Part shown: positions 1 through 64,000 of the stretch, in pieces | How the letters are laid out: each line of letters begins with the position of its first letter | Numbering within the stretch: position 1 is the first letter of the stretch | Origin: Octopus vulgaris | Taxonomy: Eukaryota | DNA: 64,000 nucleotides | Assembly: GCA_951406725.2 (NCBI GenBank) | Contig: OX597825.1 | Span: 31,248,001-31,312,000 of the forward strand | Direction: 5' to 3' | Program-made: the position numbers and the translations under genes | Notes under the pieces: model-generated | What the model was told of the DNA's origin: nothing | Database searches by the model: none | What the model saw: the letters and a program-made list of their open reading frames with translations, nothing else

Positions 1-3000
1 ACTGGTACTTTATTTATCGAGCCTGAAAGGATGAAAGGCAAACTCGACCTCAGCAGAATTTGAACTCAGAATGTAAGGACAAAATGCTGCTAAACATTTT
101 GTCTGGAGTGCTTACAATTCTGCCAGCTTGTTGCCTTCAGATATTGTAAGAGATATCTGAATGAGATAATAAGGAGATGCAGGTATAGCTTTGTGGTTGA
201 GAAGCTTGCTTGCAAGACAAGTGGATTCAGGTTCAATCCTATAGCGCAGCACCAACGGCGAGGATTTTCTACTATAATCCAGGGCTGAAAATAACCTAGC
301 TGGTGAATTTGGTAAATGGAAACTAAAAGAAGCCTGTCATATAAACATGTGTGTGTGTGTGTTTGTACACTTGTCTTGACGTAACGGATGGTTGTAAGTG
401 ATCATCACTGTCATACAGGCGGTGTTGTTTATTTCAACCTTCTGTGAAAATTATGTCTGGCCATGGTGAAATATCATCCTGTGTGGAATCAGGTGAAGGT
501 TGATGACATAGAAGGGCATCCAGCCAATAGAAAATCTACCTCAGCAAATCTGTTTGACCCAAGCAAGCACAGAAAAGTGGACATTGAAACAATGGTGATG
601 ATGATGATAATCATGATGATGAATTACAAAGTTAACTGTTTTACAAAATCCCTCAAAATTGTTAGTGATTTTTTAAAAATTTAATTAAGAAATACATGGC
701 CAGCATTTTTTTTTTTTTTTGGAGGCAGGTGAGTCATGAAATAATTGACCACAAAATGGTTGAGTAGGTTCCAGAGAAACTAATGAAGGTCAGTATTCAT
801 AATTAATGGTTATAAACAGTTCAATATTGGAATAAACTGGTTTACTGGAAAGAAGAGGAAAACTCTAATGTTTTAAGGAGTCAACCTTTTTGATACCAAT
901 CTCCCTGAAACAACCCTTGGTTCCATGATATAAACTCTTGGATTTAAAATGGGCTAAATTAAAACTATTGAAAAGGTTGCAAGACACAACGAAAATTTTA
1001 GGAAAATAAAAATAAGGAAAAAGTGGAAATTTTACCAGTGAGTGTGTTACATTATAAGGCACAAAAAGAAAATCTCCCCAGACACAACAGCATATACTTC
1101 AACACATGAACTTATATAAAGAATCTTGCAAACCAAATCCAAAAACGAAATAAATTAAAAACCTTCCATTAAAATTCCATGCTAATTTATGGTCAAAACA
1201 CCGGTTTAATAATGACAAAGTTATTTTATTGAATCGCTCGTTATTTTCAAAAGTGAGACAAAAGCAGTGAATTATAATAGAAATACAATAACAAAAAGGT
1301 TGAAGAGTGATATTTTTTTATGCTTCTGAATAAACAGAATGGTTTAATGTATGAATCCTGGGTTTTTTAGCATAGACACACCATATCTGTGTATTGTAAG
1401 GAGCATCTACAAGGGTCGATGTGAGGAAGGGCACCTGGCCATAATACTTTGCCTCAAAGCAGCCTGCATGACCCATACCAGAATGGAAAAGCACATGTAA
1501 AAATGAAGAAGGGTTTTGTTGTTGTTGTTGTTTTTTAATAGTTGAGTCTAGAGCAAAGGCAATGCCCTAACCCACGTTGCTCTTAAACCATTAAAAAAAA
1601 AAATGTGAATTACAAGTGTTTCAGAATGGGCAATAATACAAAATGATGAAAAATAACCCCTGCCAAAAAAAAAAAAAATTATTTACTGCGGCAGCTATTC
1701 AGAACGTATAATAAAGAGTGGTTAAGAGATTTGAAACTATGGATTATTGGAATTTTTTTTTTATGCAAATTACATGTATTTTAGAACGTGGGATATTATT
1801 AAATAGGGAAAAATCCCAATGATGAAACAGGGAAGGGTGTTGAAAGACATGGGTTTTTAAAAAAAGGTTGGGGTTTTTTATGTGATTTACAGGTTTTAGA
1901 ATATGGAATATTATAAAATGACAAAAAATACTGAAAAAAAATTATCTCAAAACAAGTAATTCTATTTTATTTATGACTGCTATTCTGACAGACCACCATA
2001 AGATTCTTGGAAAAGAAATATGACAGAAATTCCAGAAGGTCAACATTTTGGGAGAGAAAGAAGGACTAGAGACAGGGAATAGTGAGAGGCCACAAAGATT
2101 GGACACAAGAAAAGTGATGAGAAGAGGAGAGACAGGCTGGTCAAGAATGTCTAAATGGAGATGGCTTGAACCTAATCAGCTTTGATGAGGAGAATCTATA
2201 ATAGAAGTGCAAGAAAATATGGAGCACACTGGAGTGGGCTGGTGAGTGACATGATGCCAACAGTCCTGCTTCTGATGACTTTTGGCCATTTTTCTAGACA
2301 CAGTCTAAGATGTATGTGTGCACTGCAGCAGCATCCCAGATGTGAGAGCAATGCTTCATTGTCAGTCTCAGCTGATCTTTGCAGATTGTTCAATAACGAG
2401 GATGATGAGGATGGAAGAAAAGGTGTCTGGGTTAGGGTCAAATGTCATAAGCATTGCCTTTGCTCTAGAGTTCAACAATTAAAAACAAAAATAAAACTAC
2501 CTTCATTTTTACATTTGCTTTAACATCCTCCCTCTCTCTCTCTCTCACACACACACTTTCTCTCTCTCTATCCAATCTTTTATTTTGTTTATTCACTAAG
2601 TCTGGAAGAAGTGCAATACTCATACGATTCTAGTACGCCCTCTGAAATTCGTGGGTTCGATGCCCTTAATGTTCTGTTTAAACTGTTATCGATCAACAGC
2701 TGCAGGAAACATACAAGCAGGGAGAATCTTCCAGTTGGATAGAAGTACTGGGGTGGGGGAAGGACTGAACATAGTAAGTTGTGTAGAGTTAGGGTTGGAC
2801 AAAATTGGGGAAAGGCAAGAGCCGAGGAGACGAGTGGGTCACAGTCCCTCCTAGAGAAGGAACCACCACAACAACACATGTCTCCCCCACTCTCCCAACA
2901 AAGATACGACCACAAAAGATAGAATTTTTCCTTTCCTGAAAGCAAACCAATTTCATCCACTTTTCATTTTTTTTCAATTCAGATATTGAGAATCAAGTGT

Positions 3001-4606
3001 CCTAAGAAACGTCAAGACATATTGACAGGGCAGAACAAGACATTTGACCCCCAAAATGTTTAGTCCGTCGATCGGTTCTTTCTACAATTGGCAAAACGAC
3101 AATTCTTGTAATGAAAAGTAAACAAAAAATAAATAACTTAATAGAAATCACAAGGGAGACAACTAAGAACAAAAATTTAAAAGTAGCCTCCCTTGTGGTA
3201 ATAGTTGTGTTTATATAGTGTATTTTATTGCTTTATCTACTAGAAATAGCAGCCAAAGCTCGCTTAGTCTAATATTTAAAAGGAGAAAGGCATATTCGAT
3301 AATATAGTTGTAGATAGAGTATTATATTATCATGCAGAAGATGGGTTTTCTATCAATAAAAATATATCTAGTGAAAATAAATACAATTAATTTTGAGTAT
3401 CTGACATTTAAAAAACAAATCACATGTCGGTAAAAGGAAGAAGTCAATGCACTGAGTGAAATTTGGGCACAAGGCTAGCAATTTCTTAGGAGAAGATAAG
3501 CTGACTACACTGACCCCTAGAGCTCAAATGGTATGTTATTTTATCAAACACATCATCATCGATTAGCGTCCGTTTTCCATGCTGGCATGGGTTGGACGGT
3601 TTGAATGAGGTCTGGAGAGCCAGTGGGTGCACCAGGCTCGAATTAGGTCTGGCAGAGTTTCTACAGCTGGATGCCCTAACTAACGCCAACCACACTGAGA
3701 GTGTAGTGGGTGCTTTTCACATGCCACCAGCACAGGACCCAGTAACGTGGACCTAGCAACGATCACTTTTGGATAGTGCTTGTTATGTGCCACCAGCACA
3801 GGAGCCAGTCAGTGGGTACTGGCATTGGCCACAATCAGTTGGTACTTTTGATGTGCTACCAGCACCAGAGCTAGTAAGGCAGGCCTGGCAATGAACACGT
3901 TCAGGTGGTGCTTTTTACATACCTTTTAAAAGGAGGAAAAAGTAAATTAGACCTAAGTAAAATTTGAACTTAGAATATAAAGTTAGAGAATATGCCATTA
4001 AGCATTTTGTCCAGCATGGGTAATGATTCTGCCAGCTTGCTGCCTTAAATAGTGCTTAAATAATACCAAAAAGAAACCCTTACCAACATGGAAAACAGAC
4101 GTTAAATGCTGATGTTGATGTTGATAATGAAGCGTTAATGTCTTCGAAAAGGAGAATTGTGTGTGTGTGTGTGTGTATGAAGAGGAAAGGCTGTGATGCA
4201 TGACCCTTTGCAGTGACTCTATGTCTGGTAGGAATTGGGTACAAAAATATCTTTGAACCAAAGATCTGACTCGAATGCCTGCAACACAGTGGGCTCCCAC
4301 TTAAAGCACTCAAGGTGCCTGGTGGTGATGGTGCTGAACTGAATAACTGACAGGCTGATTACAGCTACCACCCAACCTGACCATGGCAGGATTTGACTCC
4401 GAAACATAAAGAGCCAGAACAAATATGACAAAACATCCAGTCCAACATTTTAAAAGTTCCGTCATAGCTATGGAAGCATAGAGAGTATATCCAACAGGAC
4501 TATTTTGTCATGTTTGTATCTCTGCAATGTAGATTTACATATATTATTATATCATACCTTGAAACTGTGTGGACTTGTTGGCAAGCCACTGATATCAAAT
4601 AAATCA

Positions 4607-5060
4607 TTAACCCTTTCGTTACCAGCCCGCCTGAACAAATGTCTTGTTTTTATAAGTTTTCAATTAAAATCTTCCACCAAACCTTAGCCACAATTTATGT
4701 TCTTAACACTAGCTGAATGGTAACTAAGTTATTTTACTAAATTCTTTGTTATAAGTAATTGAAAGATACACAGAGCATCTCAACAGAAATATGGTAACAA
4801 AAGGGTTAAAATATATAATAGAGAAACAGTTCTTAACCCTTTCATTACCAACCTGAATGAAACTGCCTCTGGCTCTGAGTGCAAACGTCTTGTTTTCATA
4901 CGTTTTCAATTAAAATCTTCCACCAAACCTTAGTCACAATTTATGTTCCTAACACTAGCTGAATGGTAACTAAGTTATTTTACTAAATTCTTTGTTATAT
5001 TTAAAGTAATTGAAAGAAACACAGAGCATCTCAAAATAGATACGTTAACGAAAGGGTTAA
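4607..5060. mobile_element. Two adjacent piggyBac-like MITEs (4607-4809, 4833-5060)
   Basis: Each is TTAA-CCCTTTC(G/A)TTACC...(G/T)TAAC(A/G)AAAGGG-TTAA: TTAA target site with CCC/GGG termini. Confidence 0.85.
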
Positions 5061-6289
5061 AGCAATGAGCAGGCAGAATCATTACCATGCTGGGCTAAAA
5101 TGCTTTGCAGCGTTTTTTCTGTCTTTGCATTCTGAGTTCAAATTCCACAAAGGTCAACTCTGCCTTTCATCCTTTCAAGGTCGATAAAATAAGTACCAGT
5201 TATGTACTGGGTTTAATGCAACCCACTTACTCACTTCCCCAAAAGTACTAGCCTTCTGCCAAAATATTAATTAAGCATTTATGGTATGCAAATTAGTGGT
5301 TCCATTTCTTTGTGGCTGCTGCATTTGTTGTGTACATAAACAGACTGGCTGTTTATTTCTGCAGGATTGGTCAAATGATGAAGACACTCCTGACAGGATT
5401 AAAATCCAATAAGGTTAAAAAAGAAACAATTAAGGGTGCTCATCGTTTTTTAGGGGTTTTTTTCAATCTACAGGGTAATACTTAAAATTGTTATGCTTGT
5501 ATGTCTATATATGTAGGTTTATGTATACACAAAGCAGTCTACTTCATATATAAAAATGTACATATATAGATGGATAGCAACAGATATACATATATATAGG
5601 TAGGTGTGTGTGTTTTGATTAATTGCAGTGTAAGGCAATGAAGTTATAGCAACGTTTATAAACCACACACACCTACTTTAAGGAATGATATGAACAGCAG
5701 CAGAATTTTTCCACTGGTAGTAATAATATTTATTTCTCCTCAACAGAATAAATAATCAAATGACATCAAAAATATGATTAATGATATATACATTTTTGCT
5801 TGCTTATCAAATATTAATCCATAGAAGATACACACATCTTGAATTTTTTTGTCTTTTTTTTTCTTTTATCAGTAACTGATGTTGACATGCATGAGAATAA
5901 AATTAGGACAATATGTGGTCAAGTATTCTCCAAGGTCAAATTTGGCCTTTGTCTTTTCAGAGTCAATAAACAAGTACCAATCTAGAAAAGTGAAGAGGCA
6001 GGACTATAAAAACGTCAGGGTGGATGGCTCGTAGTATCTATACTGGCTCTTTGAGTTCCAAGTTCAAATCCTACCATAGCCTGCTTGGGTGGTAGACTTA
6101 ATGTATAACTTGGTTTAACACTACCAACTGGCATTTGGGTGTCTTTTGCAGAGGCTACTCAGTTACAAGCCATCTAACCAAGTCTGCAGATTGGTAATAT
6201 TTTGTAGCAGGCTTGGATTTGAAACTGCTTTAGCTCAGTGACAAGAAATAGGCCTCAGCATATCAGATGACTTGCCCTGGATTTTGCTT

Positions 6290-6875
6290 GCAAAGACCTG
6301 TTGAGGCAAGTGAAATCAAAATCAAAATCAAATTCGATGACTGGCATCCATGCTAGCAGGATGCAAAGAGAATCATACGAGTGTGATCGTTGACAGAGCG
6401 GATAACCAGCTCTCATGCCAGTGGCTCATAAAAGGGACCATTCGAGTGTGATCATTACCAGTGTTGCCTTACTGGCACTTGTGCCCGTGCTAATAGGGTG
6501 CCAAGAGCACCGTCCAAGTGTGATCGTTGCCAGAGCAGCTAACTGGCTTCCGTGCCGATGGCACGTAAAAGGCACCATTCGAGCATAATCGTTACCAGCA
6601 TCGCCTTACTGGCACATGTGCCGGTGGCATGTGTAAAAAGATTCAAGCGAGGTCGTTGCCAGTACCACCTGACTGGCCCCCATGCTGGTGGCATGTAAAA
6701 AGCACCCACTACACTCTCAGAGTGGTTGGCGTTAGGAAGGGCATCCAGCTGTAGAAACTCTGCCAGATCAAGATTGGAGCCTGGTGCAGCCATCTGGTTT
6801 GCCAGTCCTCAGTCAAAATCGTCCAACCCATGCTAGCATGGAAAGCGGACGCTAAACGATGATGATGATGATGAT
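6290..6875 (+). mobile_element. RTE LINE 3' UTR/tail fragment with internal subrepeats
   Basis: GTTAGGAAGGGCATCCAGCTGTAGAAAC..GTCCAACCCATGCTAGCATGGAAAGCGGACGCTAAAC(GAT)n. Related tails at ~3550-3920, 15752-15900, 18015-18140, 25060-25410, 31655-31810, 32095-32300 and 40355-40545. Confidence 0.8.
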
Positions 6876-7790
6876 GTGTTTGATAAAATAACATCATTTT
6901 AGCTCTAGGGGTCAGGGTAGTCAGCTTATACTCTCCTAAGAAATTGCTGGCCTTGTGCCCAAATTTGAAACCAATATTTAAGCACTCTTAATATTAAGTT
7001 GTGTCTTTGTGTTGTGACTTCTTTCACTGGTTCCTGATATAATGGCTTATGTTCCAATGCGCCACTCAGTGCATTGACGTTTTCCTTTTACCTACAGTTG
7101 CAACTGTATGATCAATAGAATTTTCCATGAGTTTTCTGCCAAAAAATGGTCATAAATATAGAAACATCAGACAGTCAGTGCAGAGGTTGAGAGAAGTTTC
7201 TAAGAGTACAAATGAACACAACATGGGATTCTTGGTTGCTGTTCAACCTCAAAGTAAAAAGAATTACTTCATCCACAATGTATTTCTCCAAGCACTGGAA
7301 CGGCACATTCTTAATTCTCACCTCTCTTGACTAAACATTGTTTTTTTTTTCTATTAAAACTCTGCCTCGTGTGTGAGTCGCTCACCAGTTTTTTTGTTTT
7401 TTTTTGTTTTGTTTCCTGTTAAAAGCAAGTTTATAAGTTATTATGATATGGTTTTTGCTTTAGACTTTTTTTTTTTATTTTTTGCCAGTAGGACTTCTTT
7501 GCATGTAGAAACTGGTGTTTCCAGTAGAAACCTACATCACATATTAAGGGACTCTTTGTTTCCACAACACACGAAATTATACTGCATTGCGAATTTAATT
7601 AAACTGCTTCTTTTTTTAAATCTCTTTTGAGGATTTTGTTTTTTCAGTTCACAGCTGATTTCTTAAATCTTTATAGTTATGACCGAGTTATTCCCCTTAA
7701 ACTGAGAGTTATTCCCCTTGTTCTGTAAACTTTATTTCAAGTTAGCAGCGAAATTGGATTTTGTTTCCATACACCACTACGTGTTTTGGT

Positions 7791-8177
7791 GTGGAGGCGC
7801 AATGGCCCAGTGGTTAGGGCAGCAGACTCGCAGTCGTAGGATCGCGGTTTCGATTCCCAGACCGGGCGTTGTGAGTGTTTATTGAGCGAAAACACCTAAA
7901 GCTCCACGAGGCTGCGGCAGGGATGGTGGTGATCCCTGCTGTACTCTTTCACCACAACTTTCTCTCACTCTTACTTCCTGTTTCTGTTGTACCTGTATTT
8001 CAAAGGGCTGGCCTTGTCACTCTCTGTGTCACGCTGAATATCCCCGAGAACTACGTTAAGGGTACACGTGTCTGTGGAGTGCTTAGCCACTTACACGTTA
8101 ATTTCACGAGCAGGCTGTTCCGTTGATTGGATCAACTGGAACCCTCGTCGTTGTAACCGACGGAGTGCTTCCACATT
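7791..8177 (+). mobile_element. Young tRNA-derived SINE with target-site duplication
   Basis: A box TGGCCCAGTGG and B box GGTTTCGATTCC; CpG-rich body; 9-bp TSD TGTTTTGGT at 7782-7790 and 8178-8186. Confidence 0.85.
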
Positions 8178-9024
8178 TGTTTTGGTACTGAACAAAAGAA
8201 AAAAACCAGTGCCGTGAATCTGAAAACCAAGTATGGCTTCTACACTATTTGGCACTAACGTCACGAAAACAATAGTTTGTTAAAAACAATTACAATATTA
8301 AATCGCAGTACAAAATTTGTTTTTATTGGCTAAACTGGCAAAATGACCATTCCAAAATACAACAATGTCTGTTTCAACACACGACTTCACATAAAAAATC
8401 TTGCACAACAAATATATAAACGTAATAACAATATTCTTTTTTAAAAGATAATATAAAATATATGGTGCATGTTGAGTGAAAAAGAGTTATGCTAGGACAA
8501 ATATTCATAGCTCTAGTTGACCCAATGATGATGATGGTGATGATGTTGATGATGGTGATGGTGGTGATGATGATGATGATGATGACGACGACGACCTACT
8601 CTGAAATAAATAAATCTTTCATAAACTTTACATTTCAGTGAATTTGGTTTTGTTAGAAAAAACAATTACTAGTACAAAATGTTGTCCCTGTTTTTATTTA
8701 TTTGTCATTGGACTTACAGTCAGGGGCTGGCGCACCACCTTGAAGGGTTTCAACCAAATGAATCGACCCCATTATTATTCTTATAACGCTGGTACTTATT
8801 TTATTGGTCTCTTAAGCCACCCCGCTAAAATACTAGGAGGTAAAGAGGCCAACACCAGACACAAAGACACACACACACAGCTATATACATGCATGTATAT
8901 GCATGTATGTATGTATCTAGACATCCCTGTTTATAGATAGAAATAGATGTGTGCATATGTGTGTGTACACGTGCATATATATATATATGTGTGTATGTAT
9001 ATGTGTACATATATGTATACACAT

Positions 9025-9102
<78 letters not shown>

Positions 9103-10594
9103 CAGAGTACAGGTGAATAAACTGTTATCTAAATTACCCAAAAATGAAAATAACACTGACATCTCATCTTGACAGATATATTTACCAAAATTACATAAAA
9201 ATATCTTGAAATACTAAAGAGTAAATTTATACAATAAAATTCAGTAAAATTTACACTATCACTTTCTCTCTCTTTCTCTCTCTCTCTTTCACACACACAC
9301 ACAGCAACACACACCTTCTCTCTCTCTCTTTTTCTCCCTCTCTTTCTTTCTCTCTCTCAGTCAATCACTCACACATTCACCGAAAAAGATGTGAGAAAAA
9401 ATAAATTAAAAAATGTACGCTGTCACTTGCTCTCCCACATACACACACTACACACACTTTCTGTCTCACACACCCCATCAACACATACACATGTCCTCTC
9501 TCTTTCACTTTATACTGACTTCAATCAGAATGTACATTTCCACTCACAAAAAAAAATTAAAATTTTTTACGGAATTTACCGAACGCCATAAGGTAACAGC
9601 TGAGCTGCACGCACACACCTTTGAGTTAAAATGAAAGATTGCCAAAATGGCTAGGCTATTGCCAAAATTTCTAAATATTTCTATTTTTTTCATTTTTATT
9701 GCATTAATTAATACAGATGACATAATTAAACTAATTACAAATTAGCCGTGTCGTTGATATTTTTTTCTTACCTTAATGATGCAGGTAACATATATTAAAA
9801 GTCCCTTATAAAACTATATTCATAAAATAGTATAGAACTATATTATCAACCTCAAATTTGAGAAACAAACACTCATAACATTTTTTTCTTTTAAAACTTC
9901 ATTGCATGAGATTGATACCATGAAATTGCTTGAAATGAGCTCTATCATTTAAGCTTAATTAAAATATAGTTTGCTTTTAAAATAAAGAAGTTAATTATAC
10001 TTAAATCCAAATTTTTGCCTTACTTATATTTTTTTATGATATTTTACCTCACAACTGTTTTGATACAAATTTTTGTTGCATGGGATCAAAACTATGAAAT
10101 TCTTTATGCTTTCTTCTATCATTGAAGCTAAGATAAATGTATTTTGCTTTTAAAATAAAGAAGTCATCTAGATTTAAACTTGATTGGAGGCATTACTTAC
10201 TCTCCTATAATGTTGCTACAAATTTTGATGTAAACTTTTTTCTACTGGACCAAATCTCAATTTTTTTATGCCAAAATGTATCTAGGGACCAGCCCTCTTC
10301 AAAAATGTTAACAGTTTTTAATTTGGTTATGAACTGAGTTAGTGACAAAGCTCTAGAGACGCTGCATGTGAGTAAATTGCAGACTTAAAAATATTATTCA
10401 ACAACTATCATAGTTGAATGATTAAAAAAAATAGATTGTGATAGTTGTAATAATTTTATAATTGTGGTAATCTGTCTTCATCAGTAAAACTGCTAATTGT
10501 TAAATAGTAAGTAATAATCATAATGTTAGCTGCTGGAAAGTTACACTAAATTTACCCAATTAATAAATCTCAAATTATATCAAATGATGAATTT

Positions 10595-12232
10595 ATAAAA
10601 CACCAGCAATGCTGCAACGCCACCTAAAGAATAAACGCAATTATGCCTCTCCTGGTCTCGATGGTGTCACATACCTACTTCTCAAACGCGGTGGGTACTT
10701 TCTTCTAAACCAACTTTCTCTATTCTTCCAATTCTGTCTTGACAATGGTGTTACTCCAGAACAGTGGAAAACTGCCAGTGTCATCCCTCTGTTCAAAAAA
10801 GGCGACCGCACATCGCCTGTCAACTATCGCCCTGTCAGTCTTACCAGCTGCATCGCCAAACTGATGGAATCCTGTATCAGAGAAACCCTCTGAAACTTCT
10901 GGAAGTCTCACAGCCTCATTCAGCCGTCACAATTCGGATTTATTCCTAACTCCAGCTGCTGTAATCAACTCATCGAGTTTCTTGAGGATGTTACCCAAAT
11001 CACTGATCGCGGATCCTGGGTGGATGTTGTTTACCTGGACTTTGCTAAGGCTTTTAACTCTGTGCCACACAAAAGACTTATGGTGAAGCTTTCTGCGTTG
11101 GGTGTAAGAGACGAACTCTATAACTGGTTAAAGTCCTTTATTTTCGACCGAAAAGAGGTTGTCACAGTTCTAGGACAGAACTCTTCGCCCTATGAGATGA
11201 CATCTGGTGTGCTGCAGGGATCTGTTCTTGGCCCCCTTTTATTTGTTGCATATGTTAATGACATAGATGCCAACTTAAAGAATGCCACAGTGCTGAAATA
11301 TGCAGATGACATCAAGCTGTACCTCGAAATAAAGAGGTCAAATCCTATACACTATGGATCTCTATTGCAAGCAGACCTGGACACAATGCAGCAGTGGATC
11401 ATGGACTGGCAACTCAAGCTGGCTGTGGACAAATGTACCACCATGCATTTTGGGAGGAGAAACCCAGTGTCCACCTACTCCCTCCACAACCCTAGTCTCA
11501 AAAAGTCTTCAAGTGAACGTGACCTGGGTGTTATTGTCGACAGTGATTTGCATTGGACAAAACACATCGCCAAAATTGTCAAGAAGGCTGAGGGTGTCTT
11601 GGCATCACTCACCAAATCCTTTGTGAGCCGCTCTCCGGCTATCTATCTGCGGCTTTATATAGCTATGGTAAGACCTCACCTGGAATTTGCATCACCGGTC
11701 TGGAACCCCTATCTTGCCCAGGACATCAATTGTCCGGAAGCTGTTCAGCGACGTGCAACCAAAAGAATACCCTCCATCAGGCATTTGCCATATCCTGAAC
11801 GCCTTACTTCCCTGGGCATGGACACATTGAAACTCCGACGTCTGGCAGCTGACCTGGCAGACACCCATAAAATTATCAACCATCGCACAAACAATAACAC
11901 TGAGCACCTCTTCAAACTCCACCCATCTAACACCCGTGGACATATTTACAAAGTAAGAAAACAGCACAGCTCCCATGACTTCAGGAAACATTTTTTCATG
12001 CTGAGAGTTGCTGAAGCGTGGAACAAACTGCCGGCATCGGTTGTTAGTTGTCGGAACACTGCATCCTTCAAGACTTCCATGCTTCCTGAGATTCGCCAAC
12101 ACTACACTTGATTTTCTCCCCTCCATACACACACAAGCATGTTCACTTTCCAGACATTTCTACATTACTGCATGTACTTTATATGCACTTTCTGACAAGT
12201 TGTGGTGCACCTGAGCACTGTATACAATAATT

Positions 12233-12264
<32 letters not shown>
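10595..12264 (+). mobile_element. 5'-truncated CR1-clade LINE (reverse transcriptase), one in-frame stop
   Basis: ORFs 10609-10893 (SPGLDG, WKTASVIPLFKKGD, NYRPVSLTS) and 11020-12111 (DVVYLDFAKAF, SGVLQGSVLGPLLF, YADD, VRPHLEFASPVWNP, RVAEAWNKLP) are in one frame with TGA at 10891. Ends in an (ATT)n tail. Confidence 0.93.
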
Positions 12265-12266
<2 letters not shown>

Positions 12267-13500
12267 AATCGTCAAAATGGTAGAAAGAGAATTATGATAA
12301 TTGAGATAACAAACTATAACTTTATGTACAATTTTTTTTACAGTTTATTTTTAAGCAAAAACTATTTGCATTTGTCACAAATGCCACAATTGTGACAAAT
12401 TGTTATAATTCACATTTACATAGAATTATTAAATGTAAATTCACCTTTACATCAGTTTTTCACTCTATTTACAATTTTCAAATGAAAACAAGAATTTTAC
12501 ATGACAGCAACAATTGTCAAAACAATGACAATAATTGACAAATTTGAATTTTGTCATGGACATGTATAAAATGAGAGTGTTGCCCATCATATGATGTGTA
12601 ACTTTGGAACTATACTAAAATTATATTTATCATATACTTATACCAACATGGTAAAAGTATACAATAATCATAATTACAATACAGTAATTATAATTTAACT
12701 TACAATAATTATAATTTAACTTACATCAAATTTTATGGTTCTCATATAAAATGATGAAAAAAATCTAATTTTCAAAAGAAAAATATTTATTACCTCAAAA
12801 TGAAATAAAACTAAATGAAATTCTCGTTTGTGCATTTGCAATAAATCTATCTTATATATTTCCTAAATTTTATCAGCAGAATTGTAATCTACTCCACCGA
12901 AAACCTATCTCTGTAAAATTACATTTAAAAATTGTGTATTTTTTCAGAAAATTTTAAGACACTCTTCCTGTACCTCTTATGTTAACTCTCTCTCTCTCTC
13001 TCATTCTCTCCTTCCCTCCCTCTCTACACAATGTAAAGCATGATGGAGAAATCATTCAACTTTTATAGTGGCTATTATCAAATAGAAATACAATTTATAG
13101 ATATGAATTAACATATAATTTATTGTCATAAATTATCACAACTCACCACTACATAATATTCAGCTAAACAAATTTCCACTCAAGATATTTCCCCCCATTA
13201 CATAAAATCCATCTTTCTCTGTTTCTGAAATTTGTTTCACAATTCATAACAATTTAGCAATTACTGGTGTGTCAATTAAAGAACTGAGTAAATTTGTAAC
13301 AACTTTTTGACAGGTGTCAAATTTTGGGTTAAGACTTGCAACAATTTGTAGCATGTTATTTTTTTTATTTTTTGTGACGAATTTGTGACATTAATTAACT
13401 TCATGATTTTTTTTATGACAACTTTGTGACAAAAATAAGAATTATGAGATGACAGTGAAAATTTTGGGACAATATTGCAATGACAATCTTGTGACAACTA

Positions 13501-13717
13501 TACTCTTTTACTCTTTTACTTGTTTCAGTCATTTGACTGTGGCCATGCTGGAGCACCGCCTTTAGTCGAGCAAATCGACCCCGGGACTTATTCTTTGTAA
13601 GCCCAGTACTTATTCTATCAGTCTCTTTTGCCGAACCGCTAAGTGACGGGGACGTAAACACACTAGCATCGATTGTCAAGCAATGTTGGGGGGACAAACA
13701 CAGACACACAAACATAT

Positions 13718-13793
<76 letters not shown>

Positions 13794-13953
13794 CAGGCTT
13801 CTTTCAGTTTCCGTCTACCAAATCCACTCACAAGGCATAGGTCGGCCCGGGGCTATAGCAGAAGAAACTTGCCCAAGATGCCACGCAGTGGGACTGAACC
13901 CGGAACCATGTGGTTGGTAAGCAAGCTACTTACCACACAGCCACTCTTGCGCC
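13501..13953 (-). mobile_element. tRNA-derived CORE-like SINE (dominant family of the window)
   Basis: Head GGCGCA.GAGTGGCTGTGTGG..GGTTCAGTCCC, CORE-like CTTGGGCAAGT, internal (TA)n, tail (AAAAGAGT)n. Further copies at ~21407-21850, 22897-23115, 34680-35080, 38500-38923 and 40111-40590 (minus). Confidence 0.9.
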
Positions 13954-14100
13954 TATTTGGGAGATTTTTTTTTTTTTTAGCAAATGGTACCACAACAAAT
14001 TTCAGACAAGAACAGGGACAATGATACAGCTCAACTTGTCCAGCAGTTTGTTCCATTTTCACAATGCAACCTGTATTAACAATGGAAAAAATTTACTTAC

Positions 14101-14140
14101 CGCATAAGATTTTCAATACTTTGTTCTTTAATTTTGATAT
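14101..14140 (-). CDS. DPH5: DPH5 coding exon 6 (gene probably continues beyond window start)
   Basis: tttcag|(D)IKIKEQSIENLM+CG|gtaagt; 40 nt, phase 1 to 2; matches DIKVKEQSLENL. The next expected exon (GRKIYEPPRYM...) was not found by eye in 1-14100. Confidence 0.93.
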
Positions 14141-14289
14141 CTGAAAAACAGACAAGTCGAAAAAAAACAAGGAAATTAAGAAATATTTCTAATCCACATC
14201 ATCCAAGAGATTCCAAACCTGGTTTATAATCTGGATATAAAACTAAATTTATTTGGGTCTCTAATTCACTATAGATATATAAAAATAGG

Positions 14290-15185
14290 TGGCATAACAT
14301 GGATAGTTAAACTAGGGTGAACTAGACATTACAGTAGAGTGATATAGTGCGGATAGAGGAGTGATTTTGTGTGGGGAATAAAAGAGGGTGCACTATCTGT
14401 TACAATAGAATGTTATAGAGCGGGTAGTTGAATAGGGTGTATTGAAGATGGTAAGAGAATTATATAAGTGTGGATAATAAAACAGGGTGAGCAAAACATT
14501 AGAATAATATTCTGTGGGTAGTGAAACAGGGTGGATTGAACATTATAACTGAGGAAGGTAGAGTGGGAGATAAAATAGGGTGAACTTATAATTGCAATAA
14601 AGTTGTAAAGAGTAGAGTGAAATAGTGAGAAGGGAGTACAATGATAACGTGACTATGTGTAGGTATTAAAACAGGGTGGAGAGAAGAACATTACAATAAT
14701 GTATTGTGGGTAGTGAAACAGGGTGGATTGAACATTAAAATAATGTGCTATAGTGTAGGTAATAAAACAGGGTGCACAAAACATTACGATAAAGTGTTGT
14801 AGTGTGGGTAGCAAAACAGGGTGTATTGAAGATTGTAAGAGAATGGTGGTGTACTCGGAGAAGTGAAACAGGGTGGATTGTACACTGGAATAATGTACTG
14901 AAGGTAGTGAGTTAAGGTGGATAGATTCCAGTATTGTATTGAGGGTAGTGAAACAGGGTGGACTGAACATAAAAATAGTATATTGAAGATAGTGATATAG
15001 GATGGATTGATTACAATATTGTATTGTGGGTAGGGAAACAGGGTGGATTAAACATTAGAATGTGTTGTGGGTAGTGAAATGGGGTGTAATAAACATAAAA
15101 ATAATGTACTGAGGGTAGTTAAACTGGGTGGATTGATTACAATAGTGTACAAAGGGTAGTGGAACTAAGTATAGTGAACATTGTA
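14290..15185. repeat. Degenerate ~43-bp tandem repeat
   Basis: Recurring GTAGTGAAACAGGGTGGATTGAACATT..AATA.TGTA.TG motif, about 20 diverged units. Confidence 0.85.
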
Positions 15186-15895
15186 ACGGTGTCATGTTGA
15201 GAATATTCCTTTACAATTTCGTTTGAGGAAAAAGATATCAATCATGACCACTCCCAATCACCTTTTTACCTTTTTTCTGTAAAGCCTTAGAGAATGGTGG
15301 GTAATGGTGGGAGGAAATGAGTAGCATTATGTTTATTATTTACATTACAGGAGCAAACGAAATACCATATTGTATTTTGTCCAGCGCTCTACCAATTCCA
15401 CTCACCCACCAAAGATAGGTAAGGTTACCATCTTGAGTCCCACCGACTCATAAGGGCTGGTTTCCTGGTTTCTATGGCATAAAAATTCCCCACCTGGACA
15501 GGATGCCAGTCCATTGCAGGATTAATCATTCTTGCCAGCTGAGTGGCCAAGAGCATCATGAAATGAAGTGCTTTGCTCAAGAACACAATGTGTCGCCCAG
15601 TCCAGGAATCGAAACCACAATCTTACGATCATGAGTCCAACACCCTAACCACTAAGCCACACACCTCCATGAATGGTATTAACATAATTACCACCACTAC
15701 TACTATTCCTAAAATGGAAGACATCTTTGTCTCCTCTCGACCCACAAAAAATCATCATCGTTTAGTGTCCGCTTTCCATGCTGGCATGGGTTGGACGGTG
15801 CAACTGGTTTCTGGGAAGCTAGAAGGCTGCACCAGGCCCAGTCTGATCTGGCAATGTTTCTATGGCTGGATGCCCTTCCTAACACCAACCACTCT

Positions 15896-16170
15896 GTGAG
15901 TGTAGTGGGTGCTTTTTACCATGAGTGTAGAGGGTGCTTTTTACCATGAGTGTAGTGGGTGCTTTTTACCATGAGTGTAGTGGGTGCTTTTTACCATGAG
16001 TGTAGTGGGTGCTTTTTACCATGAGTGTAGTGGGTGCTTTTTACCATGAGTGTAGTGGGTGCTTTTTACCATGAGTGTAGTGGATGCTTTTTACCATGAG
16101 TGTAGTGGGTGCTTTTTACCATGAGTGTAGTGGGTGCTTTTTACCATGAGTGTAGAGGGTGCTTTTTACC
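15896..16170. repeat. 25-bp minisatellite, 11 near-perfect units
   Basis: Unit ATGAGTGTAGTGGGTGCTTTTTACC, contiguous with an RTE tail. Confidence 0.97.
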
Positions 16171-16913
16171 TAAAACAACAAACAAAATGTACAAGTGTGC
16201 TACAAGTCATTGAAGTCACACACTCTCATCAGTGAAGACTAAGCTTCTGTTTCTTTTCATTTCTGTAGCTACAAGTAAAAGATTACATAATTTATTTCCA
16301 TGCACTACTACTACTACTATCACCACTACAACAACAACAACTACTACTGTTACTACGTGTATTGCAGCTAGAAGAGAAAAACAGGTGATTTTGGTGGTTT
16401 ATTGGTATCATGCACTAGTGAAATGCAGAGTCAATTGTGTGATTTTCCTTGACTAAAGTCATGTTAACATTGGATGATCAGCTCTGTTGACTTTAAGGAA
16501 AGATAGGAAAAGGGGATTTGAGGGCATTGATGACGTTTTTCTAAGAGCCAGGAGCATTCTAAGTAAAGTGAAGTGAAATGAAGGTAAAGAACAAAGAGTG
16601 GTAAGCAGGAATTGAACCTGGGTCGCCAGCTTGGTTTGTTGCTAGATTTACCACTTACACTACAGGGCTTGTCACAATGCAACAAAAAAATAACTAGAGA
16701 AACTACTAAGACTACTACTACTACTACTACAACAACAACAACAACAACTACTGCTATTACTACTACTACTACTACAATATTATGTAAAACCGTTTACCGC
16801 ATATTTCAGGAATTCTTTTTTTTCCAAACTCCAATTTAAAATGATGGCATTTTTTCTGTTATCGATGCAAGTTTTCCCTGAAACTAGACAAAGAAATAAA
16901 ATGGTTGACCTAC

Positions 16914-17034
16914 CCAAAAGACACAGAGTATGCATCCCTTTCTCTCGGTTAGACGCTATTTTGTCATAAAAACTATCCGGTTGCCATGTATCAGTCCAAA
17001 AACAGATTGATACAGTCTCTCCAAACTTGTAGAG
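16914..17034 (-). CDS. DPH5: DPH5 coding exon 5
   Basis: tttcag|[40 protein letters not shown]+G|gtaggt; 121 nt, phase 0 to 1; conserved [10 protein letters not shown] and GMHTLCLL. Confidence 0.97.
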
Positions 17035-19237
17035 CTGAAACAAAACACACAGGACAATATTTAAATATTCGATAGCAATTCCAATGGCCAAACCAGTTCA
17101 AAAATTCATCACACGTGGAAAAATTTTGAATTCAAAAAATTGAAATACAATCAAACAAAAGAATATTTAGAAATGAATTTATCTTGGGCATAAATTTCAT
17201 AATAAACTGGGAATGAGAAAGCTGCAAATCAATCATCATTATAGCTTTTGGTTTATAGACCAGTGGGAGGGTCATCTTGCCAAGAATATTCATACACTGG
17301 TTACAGACATACTTCTTTTTTGTTTGTCCTTATGTTCCAGATCAATGAAAATACACACACTGGTTATGGTCTTCTTTATATTTTACTGTTTAAATAGCAC
17401 AAAATAAAGAACTGCCATCAGTACATGTATTTTTCTTAGCAAGATGACCCTGCCATAAGTCACTAACTTAAAAATCATAACGATCATAGTGTCAATACGC
17501 ATTCAATAAATATTCTGATGGCCAAAGCAGTTCAAAATTCATCACATGTGAGAAAAAGTGACAAATCAAACTTACAAATCCAATAATTATTTCAACTGAA
17601 AATTAATCATTAAATTCAAATTATTTCTTTCCTGACTATGAAAATTTGAATAGCTCCATTATATCTTAGTAGTTGACAGTGACAACGGCCAAATGAACAA
17701 GACAGTGGAAATCCATCCCAGAAGTCAACAGTTTTTATCCTGTCATAGGCAAGATGATAGCGCTGTGTCAGTAATTCTGTTTGGCTCAGACCACATAGCT
17801 GTAAACAGGTACTAAGTTCAATTACTCATATGAGATATTATTGAGTTCCAGGAAAACACAAACCATCTTGCTCATAGGCCAGAAAATCATTATGGATGTT
17901 CCACGAGCCTCCTGAAGCCAGACTTGGCTTGATGCTTCCATCCATCTATTTTGGTAATGTATACATTTCATCAAACATAAGAATCATAATATATCTTATA
18001 CATGTTAACAATTATCATCATCATCATTTTCATTGTTTCAGCCTCCACTTATCCATTCTTGCATGGCTCAGATGGAACTTGTTTAAAGCAGATTTTCTAC
18101 AGCTGGATGCCCTTCTTGTCACCAAACCTCACCTGTTTTCAAGCAAGATAATATTTCCCCATGACCAGATACACCTTCATGAAAGATATAAAATGAACAA
18201 CACTGCTTGTACGACAGTAACACTCATTTACAACCATCATGTGATGTTAAGACAAAAAAACACAACAGATAGAGGCTGAATAAAAAACTTTTGGATGTTA
18301 ATAAATCTCCATTCTCCTCTTGGTTTTCAATAGATATATATATACATATATAACCACTCCTAACCCTTGTTCTACATTACATCTCCACTCAAACCCTCTC
18401 TCACACACCTATACACTTCAGTCTTGTTCTTCAGTCCCCCACTCACTTCCATCTACCTTCTTACACCTTCAGAGTCCACCCTGACATATCATTACAACTA
18501 CTTTCCCTTTCTATCTCCACCCTGGTTGCACTCGCCCACTCAAGTACAATGTGAATAGCCATGAAGCTTCTCTAAAGCAAGAAACCCTTTCTATTCTGGC
18601 CCCTTCTCTGATACTTCAACCATTTCTCTTCTAACACAGCTCCACCTCCTTTTCCACTACAGCCCCACTCAGTAGAAGGAGATCATAGCTTTGTCATCTG
18701 CAGGGCAACCTCACTAATACTGGTTCCATGAAAAAGTAGCCAGTACATTCTGTAATGTGGTAGGCATTAGGAAGGACATCCAGCCATTGGTAAGTGGTAA
18801 AGTTACCTTCATGAGTCACACCAACCTGTATAGTTGGTCTCTAGGTTTCATGGTATATATATTCCCCACTTGGACAGGATGCTGGTCTGTCGCGGGATCA
18901 TTCAATTTTACCAACAGAGTTAGCTGGAGCAACATGAAATGAAGTGTTTCGCTCAAGAACACAATGCATCAACCGGTCCAGGAATCAAAACCACAATCTT
19001 ATGATCATGAGTCCAACGCCCTAACCACTAAGCCATGCACCTCCACATCCAGACATAGAAACAGACATTGGCATACAATGCACCCAGAATGGAAGACAGA
19101 CTGTGACAGATAATAATAATAGATATATATATATATATATATATACATCATCATCATCATCATCATCTTTTAACGTCTGTTCTCGATGCTAGCATGGGTT
19201 GGACGATGACATATATATATATATATATGTACGTATG

Positions 19238-19375
<138 letters not shown>

Positions 19376-19444
19376 TATACATATATATCGCGTCGTTTCG
19401 TTTCTTTTCTTTTCTCCAAGTAAGTTTTTATATATAATTATGAC

Positions 19445-20107
19445 GTGAAACTCTGTAACCCCTTGCTTGACCTTTCCTTCCTTCCTGTCTGTCTTCCTCT
19501 TTGCCTGTCTCTCTCCTTCTTATTTTTCACCCTTTCTGGTTTCCTTTCCTCTCTATCTCTCTCTCTCTCTCTCTCACTCCTCCTCATCTCTCTCACTCCT
19601 CCTCATCTCTCTCACTGCCGAGTCAACCAGCTTCCTTTCGCCCGCAGCCTTCTACAGGTCAACACAACTTATTTCTTGCGCTCTGAATTTTTCCATCGTC
19701 TAGGCTTAAAAAAAGGCCCTCAATGTTGGTTTCCTTATCCTGTTTTTATTCTTTATGTGTACTGTATTCTTTTGTATTTGTATTCGTATTTTTATTTGTA
19801 TTTTTATTTGTATTGCTTTTACGTCCTGTTTTTGTCACATTTTTTTCTTCCCTTGTTTTTACCCCTCTGCAAAGGAATTTTATTTAATTCTTTTGCAGGA
19901 AGGACTGGTTTGACAGGTCGTGTTCTGTCCTTACCTTCGAAACATGCATGGAGTCGAACCAGAGACAGCTGATGAAGGGGAATATTCTTTGTATTGTTTG
20001 TCTTGTACTCTGTTTTTTCGTTGTTAAAAAAAAGTCCGTTTCCATGTTTGTTTTTATGTTTTCGTTTCTCGTTGAGTTCTACGTCTATTTGTGGTGTCAT
20101 GTACTCA
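19445..20107. mobile_element. Microsatellite-flanked element, probably a Penelope-like terminal repeat
   Basis: Flanked by (TA)n; pyrimidine-rich body; CTGATGAAG and CGAAAC motifs; related by similarity of layout to the 53295-53875 elements. Confidence 0.4.
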
Positions 20108-20192
20108 TATATATATATGTATGTATGTATATATACATGTAGATGTAGGTACGTACATATATGTATGTATGCATATATTTTATTTATTAATT

Positions 20193-20238
<46 letters not shown>

Positions 20239-20744
20239 CAGACAGACATATGGGCTTACATAAAATTTACACCTTTCAAATTCACTGACAAGGTATTGGT
20301 TGGCCTGAGGTGATGGTAGAAGACACTTGCCCAAGGTAGTGCTGTGCTGTGGGAATGAACCCAAAATCATATGGTTGTGAAGCAATTTTCTTAACCTCAC
20401 AGCCATATTTGCACCTATTTTCATTAGCTAGATGAACTATGTGAATTAATTGAAAATATGAATTAATTGAAAAGTTTTCGGAGAAAAGAGCAGCTGAGAG
20501 AAGGTGAAGCAGTGTGTGCACACAAACATCAACAAGTTAACATGCAAAAGTAACCAAATCACTAATTGAAGGAACAACCACTCACATGCACATAATTAAA
20601 GTGCACTGAATTCATTTAACTTTCAAAGTAATCAATATTAAATGTTCAACACTTATTTTGTGCAATTAACTATTAAGGCTTTATTTTCATATACACGTGT
20701 ACAAACATATATATATACATACATATATATATATAATATATATA

Positions 20745-20905
20745 GGCACAGGAGTGGCTGTGTTGTAAGTAGCTTGCTTACCAACCACATGGTTCTGGGT
20801 TCAGTCCCACTGCGTGGCATCTTGGGCAAGTGTCTTCTACTATAGCCCCGGGCCGACCAATGCCTTGTGAGTGGATTTGGTGGACGGAAACTGAAAGAAG
20901 CCTGT

Positions 20906-20952
<47 letters not shown>

Positions 20953-21151
20953 GTTTGTCCTCCTAGCATTGCTTGACAACCAATGCTGGTGTGTTTACGT
21001 CCCCGTCACTTAGCGGTTCGGCAAAACAGACCGAGAGAATAAGTACTGGGCTTACAAAGAATACGTCCCGGGGTCGATTTGCTCGACTAAAGGCGGTGCT
21101 CCAGCATGGCCGCAGTCAAATGACTGAAACAAGTAAAAGAGTAAAAGAGTA
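20745..21151 (+). mobile_element. Full-length CORE-like SINE
   Basis: Same family as 13501-13953, inserted in a (TA)n tract. Further plus-strand copies at ~41794-42200 and 50984-51243. Confidence 0.9.
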
Positions 21152-21656
21152 TATGTATGAGAGAGAGAGAGAGATTTTAAATGTCATTAGTGCAGGATAT
21201 CATTAAGTTGTTACTGTATATATTGAAGATTCAGCTTCCAGCAAGTGTGTGTGTGTGTATATGTGTGTGTGTGTATGTGTGTGTGTTTGACATGTGTGTG
21301 TTTGACATGTGTGTGTTTGACGTGTGTGTGATTGTAAACAAATGGAAACAAAAGAGAACTCAATACATGGTGCCCAACTGCATCTTCAGTTATATTCACA
21401 TTGCTATACTCTACTCTTTTACTTGTTTCAGTCATTTCACTGCAGCCACGCTGGAGCACCACCATTAGTCGAGCAAATCAACCCCAGGACTTATTCTTTG
21501 TAAGCCTAGTACTTATTCTATCGGTCTCTTTTGCCAAACCACTAAGTTACAGAGATGCAAACACACCACCATCGGTTGTCAAGCGATGTTGGGGGGGACA
21601 AACACAGACACACAAACATATACACACACATACATCATCATCATCATCATCATCAT

Positions 21657-21690
<34 letters not shown>

Positions 21691-22601
21691 ATACGATGGG
21701 CTTCTTTCAGTTTCCGTCTACCAAATCCATTCACAAGGCTTTGGTCAGCTCGAGGCTATAGTAGAAGACATTTGCCCAAGGTGCCATGAATGAACCCGGA
21801 ACCATGTGGTTGGTAAGCAAGCTACTTACAACATAGCCACTCCTGCACCTATATAGATTTAAGCCTCAAATATATCCACACACACTCAAAATGTCTCTTT
21901 CATATATTATTTGCTGTTTTGTGCTTAAAACAAATATTTATTTCTAATAGGAATTTGCTTTATGCATGTATATATATGTGCATATGTATATGTATGTATG
22001 CATTGTGTGTGTGTGGCTAGAAAGATATAGAGAATTTTCGTGAATGAGTGTTGAGATTTTGGGTGGTGAATAGCTGCCTCATCAGGGCCTCCAAAAATAG
22101 TGAAAGGAAGGGAGGAAAAGATTCATAATAAGCTGAACTCCATTAAAGGCCAGGAGGAGGAGGAGGAGGAGTTGTTGGTGGTGGTTTCAAGCCAGGCTAT
22201 GTATTAAGTCTAACCTACGAGTCTAGAACATTTACCCCACCCCATGGACAATAACCCTCCCCCACCAAGAACAATTACACCTGAAGACAACAGATAATGA
22301 TTTAAAACTTCTTAATATATTGGAAAGTGGGTAATTAACCAAGATGAGTAACTGTCCTAGTGTGGTAATTGCCTTGATACACTAACACACAAAAACTTGT
22401 GCCACAAAAACAAAAAGAGCAATTTGTACTTTCTGTAAAGTGGTTGATATGAGGGAAAGGTACCCAGCCATTGGAACCATGAAACAAGACAATCTCCTCA
22501 GATCTATCTTACCCAGATCAGCATGTGAAACAGACATTAAATGATAATGATGATTATATAAATTAACTATTAAGGCTTTATTTTCATATACACATGTATA
22601 G

Positions 22602-22651
<50 letters not shown>

Positions 22652-22725
22652 AAGATTTTAAATGTCATTAGTGCAGGATATCATTAAGTTGTTACTGTAT
22701 ATATTGAAGCTTCAGCTTCCAGCAA

Positions 22726-22764
<39 letters not shown>

Positions 22765-23119
22765 TGTGTGTTTGACATGTGTGTGTTTGACATGTGTATG
22801 TTTGACATGTGTGTGATTGTAAACAAATGGAAACAAAAGAGAACTCAATACATGGTGCCCAACTGCATCTTCAGTTATATTCACATACATTGCTATACTC
22901 TACTCTTTTACTTGTTTCAATCATTTCACTGCAGCCACGCTGGAGCACCACCATTAGTCGATCAAATCGACCCCAGGACTTATTCTTTGTAAGCCTTGTA
23001 CTTATTCTATTGGTCTTTTTTGCCAAACCACTAAGTTACAGAGATGCAAACACACCACCATCGGTTGTCAAGCGATGTTGAGGGTACAAAAACAGACACA
23101 CAAACATATACGCATACAT

Positions 23120-23899
23120 TATTCTTAATGCATGTTTTGAAGAGTGGAGTTTGATTTTAACAATTATTTTTCAAAGCTATAATCTAAATGACAAAGGAGT
23201 GTATTCGGCATATATTGCCCTATGAGTTCAATAAAGGCAACAATGCAACAGAAAGTGTGAGGAATATTAATGCAGTATATGGGATTTGAGCAATAAGTAT
23301 AAGCCAGTATCAACAGTGGTTCCAGAAATTCCAAGCTGGAAACTACAACCCAGAAGATGAGCCTCATCCTGGAAGATCTGTAGAGCTCAACAAGGATGTC
23401 CTGCAAACCCTGGTGGAACAAAATCCCATTGTAACTGTTGAAGAACTAACAGAGAAGCTTGGATTTGGTCATTCAACCATTCATCGACATCTGTGTGCCA
23501 ACAGAAAATTCAACAAATTGGGCCAATGGGTTCCTCACAAACATTCTGAGTCTAGTTGCGCACAGAGAGTGAATGTATGCTCCTCTTTGCTGTCATGCCT
23601 CAATTATTAACCATTTTTGGACTGAATAGTGACTGATGACAAGAAATGGGTTCTCTATAAAAATGTTAAGTGCCAAAGATAGTGGGTAGGGAAAGGAGAA
23701 ACACTGGCATCCCAGGCTAAAGGTCTTCACCCAAGTAAGGTGTCACCTGTTTACTGGAATATGAAAGGTTTAGTCCACTTTAAAATTTTAAACCCAAACC
23801 AAATGATAGAAGGAGAGTATATTTTAAATTAGAAAATCTTTATCAAAATTTAGAGAAAAATTTTATTAAAAAATGCATTATTTATGGGATGACCCAATA
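23120..23899 (+). mobile_element. Second copy of the same mariner family (left TIR missing)
   Basis: Aligns with the 41095-41400 region; LGQWVPHK and VTDDKKW (WVPH, TGDEKW motifs); right TIR ends GGGATGACCCAATA at 23899. Confidence 0.85.
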
Positions 23900-24146
23900 T
23901 AAATAAATATATATATATATTTACAAATAAGGATAATATCAATATTTTAAATATCGGTATTATCAAGTGGTCAGCATGGGAATAAATACCATAGAAAGGT
24001 AATAATTTTTTGCTAGTCTATTTTGTCCCTTGGTCTTATCTCATGGTGCGATATGAACATTTATGGTGGTTCTTAGAGTCAGGGATTTGACTGCTATTTC
24101 GGCATGGTGGTGTCTCTCAGAAACCCTTATTTTTAGTTATTTTTAG

Positions 24147-24178
<32 letters not shown>

Positions 24179-25839
24179 GATCAATACCAAAAGGTACAAG
24201 GTATTTGATGCTCTAACACTTATGCCAAATCAAAACCCTGTGATTGGTATTTTATTATATTGTGTCTCAAAGGATGAAAGGCAAAGCTGACCTCAGTGAG
24301 GAAGAATAAATACCACAAGTTATTTTGTCCCATACTCAGACAACTCTGAGTATGAAAAAATAAATCCGTATGTAAAATACACCTCAGGGATGCTCGTTAC
24401 ATGCAGAACAAATAGCAAATTGAACACAAACATATTTGAGGAGAGGAGTGGATAAATTTCAATTGATTAATATTTAATATTTCATTTTTCTGTTTGACTT
24501 GCAAGATTATTAATAAGAAATCATGTGTTGAAACTGATTTTGGGAGGGTCATTATACCAATGATAAACACATGTACTGGTTATATTTCTCTTGTTTTATT
24601 TGTTTTGTTTTTATTATTATTAACCAATCTGTTAGCATGCTAGACAAAATTCTTAGTGGTATTTTGTCCCTCTTTACAGTCAGAGTTCAAATTCTGCTGA
24701 GGTCAACTTTGCCTTTCATCCTTTTAGGGTCAATAACATAAGTGCCAGTTGCATACTGGGGTCCATGTAATTGACTAGTTCCCTTCCCAGAAATTTCAGA
24801 TCTTGTACCAGTAATAGGAAGGATTATTAGCCTATTTCTTGACATTTGACTAATTAATCATTTGTTTATTAATAACATGCTGACACTCCTGAGATACAAC
24901 AAAAGCAGTACATTTAATGCTAAAGAAAATACACTGCAGGGATTGAGTGTTATCTTTAACATTTTGGTAGAACTCACAAAACATCTGCATTATCCTGTGA
25001 CCAGAATGAAAACACAAGGATAAGGAAACAACATTCCCAATGAATGACACAGATCATTAACATCATCATCATCGTTTAGCGTCCGCTTTCCATGCTGGCA
25101 TGGGTTGGACGGTGCAACTGGGGTCTGGGAAGCCAGGAGGCTGCACCAGGCTCCAGTCTGATCTGGCAATGTTTCTACAGCTGGATGCCCTTCTTAACGC
25201 CAACAACTCCATGAGTGTAGCGGGTGCTTTTTACGTGCCACCGGCACAGGTGCCAGGCGAGGCTGGCAAACAGCCACGATCGGATGGTGCTTTTTACATG
25301 CCACTGGCACGGAGGCCAGGCGAGGCTGGCAAACGGCCACAAACAGATGGTGCCTTTTACGTGCCACCGGCACAGAAGCCAGTCGGGGCGGCGCTGGCAA
25401 TGGCCACGTTCGTATTTTTATATAAAAAGTTCAATCTGCAATGACTTCATTCTTGGTTCAATCCAAACGTGTGGCATCTTGGGCAAGTACCTACTATATA
25501 GGCACTTGAGTGGCCTTAAGTCAGCACTATAAAAACAACAACCATCTTTGGTTTCAAGATGAAAGGTTTTCTTCCATCAGGATAATGCTCAGCCACACAC
25601 AGTGAAGATAACATAGTCTCGAGTTGACCTAAGTGCAATGAGTGAAATTAGATGTGTGCAAACAGTGTGGAAGCCCATTGAATGGGTAGTAGATGTAAGT
25701 TAAAGGGTCGCTCTGTTCCTTTAGTTCTGTTTGTGAATTATTTCAAGAGGACATGAATCTGTGAAATACTAAACCACTTATGTGTGCTAATTCAAAGACA
25801 AGATATTTCAATCTTAATCTCTCTCTCTCTCTCAATCTG

Positions 25840-25880
<41 letters not shown>

Positions 25881-26059
25881 ATATATATATATATATGGAT
25901 ATCTTATCGTGTCTCTGCTTTTCTATCAGTGTTTGTGGATTAGAAAATAAATTATTATCTTATTTGTATCTCACAATGCATATTTCAGTGCTTTTAAGGC
26001 AAACATTGGTTTGCTTACATTTATTGTAATATATATATATATATATATAAAATATAAAT

Positions 26060-26306
26060 GCGCCCTTTTAAAGCCTAGTCAGGCTCATGGGCCCGGTTTC
26101 CTGGTTTCTATGGTGCATGTGTTCCCTAGCTAGATGGGATGCCAGTCCATCGCAGCGTTACTCATTTTTGCCAGCTGAGTGGACTGGAGCAACATGAAAT
26201 GAAGTGTTTTGCTCAAGAACACAACGCGTCGCCCGGTGCAGGAATCGAAACCACAATCTTACGATCATGATGGTGAAACCCTAACCACTAAGCCATGCAC
26301 CTCCAC
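26060..26306 (-). mobile_element. Second tRNA-derived SINE family
   Basis: Minus strand GTGGAGGTGCATGGCTTAGTGGTTAGGG..GGTTTCGATTCC..TTGAGCAAAACACTTCATTTC. Other copies at ~15430-15670 and 18800-19045 (minus) and 52125-52300 (plus). Confidence 0.8.
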
Positions 26307-27604
26307 ACACACACATGTAAATGTGCACCCTTATCTTGACATCACATGATGGTTGCAAATGAGCAGCAATGTCATAGAAACAATGTTGCTTTTTCCCAGT
26401 CTTTTGTTTAAAACTTATTATTGGGCCATGAGGGGGGAAATACTACCTTGCTTGGAAACGGTGGGGATTGGTGACAAGAAAGGCACCTGACTCTAGAAAA
26501 TATCCCTCAGAAAATTCCCTTTGACCCATGAAAGCAGTGGACATTAAATGATGAGAAGGAGAGCAATAGGAAGAATAACTTAATATGAATAAAAATGGAT
26601 CCTCATAAGTTTCAACTATTCCAGGTATCTAAGTGAACTACCTGCTCATTGAATTAGCATGTAAGTGGCTGAATATTCCACAGACATATACCCTTAAAAT
26701 AGTTCTCAAGCAGAATCAATATGATGAAATCATTCTCAATGGGGTATTAAACATATGAAGCTGTTCATTATCATTATTAAAGCTAATTAACCTTTGGAAT
26801 GTTAATCAGTGAAATTAGTCATGACTCGGCCATGGAGTAGAATAACTCCAATGTGCAACAGACACTGGTTTCATTTTGACAAAGCTGAAAATTTAGAAAG
26901 TGGGAAACATTTAAAAGTTTGCTGGGTGCATCTAACTTGGTTGATGAAGGTATCTCTATTCATGCATCTGTTTTATTTTATTTGGTTCTGTAAACTTGAA
27001 ACTTATGCATATCTTTAAAGAACTTAATTTTGATTTAACTTTGACAATAATAAAAGATAAATGCAATTGTTTGCATGCTGCTGCTCTGGTGAGTAGATAT
27101 ATATACAACAAAATAATATTTATATATATACACAATAAAATCATATATACATAACAAAATGATATATATATACACAACAAAAGTAAATACATACAATCAA
27201 ATAATATATATACAACAAAGTGATAAATATACAACAAAATGATATAAACAAAAGATGTTTAGAAAAAAGAACAGAATAAAAAAACTTTACACATATACAA
27301 TATAGAATATTTAACTTCAGTTAGATTTGAACCTTCATCCTCTGTCTTATAATTAAAGATAAAATAATTACCTCTACCTCAGAACAAATATAGATAAGGA
27401 ATCAACTATGGTACCTTGCTACCTGAACAAGAACAGATATCAAAGAAACTGATACAATAATAATGTCTGTGCATGTATGAGGGGAATGTTCCATAGACAA
27501 AGGAAGATGATGTATTGGTTCATCAAGGTAGATACAAATATGAATTTTGAGACCAAAGTTAGATATGAAGATAAGACATGGAACACTGTTAATAGGGGCA
27601 AGAG

Positions 27605-27870
27605 ATTTTTTTTTAATTTAATTTTAATTTAATTTTAATTTTTAATTTAATTTTTATTGGCTCAAAAAGCAAAAGCAAGGCCATGCAGGGGGACATGGAG
27701 CCATGCACAGGGAGGATGGTCATACAAAGAGCCCAGGCCATTTCCGGTCAAGAGAGACTTTGAATCGAGCGGTCGTCGGTATCTTCACTATCCCGTCTGG
27801 CAGCCCACTCCACGGATCCGCAACCCGGACAGAGAAAGCCCTTCTCCTTCGATTGATGCCTTGAGGCACA
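27605..27870 (-). mobile_element. 3' end fragment of a second CR1-like LINE family
   Basis: Minus strand reads RRRRAFSVRVADPWSGLPDGIVKIPTTARFKVSLDRKWPGLFV* (CR1 C-terminal FS.RV..W..LP...FK..LD pattern), then a short UTR, AATAAA and an (AATTA)n-like tail. Confidence 0.75.
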
Positions 27871-28879
27871 GAATACACTGCTCAGCTTGAAAGTTGTTTG
27901 CTGTTCTGGAATGTCAGTAGCACCAATCATATCTACCCACAGCCATAGTCTCCAGTTCATATGGCTGGAGTTTGGCCCACTTCAGGTTGGGCCTGAGATT
28001 TTCCTTAGACAGGTTGATCAATCAGATGTCATCTGCTCTCAGCAGGTTGAATATCAAGGATCTCCATCTAACCATGATTTACTATGAGTGCAGTTATAAA
28101 TATGGTGGGGTCTCAATCCCTTTGACAGAGGCTCACCACAAGTCTGTATTCCATCCAGAGATTATCTTTGAAAGACCATACATCTTGCTGTCATCTGAGT
28201 CACAGACCAGATTGGACTCTTTTTGCTTCATCTACCATTTCAGTCTTCATCCTTATACAGGTACATCAAATTTTCAGGTATTCTTGGTTCCAAAACTTTG
28301 AATAACCGATTTGCCAAACTATCTGCAATCATATAACAATAATTTGTCAATACACCTCTAGCCTATTAATTATAAATCTCCCATGTATCTAAAGTACCAT
28401 GAACTGCTAGAAACTTAAATCAGCCCTTTAGAATTAAAGCCAGCCATATATGGCCCAAAATATTCCACCTGTTTTATGTTAAAACTGGCCAAACCTGGCC
28501 TCTCAAACCTACCTGGCAACATCATTCTGAAAATAACCAATCACATCATTGAAATCTCAAAAGCTACAAGATAATGCATGATTAATTCAAAACAATGTGA
28601 ATAAATAAGCATTACATTTGACAGTATAATCTGAATGCTAAAGGGTTAAATAAATATGGATTGCTATTTACATCTAATGCCATCACTTCTACTCTCCGTA
28701 AATAATCCCAATAAACACACGGTACACAGAACACCACCTAGTGGTTGAGTAATGAATTACAGGAATTTCAATTTCCTCCTTTTAATGTATCCAGGTTAAA
28801 GAAGGTGCTAGATCATCAGGTGTCAGAAAATTGGTGATGAATCTGTATTTCTTCTCCAAGCAATAGAAGTCACCCAAAG

Positions 28880-29070
28880 AAGGGGTACAGGTATTAGTTC
28901 TCAGAGTTCTCTGCAGAATAGTGTTGCAGTAGCATCGACTCATCCATAATGGTCACACAGCCTGTTCATCTGAGTTGAGCCTTAAGGATCTTCTCTTTGA
29001 TGCATGTCATGTTGAATACATTTAGAATGAAGGAGATGACAATAAAGTCTTGCCAGTGAATTAATTTGTA
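28880..29070 (-). mobile_element. Old RTE-like LINE remnant
   Basis: Minus strand WQDFIV..MTCIKEKILKAQLR*TGCV.IMD resembles RTE WQD..(I)EA.LLKAQLRWAGHV.RM. Confidence 0.5.
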
Positions 29071-29531
29071 TTTCTCTGCATGAATATATATCATCATTTT
29101 CAGCATTATCACTGCCACTACCACCAAGATTTTACATCCATTTTTGATGTCGGAATAGGTTGGACAATTCACCACAGGCTGAGTTTAGTTCTTTGAATAA
29201 GAACTTGCTTCCCTCCTAGACAATTCAGAGGACCACATCTCACACATGCATTCTATGCTAGTTATGGTTTCTATAACTGAATGCCTTCGTTAACATCAGC
29301 CGCTTTACACAATGTTTTGGTGCATTTTATCATAGCACCAGCACTAGAGAGGTTTCTTTGTACTCTGCAGCACAAATGAGTCCTCTTTTCTCTACAATGT
29401 ATTTGTTCATTCAGAGTAATGTGATAAATAAAGTGAATAGAGGAGGGAGTGAGAGTGATAAATAGAAGAAAGTCAGTAATGCTCAGATGTAATGGAAGGG
29501 AAACATTAATGGTAAGTACATGTTTGCTAGT

Positions 29532-29562
<31 letters not shown>

Positions 29563-30341
29563 TGAGGGAGATAGTGAAAGTGTGAGTGAGAGAGAGCAAC
29601 TGATGGTCCAGATGTAGATATAACTCATCCATTTTGGTCTCAGTCACTCCCCACAACCCCATTTCAACATCTGTTTCATCATGCTTGCCCAGATTATGAG
29701 GTCTTCTCCAGTATTAGATACCACCATTTGTTACATGCAGATTTACTGTGTATAAGTGTGTGTGTGTATGATAGTACTGAACAGGGAGAATGAGTGATCA
29801 ACATTACATTTGGTGGATAAAAATATTCTTTATTTGTGGATTAGCAATGCTTCCAGTGGTTTCATATGGAAAGAACTTTCACAATCTTCAAGTGATCCAT
29901 TTAAAAATGCCAGTAATCTTCTTATTTTGGATAAGATGCCTCCATTTTTAAGAGAATCACTTACAGATTGTGAAAATTCTTTCCACATGAGACCATTCAT
30001 AATATTGTTAATCCACAAATAAAGTTTATATATATATATACACAGTGAATTTGAAAAATTATAACATATAATGATGAGACACGTGTTATTTTGTTTCTAA
30101 ATTATATGTTAATGTTATGGCACAGTTACTGATGAGAATTTCACCTAGTAAATTATTTTATTTGCTAAAATAATTCAAAATCTAGGTATAACTGTAAAAA
30201 AATAACAAGGTAAAAGTTTTAATTTTTCATTCCCTTTGAAAATTGCTCTTAAATGTGGTTTTGGTCGTTTTGGCTACTTCTTCTAGCATGTAAAATTACC
30301 TGTTATAGGTAGTTTCTCTTGTGTTTAAATGTACACCATTT

Positions 30342-30381
<40 letters not shown>

Positions 30382-30977
30382 AAATGAGATACTCAGAAAT
30401 TCGGATGGTTTTATATTTACAGATATTTATTTATATATTACATGTTTTTAAACATCATATAACTTATATCATATATCGTATATTAGCGCTTTCATCCATT
30501 CTGGTGGATTTTTCAAATTTTTCAAATATATATTTGAAAGTCTATGAGAATGACTTAATACATTCTGAGGAGTAAAGGTGATTTAAAATAAAAATTATTT
30601 TTTAAAAACATGTTACGAAATCTTTTATCAGGATGTCACTAACATTTTTGGGGGAAGAAGTTTTTTTCTAGTGTGTGAGCATTTTCATTTAACCCTTTCA
30701 AACGTGTGTGTGTCTGTGTGTTTACTAATGGTTTTCTGCAGTTTCTATCGACCAAATTTCACTCACAACACGAAGCAACAGTAAAAGCTACCACTTGTTC
30801 AAGATGCCGCACAAACAGATCAAACTTGGAAAACTTTATATTTAAATCGACAAATACAAACAGACATGTGTGTGCATTCGTGTGTGTGTGTGTGTGTGTA
30901 TGTTTATATCAATTTCACCACAATAACAACAATTTACAAAACTTGACCAATAGAGAGGAGTGTCCAAGGTGACTTAC

Positions 30978-31086
30978 CTGCAGACCACAACAACCGACAG
31001 CATTCATTATAGAGGCATTGTGGATAACGCGAGTTGGAATCCCTTCTTCTCTGGCCCTTAACATCAGGTCAGCATGGGTCGTTGCG
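30978..31086 (-). CDS. DPH5: DPH5 coding exon 4
   Basis: tctcag|(G)ATTHADLMLRAREEGIPTRVIHNASIMNAVGCCGLQ|gtaagt; 109 nt, phase 2 to 0; conserved ATTH.DL and HNASIMNAVGCCGLQ. Confidence 0.97.
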
Positions 31087-31503
31087 CTGAGACAGAAATA
31101 ATATCATCACCATCATCATTATCATCACCACCAACACCAACGCCACAAAGGAACAATAATATGCATAATGTGATACCCTCTCTCTCTCTCTCTAAATATA
31201 GAGACACAGAGAGATGATATCACAAAGTACAAGACACACAGAAAATGGAAGTTTTTGGCAAACAATGGCTAAGATAAGATATACTTGGTCACATATGCAA
31301 ATACACAGCCACTTGTTCACATGTTTCAATGAAAATATACATACATATGTGCACACATGCACACACAAACACACACATACACACATATATATACATACAC
31401 ACACATACATACACACACACACATACACACATATATACATATACATACACATATATGCATACATACATACACACACACACACACACATACATACATACAT
31501 ACA

Positions 31504-31534
<31 letters not shown>

Positions 31535-31960
31535 GTACGTACGTACATACATACATACATACATACATAACAACTGTTGCACATGTATGCATAAGCATCT
31601 CTATTTTGACCCTTGCTTTCTTTACAAGCCCAGCATCATCACTGTCATAATCCTTATCGTTTAACGTCCATTTTCCATGTTGGCATGGGTTGGACGGTTT
31701 GACTGAGGTCTGGAAACCCAGCAGCTGCACCAGGCTCAAATCTGATCTCACAATGTTCCTACAGCTGGATGCCCTTCCTAATGCCAACCACTCTGAGCAC
31801 CCACCAGCAGCTCCATTATTTCTTTTTGAAGGTAAAAATTGGATATTAACAATATAAAAGAAAAGAAATGGCATGAACAAGTAAGCAAATGTGAGTTGCA
31901 GATGCAGCTCCCTGGATCACTAATCCCATTTTTTCTTAAAAATGTAAACCTCACACTTAT

Positions 31961-32002
<42 letters not shown>

Positions 32003-32047
32003 TGTAAGCACAATGTTTGTCATGATGATGATGATGATATATTACAT

Positions 32048-32090
<43 letters not shown>

Positions 32091-32299
32091 TATATATCAT
32101 CATCATCATTCAACGCCCACTTTTCATGCTGGCATGGGTTAGACGGTTTGACTGATGACTGGTGAGCCAGATGGCTGCACCAGGCTCCTATCTGATCTGG
32201 CAGAGTTTCTACAGTTGGATGCCCTTCCTAATGCCAACCACTCCGAAAGTGTAGTGGGTGCTTTTACGTGCCACCAGTATGTGGGCCAGTCAGGTGGTA

Positions 32300-32354
<55 letters not shown>

Positions 32355-33601
32355 GAAAATAAACAAAAGAGGCAGGTGGAAAACAAACGAGTATTACTCA
32401 GGTAACAGGTTTTGTTGAATTTTCTGCTGCTTTAAATAAAGCATATTACTCTACCACTGGTATTTGAGTACTCTTTTTTCCACCTTGTTTCACATTTATG
32501 TGTTTACTCCGGTGTATATATATATATATATTATATACATATATGTAATGGCACTGGCTTTTCCATGTTCAATCCACCCCAGCATGAATCTATATTACTC
32601 TACCTCTCTTCCATCATGATTTCTGGGTTACAAGGGTTGGATAATCATCACTCTTCTCACTCACTTTTGTCCTCCTTCATTGAAACCCATCACTCTCTTT
32701 GTCACCCACCTTTATAACTATCCTTCAGCTCTTCACTCTTTCTCTCACATTACTCCATCTCTTGTCACTTTTTGAGAAAAATTAATCATTTTACATATTC
32801 TTGACTTGCGTCATTCTTCCCCCACATACATCACTCTACTTTTTATCAAACTTTCTCCCTACAACACGTACCTGCCCATCACCATCTCTCTCCCATTGCC
32901 CCTCTCTTCCTACACTTATGCTCTGTCTCAACCACCACACTCATACACATAGTCTTTCTTCTATTCTCCTTCTTAGTCACACTGTGAGGACTTTCAAATC
33001 TTGCATGAGACAAAACAACTCTCTTAAGGCTGGTGCTACAATAAAATACACCCACCACACACAGCAAAATAGTTGACAAACAAACACTCAAAATAGGGTT
33101 AAGATCACTTGTTAGTCTTGCCAAAGTCATGGAGACACTAGTGCTGGGGTCATAAAAAAATGCACTCTATAAAGTGCTTATGAAGAGTGTCTGGCTAAAG
33201 ACAACAAGCTGAAGTGAAGTACACAAGTGAGATATGGTCGTCCAACACATCTGGGAGAGCAGTATCTACAAATAAAAACTGACTCAGACTGTAACAACTC
33301 ATTCAACCCATACCAGCATGGAAAAGAGGATTACAAAAATACTAAAATATGTATATATTCTAGTGCCATTCAGTAAGAATGAACTTACGACCACATGGTT
33401 GGGAAGCAAGCTTCTTACAACACAGCCACAAAACTCAGAAAGTTGGGCCTCCAATCAGGCCTTTTGTGATATCCTTAAATCCAGGAAGTTTTCAGTATCC
33501 CCATGTATACATATACACACATGCATATATATATATGCTTATTGATCAGACCTCATATATATTTATGTGTATATATATATATATATATACACATAAATAT
33601 A

Positions 33602-34442
33602 TATGAGGTCTGATCAATAAGCATCCAGACTTGCCATAGTAACAAAGCTAAGGCATGTAAAGAGAAGCTGCTTAGCAAAGAGTGACCTTGAACTTTACTG
33701 TGCATATTCACTAAGTTTTAATGTTCTAGCTCACTTCTGATGTTACAGCAGTGCTTGGAAGGAAAGTGAGTAGCATGTGATTATTGCACTGGCCACGACA
33801 GAGAAAGTTGTCATGGAGATACCTGCTCAGAGGCCAACACAAAGTTACAGAAAGTGTATGGAGACAAGTGCATGAGCCACAATAAATGTACGAGTGGCTC
33901 AGATGTTTCCAAGTGACTGAAAAAATGTCAATATTGATGAATGTTCTGGCAGACTCACAACCAGCAGAACTGAGAAAAAGATCACTGATGTGCATGCAGC
34001 TGTGAGGGGAAATCGTCAAATCACCATCTGTGAGTTATCAGAGGATGTGCAGATTAGTTACAGTTCAGTTCAGTCCATTATCACTGAAGATTTCGGTATG
34101 AGATGTGTGACTGCCAAGTTTGTACCAAAACTGCTTTCAGCTGACCAAAAAGACACTCAGGTTTCAGTTGCACAAGACCATCTTAATTGTGTCAAGAACA
34201 ATGGAAACTTTTTGAAAACTTTGCTTAGGCCTCTGAGCAGGTATTGCCAAGTTTTGGCAAAATTTGATGCAGATTCTCAGTTCAACTTTCTCTGTCATGG
34301 TCAATGTGATGATCACACACTACACACATTCCTTCCAAGCATTGCTGTAAACAGCAGAGTTCAAGATCAAACAGATTTACTTGGTGTACTCTAGCTTCGT
34401 TACTAGGCCAACAGTCTGGATACCTATTGATCAGACCATATA
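33602..34442 (+). mobile_element. Mariner-family relic with foldback-like ends
   Basis: TIR TATGAGGTCTGATCAATAAG and inverse TATTGATCAGACCATA. ORF 33990-34394 NRQITICELSEDVQISYSSVQSII..AKFVPKLL is the mariner HTH/linker. Confidence 0.85.
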
Positions 34443-34525
34443 CTTATATATATACACACTACACATATATACGTACACACACACACACACACACATATAT
34501 ATTATAATCTGTTAACTTTACTCAC

Positions 34526-34589
34526 CCAAAAGGATCTCCAACAACAAGGAATGCAATGTCTTCTGTATAGGCATTTTGGAATAGAATAT
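34526..34589 (-). CDS. DPH5: DPH5 coding exon 3
   Basis: tttcag|(D)ILFQNAYTEDIAFLVVGDPF+GG|gtgagt; 64 nt, phase 1 to 2; contains the conserved AFLVVGDPFG motif. Confidence 0.96.
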
Positions 34590-34888
34590 CTGAAAAAAAT
34601 AAAAATTACTTTGTGTAATTATACTTGACATTCTACAAGATGTGATGGAAACTTATTAACTGTATCTTTCTTTTATGTCTAACTTGTTTCAGTCATTAGA
34701 CTGTGGCCATGTTGGGGCACCACCTTGAAAATTTTTAGTCAAAAAAATCACAATCAGTACTTATTTTTTTAAAGTTTGGTACTTATTCCATTGGTCTGTT
34801 TTTGCCAAACTGCTAAATCACAGGGACATAAACACACTAACACTGGTTGTCAAGCAGTGGTGGGGGCCAAACACACACACATACACAC

Positions 34889-34929
<41 letters not shown>

Positions 34930-35837
34930 ACGAGCTTCTTTCAATTTCCATCCACTAAATCCACTCACAAGAATTTGGTCAGCCTTGGGCTATAGTAGAA
35001 GACACTTCCCCAAGGTGGGACTGAACCCGGAACCATGTGCTTGAGAAGCATGCTTCTTACCACACAGCCACACCTGTACCTATCAATGACTGTAAATGCA
35101 GTTAGTCATGCTGTGAGAATTTACATGTCCTAAAAAGGAAGTCAATGAGAATGTGAGATAGACAACTAGTCTATTGCAACTTAAAGTGTTCTTCAAGTTT
35201 ATTCAGGTGCGCTATACCTGAGTTACATGTCAATGAGGAGTCATTATGTACTTGCTAAAATTAGCAACCAAATCACCTTCAAAGGAACAGGACACAATGT
35301 TTAATGTAGTCATGGATACAACGTGTCTAAAATGGTATGGGATGGGATGATCATGAGTGGAGACTCCTTGATTATAGGTTTGTTCAGTAAATCAGAGCTC
35401 AGCTGCAGCTTAACAATAACAACAACCTATGTCACAAGTTCAATGAATTTGTAGTAAATCCCTTTGAAAATATAAGCATTCTGCTATGTACAGGATCTGG
35501 TGACCCTTTCACAATAAACAGTCAATGTTTAAGACATTGAAGTGATTATTATCATTACATAAAGTGATTATTATCACTTTATGTAAATTAACAGCGTTTC
35601 GTATTAACATTTGTTTTATCATATTTCTATAGAAAAACACTGCCTTCATTTCAGTTAACTGTTAAGCAAATTTCTGAGCCTCTCAGCCTGAGCATAGCCT
35701 GCAACTTTGCAGCCAAATAAAACGGAATGGTCATGATTCCAATGATTATAGGTCAATAGGGTCATGGGTGACCGAGTCTAGCACTAAACAACAACAACAA
35801 CAATAGCAAATATTTGTTAAAATCAACACAAACTTAC

Positions 35838-35898
35838 CAGAATATTCTTCCACTGATTCTCGGTCAGCAAGCATAACTTCTCGACCATAGAATTTCTC
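35838..35898 (-). CDS. DPH5: DPH5 coding exon 2
   Basis: ttccag|EKFYGREVMLADRESVEEYS+G|gtaagt; 61 nt, phase 0 to 1; matches DPH5 EEFYGRK..ADRE.VE. Confidence 0.96.
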
Positions 35899-36027
35899 CT
35901 GGAAACAATAAAACAGCACTTGTAGATTTATGATAGCAACAGCAGAGTAGAACAGGATATCAGAAATATACAAGAGTACTGGTTAAAAAATTCCAACTGA
36001 TTATGATTTACCTATATTTACATACAT

Positions 36028-36082
<55 letters not shown>

Positions 36083-36091
36083 TAGATAGAT

Positions 36092-36270
<179 letters not shown>

Positions 36271-36475
36271 AGTTAATCCAAACATGAAAACACAAAGAGA
36301 AAACACAACAACGTGAGGACGTGGAACAAGTATAGTATTATTGGACGCTCAGGAAAGAAGGAAAGAAGGAGGATTTAATGTTTCGAGCGGAGCTCTTTGT
36401 CAGAAACATAGGAAGAGGAAAGATCCAAGGAAGGGAAGATGGAGGAAAAAAAATTGACAACGATACACACATGGT

Positions 36476-36514
<39 letters not shown>

Positions 36515-37029
36515 GTATAGGTAGATTATTCTCAGAGTGTGTGTATCTATTTCTGCTGTTTGGTATAGATTTCCTGTTAAGTCAATGCCTGATTATCTGT
36601 ATTTCCAACAGCAAGATTTTAAAACATCAAAGAAATATAAGCATATGTTGCATGGTAGAGAGAAAAATCAATACACAGGAGCTTTCATATTAAGTACCAT
36701 GTGGTATTTAATCTGCCAAAATTGAACCGAGACTTCCTTGTCACTCTCAGTATTAAATCTGAGATTAGAAATTCGTAAGAAATAATATTTGTTACATATA
36801 ATTATTGTCAGTCAATTAAGGTGGCGGACTGGCAGAATCATTAGCACATCAGATAAACTGCTTAGTAGCTTATATTTTGATGCCTTGTGTTCTGAGTTCA
36901 AATCCCACGAAGGTCAACTTTGCCTTTCAACCTTTCAGGGTCAATAAATAGAGTATCAAGACTTGTCCTGCCCTTTAAAATTGCTGGCCTTGTGCCAAAA
37001 TAGAAATAATTTTTGTCAGTAGATTATTT

Positions 37030-38240
37030 TGGGTTAATTTCTGCACACACGATTTGAACCAAGTTTGATGAACAAGAATAAACAATACGGCCCTGCTCGA
37101 TCTGTAAAAAAGGCATAGGTAGAAACTCCATCGAGATGTACCCAGTGTCAGCTTTGGACAACAAAAAGGTGCAGCAATATCAAAAGAAGGTTCACTGGGA
37201 AAATAGTTTTTGTGCATGGCAGATGCACAGGGACAATAAACACTGAAAATGTGCAGAAAATAGACTCTATCAACTGTCAGGAGGGCAAGCTAAAGGGAGT
37301 AGATAGCTTCTGTTATATAGGTGATCAAGTTAGTAGTGGATGGTGGTGCTTTGAGAGTGTATATGTGAGAATAAGAATAGGCTGGGCAAAGTTCAAGAGA
37401 GCTCCTACCTCTGCTGGCAACAAAGGGCCTCTATTTCAGAGTGAAATGCAGATTGTATGATGCCTGTGTGCAAACAGCTATGCTACATGGCAGTGAAACA
37501 TGAGCTGTGACAGCTGAGGACATGCATAGGCTTGAAAGAAATTAAGCCAGTATGCTTTCGCTGGATATGCAATGTCAGTGTGCATGTGTGACAGAGTGTA
37601 AGCATCTTGAGAGAAAAGTTAGGCATAAGAGGCATCAGATGTGGTGTGCAAGAGAGACAACTGCATTGGTATGATAATGTGATGTGTATGGACAAGGACA
37701 GCTGTGTAAAGTACTGATCTCTAATTGTGGAGAGAACCTGGGATAGAGGCAGACCCAAGGCAAATTGGCCAAGTTCCTTTCAAGTGTTGGGCCTCACAGA
37801 GGCAAAGTGGCCAAGTTCCTTTCAAGTGTTGGACCTCACAGAGGCAAAGTGGCCAAGTTCCTTTCAAGCGTTGGGCCTCCCAGGGGCAAATTGGCTAAGT
37901 TCCTTTCAAGTGCTGGGCCTCACTAAGGCAAAAGTAGCTGAGTTCCTTTTGAGCATTGGGCCTCATGGATACAAAGTGGCCAAGTTCCTTTCAAGTGTTG
38001 GGCCTCACAGAGGCAAAGTGGCCGAGTTCCTGTCAAATGTTGAGCCTCCCGGAGGCAAATTGGCCGAATTCCTTTTGTGTTGGGCCTCACAGAGGAAATG
38101 ACTGAGACCTTTGGCATTATGTCACGATTGAGAAGAAGGCCCATCAAGCTGAGCAAAATCACAGTCATGGCAGATACTGGTGTCACGCAAATGGCACCCA
38201 TGCTGATGGCATATAAAAGCACCCATTACACTCTTGGAGT
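37030..38240 (+). mobile_element. Degraded RTE-clade LINE 3' part with internal 42-bp tandem amplification
   Basis: Broken frames read VDSFCYIGD..RIRIGWAKF..RLYDACVQTAMLHGSET*A..MLRWICNVS..LREKLGIRGI..RQLHWY (RTE-BovB-like). Followed by a 3' UTR sharing the GGCA..TAAAAGCACCCA.TACACTCT motif with the many short RTE tails in the window. Confidence 0.8.
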
Positions 38241-38721
38241 GTAATGGATGCTTTTATTCTTCTAGAGTTGGCAAAATGAGAATCACCAGAGACAAAGTCA
38301 TTCAAGATCAAAGACAAATCATTTGGCTGAATTGCATTTAGTTATATTGCTTAATGTTTTAGTCTGGATGCTTTATCTAACCTCACCCACTTTATTTACT
38401 GTTTTTTGGAGGAAAGTAAATTATTATTAATAGGGGTTGGAGAGGGTTGGATTTTTTTTTTTAAATAAGAGTATGACTGATTTACTTGGATTGGATAATT
38501 ACTCTTTACTCTTTTACTTGTTTCAGTCATTTGACTGGCCATGCTGGAGCACCGCCTTTAGTTGAGCAAATCGATCCCAGGACTTATTCTCTGTAAGCCT
38601 AGTACTTATTCTGTCAGTCTCTTTTGCCGAACCGCTAAGTTACATGGACGTAAGCACACCAGCATCAGTTGTCAAGCGACGTTGGGGGTACAAACACAGA
38701 CACACAAACATATACACACAC

Positions 38722-38752
<31 letters not shown>

Positions 38753-40984
38753 CATATATACGACAGGCTTCTTTCAGTTTCTGTCTACCAAATCCACTCA
38801 CAAGGCTTTGGTCGGCCTGAAGCTATAGTAGAAGACACTTGCCCAAAGTGCCACACAGTGGGACTGAACCCAAAACCATGTGGTTGGTAAGCAAGCTACT
38901 TAACACACAGCCACTCCTACGCCTATTGATAACAAGGTAAGAGATTAACAGTGCATACCCTATTACATTTGGTCCCCAAGACAATATGGCCAAGGAAACC
39001 GGGAAACCGGCCCTTATGAGTCAGGCATGGCTTGAGAAGGAACAAAAATCATTTAAATGTAATTTAGTAGATTTATGATCAAAAGTACTTAAACTATGAC
39101 CCTCTTATCATTATTTTCCACATATCATCATCACCATTAATTTCCTGTTTGCTTTTTCTATGTAGTACCATATTATCTAATGAATCCTTATATATATTTT
39201 TTAAAAGTAAACTGAGACGTGAGAGCTACTTCACTGCTATTTCTAGCAAGTTGAGTGACTCAAAGGAGGTTCCCTTATTGCCTTATCCTTTTGAGGTTAG
39301 AACAGCTTAGGGATGAGTGTGCTCCACCAGGCGGATTTTTCCAAGTTACCCTACACTACAACAAAATCTGCAGTGATTAAGAAGATTATAGGACTCAGCC
39401 CAACCAATATTACTACTACAACCACCCTAACCCCTACTGCTGCATTGTGTTTTAGATCATTTGGAAGGTTCCCAGGCTTGCCTAATGGCCCTCATCAATT
39501 CATAAAAGCACTCCTTTTTTGCAATGTTTGTTGATAGATCATGAGAAGATAAACAAACATTGGAAATGAAAGGAGCTAACTGTATCATGCAACGCTGCAC
39601 TGGATTACCTTTCTCAAGAGACAACATTATCTCTTGACTTATTACACCACAATTATGCAATATTTCAAGTCAAGTGCAAGAGTACTTATTATCAGTTAAT
39701 ACTCATGCCCTGTTCACCCACACACGTACACTTGTTAATCTTTCCCCAAACATTATCAGTTGACTCACCCTCAGGGAACATGCTTGTGAGCAAAAACGCA
39801 AAAAAAAAAAACAAAGCCAAAAGAGGGCACAATTTATTGGTTAAATCTATTCACGTAGTTGAATGTAATTCGGTAAGTTCCTGTTTGGCTTAAAATGTAA
39901 GTTTCCATCTGCTTCTATATGGGTCTGTTTCAATTCTTAGTTATAAGAATTACTGTGTGGTTATGATGTCAGCTTCATAACAATGTGTTATCAAGTTCAA
40001 TCTTACTATGATGTACCTTAGCAGTATCTTTTGGCACATTCTTGAGTAAACCAATACTTCGTGAAAATTGGTTGATGAAACTGTACAGAAGCCTGTCATA
40101 TATATAATATATACTCTTTTACTCTTTTACTTGTTTCAGTCATTTGACTGAGGCCATGCTGGAGCACTGCCTTTAGTCGACCCCAGGACTTATTCTTTGG
40201 AAGCCTAGTACTTATTCTATTGGTCTCTTTTGCCGAACCACTAAGTTATGGGAACGTAAACACACCAGCATCGATTGTCAAGCGATGTTGGGGGGACAAA
40301 CACAGACACACAAAAACATATACACACACATATATATATATATATACATGTGCGTTAGGAAGGGCATCCTTTGGCATTAGGAAGGGCATCCTTTGGCGTT
40401 AGGAAGGGCATCCAGCCATAGAAATACTGCCAGATCAGACTGGGCCTGATGCAGCCTTCTGGCTTCACAGACCCCAGTTGAACCGTCCAACCCATGCTAG
40501 CATGGAAAGCGGATGCTAAATGGTGATGATAATGATGGTGATGTATACAACGGGCTTTTTTCAGTTTCTGTCTACCAAATCCACTCACAAAAATCCTTTA
40601 ATGCATGTTTTCCATGCTGACATGGGTTGGACTATATAGGTATATACGTATATATATGTGTGTGTAAACATACACACACTCACACACACATATATATATT
40701 TTTTTTTTTTATGTGTCACCTGCACACCAGCACAAGTGCCAGTAAGGTAATAGCTAGTTGTAAAATCTCAAGAAGAGATAGAGTAGTAACTATACAAAGA
40801 AGTTTCAAGCTGAGTCAGTCTCACGATCCTGTTATCTGTTAGAAGGTGGTAGAAGGTTCGCTCCTGCTGCTATAAAGGGTGCAGAGTCACACCAATAACC
40901 AGCTGGCATAGAATCTGCCTGGGGTTAAACTAGTAATAACAGGAAACAGCCACTTTGATGTGGCAACTGTCTTTACTTTTTATA

Positions 40985-42292
40985 TACTGGGTCATCCCAT
41001 AAATAATGCGGTTTTTTCCAATTGTCAGAGGGGAGACAGGATAAACTACCTGCATCAACTTGCTATAAAAGCAGGAAGTGATTTTACCTTGTTCTTATTC
41101 TTTGTGCAAGTTTTGAAGAGTGCAGTTTGATTTTAACAGTTATTTTTTCAAAGCTATAATGGAAGTGACAAAGAAGCATATTCGGCATATTTTGCTTTAT
41201 GAGTTCAATAAAGGCAACAACGCAATGAAAAGTGGGATGAATATTAATGCAGTGTATGGGGATTGGACAATAAGTGTAACCTAGTGTCAATGGCAGTTCC
41301 AGAAATTCTGAACCAGAAACTACAGCCTTGAAGATGAGCTTTGTCCTGGAAGATCTGTAGAGCTCAACAAGGGTGCCCTGCAAACCTTGGTGGAACAAAA
41401 TTGTAACTGGGAACTAGCAGGGAAGCTTGCATTTAGTCATCCAACCAGTCATTCAAGCTGGAGATAGAAGAAAAACGACCATCTTTTGTTTCAAGATAAA
41501 AGGTGTTCTTCCATCAGGATAATGTTCGGCTACATACAGTAAGGATGACATTCCCAAGGCTGGGGCAGTTTGAATGGGAAACGATGCCCCACCTACCATG
41601 TTCACTGAACATTGCCCCATCTGCTTATTGTTTATTCCCCAGTCTTCAAAATGATTTGGATGGAAAAAAATATGAAATCTGTAGACGAGGTCAGAACAGT
41701 AGTGGAGGAGTATTTTTCGCCACGGACAAATGAATTTTGGAAGACAGGCCTTGCAAGTCCACCAGATAGATGGAAGAGCATTGTAGAAAATGAAGGAGTG
41801 GCTGTGTGGTAAAAACTTTGCTCCCCAACCACATGGTTCTGGGTTCAGCCCCACTGCATGGTACCTTGGGCATGTGTCTTCTACTATAGCCACAGGCTAA
41901 CCAAAGCTTTGTGAGTGGATTTGGTAGATGGAAACTGAAAGAAGCCCATTGTATATATGTGTGTGTGTGTGTGTGTATGTGCATGTATTTGTGTGTCTGT
42001 ATTGTCCCCCACCCACCCGGCGTTGCTTGATGACTGATGTTGGTGAGTTTATGTCCCCATAACTTAGTGGTTCAACAAAAGTGTCTGATAGAATAGTACT
42101 TGGCTCACAAAGAATAAGTCCTGAATTTGATTTGTTCAACTAAAAGTGGTGCTCCAGTATGGCCACAGTCAAACGACTGAAACAAGTAAAAGAAAGAGTA
42201 TGTTTTAGATTAAAAAAGAACTTTGTTTATCTTAATTTGGGAAAATAAAAGAACTATAAAAAAAACTGCATTATTTATGGGATGACCCAATA
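40985..42292 (+). mobile_element. Mariner DNA transposon relic with both TIRs, interrupted by a SINE
   Basis: TIR TACTGGGTCATCCCATAAATAATGC and its inverse GCATTATTTATGGGATGACCCAATA. Transposase pieces HIRHILLYEFNKG..FQKF..SLEDE..GRS and FHQDNVRLHT..PHLPCSLNIAPSAYCLF (HDNARPH / YSPDLAPSDY motifs). Confidence 0.9.
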
Positions 42293-42300
42293 TGTATGTA

Positions 42301-42339
<39 letters not shown>

Positions 42340-42344
<5 letters not shown>

Positions 42345-42562
42345 GGGGTGTTGAAAGGTTACTGTCTTTAAGGGTATCATGGAAGGCCTGGCTGGAATCC
42401 CAACTTTCTGACTTCTTTTATAGGGCTTTGAAAAACTGAAGGACTGCTGCAATAAGTGTGTGTGAATCTGAGAAGGGGAATATGTTGAATACAATCATAA
42501 TTAACTGATCTTCCTGTATTTTCTTTTACCCAAAACCAGGAACATTTCAGCACTCCCACGTG
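42340..42562 (+). mobile_element. Mariner-derived MITE
   Basis: TA-flanked TIR GAGGGGGTGTTGAAAGGTT..CCAGGAACATTTCAGCACTCCCACG. Internal remnant of the mariner C-terminus (EKL..KCV..GEYVE). A related fragment lies inverted at ~33435-33502. Confidence 0.65.
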
Positions 42563-44292
42563 TACGTGTGTGTGTGAGTAAGTGTGTATAAAACAACCTA
42601 CAAGTGAATGAATTACTAATTTATCAGACAAGACATGATGACTGTTGGTGCTCGTAATATTCTTCCCTTAGAAATTCAAGCGTCATATATCAACATGAAG
42701 AATGGCTATTAGTTGACATGTTCATGTCAGGTTTAACCTCTAGCTTAGTTTCTGATTCCTAAATGAGGATACTGTCATTCTTTCAGAATACCAATGCCAT
42801 TGGGCATATCATGCCCATTATATTTTTTACTGGGAGTCACAACACACGTGCTCTTATCTTTAATCTTGTCAGAAAATTTCTCTTAGCTGTGCCAACACTA
42901 TTTTCAATTGTTCAAAACATTTTTCTTTTTTCGTTTCTTGTTTTTTTTTAAATTTCACAAGCAACAATCCTAGATTCTCACACCCCTTGTTGCTTTGAGA
43001 AATAATGCAAAGATATGAGATTGACATGAAATAATAGTAATAATTAATTTCTTTTGTGTCTAAGTAAATGCAAAAAGATCATTCTGGTCTTTGCAAGTCT
43101 AACGCAATAGAGGTGAGTTCTCAATAACACACAAGCATAGACTGTCTGTCCTTCCCAGTTGCAATTATCTCACATGACATTACTGAGGAGTCATAGCAAC
43201 CAAGAGTTCAGCAATATATATACATATACAAAGTGGGTGTCAGAAAACTTCTTATATTATTGACCCTTCATAGAATCATTGAAACTTTTCAACCCACTCC
43301 CATCATGGATTTTTCTAAAATATAATTAAAATGTATATAAAAAAAATTCTTTATCTAAAAGCAATTGATTATGAGACTGACGCGCTGCCTACTGCACTAC
43401 CGCATTCTTTTGTGCCATTACTGCTTTTTAATAAAAAAAATATTTCAAGAAATTTAATGAAAATATTTAATGAACACTAAAACTTCAGTCAAATTATATT
43501 GATATATAATCAGAATTTTTAATGTGTAATATGTGTTTGGTGAACATTAATTATTGCATCAATATTTGGCAAAAAATTATTGAGTTTCAGCCTTCAATTA
43601 CTGCACTCCTTCTGGATTTAGTTCAATAATAATTCAGCACTCTTAATGCTCAAAGTTGTTTCATCGATTTAACAATCCCTTGGATGGTCACCTAGCAGTC
43701 AATACTGACCACTTTGCCAATCCCTGATATATAGTGGCCAAAATACCATTGTTGCCAAGATATTTAATTCTGAATAGCCCACACCACCCAGATGTAAACA
43801 GATACTAAGGTAGTGATGGCAGAATCATCAGACCCGTTGGATAGAATGCTTTACAATATTTGTTGTGACTCCTTGTTCTCTGAGTTCAAATCCTGCCAAA
43901 GTCAACTTTGCCATTCATCTTTTTTAAAGCTAATAAATATGATATCTACCCAGTACTAAAGTTAATTCTTTTCTCTCTCTCTCTCTCTCTTGCTAGAAGA
44001 GATCTAATGTGGTCAGCTTTGGAGGTGGATGATACACTCTACCAAGTTTAAGTGCAAAAGACCACAAGGTATGACAGGACCCCAATGACTCCATCAAGAG
44101 TTGAAGACTCCAGGCAAGGCAAATAAAAGCAACATGGTGTGGTGCAGCTTACTACTGCAAGCAGTGGTAACACTGTAAAGTTTCTGTGTTTTATTATCCT
44201 GCAGTACTTTGCTCAAAAACCTTTTGAGAGTTTAAAGAAAACAAGACATAGTCATTCTGGCACATTCAACCATTGAATTATTAATTGAAGAC

Positions 44293-44520
44293 TTAACCCT
44301 TTTGTTACCAACCTGGCTGAAACCAGCTCTGTCTCTGAGTACAAATGTTTTTTTTCAAAAATTCTGAATAAAAATCTTCCACCAAACATTGGTCACAATT
44401 TATGTTCCTAACACTAGCTTCATGATAACTAAGTTATGATTTTACTAAATACTTTGTTATATCTAAAGTAATTGAAAGAAACACAGCATCTCAAAATAAA
44501 TACAGTAACAAAAGGGTTAA
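44293..44520. mobile_element. piggyBac-like MITE, same family as 4607-5060
   Basis: TTAACCCTTTTGTTACC...GTAACAAAAGGGTTAA with the same internal sequence (AAAATCTTCCACCAAAC..CACAATTTATGTTCCTAACACTAG). Confidence 0.85.
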
Positions 44521-45804
44521 AGGCCTCCAGTGATGCCACACTGAACTGATAGTTTTACATAACTGATCACTACTACCACACTGTTGATGAACCAATCAGG
44601 GACCCTCTACAAGGTCATTCAACCTGGTAGAAATAGCAGCTATGTCTCTTTCAAATCATACTCCAGCATCTTTAGAAAAAGAGAAAGACATATCAGATAA
44701 TGTAGTACTAGATGGACTTTGCTTGAAAACACAAATGGAAAAGCTTTTGATCGTAGGCCTACTCAAAAAAGCTATTCTAGTGTATTCAATCCTTGAATGA
44801 TTGTACAAAGGTCAAATGTACAAAGATCAAAATGATCCAACATCCTGATAAGAGTTACAAGACTAATCAATTTGAAGTTCCTAGATCTTGAAAATGTGCA
44901 ACAATCACAATTTCTCCAAATAACACTTCTTTCTACTATAGACACAAGTCCTGAAATTTAACAGGAGTGGGATAGTCAATTACAAACCCTGATTATTCAA
45001 TCAGCATCATATTTTAATGAGCCCAGAACGACGAAAGGCAAAGTCACCCTCAGTGGAATTTGAACTCAGAACATAAAGACAGATGAAATGCATTTTGTCA
45101 AGCCTACCGATGCTTCTACCAGTTCACTGCCTTCCTTCCCACACACCAAAAGATATATATTGTCTTGATGAGCACTGAAGGTTTGCGACACACACCAGGT
45201 GTGCAGAAGCCATGATACAATTTTGATTACCAGAGACATTGGTGTGAATGTTCAACATCCCATTTCTTTCATCTAATGTCAGAAAATAACTAATCACCCA
45301 TTGATGGATTGCATTTGTAACAAATAGTGGAAGAGACATTCCATATTTAATCTGGTTTATTTCATTGGCTCTGTTGAAAGAAGTTTGCTTTCCAACAACA
45401 TGGTCCCAGGTCCAGTCCCACTGCATGGCATCTTCTACAAGAGTAGAAGATACTTGTCCAACATGCCATGCTGTGGGATTGAACTCAGAACCATGTGGTT
45501 AGGGAGCAAACTTCTTACCACACAGACACACCTATAAATATATATATATATATATATTTGCAAAGACATAATGAAAACTATTTCTCAGAGTGTTTCACAT
45601 TCCCATTCGTCAGACAGTTTTGGTTTCACATTCCCATTCATCGGACAGTTTTGGTTTAGAATTTAAACCAAAACTATCCAGCAAAGAGGAATGTGAAACT
45701 CTGAGCAACAGTCTTTGCAGCATTATCAATAAAGCATATTACTCTACCACTAGTATTTGAGTACTATTTTTTCCACCTTGTTTCACATTGTTGTGCTTAC
45801 TTTG

Positions 45805-45839
<35 letters not shown>

Positions 45840-46812
45840 CCATTTGCCATGATGGACTGCTGAAATCTACAAGTTTTTTTCATTCTCTCTCTGTTTATTT
45901 TTTCTTATTCCTCTCTGTTGAAGAGTGTAGGCTCGAAACGTAAAAGACTTTTTCATTTCCCTGAGCATCAAATTGATACACTCACTTGTTCTTCATACAC
46001 CTGTTTTCATCTTTTGTTTTTCTATAAATTTCAATTACATATGCATGTGTGTGTTTGAGTGTGTTACTAACACCATGCCTTGACTTCATGTGATAGTTGT
46101 AAAGAAATGTTACTGCCATGCAAATCATATACCTTATTCTTTACGTTCCATGAAACATTTTGGGTCATGGACAATATTACCTTACTTGGAAACAGGTGAA
46201 GGCAGACAACAGGAAAGGCTGTAGAAAATGTCACAACAAATTCCATCCGACCTATGCAAGCATGGGAAAGTGGACATGAAATGATGATGATGATGATAAC
46301 AACAACAACAATAACAATAATGACGACGATGATGATGATGTCTTTAGTACCATGGCATAATTGGTAAATACATAAATGCCTTATAGTATCTGTCTTAAAG
46401 TTAAGTTCTGTCCGTGGGTAGAATGAATACGAGACATATATTAAATAGAGTCAATAGATTATCACATATTTTGAATGCAGCAAGAAATTATTATCTTATT
46501 GATTGGCATATATACTTCTAAATTATATACCATTTTCATATTTCTAAATTATATATCGCTATCTTACCATTCTAAATTATACGGCACTTTTTTTTTCTCT
46601 AGAATTATAGACCTCATTTACATTTTTAAATTACTGTATTTTACGTTTCTAAACTAGATAGCGTTTTTTTATACAACTGTATTATATACCATTTTATATT
46701 GACAACCAACAATCGAAAAATCAATATTTTGTTATGCAATTGTATTTATTTGCCAATTCACTGAAATATCTATCGCAGTATGAAAAGTGGGAATAATTGG
46801 TGATCTGAAAGA

Positions 46813-47290
<478 letters not shown>

Positions 47291-47905
47291 GAACATATGT
47301 ATAAATTTTATATCATATATATGTGTGTATATACACACACACATACACACATGTATCTTTGGAGAGAGAGAAAGAGAGAGAGGATTTAATTATTTTAAAT
47401 TTTAGTCAATATTCTATATTATCGATGAAGAATTTTTAAAACTGTATCTTTTAATTGTTCAGATCAAATAATTTCATCCACTACTACTCCGAGTTTATCA
47501 TTTTTATGCGTTGGATTAGACGAGGCATCTCTTCGTCGCTTGAATGAATGAATGTATGAAAGTGAGAAACTCGCAAGCGAACGAATGAATGAACTCGACT
47601 ACATAGACTGTGTACACCCAAACGAACGCAGGCACGAGTGTGTGTATGTGCGAATATGCCAGTGTGACCGGCGCTGCTAAAACAACATTTACTTATCTTT
47701 TCATTTTTCTCCCCCACAATCTTTGATTGGATCATGTTAGTAAAATACACCTTCTGTATATTTTTCGACGGTTTTAATGATGTCGCATAGCATTCCTTCT
47801 TAAACGAAATAGTTTACTTTTGTCTATGGCTTCCCCCGTATTATTATCTTTAATATAGTTACGCTTGTGTGCGCGCACGCATTTGTGAGCGTGTGTTATG
47901 TATGA

Positions 47906-47948
<43 letters not shown>

Positions 47949-48910
47949 CACACAAACACTCACACGCATGCATGCATGCATGCACACCATCACCACCAAT
48001 GTTTGAGCTTTTCTGTTAAGAGTGCAGAAGCGAAATTTAGGGAAACACGACTGGGAAATTCATAACTTATGCTAATGTTGCGTAAACGCAGTATCGAAAT
48101 ATATTCGTGTACCGGGTGAAGAAATACGCTGCGTTGTCGGGACTGAACCCTTCAACACAGAATGAAGAAGCGCTAATTAGATGACACCTCTTCACACGAA
48201 GGAAACATAACACCTGTTTTTGTGTTGCATTTAATGGATTGATGCTGACCAGCAAAACGAGTGCTAGTCTTGTCGAATTCTGATAATTATATTTGTTAAA
48301 TTACACGAACAAAAAAAAAATAGTTGTTAAAACTGCGTAATAATTATAAAGGTAAACAGGTGTTCTGCGTTTGTCAAGGACATTATACGCGACAAATGTC
48401 AACAATTCGATTATTTGTTGATTCAGGTATGCACTGATTCAGATATACATTTGAATGTTCATATTTGATGACATACAATATTATTTTAACAAGAAGCGGA
48501 AACGTTATTTAAGATATTACTGCATCACTTAATATTTACAAATCTACTGCATTTAAAGATTGCTGACGGAATGAGTAAATGAAATACTACAAACAATTAT
48601 TTTTTTTTTACCTGCTACTACCTACATTAAGTTAGAAATTGTTAGGTGGCAGCGATGTGATGATATAATAAAATTAGATTTCGATCTGTTTAAAAATATG
48701 TTGACAGATGTTATTGACTATCGAGAGAGAAAAGAACAGAAATCAGCGAAATAAGTATGTGACGCGGTATGACGCTTGAATAAAAAGGATCGTGCTAGAA
48801 TGCATATATATATATGTATGTATATATATACATATATATATACATATATATATATAAGATTCTAAGATATATTTTGTTTAAAAAAAAAAAAAAAGCACGT
48901 GTTTCCATAC

Positions 48911-49045
48911 CAGTTCATCTTTGCCAACAGTCAATATCGATGTATATGCCTCTAAATAGACTCGATCTGCTGCTCTCACGATTTCTAATCCTTTCACTGT
49001 AATATCCTTTGCATCACCTAACCCAAGCCCTATGAAATAAAACAT
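48911..49045 (-). CDS. DPH5: Diphthine methyl ester synthase, first coding exon
   Basis: Reverse complement reads [45 protein letters not shown], the DPH5 N-terminus (GLGLGD motif, YLEAYTS). 135 nt, followed by GT donor (gtatgg). Confidence 0.97.
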
Positions 49046-49200
49046 GCTTTTTTTTTCCTTTCGATGTTGCGAACCTTAATATATAAACAAACTTGTAGTA
49101 GTCGGTCAAGGGAGATCACTCTAAAAACTACTCTCCTCACAAAGGTTTATGCGTGGGTGTGCATCCGTATATCTGTATGTGACGTCACAAACACATTGAT
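49046..49200 (-). promoter_or_regulatory. Probable DPH5 5' UTR/proximal promoter with perfect CRE palindrome
   Basis: Immediately upstream of the ATG; CpG-containing; 12-bp palindrome TGTGACGTCACA at 49178-49189 contains the full CRE TGACGTCA. Confidence 0.5.
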
Positions 49201-49733
49201 TATCTTCTGTCTTGGGAATATAATAATTATTTTCTTGTCTAATATATAAAGATACGCATATGAAATTACTTATAAATTACTACAATCATTTCGGGCGATT
49301 GAGTGAAGAGCAGAAAACGTATTCAGTTTATTTCATTATTTCGTTTTTATGGTTAATAACAACCAGTTATTCGTGACGTATTTTTTGTATATCATTTGAT
49401 ATTTAATGATACTTTGATATCCATAATACTTGTTCTTGAATGCACTCGCTGTATTCCACTAACAAACCGTCCTCGATAATTTATTCATGTTTGTACAGTT
49501 CCAAGGCGAGAAAGTGCATTGCTTTTCAGATAATTTATGCAGATAGCCTCTTCTTGATAACAAATGTTTAGTTTTTTTCTTTATGAGGATGCCCTCCGCG
49601 CTGATGTTTTTCTTGTCTGCATATATTATTTTTGATGCTTTTTCTCCGCGAAGCACTGGCAACAGGCGCATGCATCGAATTTGTCATTACTGACTTGTTT
49701 ATATTATCTTGTAGGAGATGTCTCTAAGTAATT

Positions 49734-50764
49734 AACTTCAGTGGTTTATATTTTTTTTACCACATGTTAGTTTAGCACATGAACTCATGTACAATATTGT
49801 ACGTCTGCTTAATGATTCTCTCATCATTACTTCGGTCAGTATGGCGAAGCTTCAACATTACTGAGGAGATATAAATAAGGCTGGAATATGTTCCACTGCT
49901 GTCTCCCCTACTTGAAGAAATTATTTAAATTAATATCAGTTTTTGGATCTTTTCCTTTTGAACGGCAGTTTTCAACACAATTTCTAGTTAACTAAACACT
50001 TTTAAACTTCTTATACTGATAGAATGTGTCAAAATAAAACATTTTTTTCTCTTGGCTTTCTTGAAAAAATTGTAATTTGTAAGTTTTAATTTTTCGAATT
50101 TTAACCAATCCTATGCCCTCTATTTAGCTAAAATCATTTGCTGCGTCTAAAACAGACAATATCTTGTCACTAACCATAACCCTCACCCTAACCCTAAATT
50201 TTAACCTTTCGGGGGTTTTTTTTCTTAATTGTTAAATTAATTTAAGGATAACAATAAAGAAAAAAATCGAAAGGCTAAAACCAAAGCAAAAACTCAAAAC
50301 AAAAACAAAACGAATAATTTTAGACACACGCGTAACAATTAAATTAATTTAACAATTAAGAAAAAAAACGAAAGGCTAAAATTTAGGGTTAGGGTTAAGG
50401 TGAGGGTTAGGGTTAGTGACAAGATGTTGTCTCAGTTTTAGACGCAGCAAATGATTTTAGCTTATTTTGACACATTCTTCCAGTATACGAAGTTTAAAAG
50501 TGTTTAGTTAACTAGAAATTGTGTTGAAAACTTCCGTTCAAAAGGAAAAGATCCAACTTCAGTGGTTTATATTTTTTTACCGCATGGTAGTTTAGCACAT
50601 GAACTCATGTACAATATTGTACGTCTGCTTAATGATTCTCTCATCATTACTTCGATTAGTATGGCGAAGCTTCAACATTACTGAGGAGATATAAATAAGG
50701 CTGGAATATGTTCCACTGCTGTCTCCCCTACTTGAAGAAATTATTTAAATTAATATCAGTTTTT
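49734..50764 (+). repeat. ~210-bp direct repeat pair (49734-49944 and 50555-50764) abutting the foldback element
   Basis: Both copies run AACTTCAGTGGTTTATA...TAATATCAGTTTTT; about 5 differences seen by eye. Confidence 0.95.
49945..50554. mobile_element. Non-autonomous foldback/MITE-like element with long TIRs and internal inverted telomere-like repeats
   Basis: Starts GGATCTTTTCCTTTTGAACGG and ends CCGTTCAAAAGGAAAAGATCC. Arms are complementary over most of their length, with CCCTAA-type repeats on the left (~50170-50197) and TTAGGG-type repeats on the right (~50383-50416). No ORF. Confidence 0.85.
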
Positions 50765-51063
50765 GATCTAATATTATCTTTTCCTCACCACATTAAAATT
50801 TCTAATTTGATTTTTGATGCTTTACACTTAATATGTTCTTATCTAACTATCGATTTTCATACAGATGGCGCCTCTGAGTAATTTGCGTTAGAGATGAAAG
50901 TTACCAATATTATAACTAATAGTTTTGTTGCTGCTGTTGCTCTTTCGGGCCTAGGTCATCCTTGATGAAGCAAGCCCACTACAAAGTGTCTTCTGCTATA
51001 GCTTCGGGCCGACCAAAGCTTTGTGAGTGGATTTGGTAGACGGAAACTGAAAGACGCCCGTTG

Positions 51064-51104
<41 letters not shown>

Positions 51105-51705
51105 TGACAACCGATGCTGGTGTGTTTACGTCCCTGTAACTTAGCGGTTCGGCAAAAGAGACCGATAGAATAAGTACTAGGCTTGCAAAAACAGAAGTCC
51201 AGGGGTCGATTTGCTCGACTGAAACAAGTAAAAGAATAAAGAGTGAGTTGAGAGAGATTTGACTGCTGTCTCTCTTGTTGGTCGAGCGGTCACATTGAGG
51301 TTTTCTCTTTGTCTCGTTATTGGTTTTATGTTTTAAGTGACGACAGCTGAGATCCCTTTAAATGTTAGTTGTGATCCTAATTATTCACATTTCTAAATAC
51401 TCTTTCATTAGTCGGTCCAGTCTACGATGACAGGTTAGAAATTGAAACCCCATGCTCAACATTAGTATTTCTGCTTTAGTGCAGTTTGTGATCCTAACTT
51501 CTTTCTTAAACGTCCTTAGTGTCAAGTAGACTCAATGTCAGGTATTTTTGAAACTAGCCACACTAAGATTTGTCTGAGTTTCCAGATATTTTATATACTG
51601 GCCTCGCTGAAGTTACTGATATACATCCAATAAATTAGTTTTGTGAAAGTAGTACAGTGCCATATGAATCGATTACACGTGAGGAACATTCATGGATTAA
51701 CACAA

Positions 51706-51954
51706 CTAGTTAATCCCTGTGAAGAGGAGAAGATAAGAGAGATAAGATACGATTAACAACAACCGATCAGTACACATCTTGAAATAGCTACAAGTTGAAT
51801 TAGCCCGCCTTTTAAATAGTTGAATCCGATCTAGACCCGTTTGGCGGAAAACCTTGCACACTTCTGAAATTGTTGCCTCAGTTACGAGCCAGCCAGTGCT
51901 TATTGATAAAACTATATTCGCGTAGTCGTTAATTCCTTTGTTTGGAAAACCTTT
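51706..51954 (-). CDS. Candidate exon (3' boundary uncertain)
   Basis: ttttcataaacag|KGFPNKGINDYANIVLSISTGWLVTEATISEVCKVFRQTGLDRIQLFKRR...; only frame 0 is open, 83 codons including TAG. A strong second acceptor lies at ~51717. Confidence 0.35.
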   Translation of the reverse strand, partial: KGFPNKGINDYANIVLSISTGWLVTEATISEVCKVFRQTGLDRIQLFKRRANSTCSYFKMCTDRLLLIVSYLSYLLLFTGIN

Positions 51955-52785
51955 CTGTTTATGAAAATATATTAAGTTACTGATTTTAAACAGAGAAAAT
52001 TTGAGAACTAAATTTCAAATCTCAGTCGGGTTCTCGCTACACTAGCAAAGCTGAAATCCACTGGACATCTACGAGCTAATGAAATATTTGCGAAGGCTCA
52101 CAGTGTAACGTGGTACATTCTTGAGTACGGGACCTAGTGGTTAGGGTGTTGCACTTACGATCGTCAGATTGTGGTTTCGATTCTCGGATGTGGCGGTGCA
52201 TTGTGTTCTTGAGCAAAACACTTCATTTCATATTGTTGTGCAACAGCTTTGAAATCTGACGTGTGACACACCATGCACCTGTACAGGTAAAGTCGATTTG
52301 ATTAAGAGAGTGATCTTATATGCAACACAGACATTTGATTATTTCATTTAAAAAATGCATCTGTGCAGCCTGTTCAGAAAGATATTGTGGAACCTTAAAC
52401 ATAACATCTTTGCAACAAGATGAGCTGGACTATGTGTTGTGATGAAATCTTTATAACAATCATGCGATCATCATAGATAGGGACATAACAAGACAGACAA
52501 ATACAAAGAATGTTGTATGAGTTCGATGAGACTTAAAAATTTAGTTGTAATATGACGTAAACGAAAACTTGGCTTAATTTTGCCTTTAAACGAATCATTG
52601 GCTTACTTTTGCCTTTACAACGAGAACTTTAGTGTGTGTGTGTTTTTTTTTTAATAAAAATAGAAAACATGACATATACTAAAACGAAAAGGGGGAAAAT
52701 GCAGGTTCCAAATTTTGAAACCGGCAGCCTATAAGGCCCAGCAACTAATTTTTCCTTTCTTCGATGATTAAGCTGGGTTACTCAC

Positions 52786-52830
52786 ACCCACCTTTCTCAT
52801 CACTTCCTTCCATCGTTTCACATACTCTTT
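52786..52830 (-). CDS. Candidate 45-nt exon
   Basis: gccacag|KEYVKRWKEVMRKVG|gtgagt; phase 0 to 0. Confidence 0.35.
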
Positions 52831-53875
52831 CTGTGGCGACACAATACAGCACAGATGACAGAAGATAAATCTTCAAACTTTCAATCACTCACGGCTCTTG
52901 CCCACAACACAATTTTATTACTGAAATGAACCTATATATCAATACAATGGTAGATACTACTAACCAAAATAGAGTAAGAAATAAGATTTAAATATGAAGA
53001 GGAGCGGGAAAAGGTAAAATACGAAGTTGTAGCAAAGTTTGTGATGATAATCTCTAGTTATCTTATTCTCTCTTTCCCTTTCTGTCTTTCTTTCTTTCTT
53101 CCTTTCTCTCTATCTCTCTCACACACACACAAACGCGTGCGCATACGCATACACACACACACTATGCTTGAAGTGTTTTTGAAGAGTATTTTAGTATATA
53201 AAATAATATATATATATGTACAAACTTACTTGGAAATGGATGCGTCGCGTTCAATTGTATATATAAGTAATATATATATATATATATACATGTATATATG
53301 GGTACAAGACCTCATCAACGGTGCAAATAGCATGAAATACATAAACACACAGAAAGGACCCTTCATCAGTTGTTGGCTGTCTATCTACTACTTATTTCGA
53401 ACATTCAACGACAATATGAATCTTCAAAGACAGTTGTTCCCATAAATTCTAAAATAAAATCTGGAGGGTGAAAGTTAGGAACAAAAACATAACAGTGGAG
53501 ACATACAAGGCAACAGAACGAAAACAAACATGAAGACTTGTTAGACCAGAACGAGAGGGAAATAGTGAACGCTGGGAGAAACATCCTTTTTTTTTAAAAA
53601 AAGAGAAAAGATAGAAGAGAGACCTCCACTGTTATGTTTTTGTTCCCAACTTTCACCCTCCATAAATCCTAAATTTCATTTTAGAATTTATGGGAGCAAC
53701 TATCTTTGAAGACTCATATTGTCGTTGAATGCTCGAAATGAGGAGTAGATAGGCAGCCGACAACTGAAGAAGGGCCTTTTCTCTGTGTTTACTTGTCCCG
53801 TTTTCCATTTTCTTCTCGTTGTTTACGTATTTCATGGTATTTGCACCGTTGGTGACGTCCTGCAGCCATATATGC

Positions 53876-53946
<71 letters not shown>

Positions 53947-54066
53947 GTGTGTGTGTGTGAAACAGACAAACAGACAGGCAGACAGAAGACAGACAGGCGG
54001 ACAGACAGATAGATCGATCGATCGATAGATAGAAAGATAGATAGACAGACAGACAAACAGATAGAT

Positions 54067-54145
<79 letters not shown>

Positions 54146-54365
54146 AGTTCGATAAGTAGAATACAGATCGATACTTAAGATTTAAGTTAAGAATATATTT
54201 CTGAGAATTCCTTGCGAAGCAATGAATGAAAAACATTAATCATTCCTTGCATTATATTAGAAGATTTAAGAAAAGCCTTATTAAAATATTATATATCTCA
54301 CCTTCAAACAGAGTGGACAGCGACAGAAATAGCTTAGAAACACTTCTTGGTATAATACTCCTTAC

Positions 54366-54435
54366 GACATTGAAGTAGTGACTCATACAGCCATGATATG
54401 TTTTCTTTACTTCGTAAGCATTTTCTTCTACGACA
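54366..54435 (-). CDS. Candidate 70-nt exon
   Basis: ttttgttatatcag|(S)VVEENAYEVKKTYHGCMSHYFNV|gtaagg; phase 2 to 0. Confidence 0.4.
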
Positions 54436-55470
54436 CTGATATAACAAAATATATTAAACAAAACTGAAATTTTTCTACTCTGCTATATCAAAGATGACCC
54501 AAACTGTTGTTTGATCAAGTAATCGTAATGATTAAAATTGTATGAAATCCGGTTATAATGCTCTTATCTCCACTTGCTTAACTAATGTTTATAAATGTCT
54601 TGGTAGAACTAACAACATCATAAAGGATACAGTGGTTGATCTCTACAACGCTCCTCTGTAGTTTACATCTATTAGATTTCAATCACTAAGCATCAATTAA
54701 TCTAAGCTTATAGTAGAAGGCATTTTTCCAAGTTGTTATCGATGGAGGTTAGTCGATATCAGCCGAGTGATTTCTGTCTATATTTCAAACATTTCCAAAA
54801 AGGATTAGCTCATATGTTTGCACTTGAAGAATATTTCAGATTGAATTTTAGATTTCTAACATCTTGTACGTCAAAATGCCACATTTTTTCTGTCGAGATA
54901 AGATTACATCTCTGCGATCCAATTAAACATATGGTAGCAGTTTTCTTCAGAGATCAGATATACATAATCTTCCGACAGAGAAATAAACAATTAATGGCTT
55001 TATAAGCTCATCAGTTAGAGCTAATTGAAAATTTCCGTTTTAGTAATATCAGAGCTTTCGCTGGCAGTAAATTTAATTAAACGTTAAATTTTACACGAAA
55101 CAAGTGACATGTCGAATAAATACAAAGAGGGCGTGAAATAAGGCAAGATTTAACTAAAGTTGCGTCTCAGATTAATGTAAATAACGATTTGTCGATTCTG
55201 GTGAATTATTGATTCATGAGAATTATTACCTTGCCTTCCCATTTGGACAATGTACTAACCACTAACGAGTGGTCCGACATCTCTAGAAGCGGCGATAATT
55301 TCAATAAATCTAGAATATATCATGTATTATATATTTATCATACTCATTCGTCTTGTTATTCAGTTACTTGCCATTGCTTCAATATCGTTTTCGTTACGCG
55401 CGCGTGCACATACACATACAAACACATGGTGGGGTATAAGCTTATACACACACACACACATATATATATA

Positions 55471-55560
<90 letters not shown>

Positions 55561-55867
55561 CTTATAAACTTCTCTTGTTGGGATCACTAGCACTATTATT
55601 ATCGCCCTTTCATTCAACCTCTTTTTTCTATTATTATCTCCCTTTCATCCTCTTTTTTTCCCCAGTCATTACCATGCTGGACCGCTGAACTCAATACGTT
55701 GTTTTTTTTTTTTTCATTCTCTTTCAGTTTATTTCATTTTATTCTTTTCTGTTGAATGCATAGGCTCGAAACGTGAAAGACGTTTTCATTTTTCCCGAGC
55801 GTTAAACTAATACACTTGCTTGTTACTCATGCACCTGTTTTCGTCTTTTGTTTTTCTATAAATTTCA

Positions 55868-55924
<57 letters not shown>

Positions 55925-56032
55925 AACATATATAAATAGAGGAATGTATCTGGTAAGACAGCAAAAGAAAGAAAGAGACCTCGATATTATGTAAATAGAG
56001 GTCTCTTTCTTTTGCTGTCTTACCGTTTTTAT

Positions 56033-56084
<52 letters not shown>

Positions 56085-56098
56085 TATATAATACATAC

Positions 56099-56171
<73 letters not shown>

Positions 56172-57325
56172 CATGTATATTTATATGTCTATATATATAT
56201 GTATGCATGTATATTTATATGTCTATATATTTATGTTTGCATGATTTATATCTGTATCTATAAATTAATATGCGTATATTCAGTAAATTGACTTACAGTG
56301 GAATGTTCTGAGTTAATTACGATGAATGCAAAAATAGAGGATTATAATTTTGCTCTTTATCATGTTTTTGTATTTTCATATTTCAGGTGTTTAATTTGTT
56401 ATGTTCATGAATTAGCACGGAAATTATAATTCAGGTCTCAGAGCAGAGAAATTTCTTTTACAACTCTCTTCCTCTCATTAGTTTGTGAGACGTGCGAATT
56501 ACCACATGAATTGTCTATCTTTGTCTATATCCCACATCAGTACATATTCAGACGTTTAAGTGCGCGCACGAGTGCGGCCGTTCGATTTAATAGTGGCTGG
56601 CACCTAACCTCTCTGTTGACAAATTTACAAGCGGTCGATACATCTTACAGACCTACAAAAACTATGTCTGTAGAAGTCTGTCATATGAAAGAATAATTAA
56701 AAACGCATAAACTATTACCTAGCCATACGATACATACATTTCTGGAGACCGAAAACGATATTATCTACTTGCTTATTCTATCATTTAATATTGATCTTTT
56801 CCTCTGTTCCCCAGTGTATTGCTCAATGGATTTATATTGTGGGTTATTCAGTACTTATTATTCTTATTCTCTTGGTTTTATTTGTGATATACAAATGTAT
56901 TTGAATAAACGCATCTACTAGCTATATGTATAAATTCGTGAAAATACAAGTTTTCTGTAGCAAATGTATTATACACGGAATTCTGATGAGCTGGTATTCG
57001 ATAAATCGGTATATTGACACACCTTCAGTTTATAGTTGCATATATTATATAATGATACAGCAATATTCTTGAGTTTGAATGTTGGTGAAACACTTGTAAA
57101 TTTATGTAATTAAACAATTTTCTCATTCATTAATTGCATTAATTCTACGGATATTACAGAGTTTCGGAAATATGATCTGTAAAATGACCTTAAACATATA
57201 AACTCCAAGATTAATACCCAAATGAAATCTATAAATGTGTGTGCGCGTGCGCACGTGCGCGGGTGTATGAGTGTGTATTTGCGCGTGCGTCGTATTTGTG
57301 TGTGGCACGTCTCATCGTTTCTCAC

Positions 57326-57355
57326 CTTTTCTTCACTGTCCTTGAACCTCTTGTG
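57326..57355 (-). CDS. Candidate 30-nt microexon
   Basis: tttttcgttag|CACAAGAGGTTCAAGGACAGTGAAGAAAAG|gtgaga. Confidence 0.4.
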
Positions 57356-57384
57356 CTAACGAAAAACTGATGCTTAACTCATAT

Positions 57385-57725
57385 AATTTCGTTTGGGATT
57401 TGGTTTGCAAAATTCTTTATATGAGTTCGTGTGTTGAAGCATATTCTGTTGTGTCTGGGGAGAGTCCTTTTCTTTTTGTGCCTTATAAAAATAAATTTCC
57501 ACTTTTTTCCTTATTTTTATTTTCCTAAAATTTTCGTTGCGTCTTGCAACCTTTTCAATAGTCTTGACTCTCTGAGAGTCAAGACTAATGAAAAAGTATT
57601 GAAAAGGTTGCAAGATGCAACGAAAATTTTAGGAAAATAAAAATGAGAAAAAAAAGTGAAAATTTTACCGGTGAGTGTGTTACATTATAAGGCACAAAAA
57701 ATGACTCTCCCCAGACACAACAGAA
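57385..57725. repeat. Long palindrome (inverted repeat)
   Basis: Arms ~57447-57560 and ~57597-57724 are complementary; central stem TAGTCTTGACTCTC-T-GAGAGTCAAGACTA (57559-57587). Confidence 0.9.
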
Positions 57726-57727
57726 TA

Positions 57728-57870
57728 ACTCATATAAGTTTCTCCATAAGCAGTCTGGAACATTTCATAAGGTTCCATGACATTTTTGCCCAGTTTAACA
57801 CAAATCTTTGTTGCATAACGAGTTTCCAAATTTTCTTCACGTTCCGACTGCATTCTGCAATCTAGTCAGC
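57728..57870 (-). mobile_element. Mariner transposase N-terminal fragment
   Basis: Minus strand MQSEREENLETRYATKICVKLGKNVMEPYEMFQTAYGETYMS fits the mariner R.AIKFC.KLGK.ATET.EMLQ.AYG pattern. Confidence 0.75.
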
Positions 57871-58139
57871 TGTGACAAATTGTGTTTAGGATGATGTGTT
57901 TTAAGTGCTGTTACATCCGTCTCCTTCAATTTGGAATAACAAAAGTTGGCAGGTCAGCTTATTTGATGTATAGTAATGATATACTAAAATTACAATAATC
58001 CAGGACAGTTATAACTGCCTCGCTTAAAAAAAGTATCAAAGCTTCTGGAATCTCATATTGATGAGTATTCCAGAAACACTTTCACTCTCCACGTAATCCA
58101 CCGACAGCATCTGCTGCCCTTTGGATCGCAAGACACTCC

Positions 58140-58855
58140 AGCGTGTGACAAATTTTGCCCTTTGGATTATGGGTACACTCCATCAGCATGTGACCAGTTT
58201 TGTCCTTTGGATTACGAGTATACTCCATCAGCGAGTGACAAGTTTTGTCCTTTGGATTACGGGTACCATCCATCAGCATGTGACAAGTTTTGCCCTTTGG
58301 ATTACGGGTACATTCCATCAGTGTGTGACAAATTTTGCCCTTTGGATTACGGGTACACTCCATCAGCATGTGACCAGTTTTGTCCTTTGGATTACGAGTA
58401 TACTCCATCAACGAGTGACAAGTTTTGTCCTTTGGATTACGGGTACATTCTATCAGTGTGTGACAAGTTTTGCCCTTTGGATTACGGGTACATTCTATCA
58501 GTGTGTGACAAGTTTTGCCCTTTAGATTACCGGTACCATCCATCAGTATGTGACAAGTTTTGCCCTTTGGATTACGGGTACATTCTATCAGTGTGTGACA
58601 AGTTTTGCCCTTTAGATTACGGGTACATTCTATCAGTGTGTGACAAGTTTTGCCCTTTGGATTACCGGTACCATCCATCAGTATGTGACAAGTTTTGCCC
58701 TTTGGATTACGGGTACCATTCTATCAGTGTGTGACAAGTTTTGCCCTTTGGATTACGGGTACATTCTATCAGTGTGTGACAAGTTTTTCCCTTTGGATTA
58801 CCGGTACCATCCATCAGTATGTGACAAGTTTTGCCTTTTGGATTACGGGTACAGC
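58140..58855. repeat. 45-bp minisatellite, ~16 units
   Basis: Unit GTGTGTGACAAGTTTTGCCCTTTGGATTACGGGTACATTCTATCA; no unique spacers. Confidence 0.97.
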
Positions 58856-59339
58856 CCATCCGACGAAGTTCACTCAGTTTACCTTTACCCAGAGGTAAAA
58901 TATACTGGACCAAAATGTCACGCTATGTCACGGTACCCGAAATTGCATAGCTATTAGGAAGTCTTTACTTCTTGGTAACTTTTAATAAGGGAAATATGTT
59001 GAAGTTTGCTAAGAAAGCCCCTTTTTAAAAGCATTTATATAACTTCGCAAACCTTCACCTTCCCTTTTTCTTATACCAAAAAGGTTGTTCAAAATCTCAC
59101 TAAGTGAAATGTAGAAACGTAGCAAGTTCGGGTCAAAGAGGGGGGGGGCAGTTGATTACATCGACCACCAGTACGCAACTGGTATTTATATTATTCGACT
59201 TCGATAGGCAAAATCTTCCTCAGCGGTATTTAAACTCATAACATAAAGACGGATGAAATGCCGCAAAGCATTTTGTCTGGTTACGTACTGAAGATTCTGT
59301 CCGCTCGCCGCATCATTTTTTTCTGTAACATATTAGTTT

Positions 59340-59530
59340 CAATTTCGGGGCAAAGGGAACAGTCGATTATATTGACTCCAGTATTCAACTAGCACTTATT
59401 TTATCGACCCCGAAAGAACGTAAGGCATAGTGGACTTCGGCGGAATTTGAACTCAAAACGTAAAGATGTATGAAATGTTGCTAAACGTTTTGCGTGGCGT
59501 GCTAACGATTCTACCAGCTCGCTGCCTTAT
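59340..59530 (-). mobile_element. Third SINE family (GGCAGAATCGTTAGCAC..GAGTTCAAATTCC..CTTTGCCTTTCATCCTTT..GTCGATAAAATAAGTACC)
   Basis: Recurring ~200-bp element. Other copies at ~1-135, 5070-5260, 24630-24800, 36820-37000, 43815-43930, 44940-45125, 59110-59310 and 59860-60030. Confidence 0.75.
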
Positions 59531-60181
59531 TTTTTCCGTAAAATGTTAACGTTATTTTTAATTTCTTAAAAAAAAAAAAAAACTCAAGCACAAAGACACG
59601 CACAAATATATACGTATATGATATATGCGTCAGGTTTCTTTTAGTTTCATCTCCCAAATCCAAAGACAAGGCTTTAGTTGGCCCATAACTTTAGAAGACA
59701 CCTATCCAGTACCACGCTCTGAGACTGACCACATGACCACATAGCTGGGAAACAAGCTTCTTAACCACACAGCTACGTTTGCGTCTATACAAAACATCTG
59801 AAATTCCATCTGTGACATCACTGACATAAGTTTTATTATTGTTTTATTTAAGACGCGAACTAGCAGAATCGGTACAGCATCATGCAAAGTGGCTGGCGGC
59901 TTTTCTTCCGGTTCTTTACATTTAAATCCCCAGAGATTGACTTTGCCTTTCTTCCTCCTGGTGCTGATGAAATAAGGAGCAGTTAAGCACTGGCATCAAT
60001 GCAATCGTCTTCCAACTTACAACTGCCGGCATTGTGTTAAAAGATACATATATATCGATTTCTTTAAAAGAAATAAATAAATGAACGAAGAGTGGGACAA
60101 TGCCTTCTGTCATTTGAGTCTGATCCAATGAGATCAATAACGGTTGATGATCAGTTTTCCTCTTTCGCAAATTAAACTTAC

Positions 60182-60199
60182 CTGTCGGGATGCCATAGG
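60182..60199 (-). CDS. Candidate 18-nt microexon
   Basis: aatttcctttatag|CCTATGGCATCCCGACAG|gtaagt: consensus acceptor and donor. Confidence 0.4.
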
Positions 60200-60318
60200 C
60201 TATAAAGGAAATTAAATGGTGGGATCGCATTTGTGACTGGAAGGATTGGATAGATGATGTTGTTGATGATGATGATGATGTTGATGATGATGATGATGAT
60301 GATGATGATGACGACGAC

Positions 60319-60352
<34 letters not shown>

Positions 60353-60928
60353 GGAGGAGGAGGAGGTAAGTAGCCAGAACTTTAAACTACTACACGGTCT
60401 CTACTTGCCAGGACCCTTAGATCCTTTCTCCTTCAGCATTAAAGCATTAATCTCTTTATATACTTCTCTTAATCTTTTTGTTTAGCCCCAGTTCAGGCGC
60501 TTATCGAAAAGAGTCAATGATCAAAGGCTGTTTTTCTATGCAGGATCATCGTGTCTTGTCAATGGGAAATTCAGGCGATATTATCTAATGCTTCCTTTTC
60601 GTTTTCTAAACGGTAAGACGTGATTTGAGGAAGATTTTGTTACTATTTCTAGGAGATCAAACGGTGACCCGCAGACATTGTTTACTAGAGAGAGCTAAAC
60701 TGTGTTGCACTAATGAAGTTTAGTAACAGCTTATTACACGCTGTTCGGATGAGAATTATTCAGTGAGGAAAAGAGAAAAATTCTTAGAAATAATTATATT
60801 TTTTTATGCATTTTCTTGTTTCTTTTATTTATTTATGTGCGTATATAATAAATTCAGATAGGTATATATTTGTTCATGTATTATTGTTTCCAAGATTTGT
60901 AGGACGTGTATGTATGTATGTATGTATG

Positions 60929-60959
<31 letters not shown>

Positions 60960-61302
60960 GTATGTATGTATGTATGTATGTACGTACGTACGTATGTATG
61001 TATGCATCATACATTTATATGTATATATATGTATGTATGTGTATATGTATGTATAGTCTTGCAATAAATCCAGATAGAAGTCCATAATACTATCAAGAAG
61101 ATCGAGATATCCAGATTTCTATTAAATCACTACTTATTTTGGAAATTATTGAGGTAAATCTCATTGACTGAGGGTCAATATATTTTTGTCGTTGTTATTG
61201 AATAATGGCAATCATCCAAAATGGCGTGATTTTTACAGCGAACAGAAATTGCTCATCTCTTAACCAACATTGATATACGCTAATAAGAATACTGTCACGA
61301 AC

Positions 61303-61459
61303 CTACTTCCTGAATATGTTATTGCCATTAGGATTCCTTTCTTTTCTAGTTGTACATGGTGAATGTTTTTCGTAAAGGAAGATGGTAGGGCGAATGAGAA
61401 GTTAAACAGTTCAGGCGTTGTTGTTGCGTTTATCTCCAAGATTAAGCTCCAAGATAAAC
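61303..61459 (-). CDS. Candidate exon of an unrecognised upstream gene
   Basis: ttttattttag|(G)LSWSLILEINATTTPELFNFSFALPSSFTKNIHHVQLEKKGILMAITYSGS+AG|gttcgt; open frame, 157 nt; phase-compatible with the 60182-60199 candidate. Confidence 0.4.
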
Positions 61460-61859
61460 CTAAAATAAAAAACACTGTCGGTTTAAGACATGGACAGACC
61501 GAGTAGTTACTCGGAGTTAGGGAGGCTCACAAGTCTGAGAAAACCAATTCTAATCTATATATGCTGTGGTTTGTTGTCAAAAATATACATATAAAAGGCT
61601 TCGATTTATCCACGGTCTAATCATATTGCTAAGATGGGGGTCTGTGATAAAGGCGCTCCGACAGTGACCATCTCAAATTTTAATGGAATAAGAATTACGA
61701 AACTTCAATCAATCGAAATTATCCGAGCTGTTTGTAGACAAAAGCTCCCTCTGGGAGTGTTTTAAGATCAAACATCAATAGGCAAGGGAGATAACTTCGA
61801 TAAAATCTGTTGATCGAAATTTTCGGATACTATAAAAAAATGCAAATTTGAATTGAGAA

Positions 61860-62620
61860 GTACCTCACTTGATCCTATGGCTGAACTCATCACTGCTTTC
61901 TTGACCACATCCAGGATTTCTTTCCAGATGGGCTTCTTCTCAAATTCCAGAGTTGGTGCAAGTGAACTTATCAAGAACCTGCACTGTTCTAGGTCTTGGT
62001 CTCTGAAATCGTCAATGAAGATGGCTCTGAGGTAAATGTCGATCAACTTGAGTTGATGGATTTTAAGGCTCTAATACTCATAATGTTTTCTTCTCCTCCA
62101 GTCCCAATCTCCCCCACGCTAAACTGATGATAATGCTGGTCATTGCCTAGAGACGATGATCGATATCACCCTTGACTGTTCTTTCCAAGAGATTGCCAAC
62201 ATCGTTATCAAACTGGTGCTCTTGCTCCTCTTCCTCTTCTTCCTTCCCTTCCCCTTCCTCCAGCTCCTCTTCCTCTTCTTCCTTCCCTTCCACTTCATCT
62301 TTCTCCTCCTCTTCCCTTTCACCTTCTCTTCTTCATCGTCATCATCGTCATCGTCATCATCATAATCATCCTCAGCTTAGAACCATTTTACTCGACGATG
62401 TTTTGTGATTCTGTGTGGGCCTGAATCTTGCGACACCCGGCGGTTCCGGGAATTGTGGAATGACTACGGACTTACCTCCTCCTGCGTTTCACCAGGATTG
62501 GTTCCTGTGCACTGTGGAACTTGGGCCATCTCCACGCATTTCATTTTGGACACGTAGATATTCAGTCCAAGTAGGTTCGCGTAAACCTCTCAACAAACTT
62601 ATTACATATCCATTGTTTAT
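61860..62620 (-). mobile_element. Decayed Hero/NeSL-type (R2-superfamily) LINE, N-terminal part
   Basis: Minus-strand fragments C*EVYANLLGLNIYVSKMKC..TGTNPGETQEE, QFDNDVGNLLERTVKGDIDHRL*AMTSIIISLA and IDIYLRAIFIDDFRDQDL..WKEILDVVKKAVMSSAIGSS resemble Hero-family ORFs from memory. Interrupted by a simple repeat at ~62220-62370. Confidence 0.65.
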
Positions 62621-63529
62621 TTTCAATTATTAATCGTTATCATTTGGTCTATCCTTTTGAGATGTTCATCTTCCCCACTCCCTATCTAGGACTCTTGAGA
62701 AACGGAAGGAATGTAGTGACATTGTTTCTAAATATCAACAACGGAGGTAAGGGGAAATACATCAGCCGAATGTTTATCGCCACTTAAACGTGGATGTTCT
62801 GCTAGAACAAAGTATACTGCGTGAGAAAAATATCATATTGGCTTTCGGTTTGTAGTTTATTCAGAATATTCACGTTTAAGAGTGGCTAAATATTAACTCA
62901 CGGTATTAATACTGCCTCTGTCACTAAAATATATATTTTAATCAGCCGAATACGTCCACTCCTTACCACACCAAAAAGGTATAGAAAATATGATCGAAAA
63001 TCTGCACACTTGTTCCAAGAATGTTGATTTTCGTTTCCACGTTGAGCTTCTGTCACATGGCGCCTATCAAACGGCTTCCGCCCCTTCGTGTCTAGAAGTA
63101 TAGGCTTTAGCTCGGATAACGTAGTCGAACATCATTATCAACGATAGCACATCGGACGTTGCCTTTCCCCACTAACAGTCTCTTCTAAACTACTTGTAAC
63201 AGGATGAAAAGTCTGTAACACTGTAGGGGTGCAGCTCTCATCCCTTACATTAAACTATTAATCGAAGGAAAAGCCAAGACTTCCGAATAACTTCAACAGC
63301 ATAAATATTTTTATTCTGGATTCGCAATATATACATTCTTCTTCAGTGCGAATCGGCAGCCTAGGAGCTCGTCGCAGTAATCAAGTGGAGTGAGCCAAAT
63401 CCTGTCCGTTCAAGCATAGTGTAGCAACGCCACGAGGTGACAGTTTGAGAGAGCTACTAAAACACGTCCTTCCTGTTAGGCTGTCGGCATTCGAGAGAAA
63501 TCGATACGCGGGAAATTTTGCTGCTGCTA

Positions 63530-63625
63530 GTTTTCTGCACATGCGCATGAGGGAACTTCCGGCAGGCCTCCCGGAAGAATCCAACTCTGCGCACGCAGGC
63601 TGAAGACCACAAAAATGGCGTCACT
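63530..63625. promoter_or_regulatory. Cluster of housekeeping-promoter motifs in GC/CpG-rich DNA
   Basis: NRF1-like TGCACATGCGCA (63536-63547) and TGCGCACGCA (63588-63597); ETS-like ACTTCCGG (63555-63562) and CCGGAAG (63571-63577); YY1-like AAAATGGCG (63612-63620). Confidence 0.5.
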
Positions 63626-64000
63626 ACATACTTATTAGCTCTTCCAAATTTACTCTTTCCTATCACCAGACACTTGTCAAAACATATCGTATCTACTGTA
63701 ATCCTTCTCTTTAAGGAGACCCACTATCAATTGTTGTTGGATGTCTCCATCAATTCCCGATGTATTAGTTCGCTAATACAATTTCTCAGGTTTCTAATAC
63801 CGAGAATGACAAGTTCAACTTCCGGTAACCGAGTCCTTGATTATTTGTCATGTCCAAATTAACTTTGCAGATCACAAAATTGTAGCCTGGATAACTAAAT
63901 GTGAACATCTTACACTCTCCCTACCCGCGGATTTTGTTTTGTCTTATTTTGCCACTAGATAGCTGAGACACAGAACAGACACACAAGTATTAGCTGCCTG

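Follow-up and report, generated by a model that had tools for sequence, protein, structure and literature searches.

The window analysed here, a 64-kb stretch of DNA, contains two exons of a DPH5 (diphthine synthase)-like gene on the minus strand, at 16855-16980 and 48911-49045. With over 30 kb between them, the gene must extend across much of the window. The latter exon, of 45 aa, matches the TIGR00522 dph5 model with an E-value of 6.7e-14, and its ATG is at 49045. Upstream of this start codon, at a distance of 689-1719 nt, lies the feature under study, in which a foldback element (E) is placed between two copies (A and B) of a host segment. A previous sequence-only reading had put the feature at ~0.7-1.7 kb from the start codon, which agrees with this distance, and the coordinates, termini, and flanking duplication of ~210 bp that it described proved exact to the base (Table 1).

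Table 1. Features of the A–E–B locus and the neighbouring exon, in window positions
Feature	Position	Strand	Evidence or remark
First coding exon of the adjacent DPH5 (diphthine synthase)-like gene	48911..49045	-	context only
Copy A, duplicated host segment, 211 nt	49734..49944	+	left boundary TAATT^AACTT; self-alignment; single copy in X12 record 9
Element E, 610-nt non-coding foldback/TIR element	49945..50554	.	ends GGATC...GATCC; alignment, folding, frame scan
Left outer inverted-repeat arm, 93 nt	49945..50037	+	4 mismatches relative to the right arm
88-nt segment of the left arm only	50038..50125	+	alignment; likely lost from the right arm
Left inner inverted-repeat arm	50126..50245	+	contains CCCTAA-like tract 50170-50197
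A-rich central spacer, 93 nt	50246..50338	.	sequence
Right inner arm	50339..50462	-	contains TTAGGG-like tract 50383-50416
Right outer inverted-repeat arm	50462..50554	-	alignment
Copy B, duplicated host segment, 210 nt	50555..50764	+	right boundary TTTTT^GATCT

The two copies of the host segment are 97.6% identical and differ by four substitutions (49762/50582, 49767/50587, 49835/50655, and 49837/50657) and one indel in a T run. Their identity stops sharply at the left, with 0 further bases, and extends by 1 base (G) at the right. Both ends of E are intact and abut A and B with 0 added bases at either junction. As had been noted before, the DNA following B starts with GATCT. No further copy of A or of E is present in the 64 kb. 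The segment 49100-50980 was also aligned with four of 24 listed public runs (X1, X2, X12, and X21), rows with a small share being left out of the evidence; of these runs, X1 and X2 (organisms A and B) come from different studies with different organism labels, and either may be the source of the assembly.

The fold of E is very stable, with an energy of -206.8 kcal/mol (z -36.5), none of 20 shuffles being equally good, and its 21-nt terminus occurs twice in the window, compared to 0 occurrences expected from 100 shuffles. The earlier description of E as a near-palindromic element holds with respect to the inverted arms. These, however, do not make up one palindrome but two blocks, an outer one that has 4 mismatches over 93 nt and an inner one of ~120 nt with 88% identity (3 substitutions and 3 indels), the left arm having in addition the 88-nt segment that is missing on the right. 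In X1 and X12, there are loose contig ends before 50468/50470 that are similar to the reverse complement of this segment, which was likely lost from the right arm. The inverted repeat reaches 2 nt into the flanks (TT-E-AA). E has no coding capacity, as the longest stop-to-stop frame lying wholly inside it amounts to 43 aa. Six microRNA-precursor models of Rfam match the element, all far below the gathering score, and these matches are explained by the hairpin.

The sequence-only reading had also called E telomere-repeat-bearing. Tracts of the CCCTAA and TTAGGG types are indeed located in the two arms around the A-rich spacer, but the term overstates their nature, since they are short (28 and 34 nt, corresponding to 4.7 and 5.7 degenerate units, with two exact CCCTAA and three exact TTAGGG hexamers) and lie 140-230 nt inside the ends, as mirror images within the inner repeat. 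An assignment to telomere-bearing elements, which are defined by telomeric repeats at their very ends, was rejected on these grounds. The tract at 50383-50416 has very high depth with varied flanks in all four runs, including the raw reads of X21, where the element is lacking, so that such short tracts must be abundant in other repeats of these genomes.

That the duplication is real follows from the contigs of X1 and X2. In both runs the contigs stop at 49797, which is 30 nt beyond the A/B difference at 49767, and in X2 they resume at 49838, 1 nt beyond the difference at 49837; such ends and restarts at A/B differences are the graph signature of two copies. In X1, record 8, the ends of which are deduced from coordinates, has a depth of 375.8, to be compared with expected values of 375.4 for two copies and 305.5 for one, where the two-copy calculation takes the depth of 305 found on 49609-49797 while that on 49100-49607 is 46. 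In X2, record 17 has a depth of 100.7 (expected 106.0 for two copies and 59 for one) and spans the junction between A and E with 0 differences. The branching of the contigs and the two-copy depth dispel the concern, raised with the sequence-only reading, that the duplication could be an assembly artefact.

The site before the insertion is seen in X12 (organism C). Record 9 of this run is one 1401-nt contig with a depth of 12, which covers 49100-49750 and then 50573-50980 with nothing between, and differs from the window by 46/651 and 27/408 letters in the two parts (73/1059, i.e., ~7% divergence). The divergence between A and B (4/210) is well below this value (Fisher p 0.004) and the contig is unbroken, which makes it very likely that organism C has a true empty site L-A-R, where L and R are the flanking sequences, with one A and without the element. 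Contigs may nevertheless conceal an element at such a site, as one X1 contig passes directly from the shared segment to R and skips E. The single-copy orthologous site that the sequence-only reading had suggested to look for in a related species is thus observed. The A/B duplication arose after the lineage had separated from organism C; the ancestral arrangement is L-A-R, and the present one is L-A-E-B-R with both element ends intact. X21, sampled as raw reads at about 3 in 100, shows next to no depth on the ends of E and has two flank differences in common with X12; the organism behind this run seems to be more distant, despite carrying the same label.

The presence of a single A without the element in organism C shows that A is duplicated host DNA and not an LTR-like part of E. 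A layout of direct repeat, core, and direct repeat does resemble the LTDR-INT-LTDR arrangement (PMC9587614, excerpt), and no contig among those listed spans the entire A–E–B structure. The idea that the direct repeat is a part of the element, as in LTR-like or KolobokP-like terminal direct repeats, or that the duplication is an assembly error, is nonetheless highly improbable. The direct repeats do not travel with E, as A is a single, element-free host copy in X12 and two-copy in X1 and X2; moreover, A has no inverted ends and is ~1000-fold rarer than E, and the contig breaks and depths fit exactly two copies. In the region 50597-50668 and the matching part of A, ~50-60 nt match other loci in X12 at ~83% (records 10-13), and the duplicated host segment thus appears to contain an old repeat fragment.

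E belongs to a large family. Summed over the bins of its ends, the depth in X1 and X2 reaches 0.5-1.6 million, compared to 46-305 on the unique flank, which is a roughly 5,000-30,000-fold excess but not a copy number; likewise, the end depth of up to 8,541 against 12 on the flank in X12 is an excess of a few hundred-fold and not a copy number. The family has roughly thousands of copies, and it is of much greater size, or of younger age, in organisms A and B than in organism C. With its outer and inner inverted arms, its lack of coding capacity, its dispersal, and its absence from the orthologous site of the relative, E is a non-autonomous TIR/foldback (MITE-like) element, as had been proposed. 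In X1 and X2, several contigs joining 50043-50048 to 49940-49947 contain ~100 nt of the left arm, then 3-5 other letters, and then the element end again; these are nested or tandem family members at the T run after the outer arm. Exact scans with the 21-nt terminus gave 0 loci in viral contigs, 1 in metagenome contigs, and 2 in prokaryote genomes, all three matching over 21-23 nt only and attributed to chance.

Information on the flanks of other copies comes from 82 X2 contigs that enter the left end of E (49945) from unlike flanks, the loose-end evidence being based on the 24 rows listed out of 853. Their median unbranched loose length is 255 nt, which is probably the maximum reportable. A young and long duplication should cut the junction contig early, and at the E locus the cut occurs after 107 nt. 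In simulations, a 210-bp duplication had a chance of at least 255 unbranched nt of 0.0003 at 2% divergence and 0.03 at 5%, and a 100-bp one of 0.03 and 0.24, respectively; at 5% divergence, duplications of 40-60 bp gave 0.5-0.7, and at 10% divergence 0.45-0.92 of the copies pass 255 nt. The balance leans toward many family copies being without a long young duplication, as judged from a set that is biased to older copies, since junction contigs of young long duplications are very short and may drop out.

The flanks of the 82 loose ends finish with ..AATC (one consensus row, with an agreement of 0.39), which together with TT-E-AA suggests that the family may prefer a T-Y^R-A target site, a motif recognized post hoc. 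In the empty site, each of the two breakpoints is a full match to it, as TT^AA and TT^GA. The half-sites that do not touch E (TT at 49732-49733 and GA at 50765-50766) fit as well, with a chance probability of about 0.025-0.027 (post hoc), in keeping with a whole target site at either breakpoint. A short target-site duplication (TSD), if any, would be concealed within the 211-bp duplication.

The repeat landscape of the window appears similar to that of an octopus genome. A window-wide scan gave 103 candidate inverted pairs, only one of which, E itself, is flanked by a duplication of at least 10 nt, the other 102 being mostly pairs of dispersed repeats rather than TIR elements. Foldback-like inverted repeats without abutting duplications lie at 53256-53500/53624-53912 (76% over 289 nt) and at 57513-57644 (48-nt arms). 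There is a second local direct duplication, 20664-21631/22561-23119, made up of 490 nt at 94% and 81 nt at 91%; a dispersed repeat at about 20735-21153 interrupts its first copy, and its second copy stops at 23119, where another repeat begins, presumably with a mariner-like frame. The inverted-pair scan gave no TIR element with an abutting duplication at 20664-23119. Further afield, two abutting frames of 100 and 405 aa with a stop between them (10591-12111, plus strand) read like a reverse transcriptase that we take to be from a non-LTR retroelement, while a tandem array at 58015-58957, whose plus-strand frame is a 239-aa cysteine-rich repeat (units like CDKFCPLDYGY), is probably a non-coding minisatellite inside or near a gene region.

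The first way to account for the A–E–B arrangement is the widely staggered nicking that the sequence-only reading had considered: as a habit, or at least in a sizeable minority of its insertions, the family would join its ends to nicks that are tens to hundreds of bases apart, in which case the 211 bp would be a true target-site duplication. The intact ends abutting the duplicate with 0 added bases and the single A of the empty site agree with this. So do the ages, which are compatible: the arms of E differ at 7/207 positions and A and B at 4/210 (p 0.38, no difference), so that E may have inserted and A been duplicated in a single step. The one family copy in the window (1/1) also has a long duplication. 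A bacterial precedent is provided by IS1549 and IS1634, whose target repeats of 8-514 bp, a range that includes 211 bp, flank elements with inverted ends, through a mechanism called unexplained in bacteria in 2008 (PMC2266710, excerpt). These elements (IS1634 family) differ from E in being bacterial, in encoding a transposase, and in that their habit is shown across copies, while here one animal copy with no ORF is likened to them by description (PMC2266710, excerpt). The 82 X2 contigs stand against such a habit, their median of 255 unbranched nt being improbable for duplications of 100-400 bp at up to 5% divergence (0.00-0.24), and so does the resemblance of both breakpoints to whole target sites. 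In addition, the remaining 102 inverted pairs, mostly of dispersed repeats, are all without such flanks, and the TSDs of eukaryotic DDE elements are given as 1-10 bp (PMC13565253, excerpt). A literature search, with most subscription papers outside its scope, did not yield any TIR family of eukaryotes whose duplications reach hundreds of bases. We consider a family habit rather unlikely.

The explanation that we favour, at about even chances, is that A–E–B was produced by one aberrant hybrid-end (alternative) transposition into an empty homologue at a site 211 bp from an existing copy, and not by a normal insertion of the family. The first step would be an insertion of E by the usual family route on one side of A, such as TT^AA at 49733/49734, probably with a DDE transposase that acts in trans at T-Y^R-A sites and leaves at most a very short duplication. 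Once the locus had been replicated, this transposase would have paired opposite E ends from two sister chromatids, and the hybrid would have entered the empty homologue on the other side of A (TT^GA), 211 bp away. One product of this step would be L-A-E-A-R with a single element (L-A joined to E-A-R), the reciprocal deletion product being lost, and A and B would then have drifted by the four substitutions and one indel. The single-element geometry is a derivation of the present analysis that draws on work on P elements, for which hybrid element insertion is reportedly described in Gray 1996 and Preston 1996.

Precedents for the separate parts of this mechanism are available. The hybrid-end step is described in general terms in PMC1952172 (excerpt), and P-element hybrid element insertion is cited in PMC3744419 (excerpt). 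The latter paper reports transposon-made tandem direct duplications in maize, 116-1262 bp long in the reference genome and 3 in number among 7611 hAT insertions, two of the cases having duplications of 116-148 bp with 93-99% identity (PMC3744419, excerpt). The likeness of E to P-element hybrid insertion and to the reversed-ends transposition of Ac/Ds lies in a TIR element placed exactly at the junction of a small tandem host duplication. In contrast, the maize products retain two element copies or fragments with an 8-bp TSD on one of them, while the E locus has one intact element and no discernible short TSD (PMC3744419, excerpt), which counts against the hybrid-end transposition.

In favour of this transposition are the empty site with one A and no element in the X12 contig, the many family copies that seem to be without a long young duplication according to the 82 X2 contigs, the fit of both breakpoints to whole T-Y^R-A sites, and the start of the duplication exactly at an intact element end. 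On the other hand, the contig set is biased, and the target motif is post hoc and based on one row with an agreement of 0.39. The like age of element and duplicate possibly points to one event, and a rare event would not be expected in the only family copy of the window, unless the selection of the locus explains it. Among the 15 of 44 joints listed in the four runs, there is no intermediate allele (L-E-A-R or L-A-E-R) and no reciprocal deletion. No transposase was found, nor, in the scans of viral contigs, metagenome contigs, and prokaryote genomes, an autonomous partner with the ends of E, which itself has no ORF.

Two further one-off events have been considered. The same L-A-E-A-R structure, with two whole target sites, would result if two independent insertions of this abundant family, one per edge of A on different haplotypes, had recombined unequally through the element, and the asymmetric arms (the 88-nt segment and the three inner indels) could then represent a chimera of two copies. 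This would need two insertions 211 bp apart that co-segregate, which we expect to be rare at about 10^4 copies in an animal genome of large size without local hopping, and no single-insertion allele is present among the 15 of 44 joints listed in the four runs; such an exchange is improbable. Alternatively, a break or a stalled fork at the very stable hairpin of E may have led to host repair or replication slippage, with a template switch at TTG (or TTGGATCT against TTTGATCT) between the left junction of E and the DNA after A. Since the DNA after B begins with GATCT, a switch after TTG gives the exact junction. The shared identity at the junction is, however, 1 base, the 3-base homology presumes that E was first at the left site, and a target preference (the ..AATC of the loose ends) would account for the GATCT likeness just as well; a template switch is quite improbable. 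The like ages of element and duplicate (p 0.38) speak against both events, as do the lack of intermediate alleles among the listed joints and the fact that the sole copy in the window would be the odd one.

Regarding the placement of E among known systems, variable or long target duplications in eukaryotes also occur with the R9 and Dualen retroelements; these have no TIRs, and E has no poly-A end. Replitron-1 shares with E the variable or long target duplications in a eukaryote, but the terminal repeats of Replitrons are short and direct and their enzyme is of the HUH type, whereas E has long TIRs and no direct-repeat end (PMC10288648, excerpt). Cryptons, which came to mind for TT^AA-type insertion, were discarded because they are described as being without TIRs (PMC3212892, excerpt). 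Spy elements of the PHIS group have ends that begin with GGA, occur with long TIRs and in molluscs, and use AT-rich targets possibly without a TSD, all of which is similar to E; however, they insert between AAA and TTT and have GGANNNNG ends (PMC4122938, excerpt). E is flanked by TTT and AAC and has GGATCTTT ends with T at position 8, and it was not assigned to Spy under this rule (PMC4122938, excerpt).

Kolobok and KolobokP resemble E in their RR..YY ends (GG..CC in E, a weak feature), in being common in molluscs, and in the TTAA present at the left breakpoint of E. They differ in that E does not have TTAA on both sides and that its direct repeats are host DNA without inverted ends (PMC9587614, excerpt). 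A Kolobok assignment was rejected by the same source's rule of a TTAA TSD, which is missing here, the left flank ending with TTTT and the right one beginning with AACT (PMC9587614, excerpt). The terminus motif of E gave one chance match and no consensus match in four supplement files of PMC9587614, and its terminus motifs gave none in the supplement files searched of PMC10294476 (files 13-33, which could contain a related consensus, fall outside this search). The literature search yielded no description of the E family, which may be filed in Repbase or Dfam, both outside its scope.

If the long duplication were a family habit, E would be a eukaryotic counterpart of the IS1549/IS1634 behaviour, with promoter-proximal DNA copied and thousands of sites involved. 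It would break the rule of about 1-10 bp duplications for eukaryotic cut-and-paste elements and would provide thousands of natural events for studying a mechanism that PMC2266710 describes as unexplained for bacteria. Structure-based MITE finders would then misread the whole family, and the behaviour would be new for animal DNA transposons.

Overall, A–E–B is a real and dated transposon-linked duplication beside DPH5, and in all likelihood it reflects a rare event, of known kind, within a high-copy family. With hybrid-end transposition as the best reading, the locus would represent a clean natural case, complete with an outgroup empty site, of a small tandem duplication that a transposon made 0.7 kb upstream of a housekeeping gene. 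Such a case, from an animal that has not been studied in this respect, would be useful rather than surprising.
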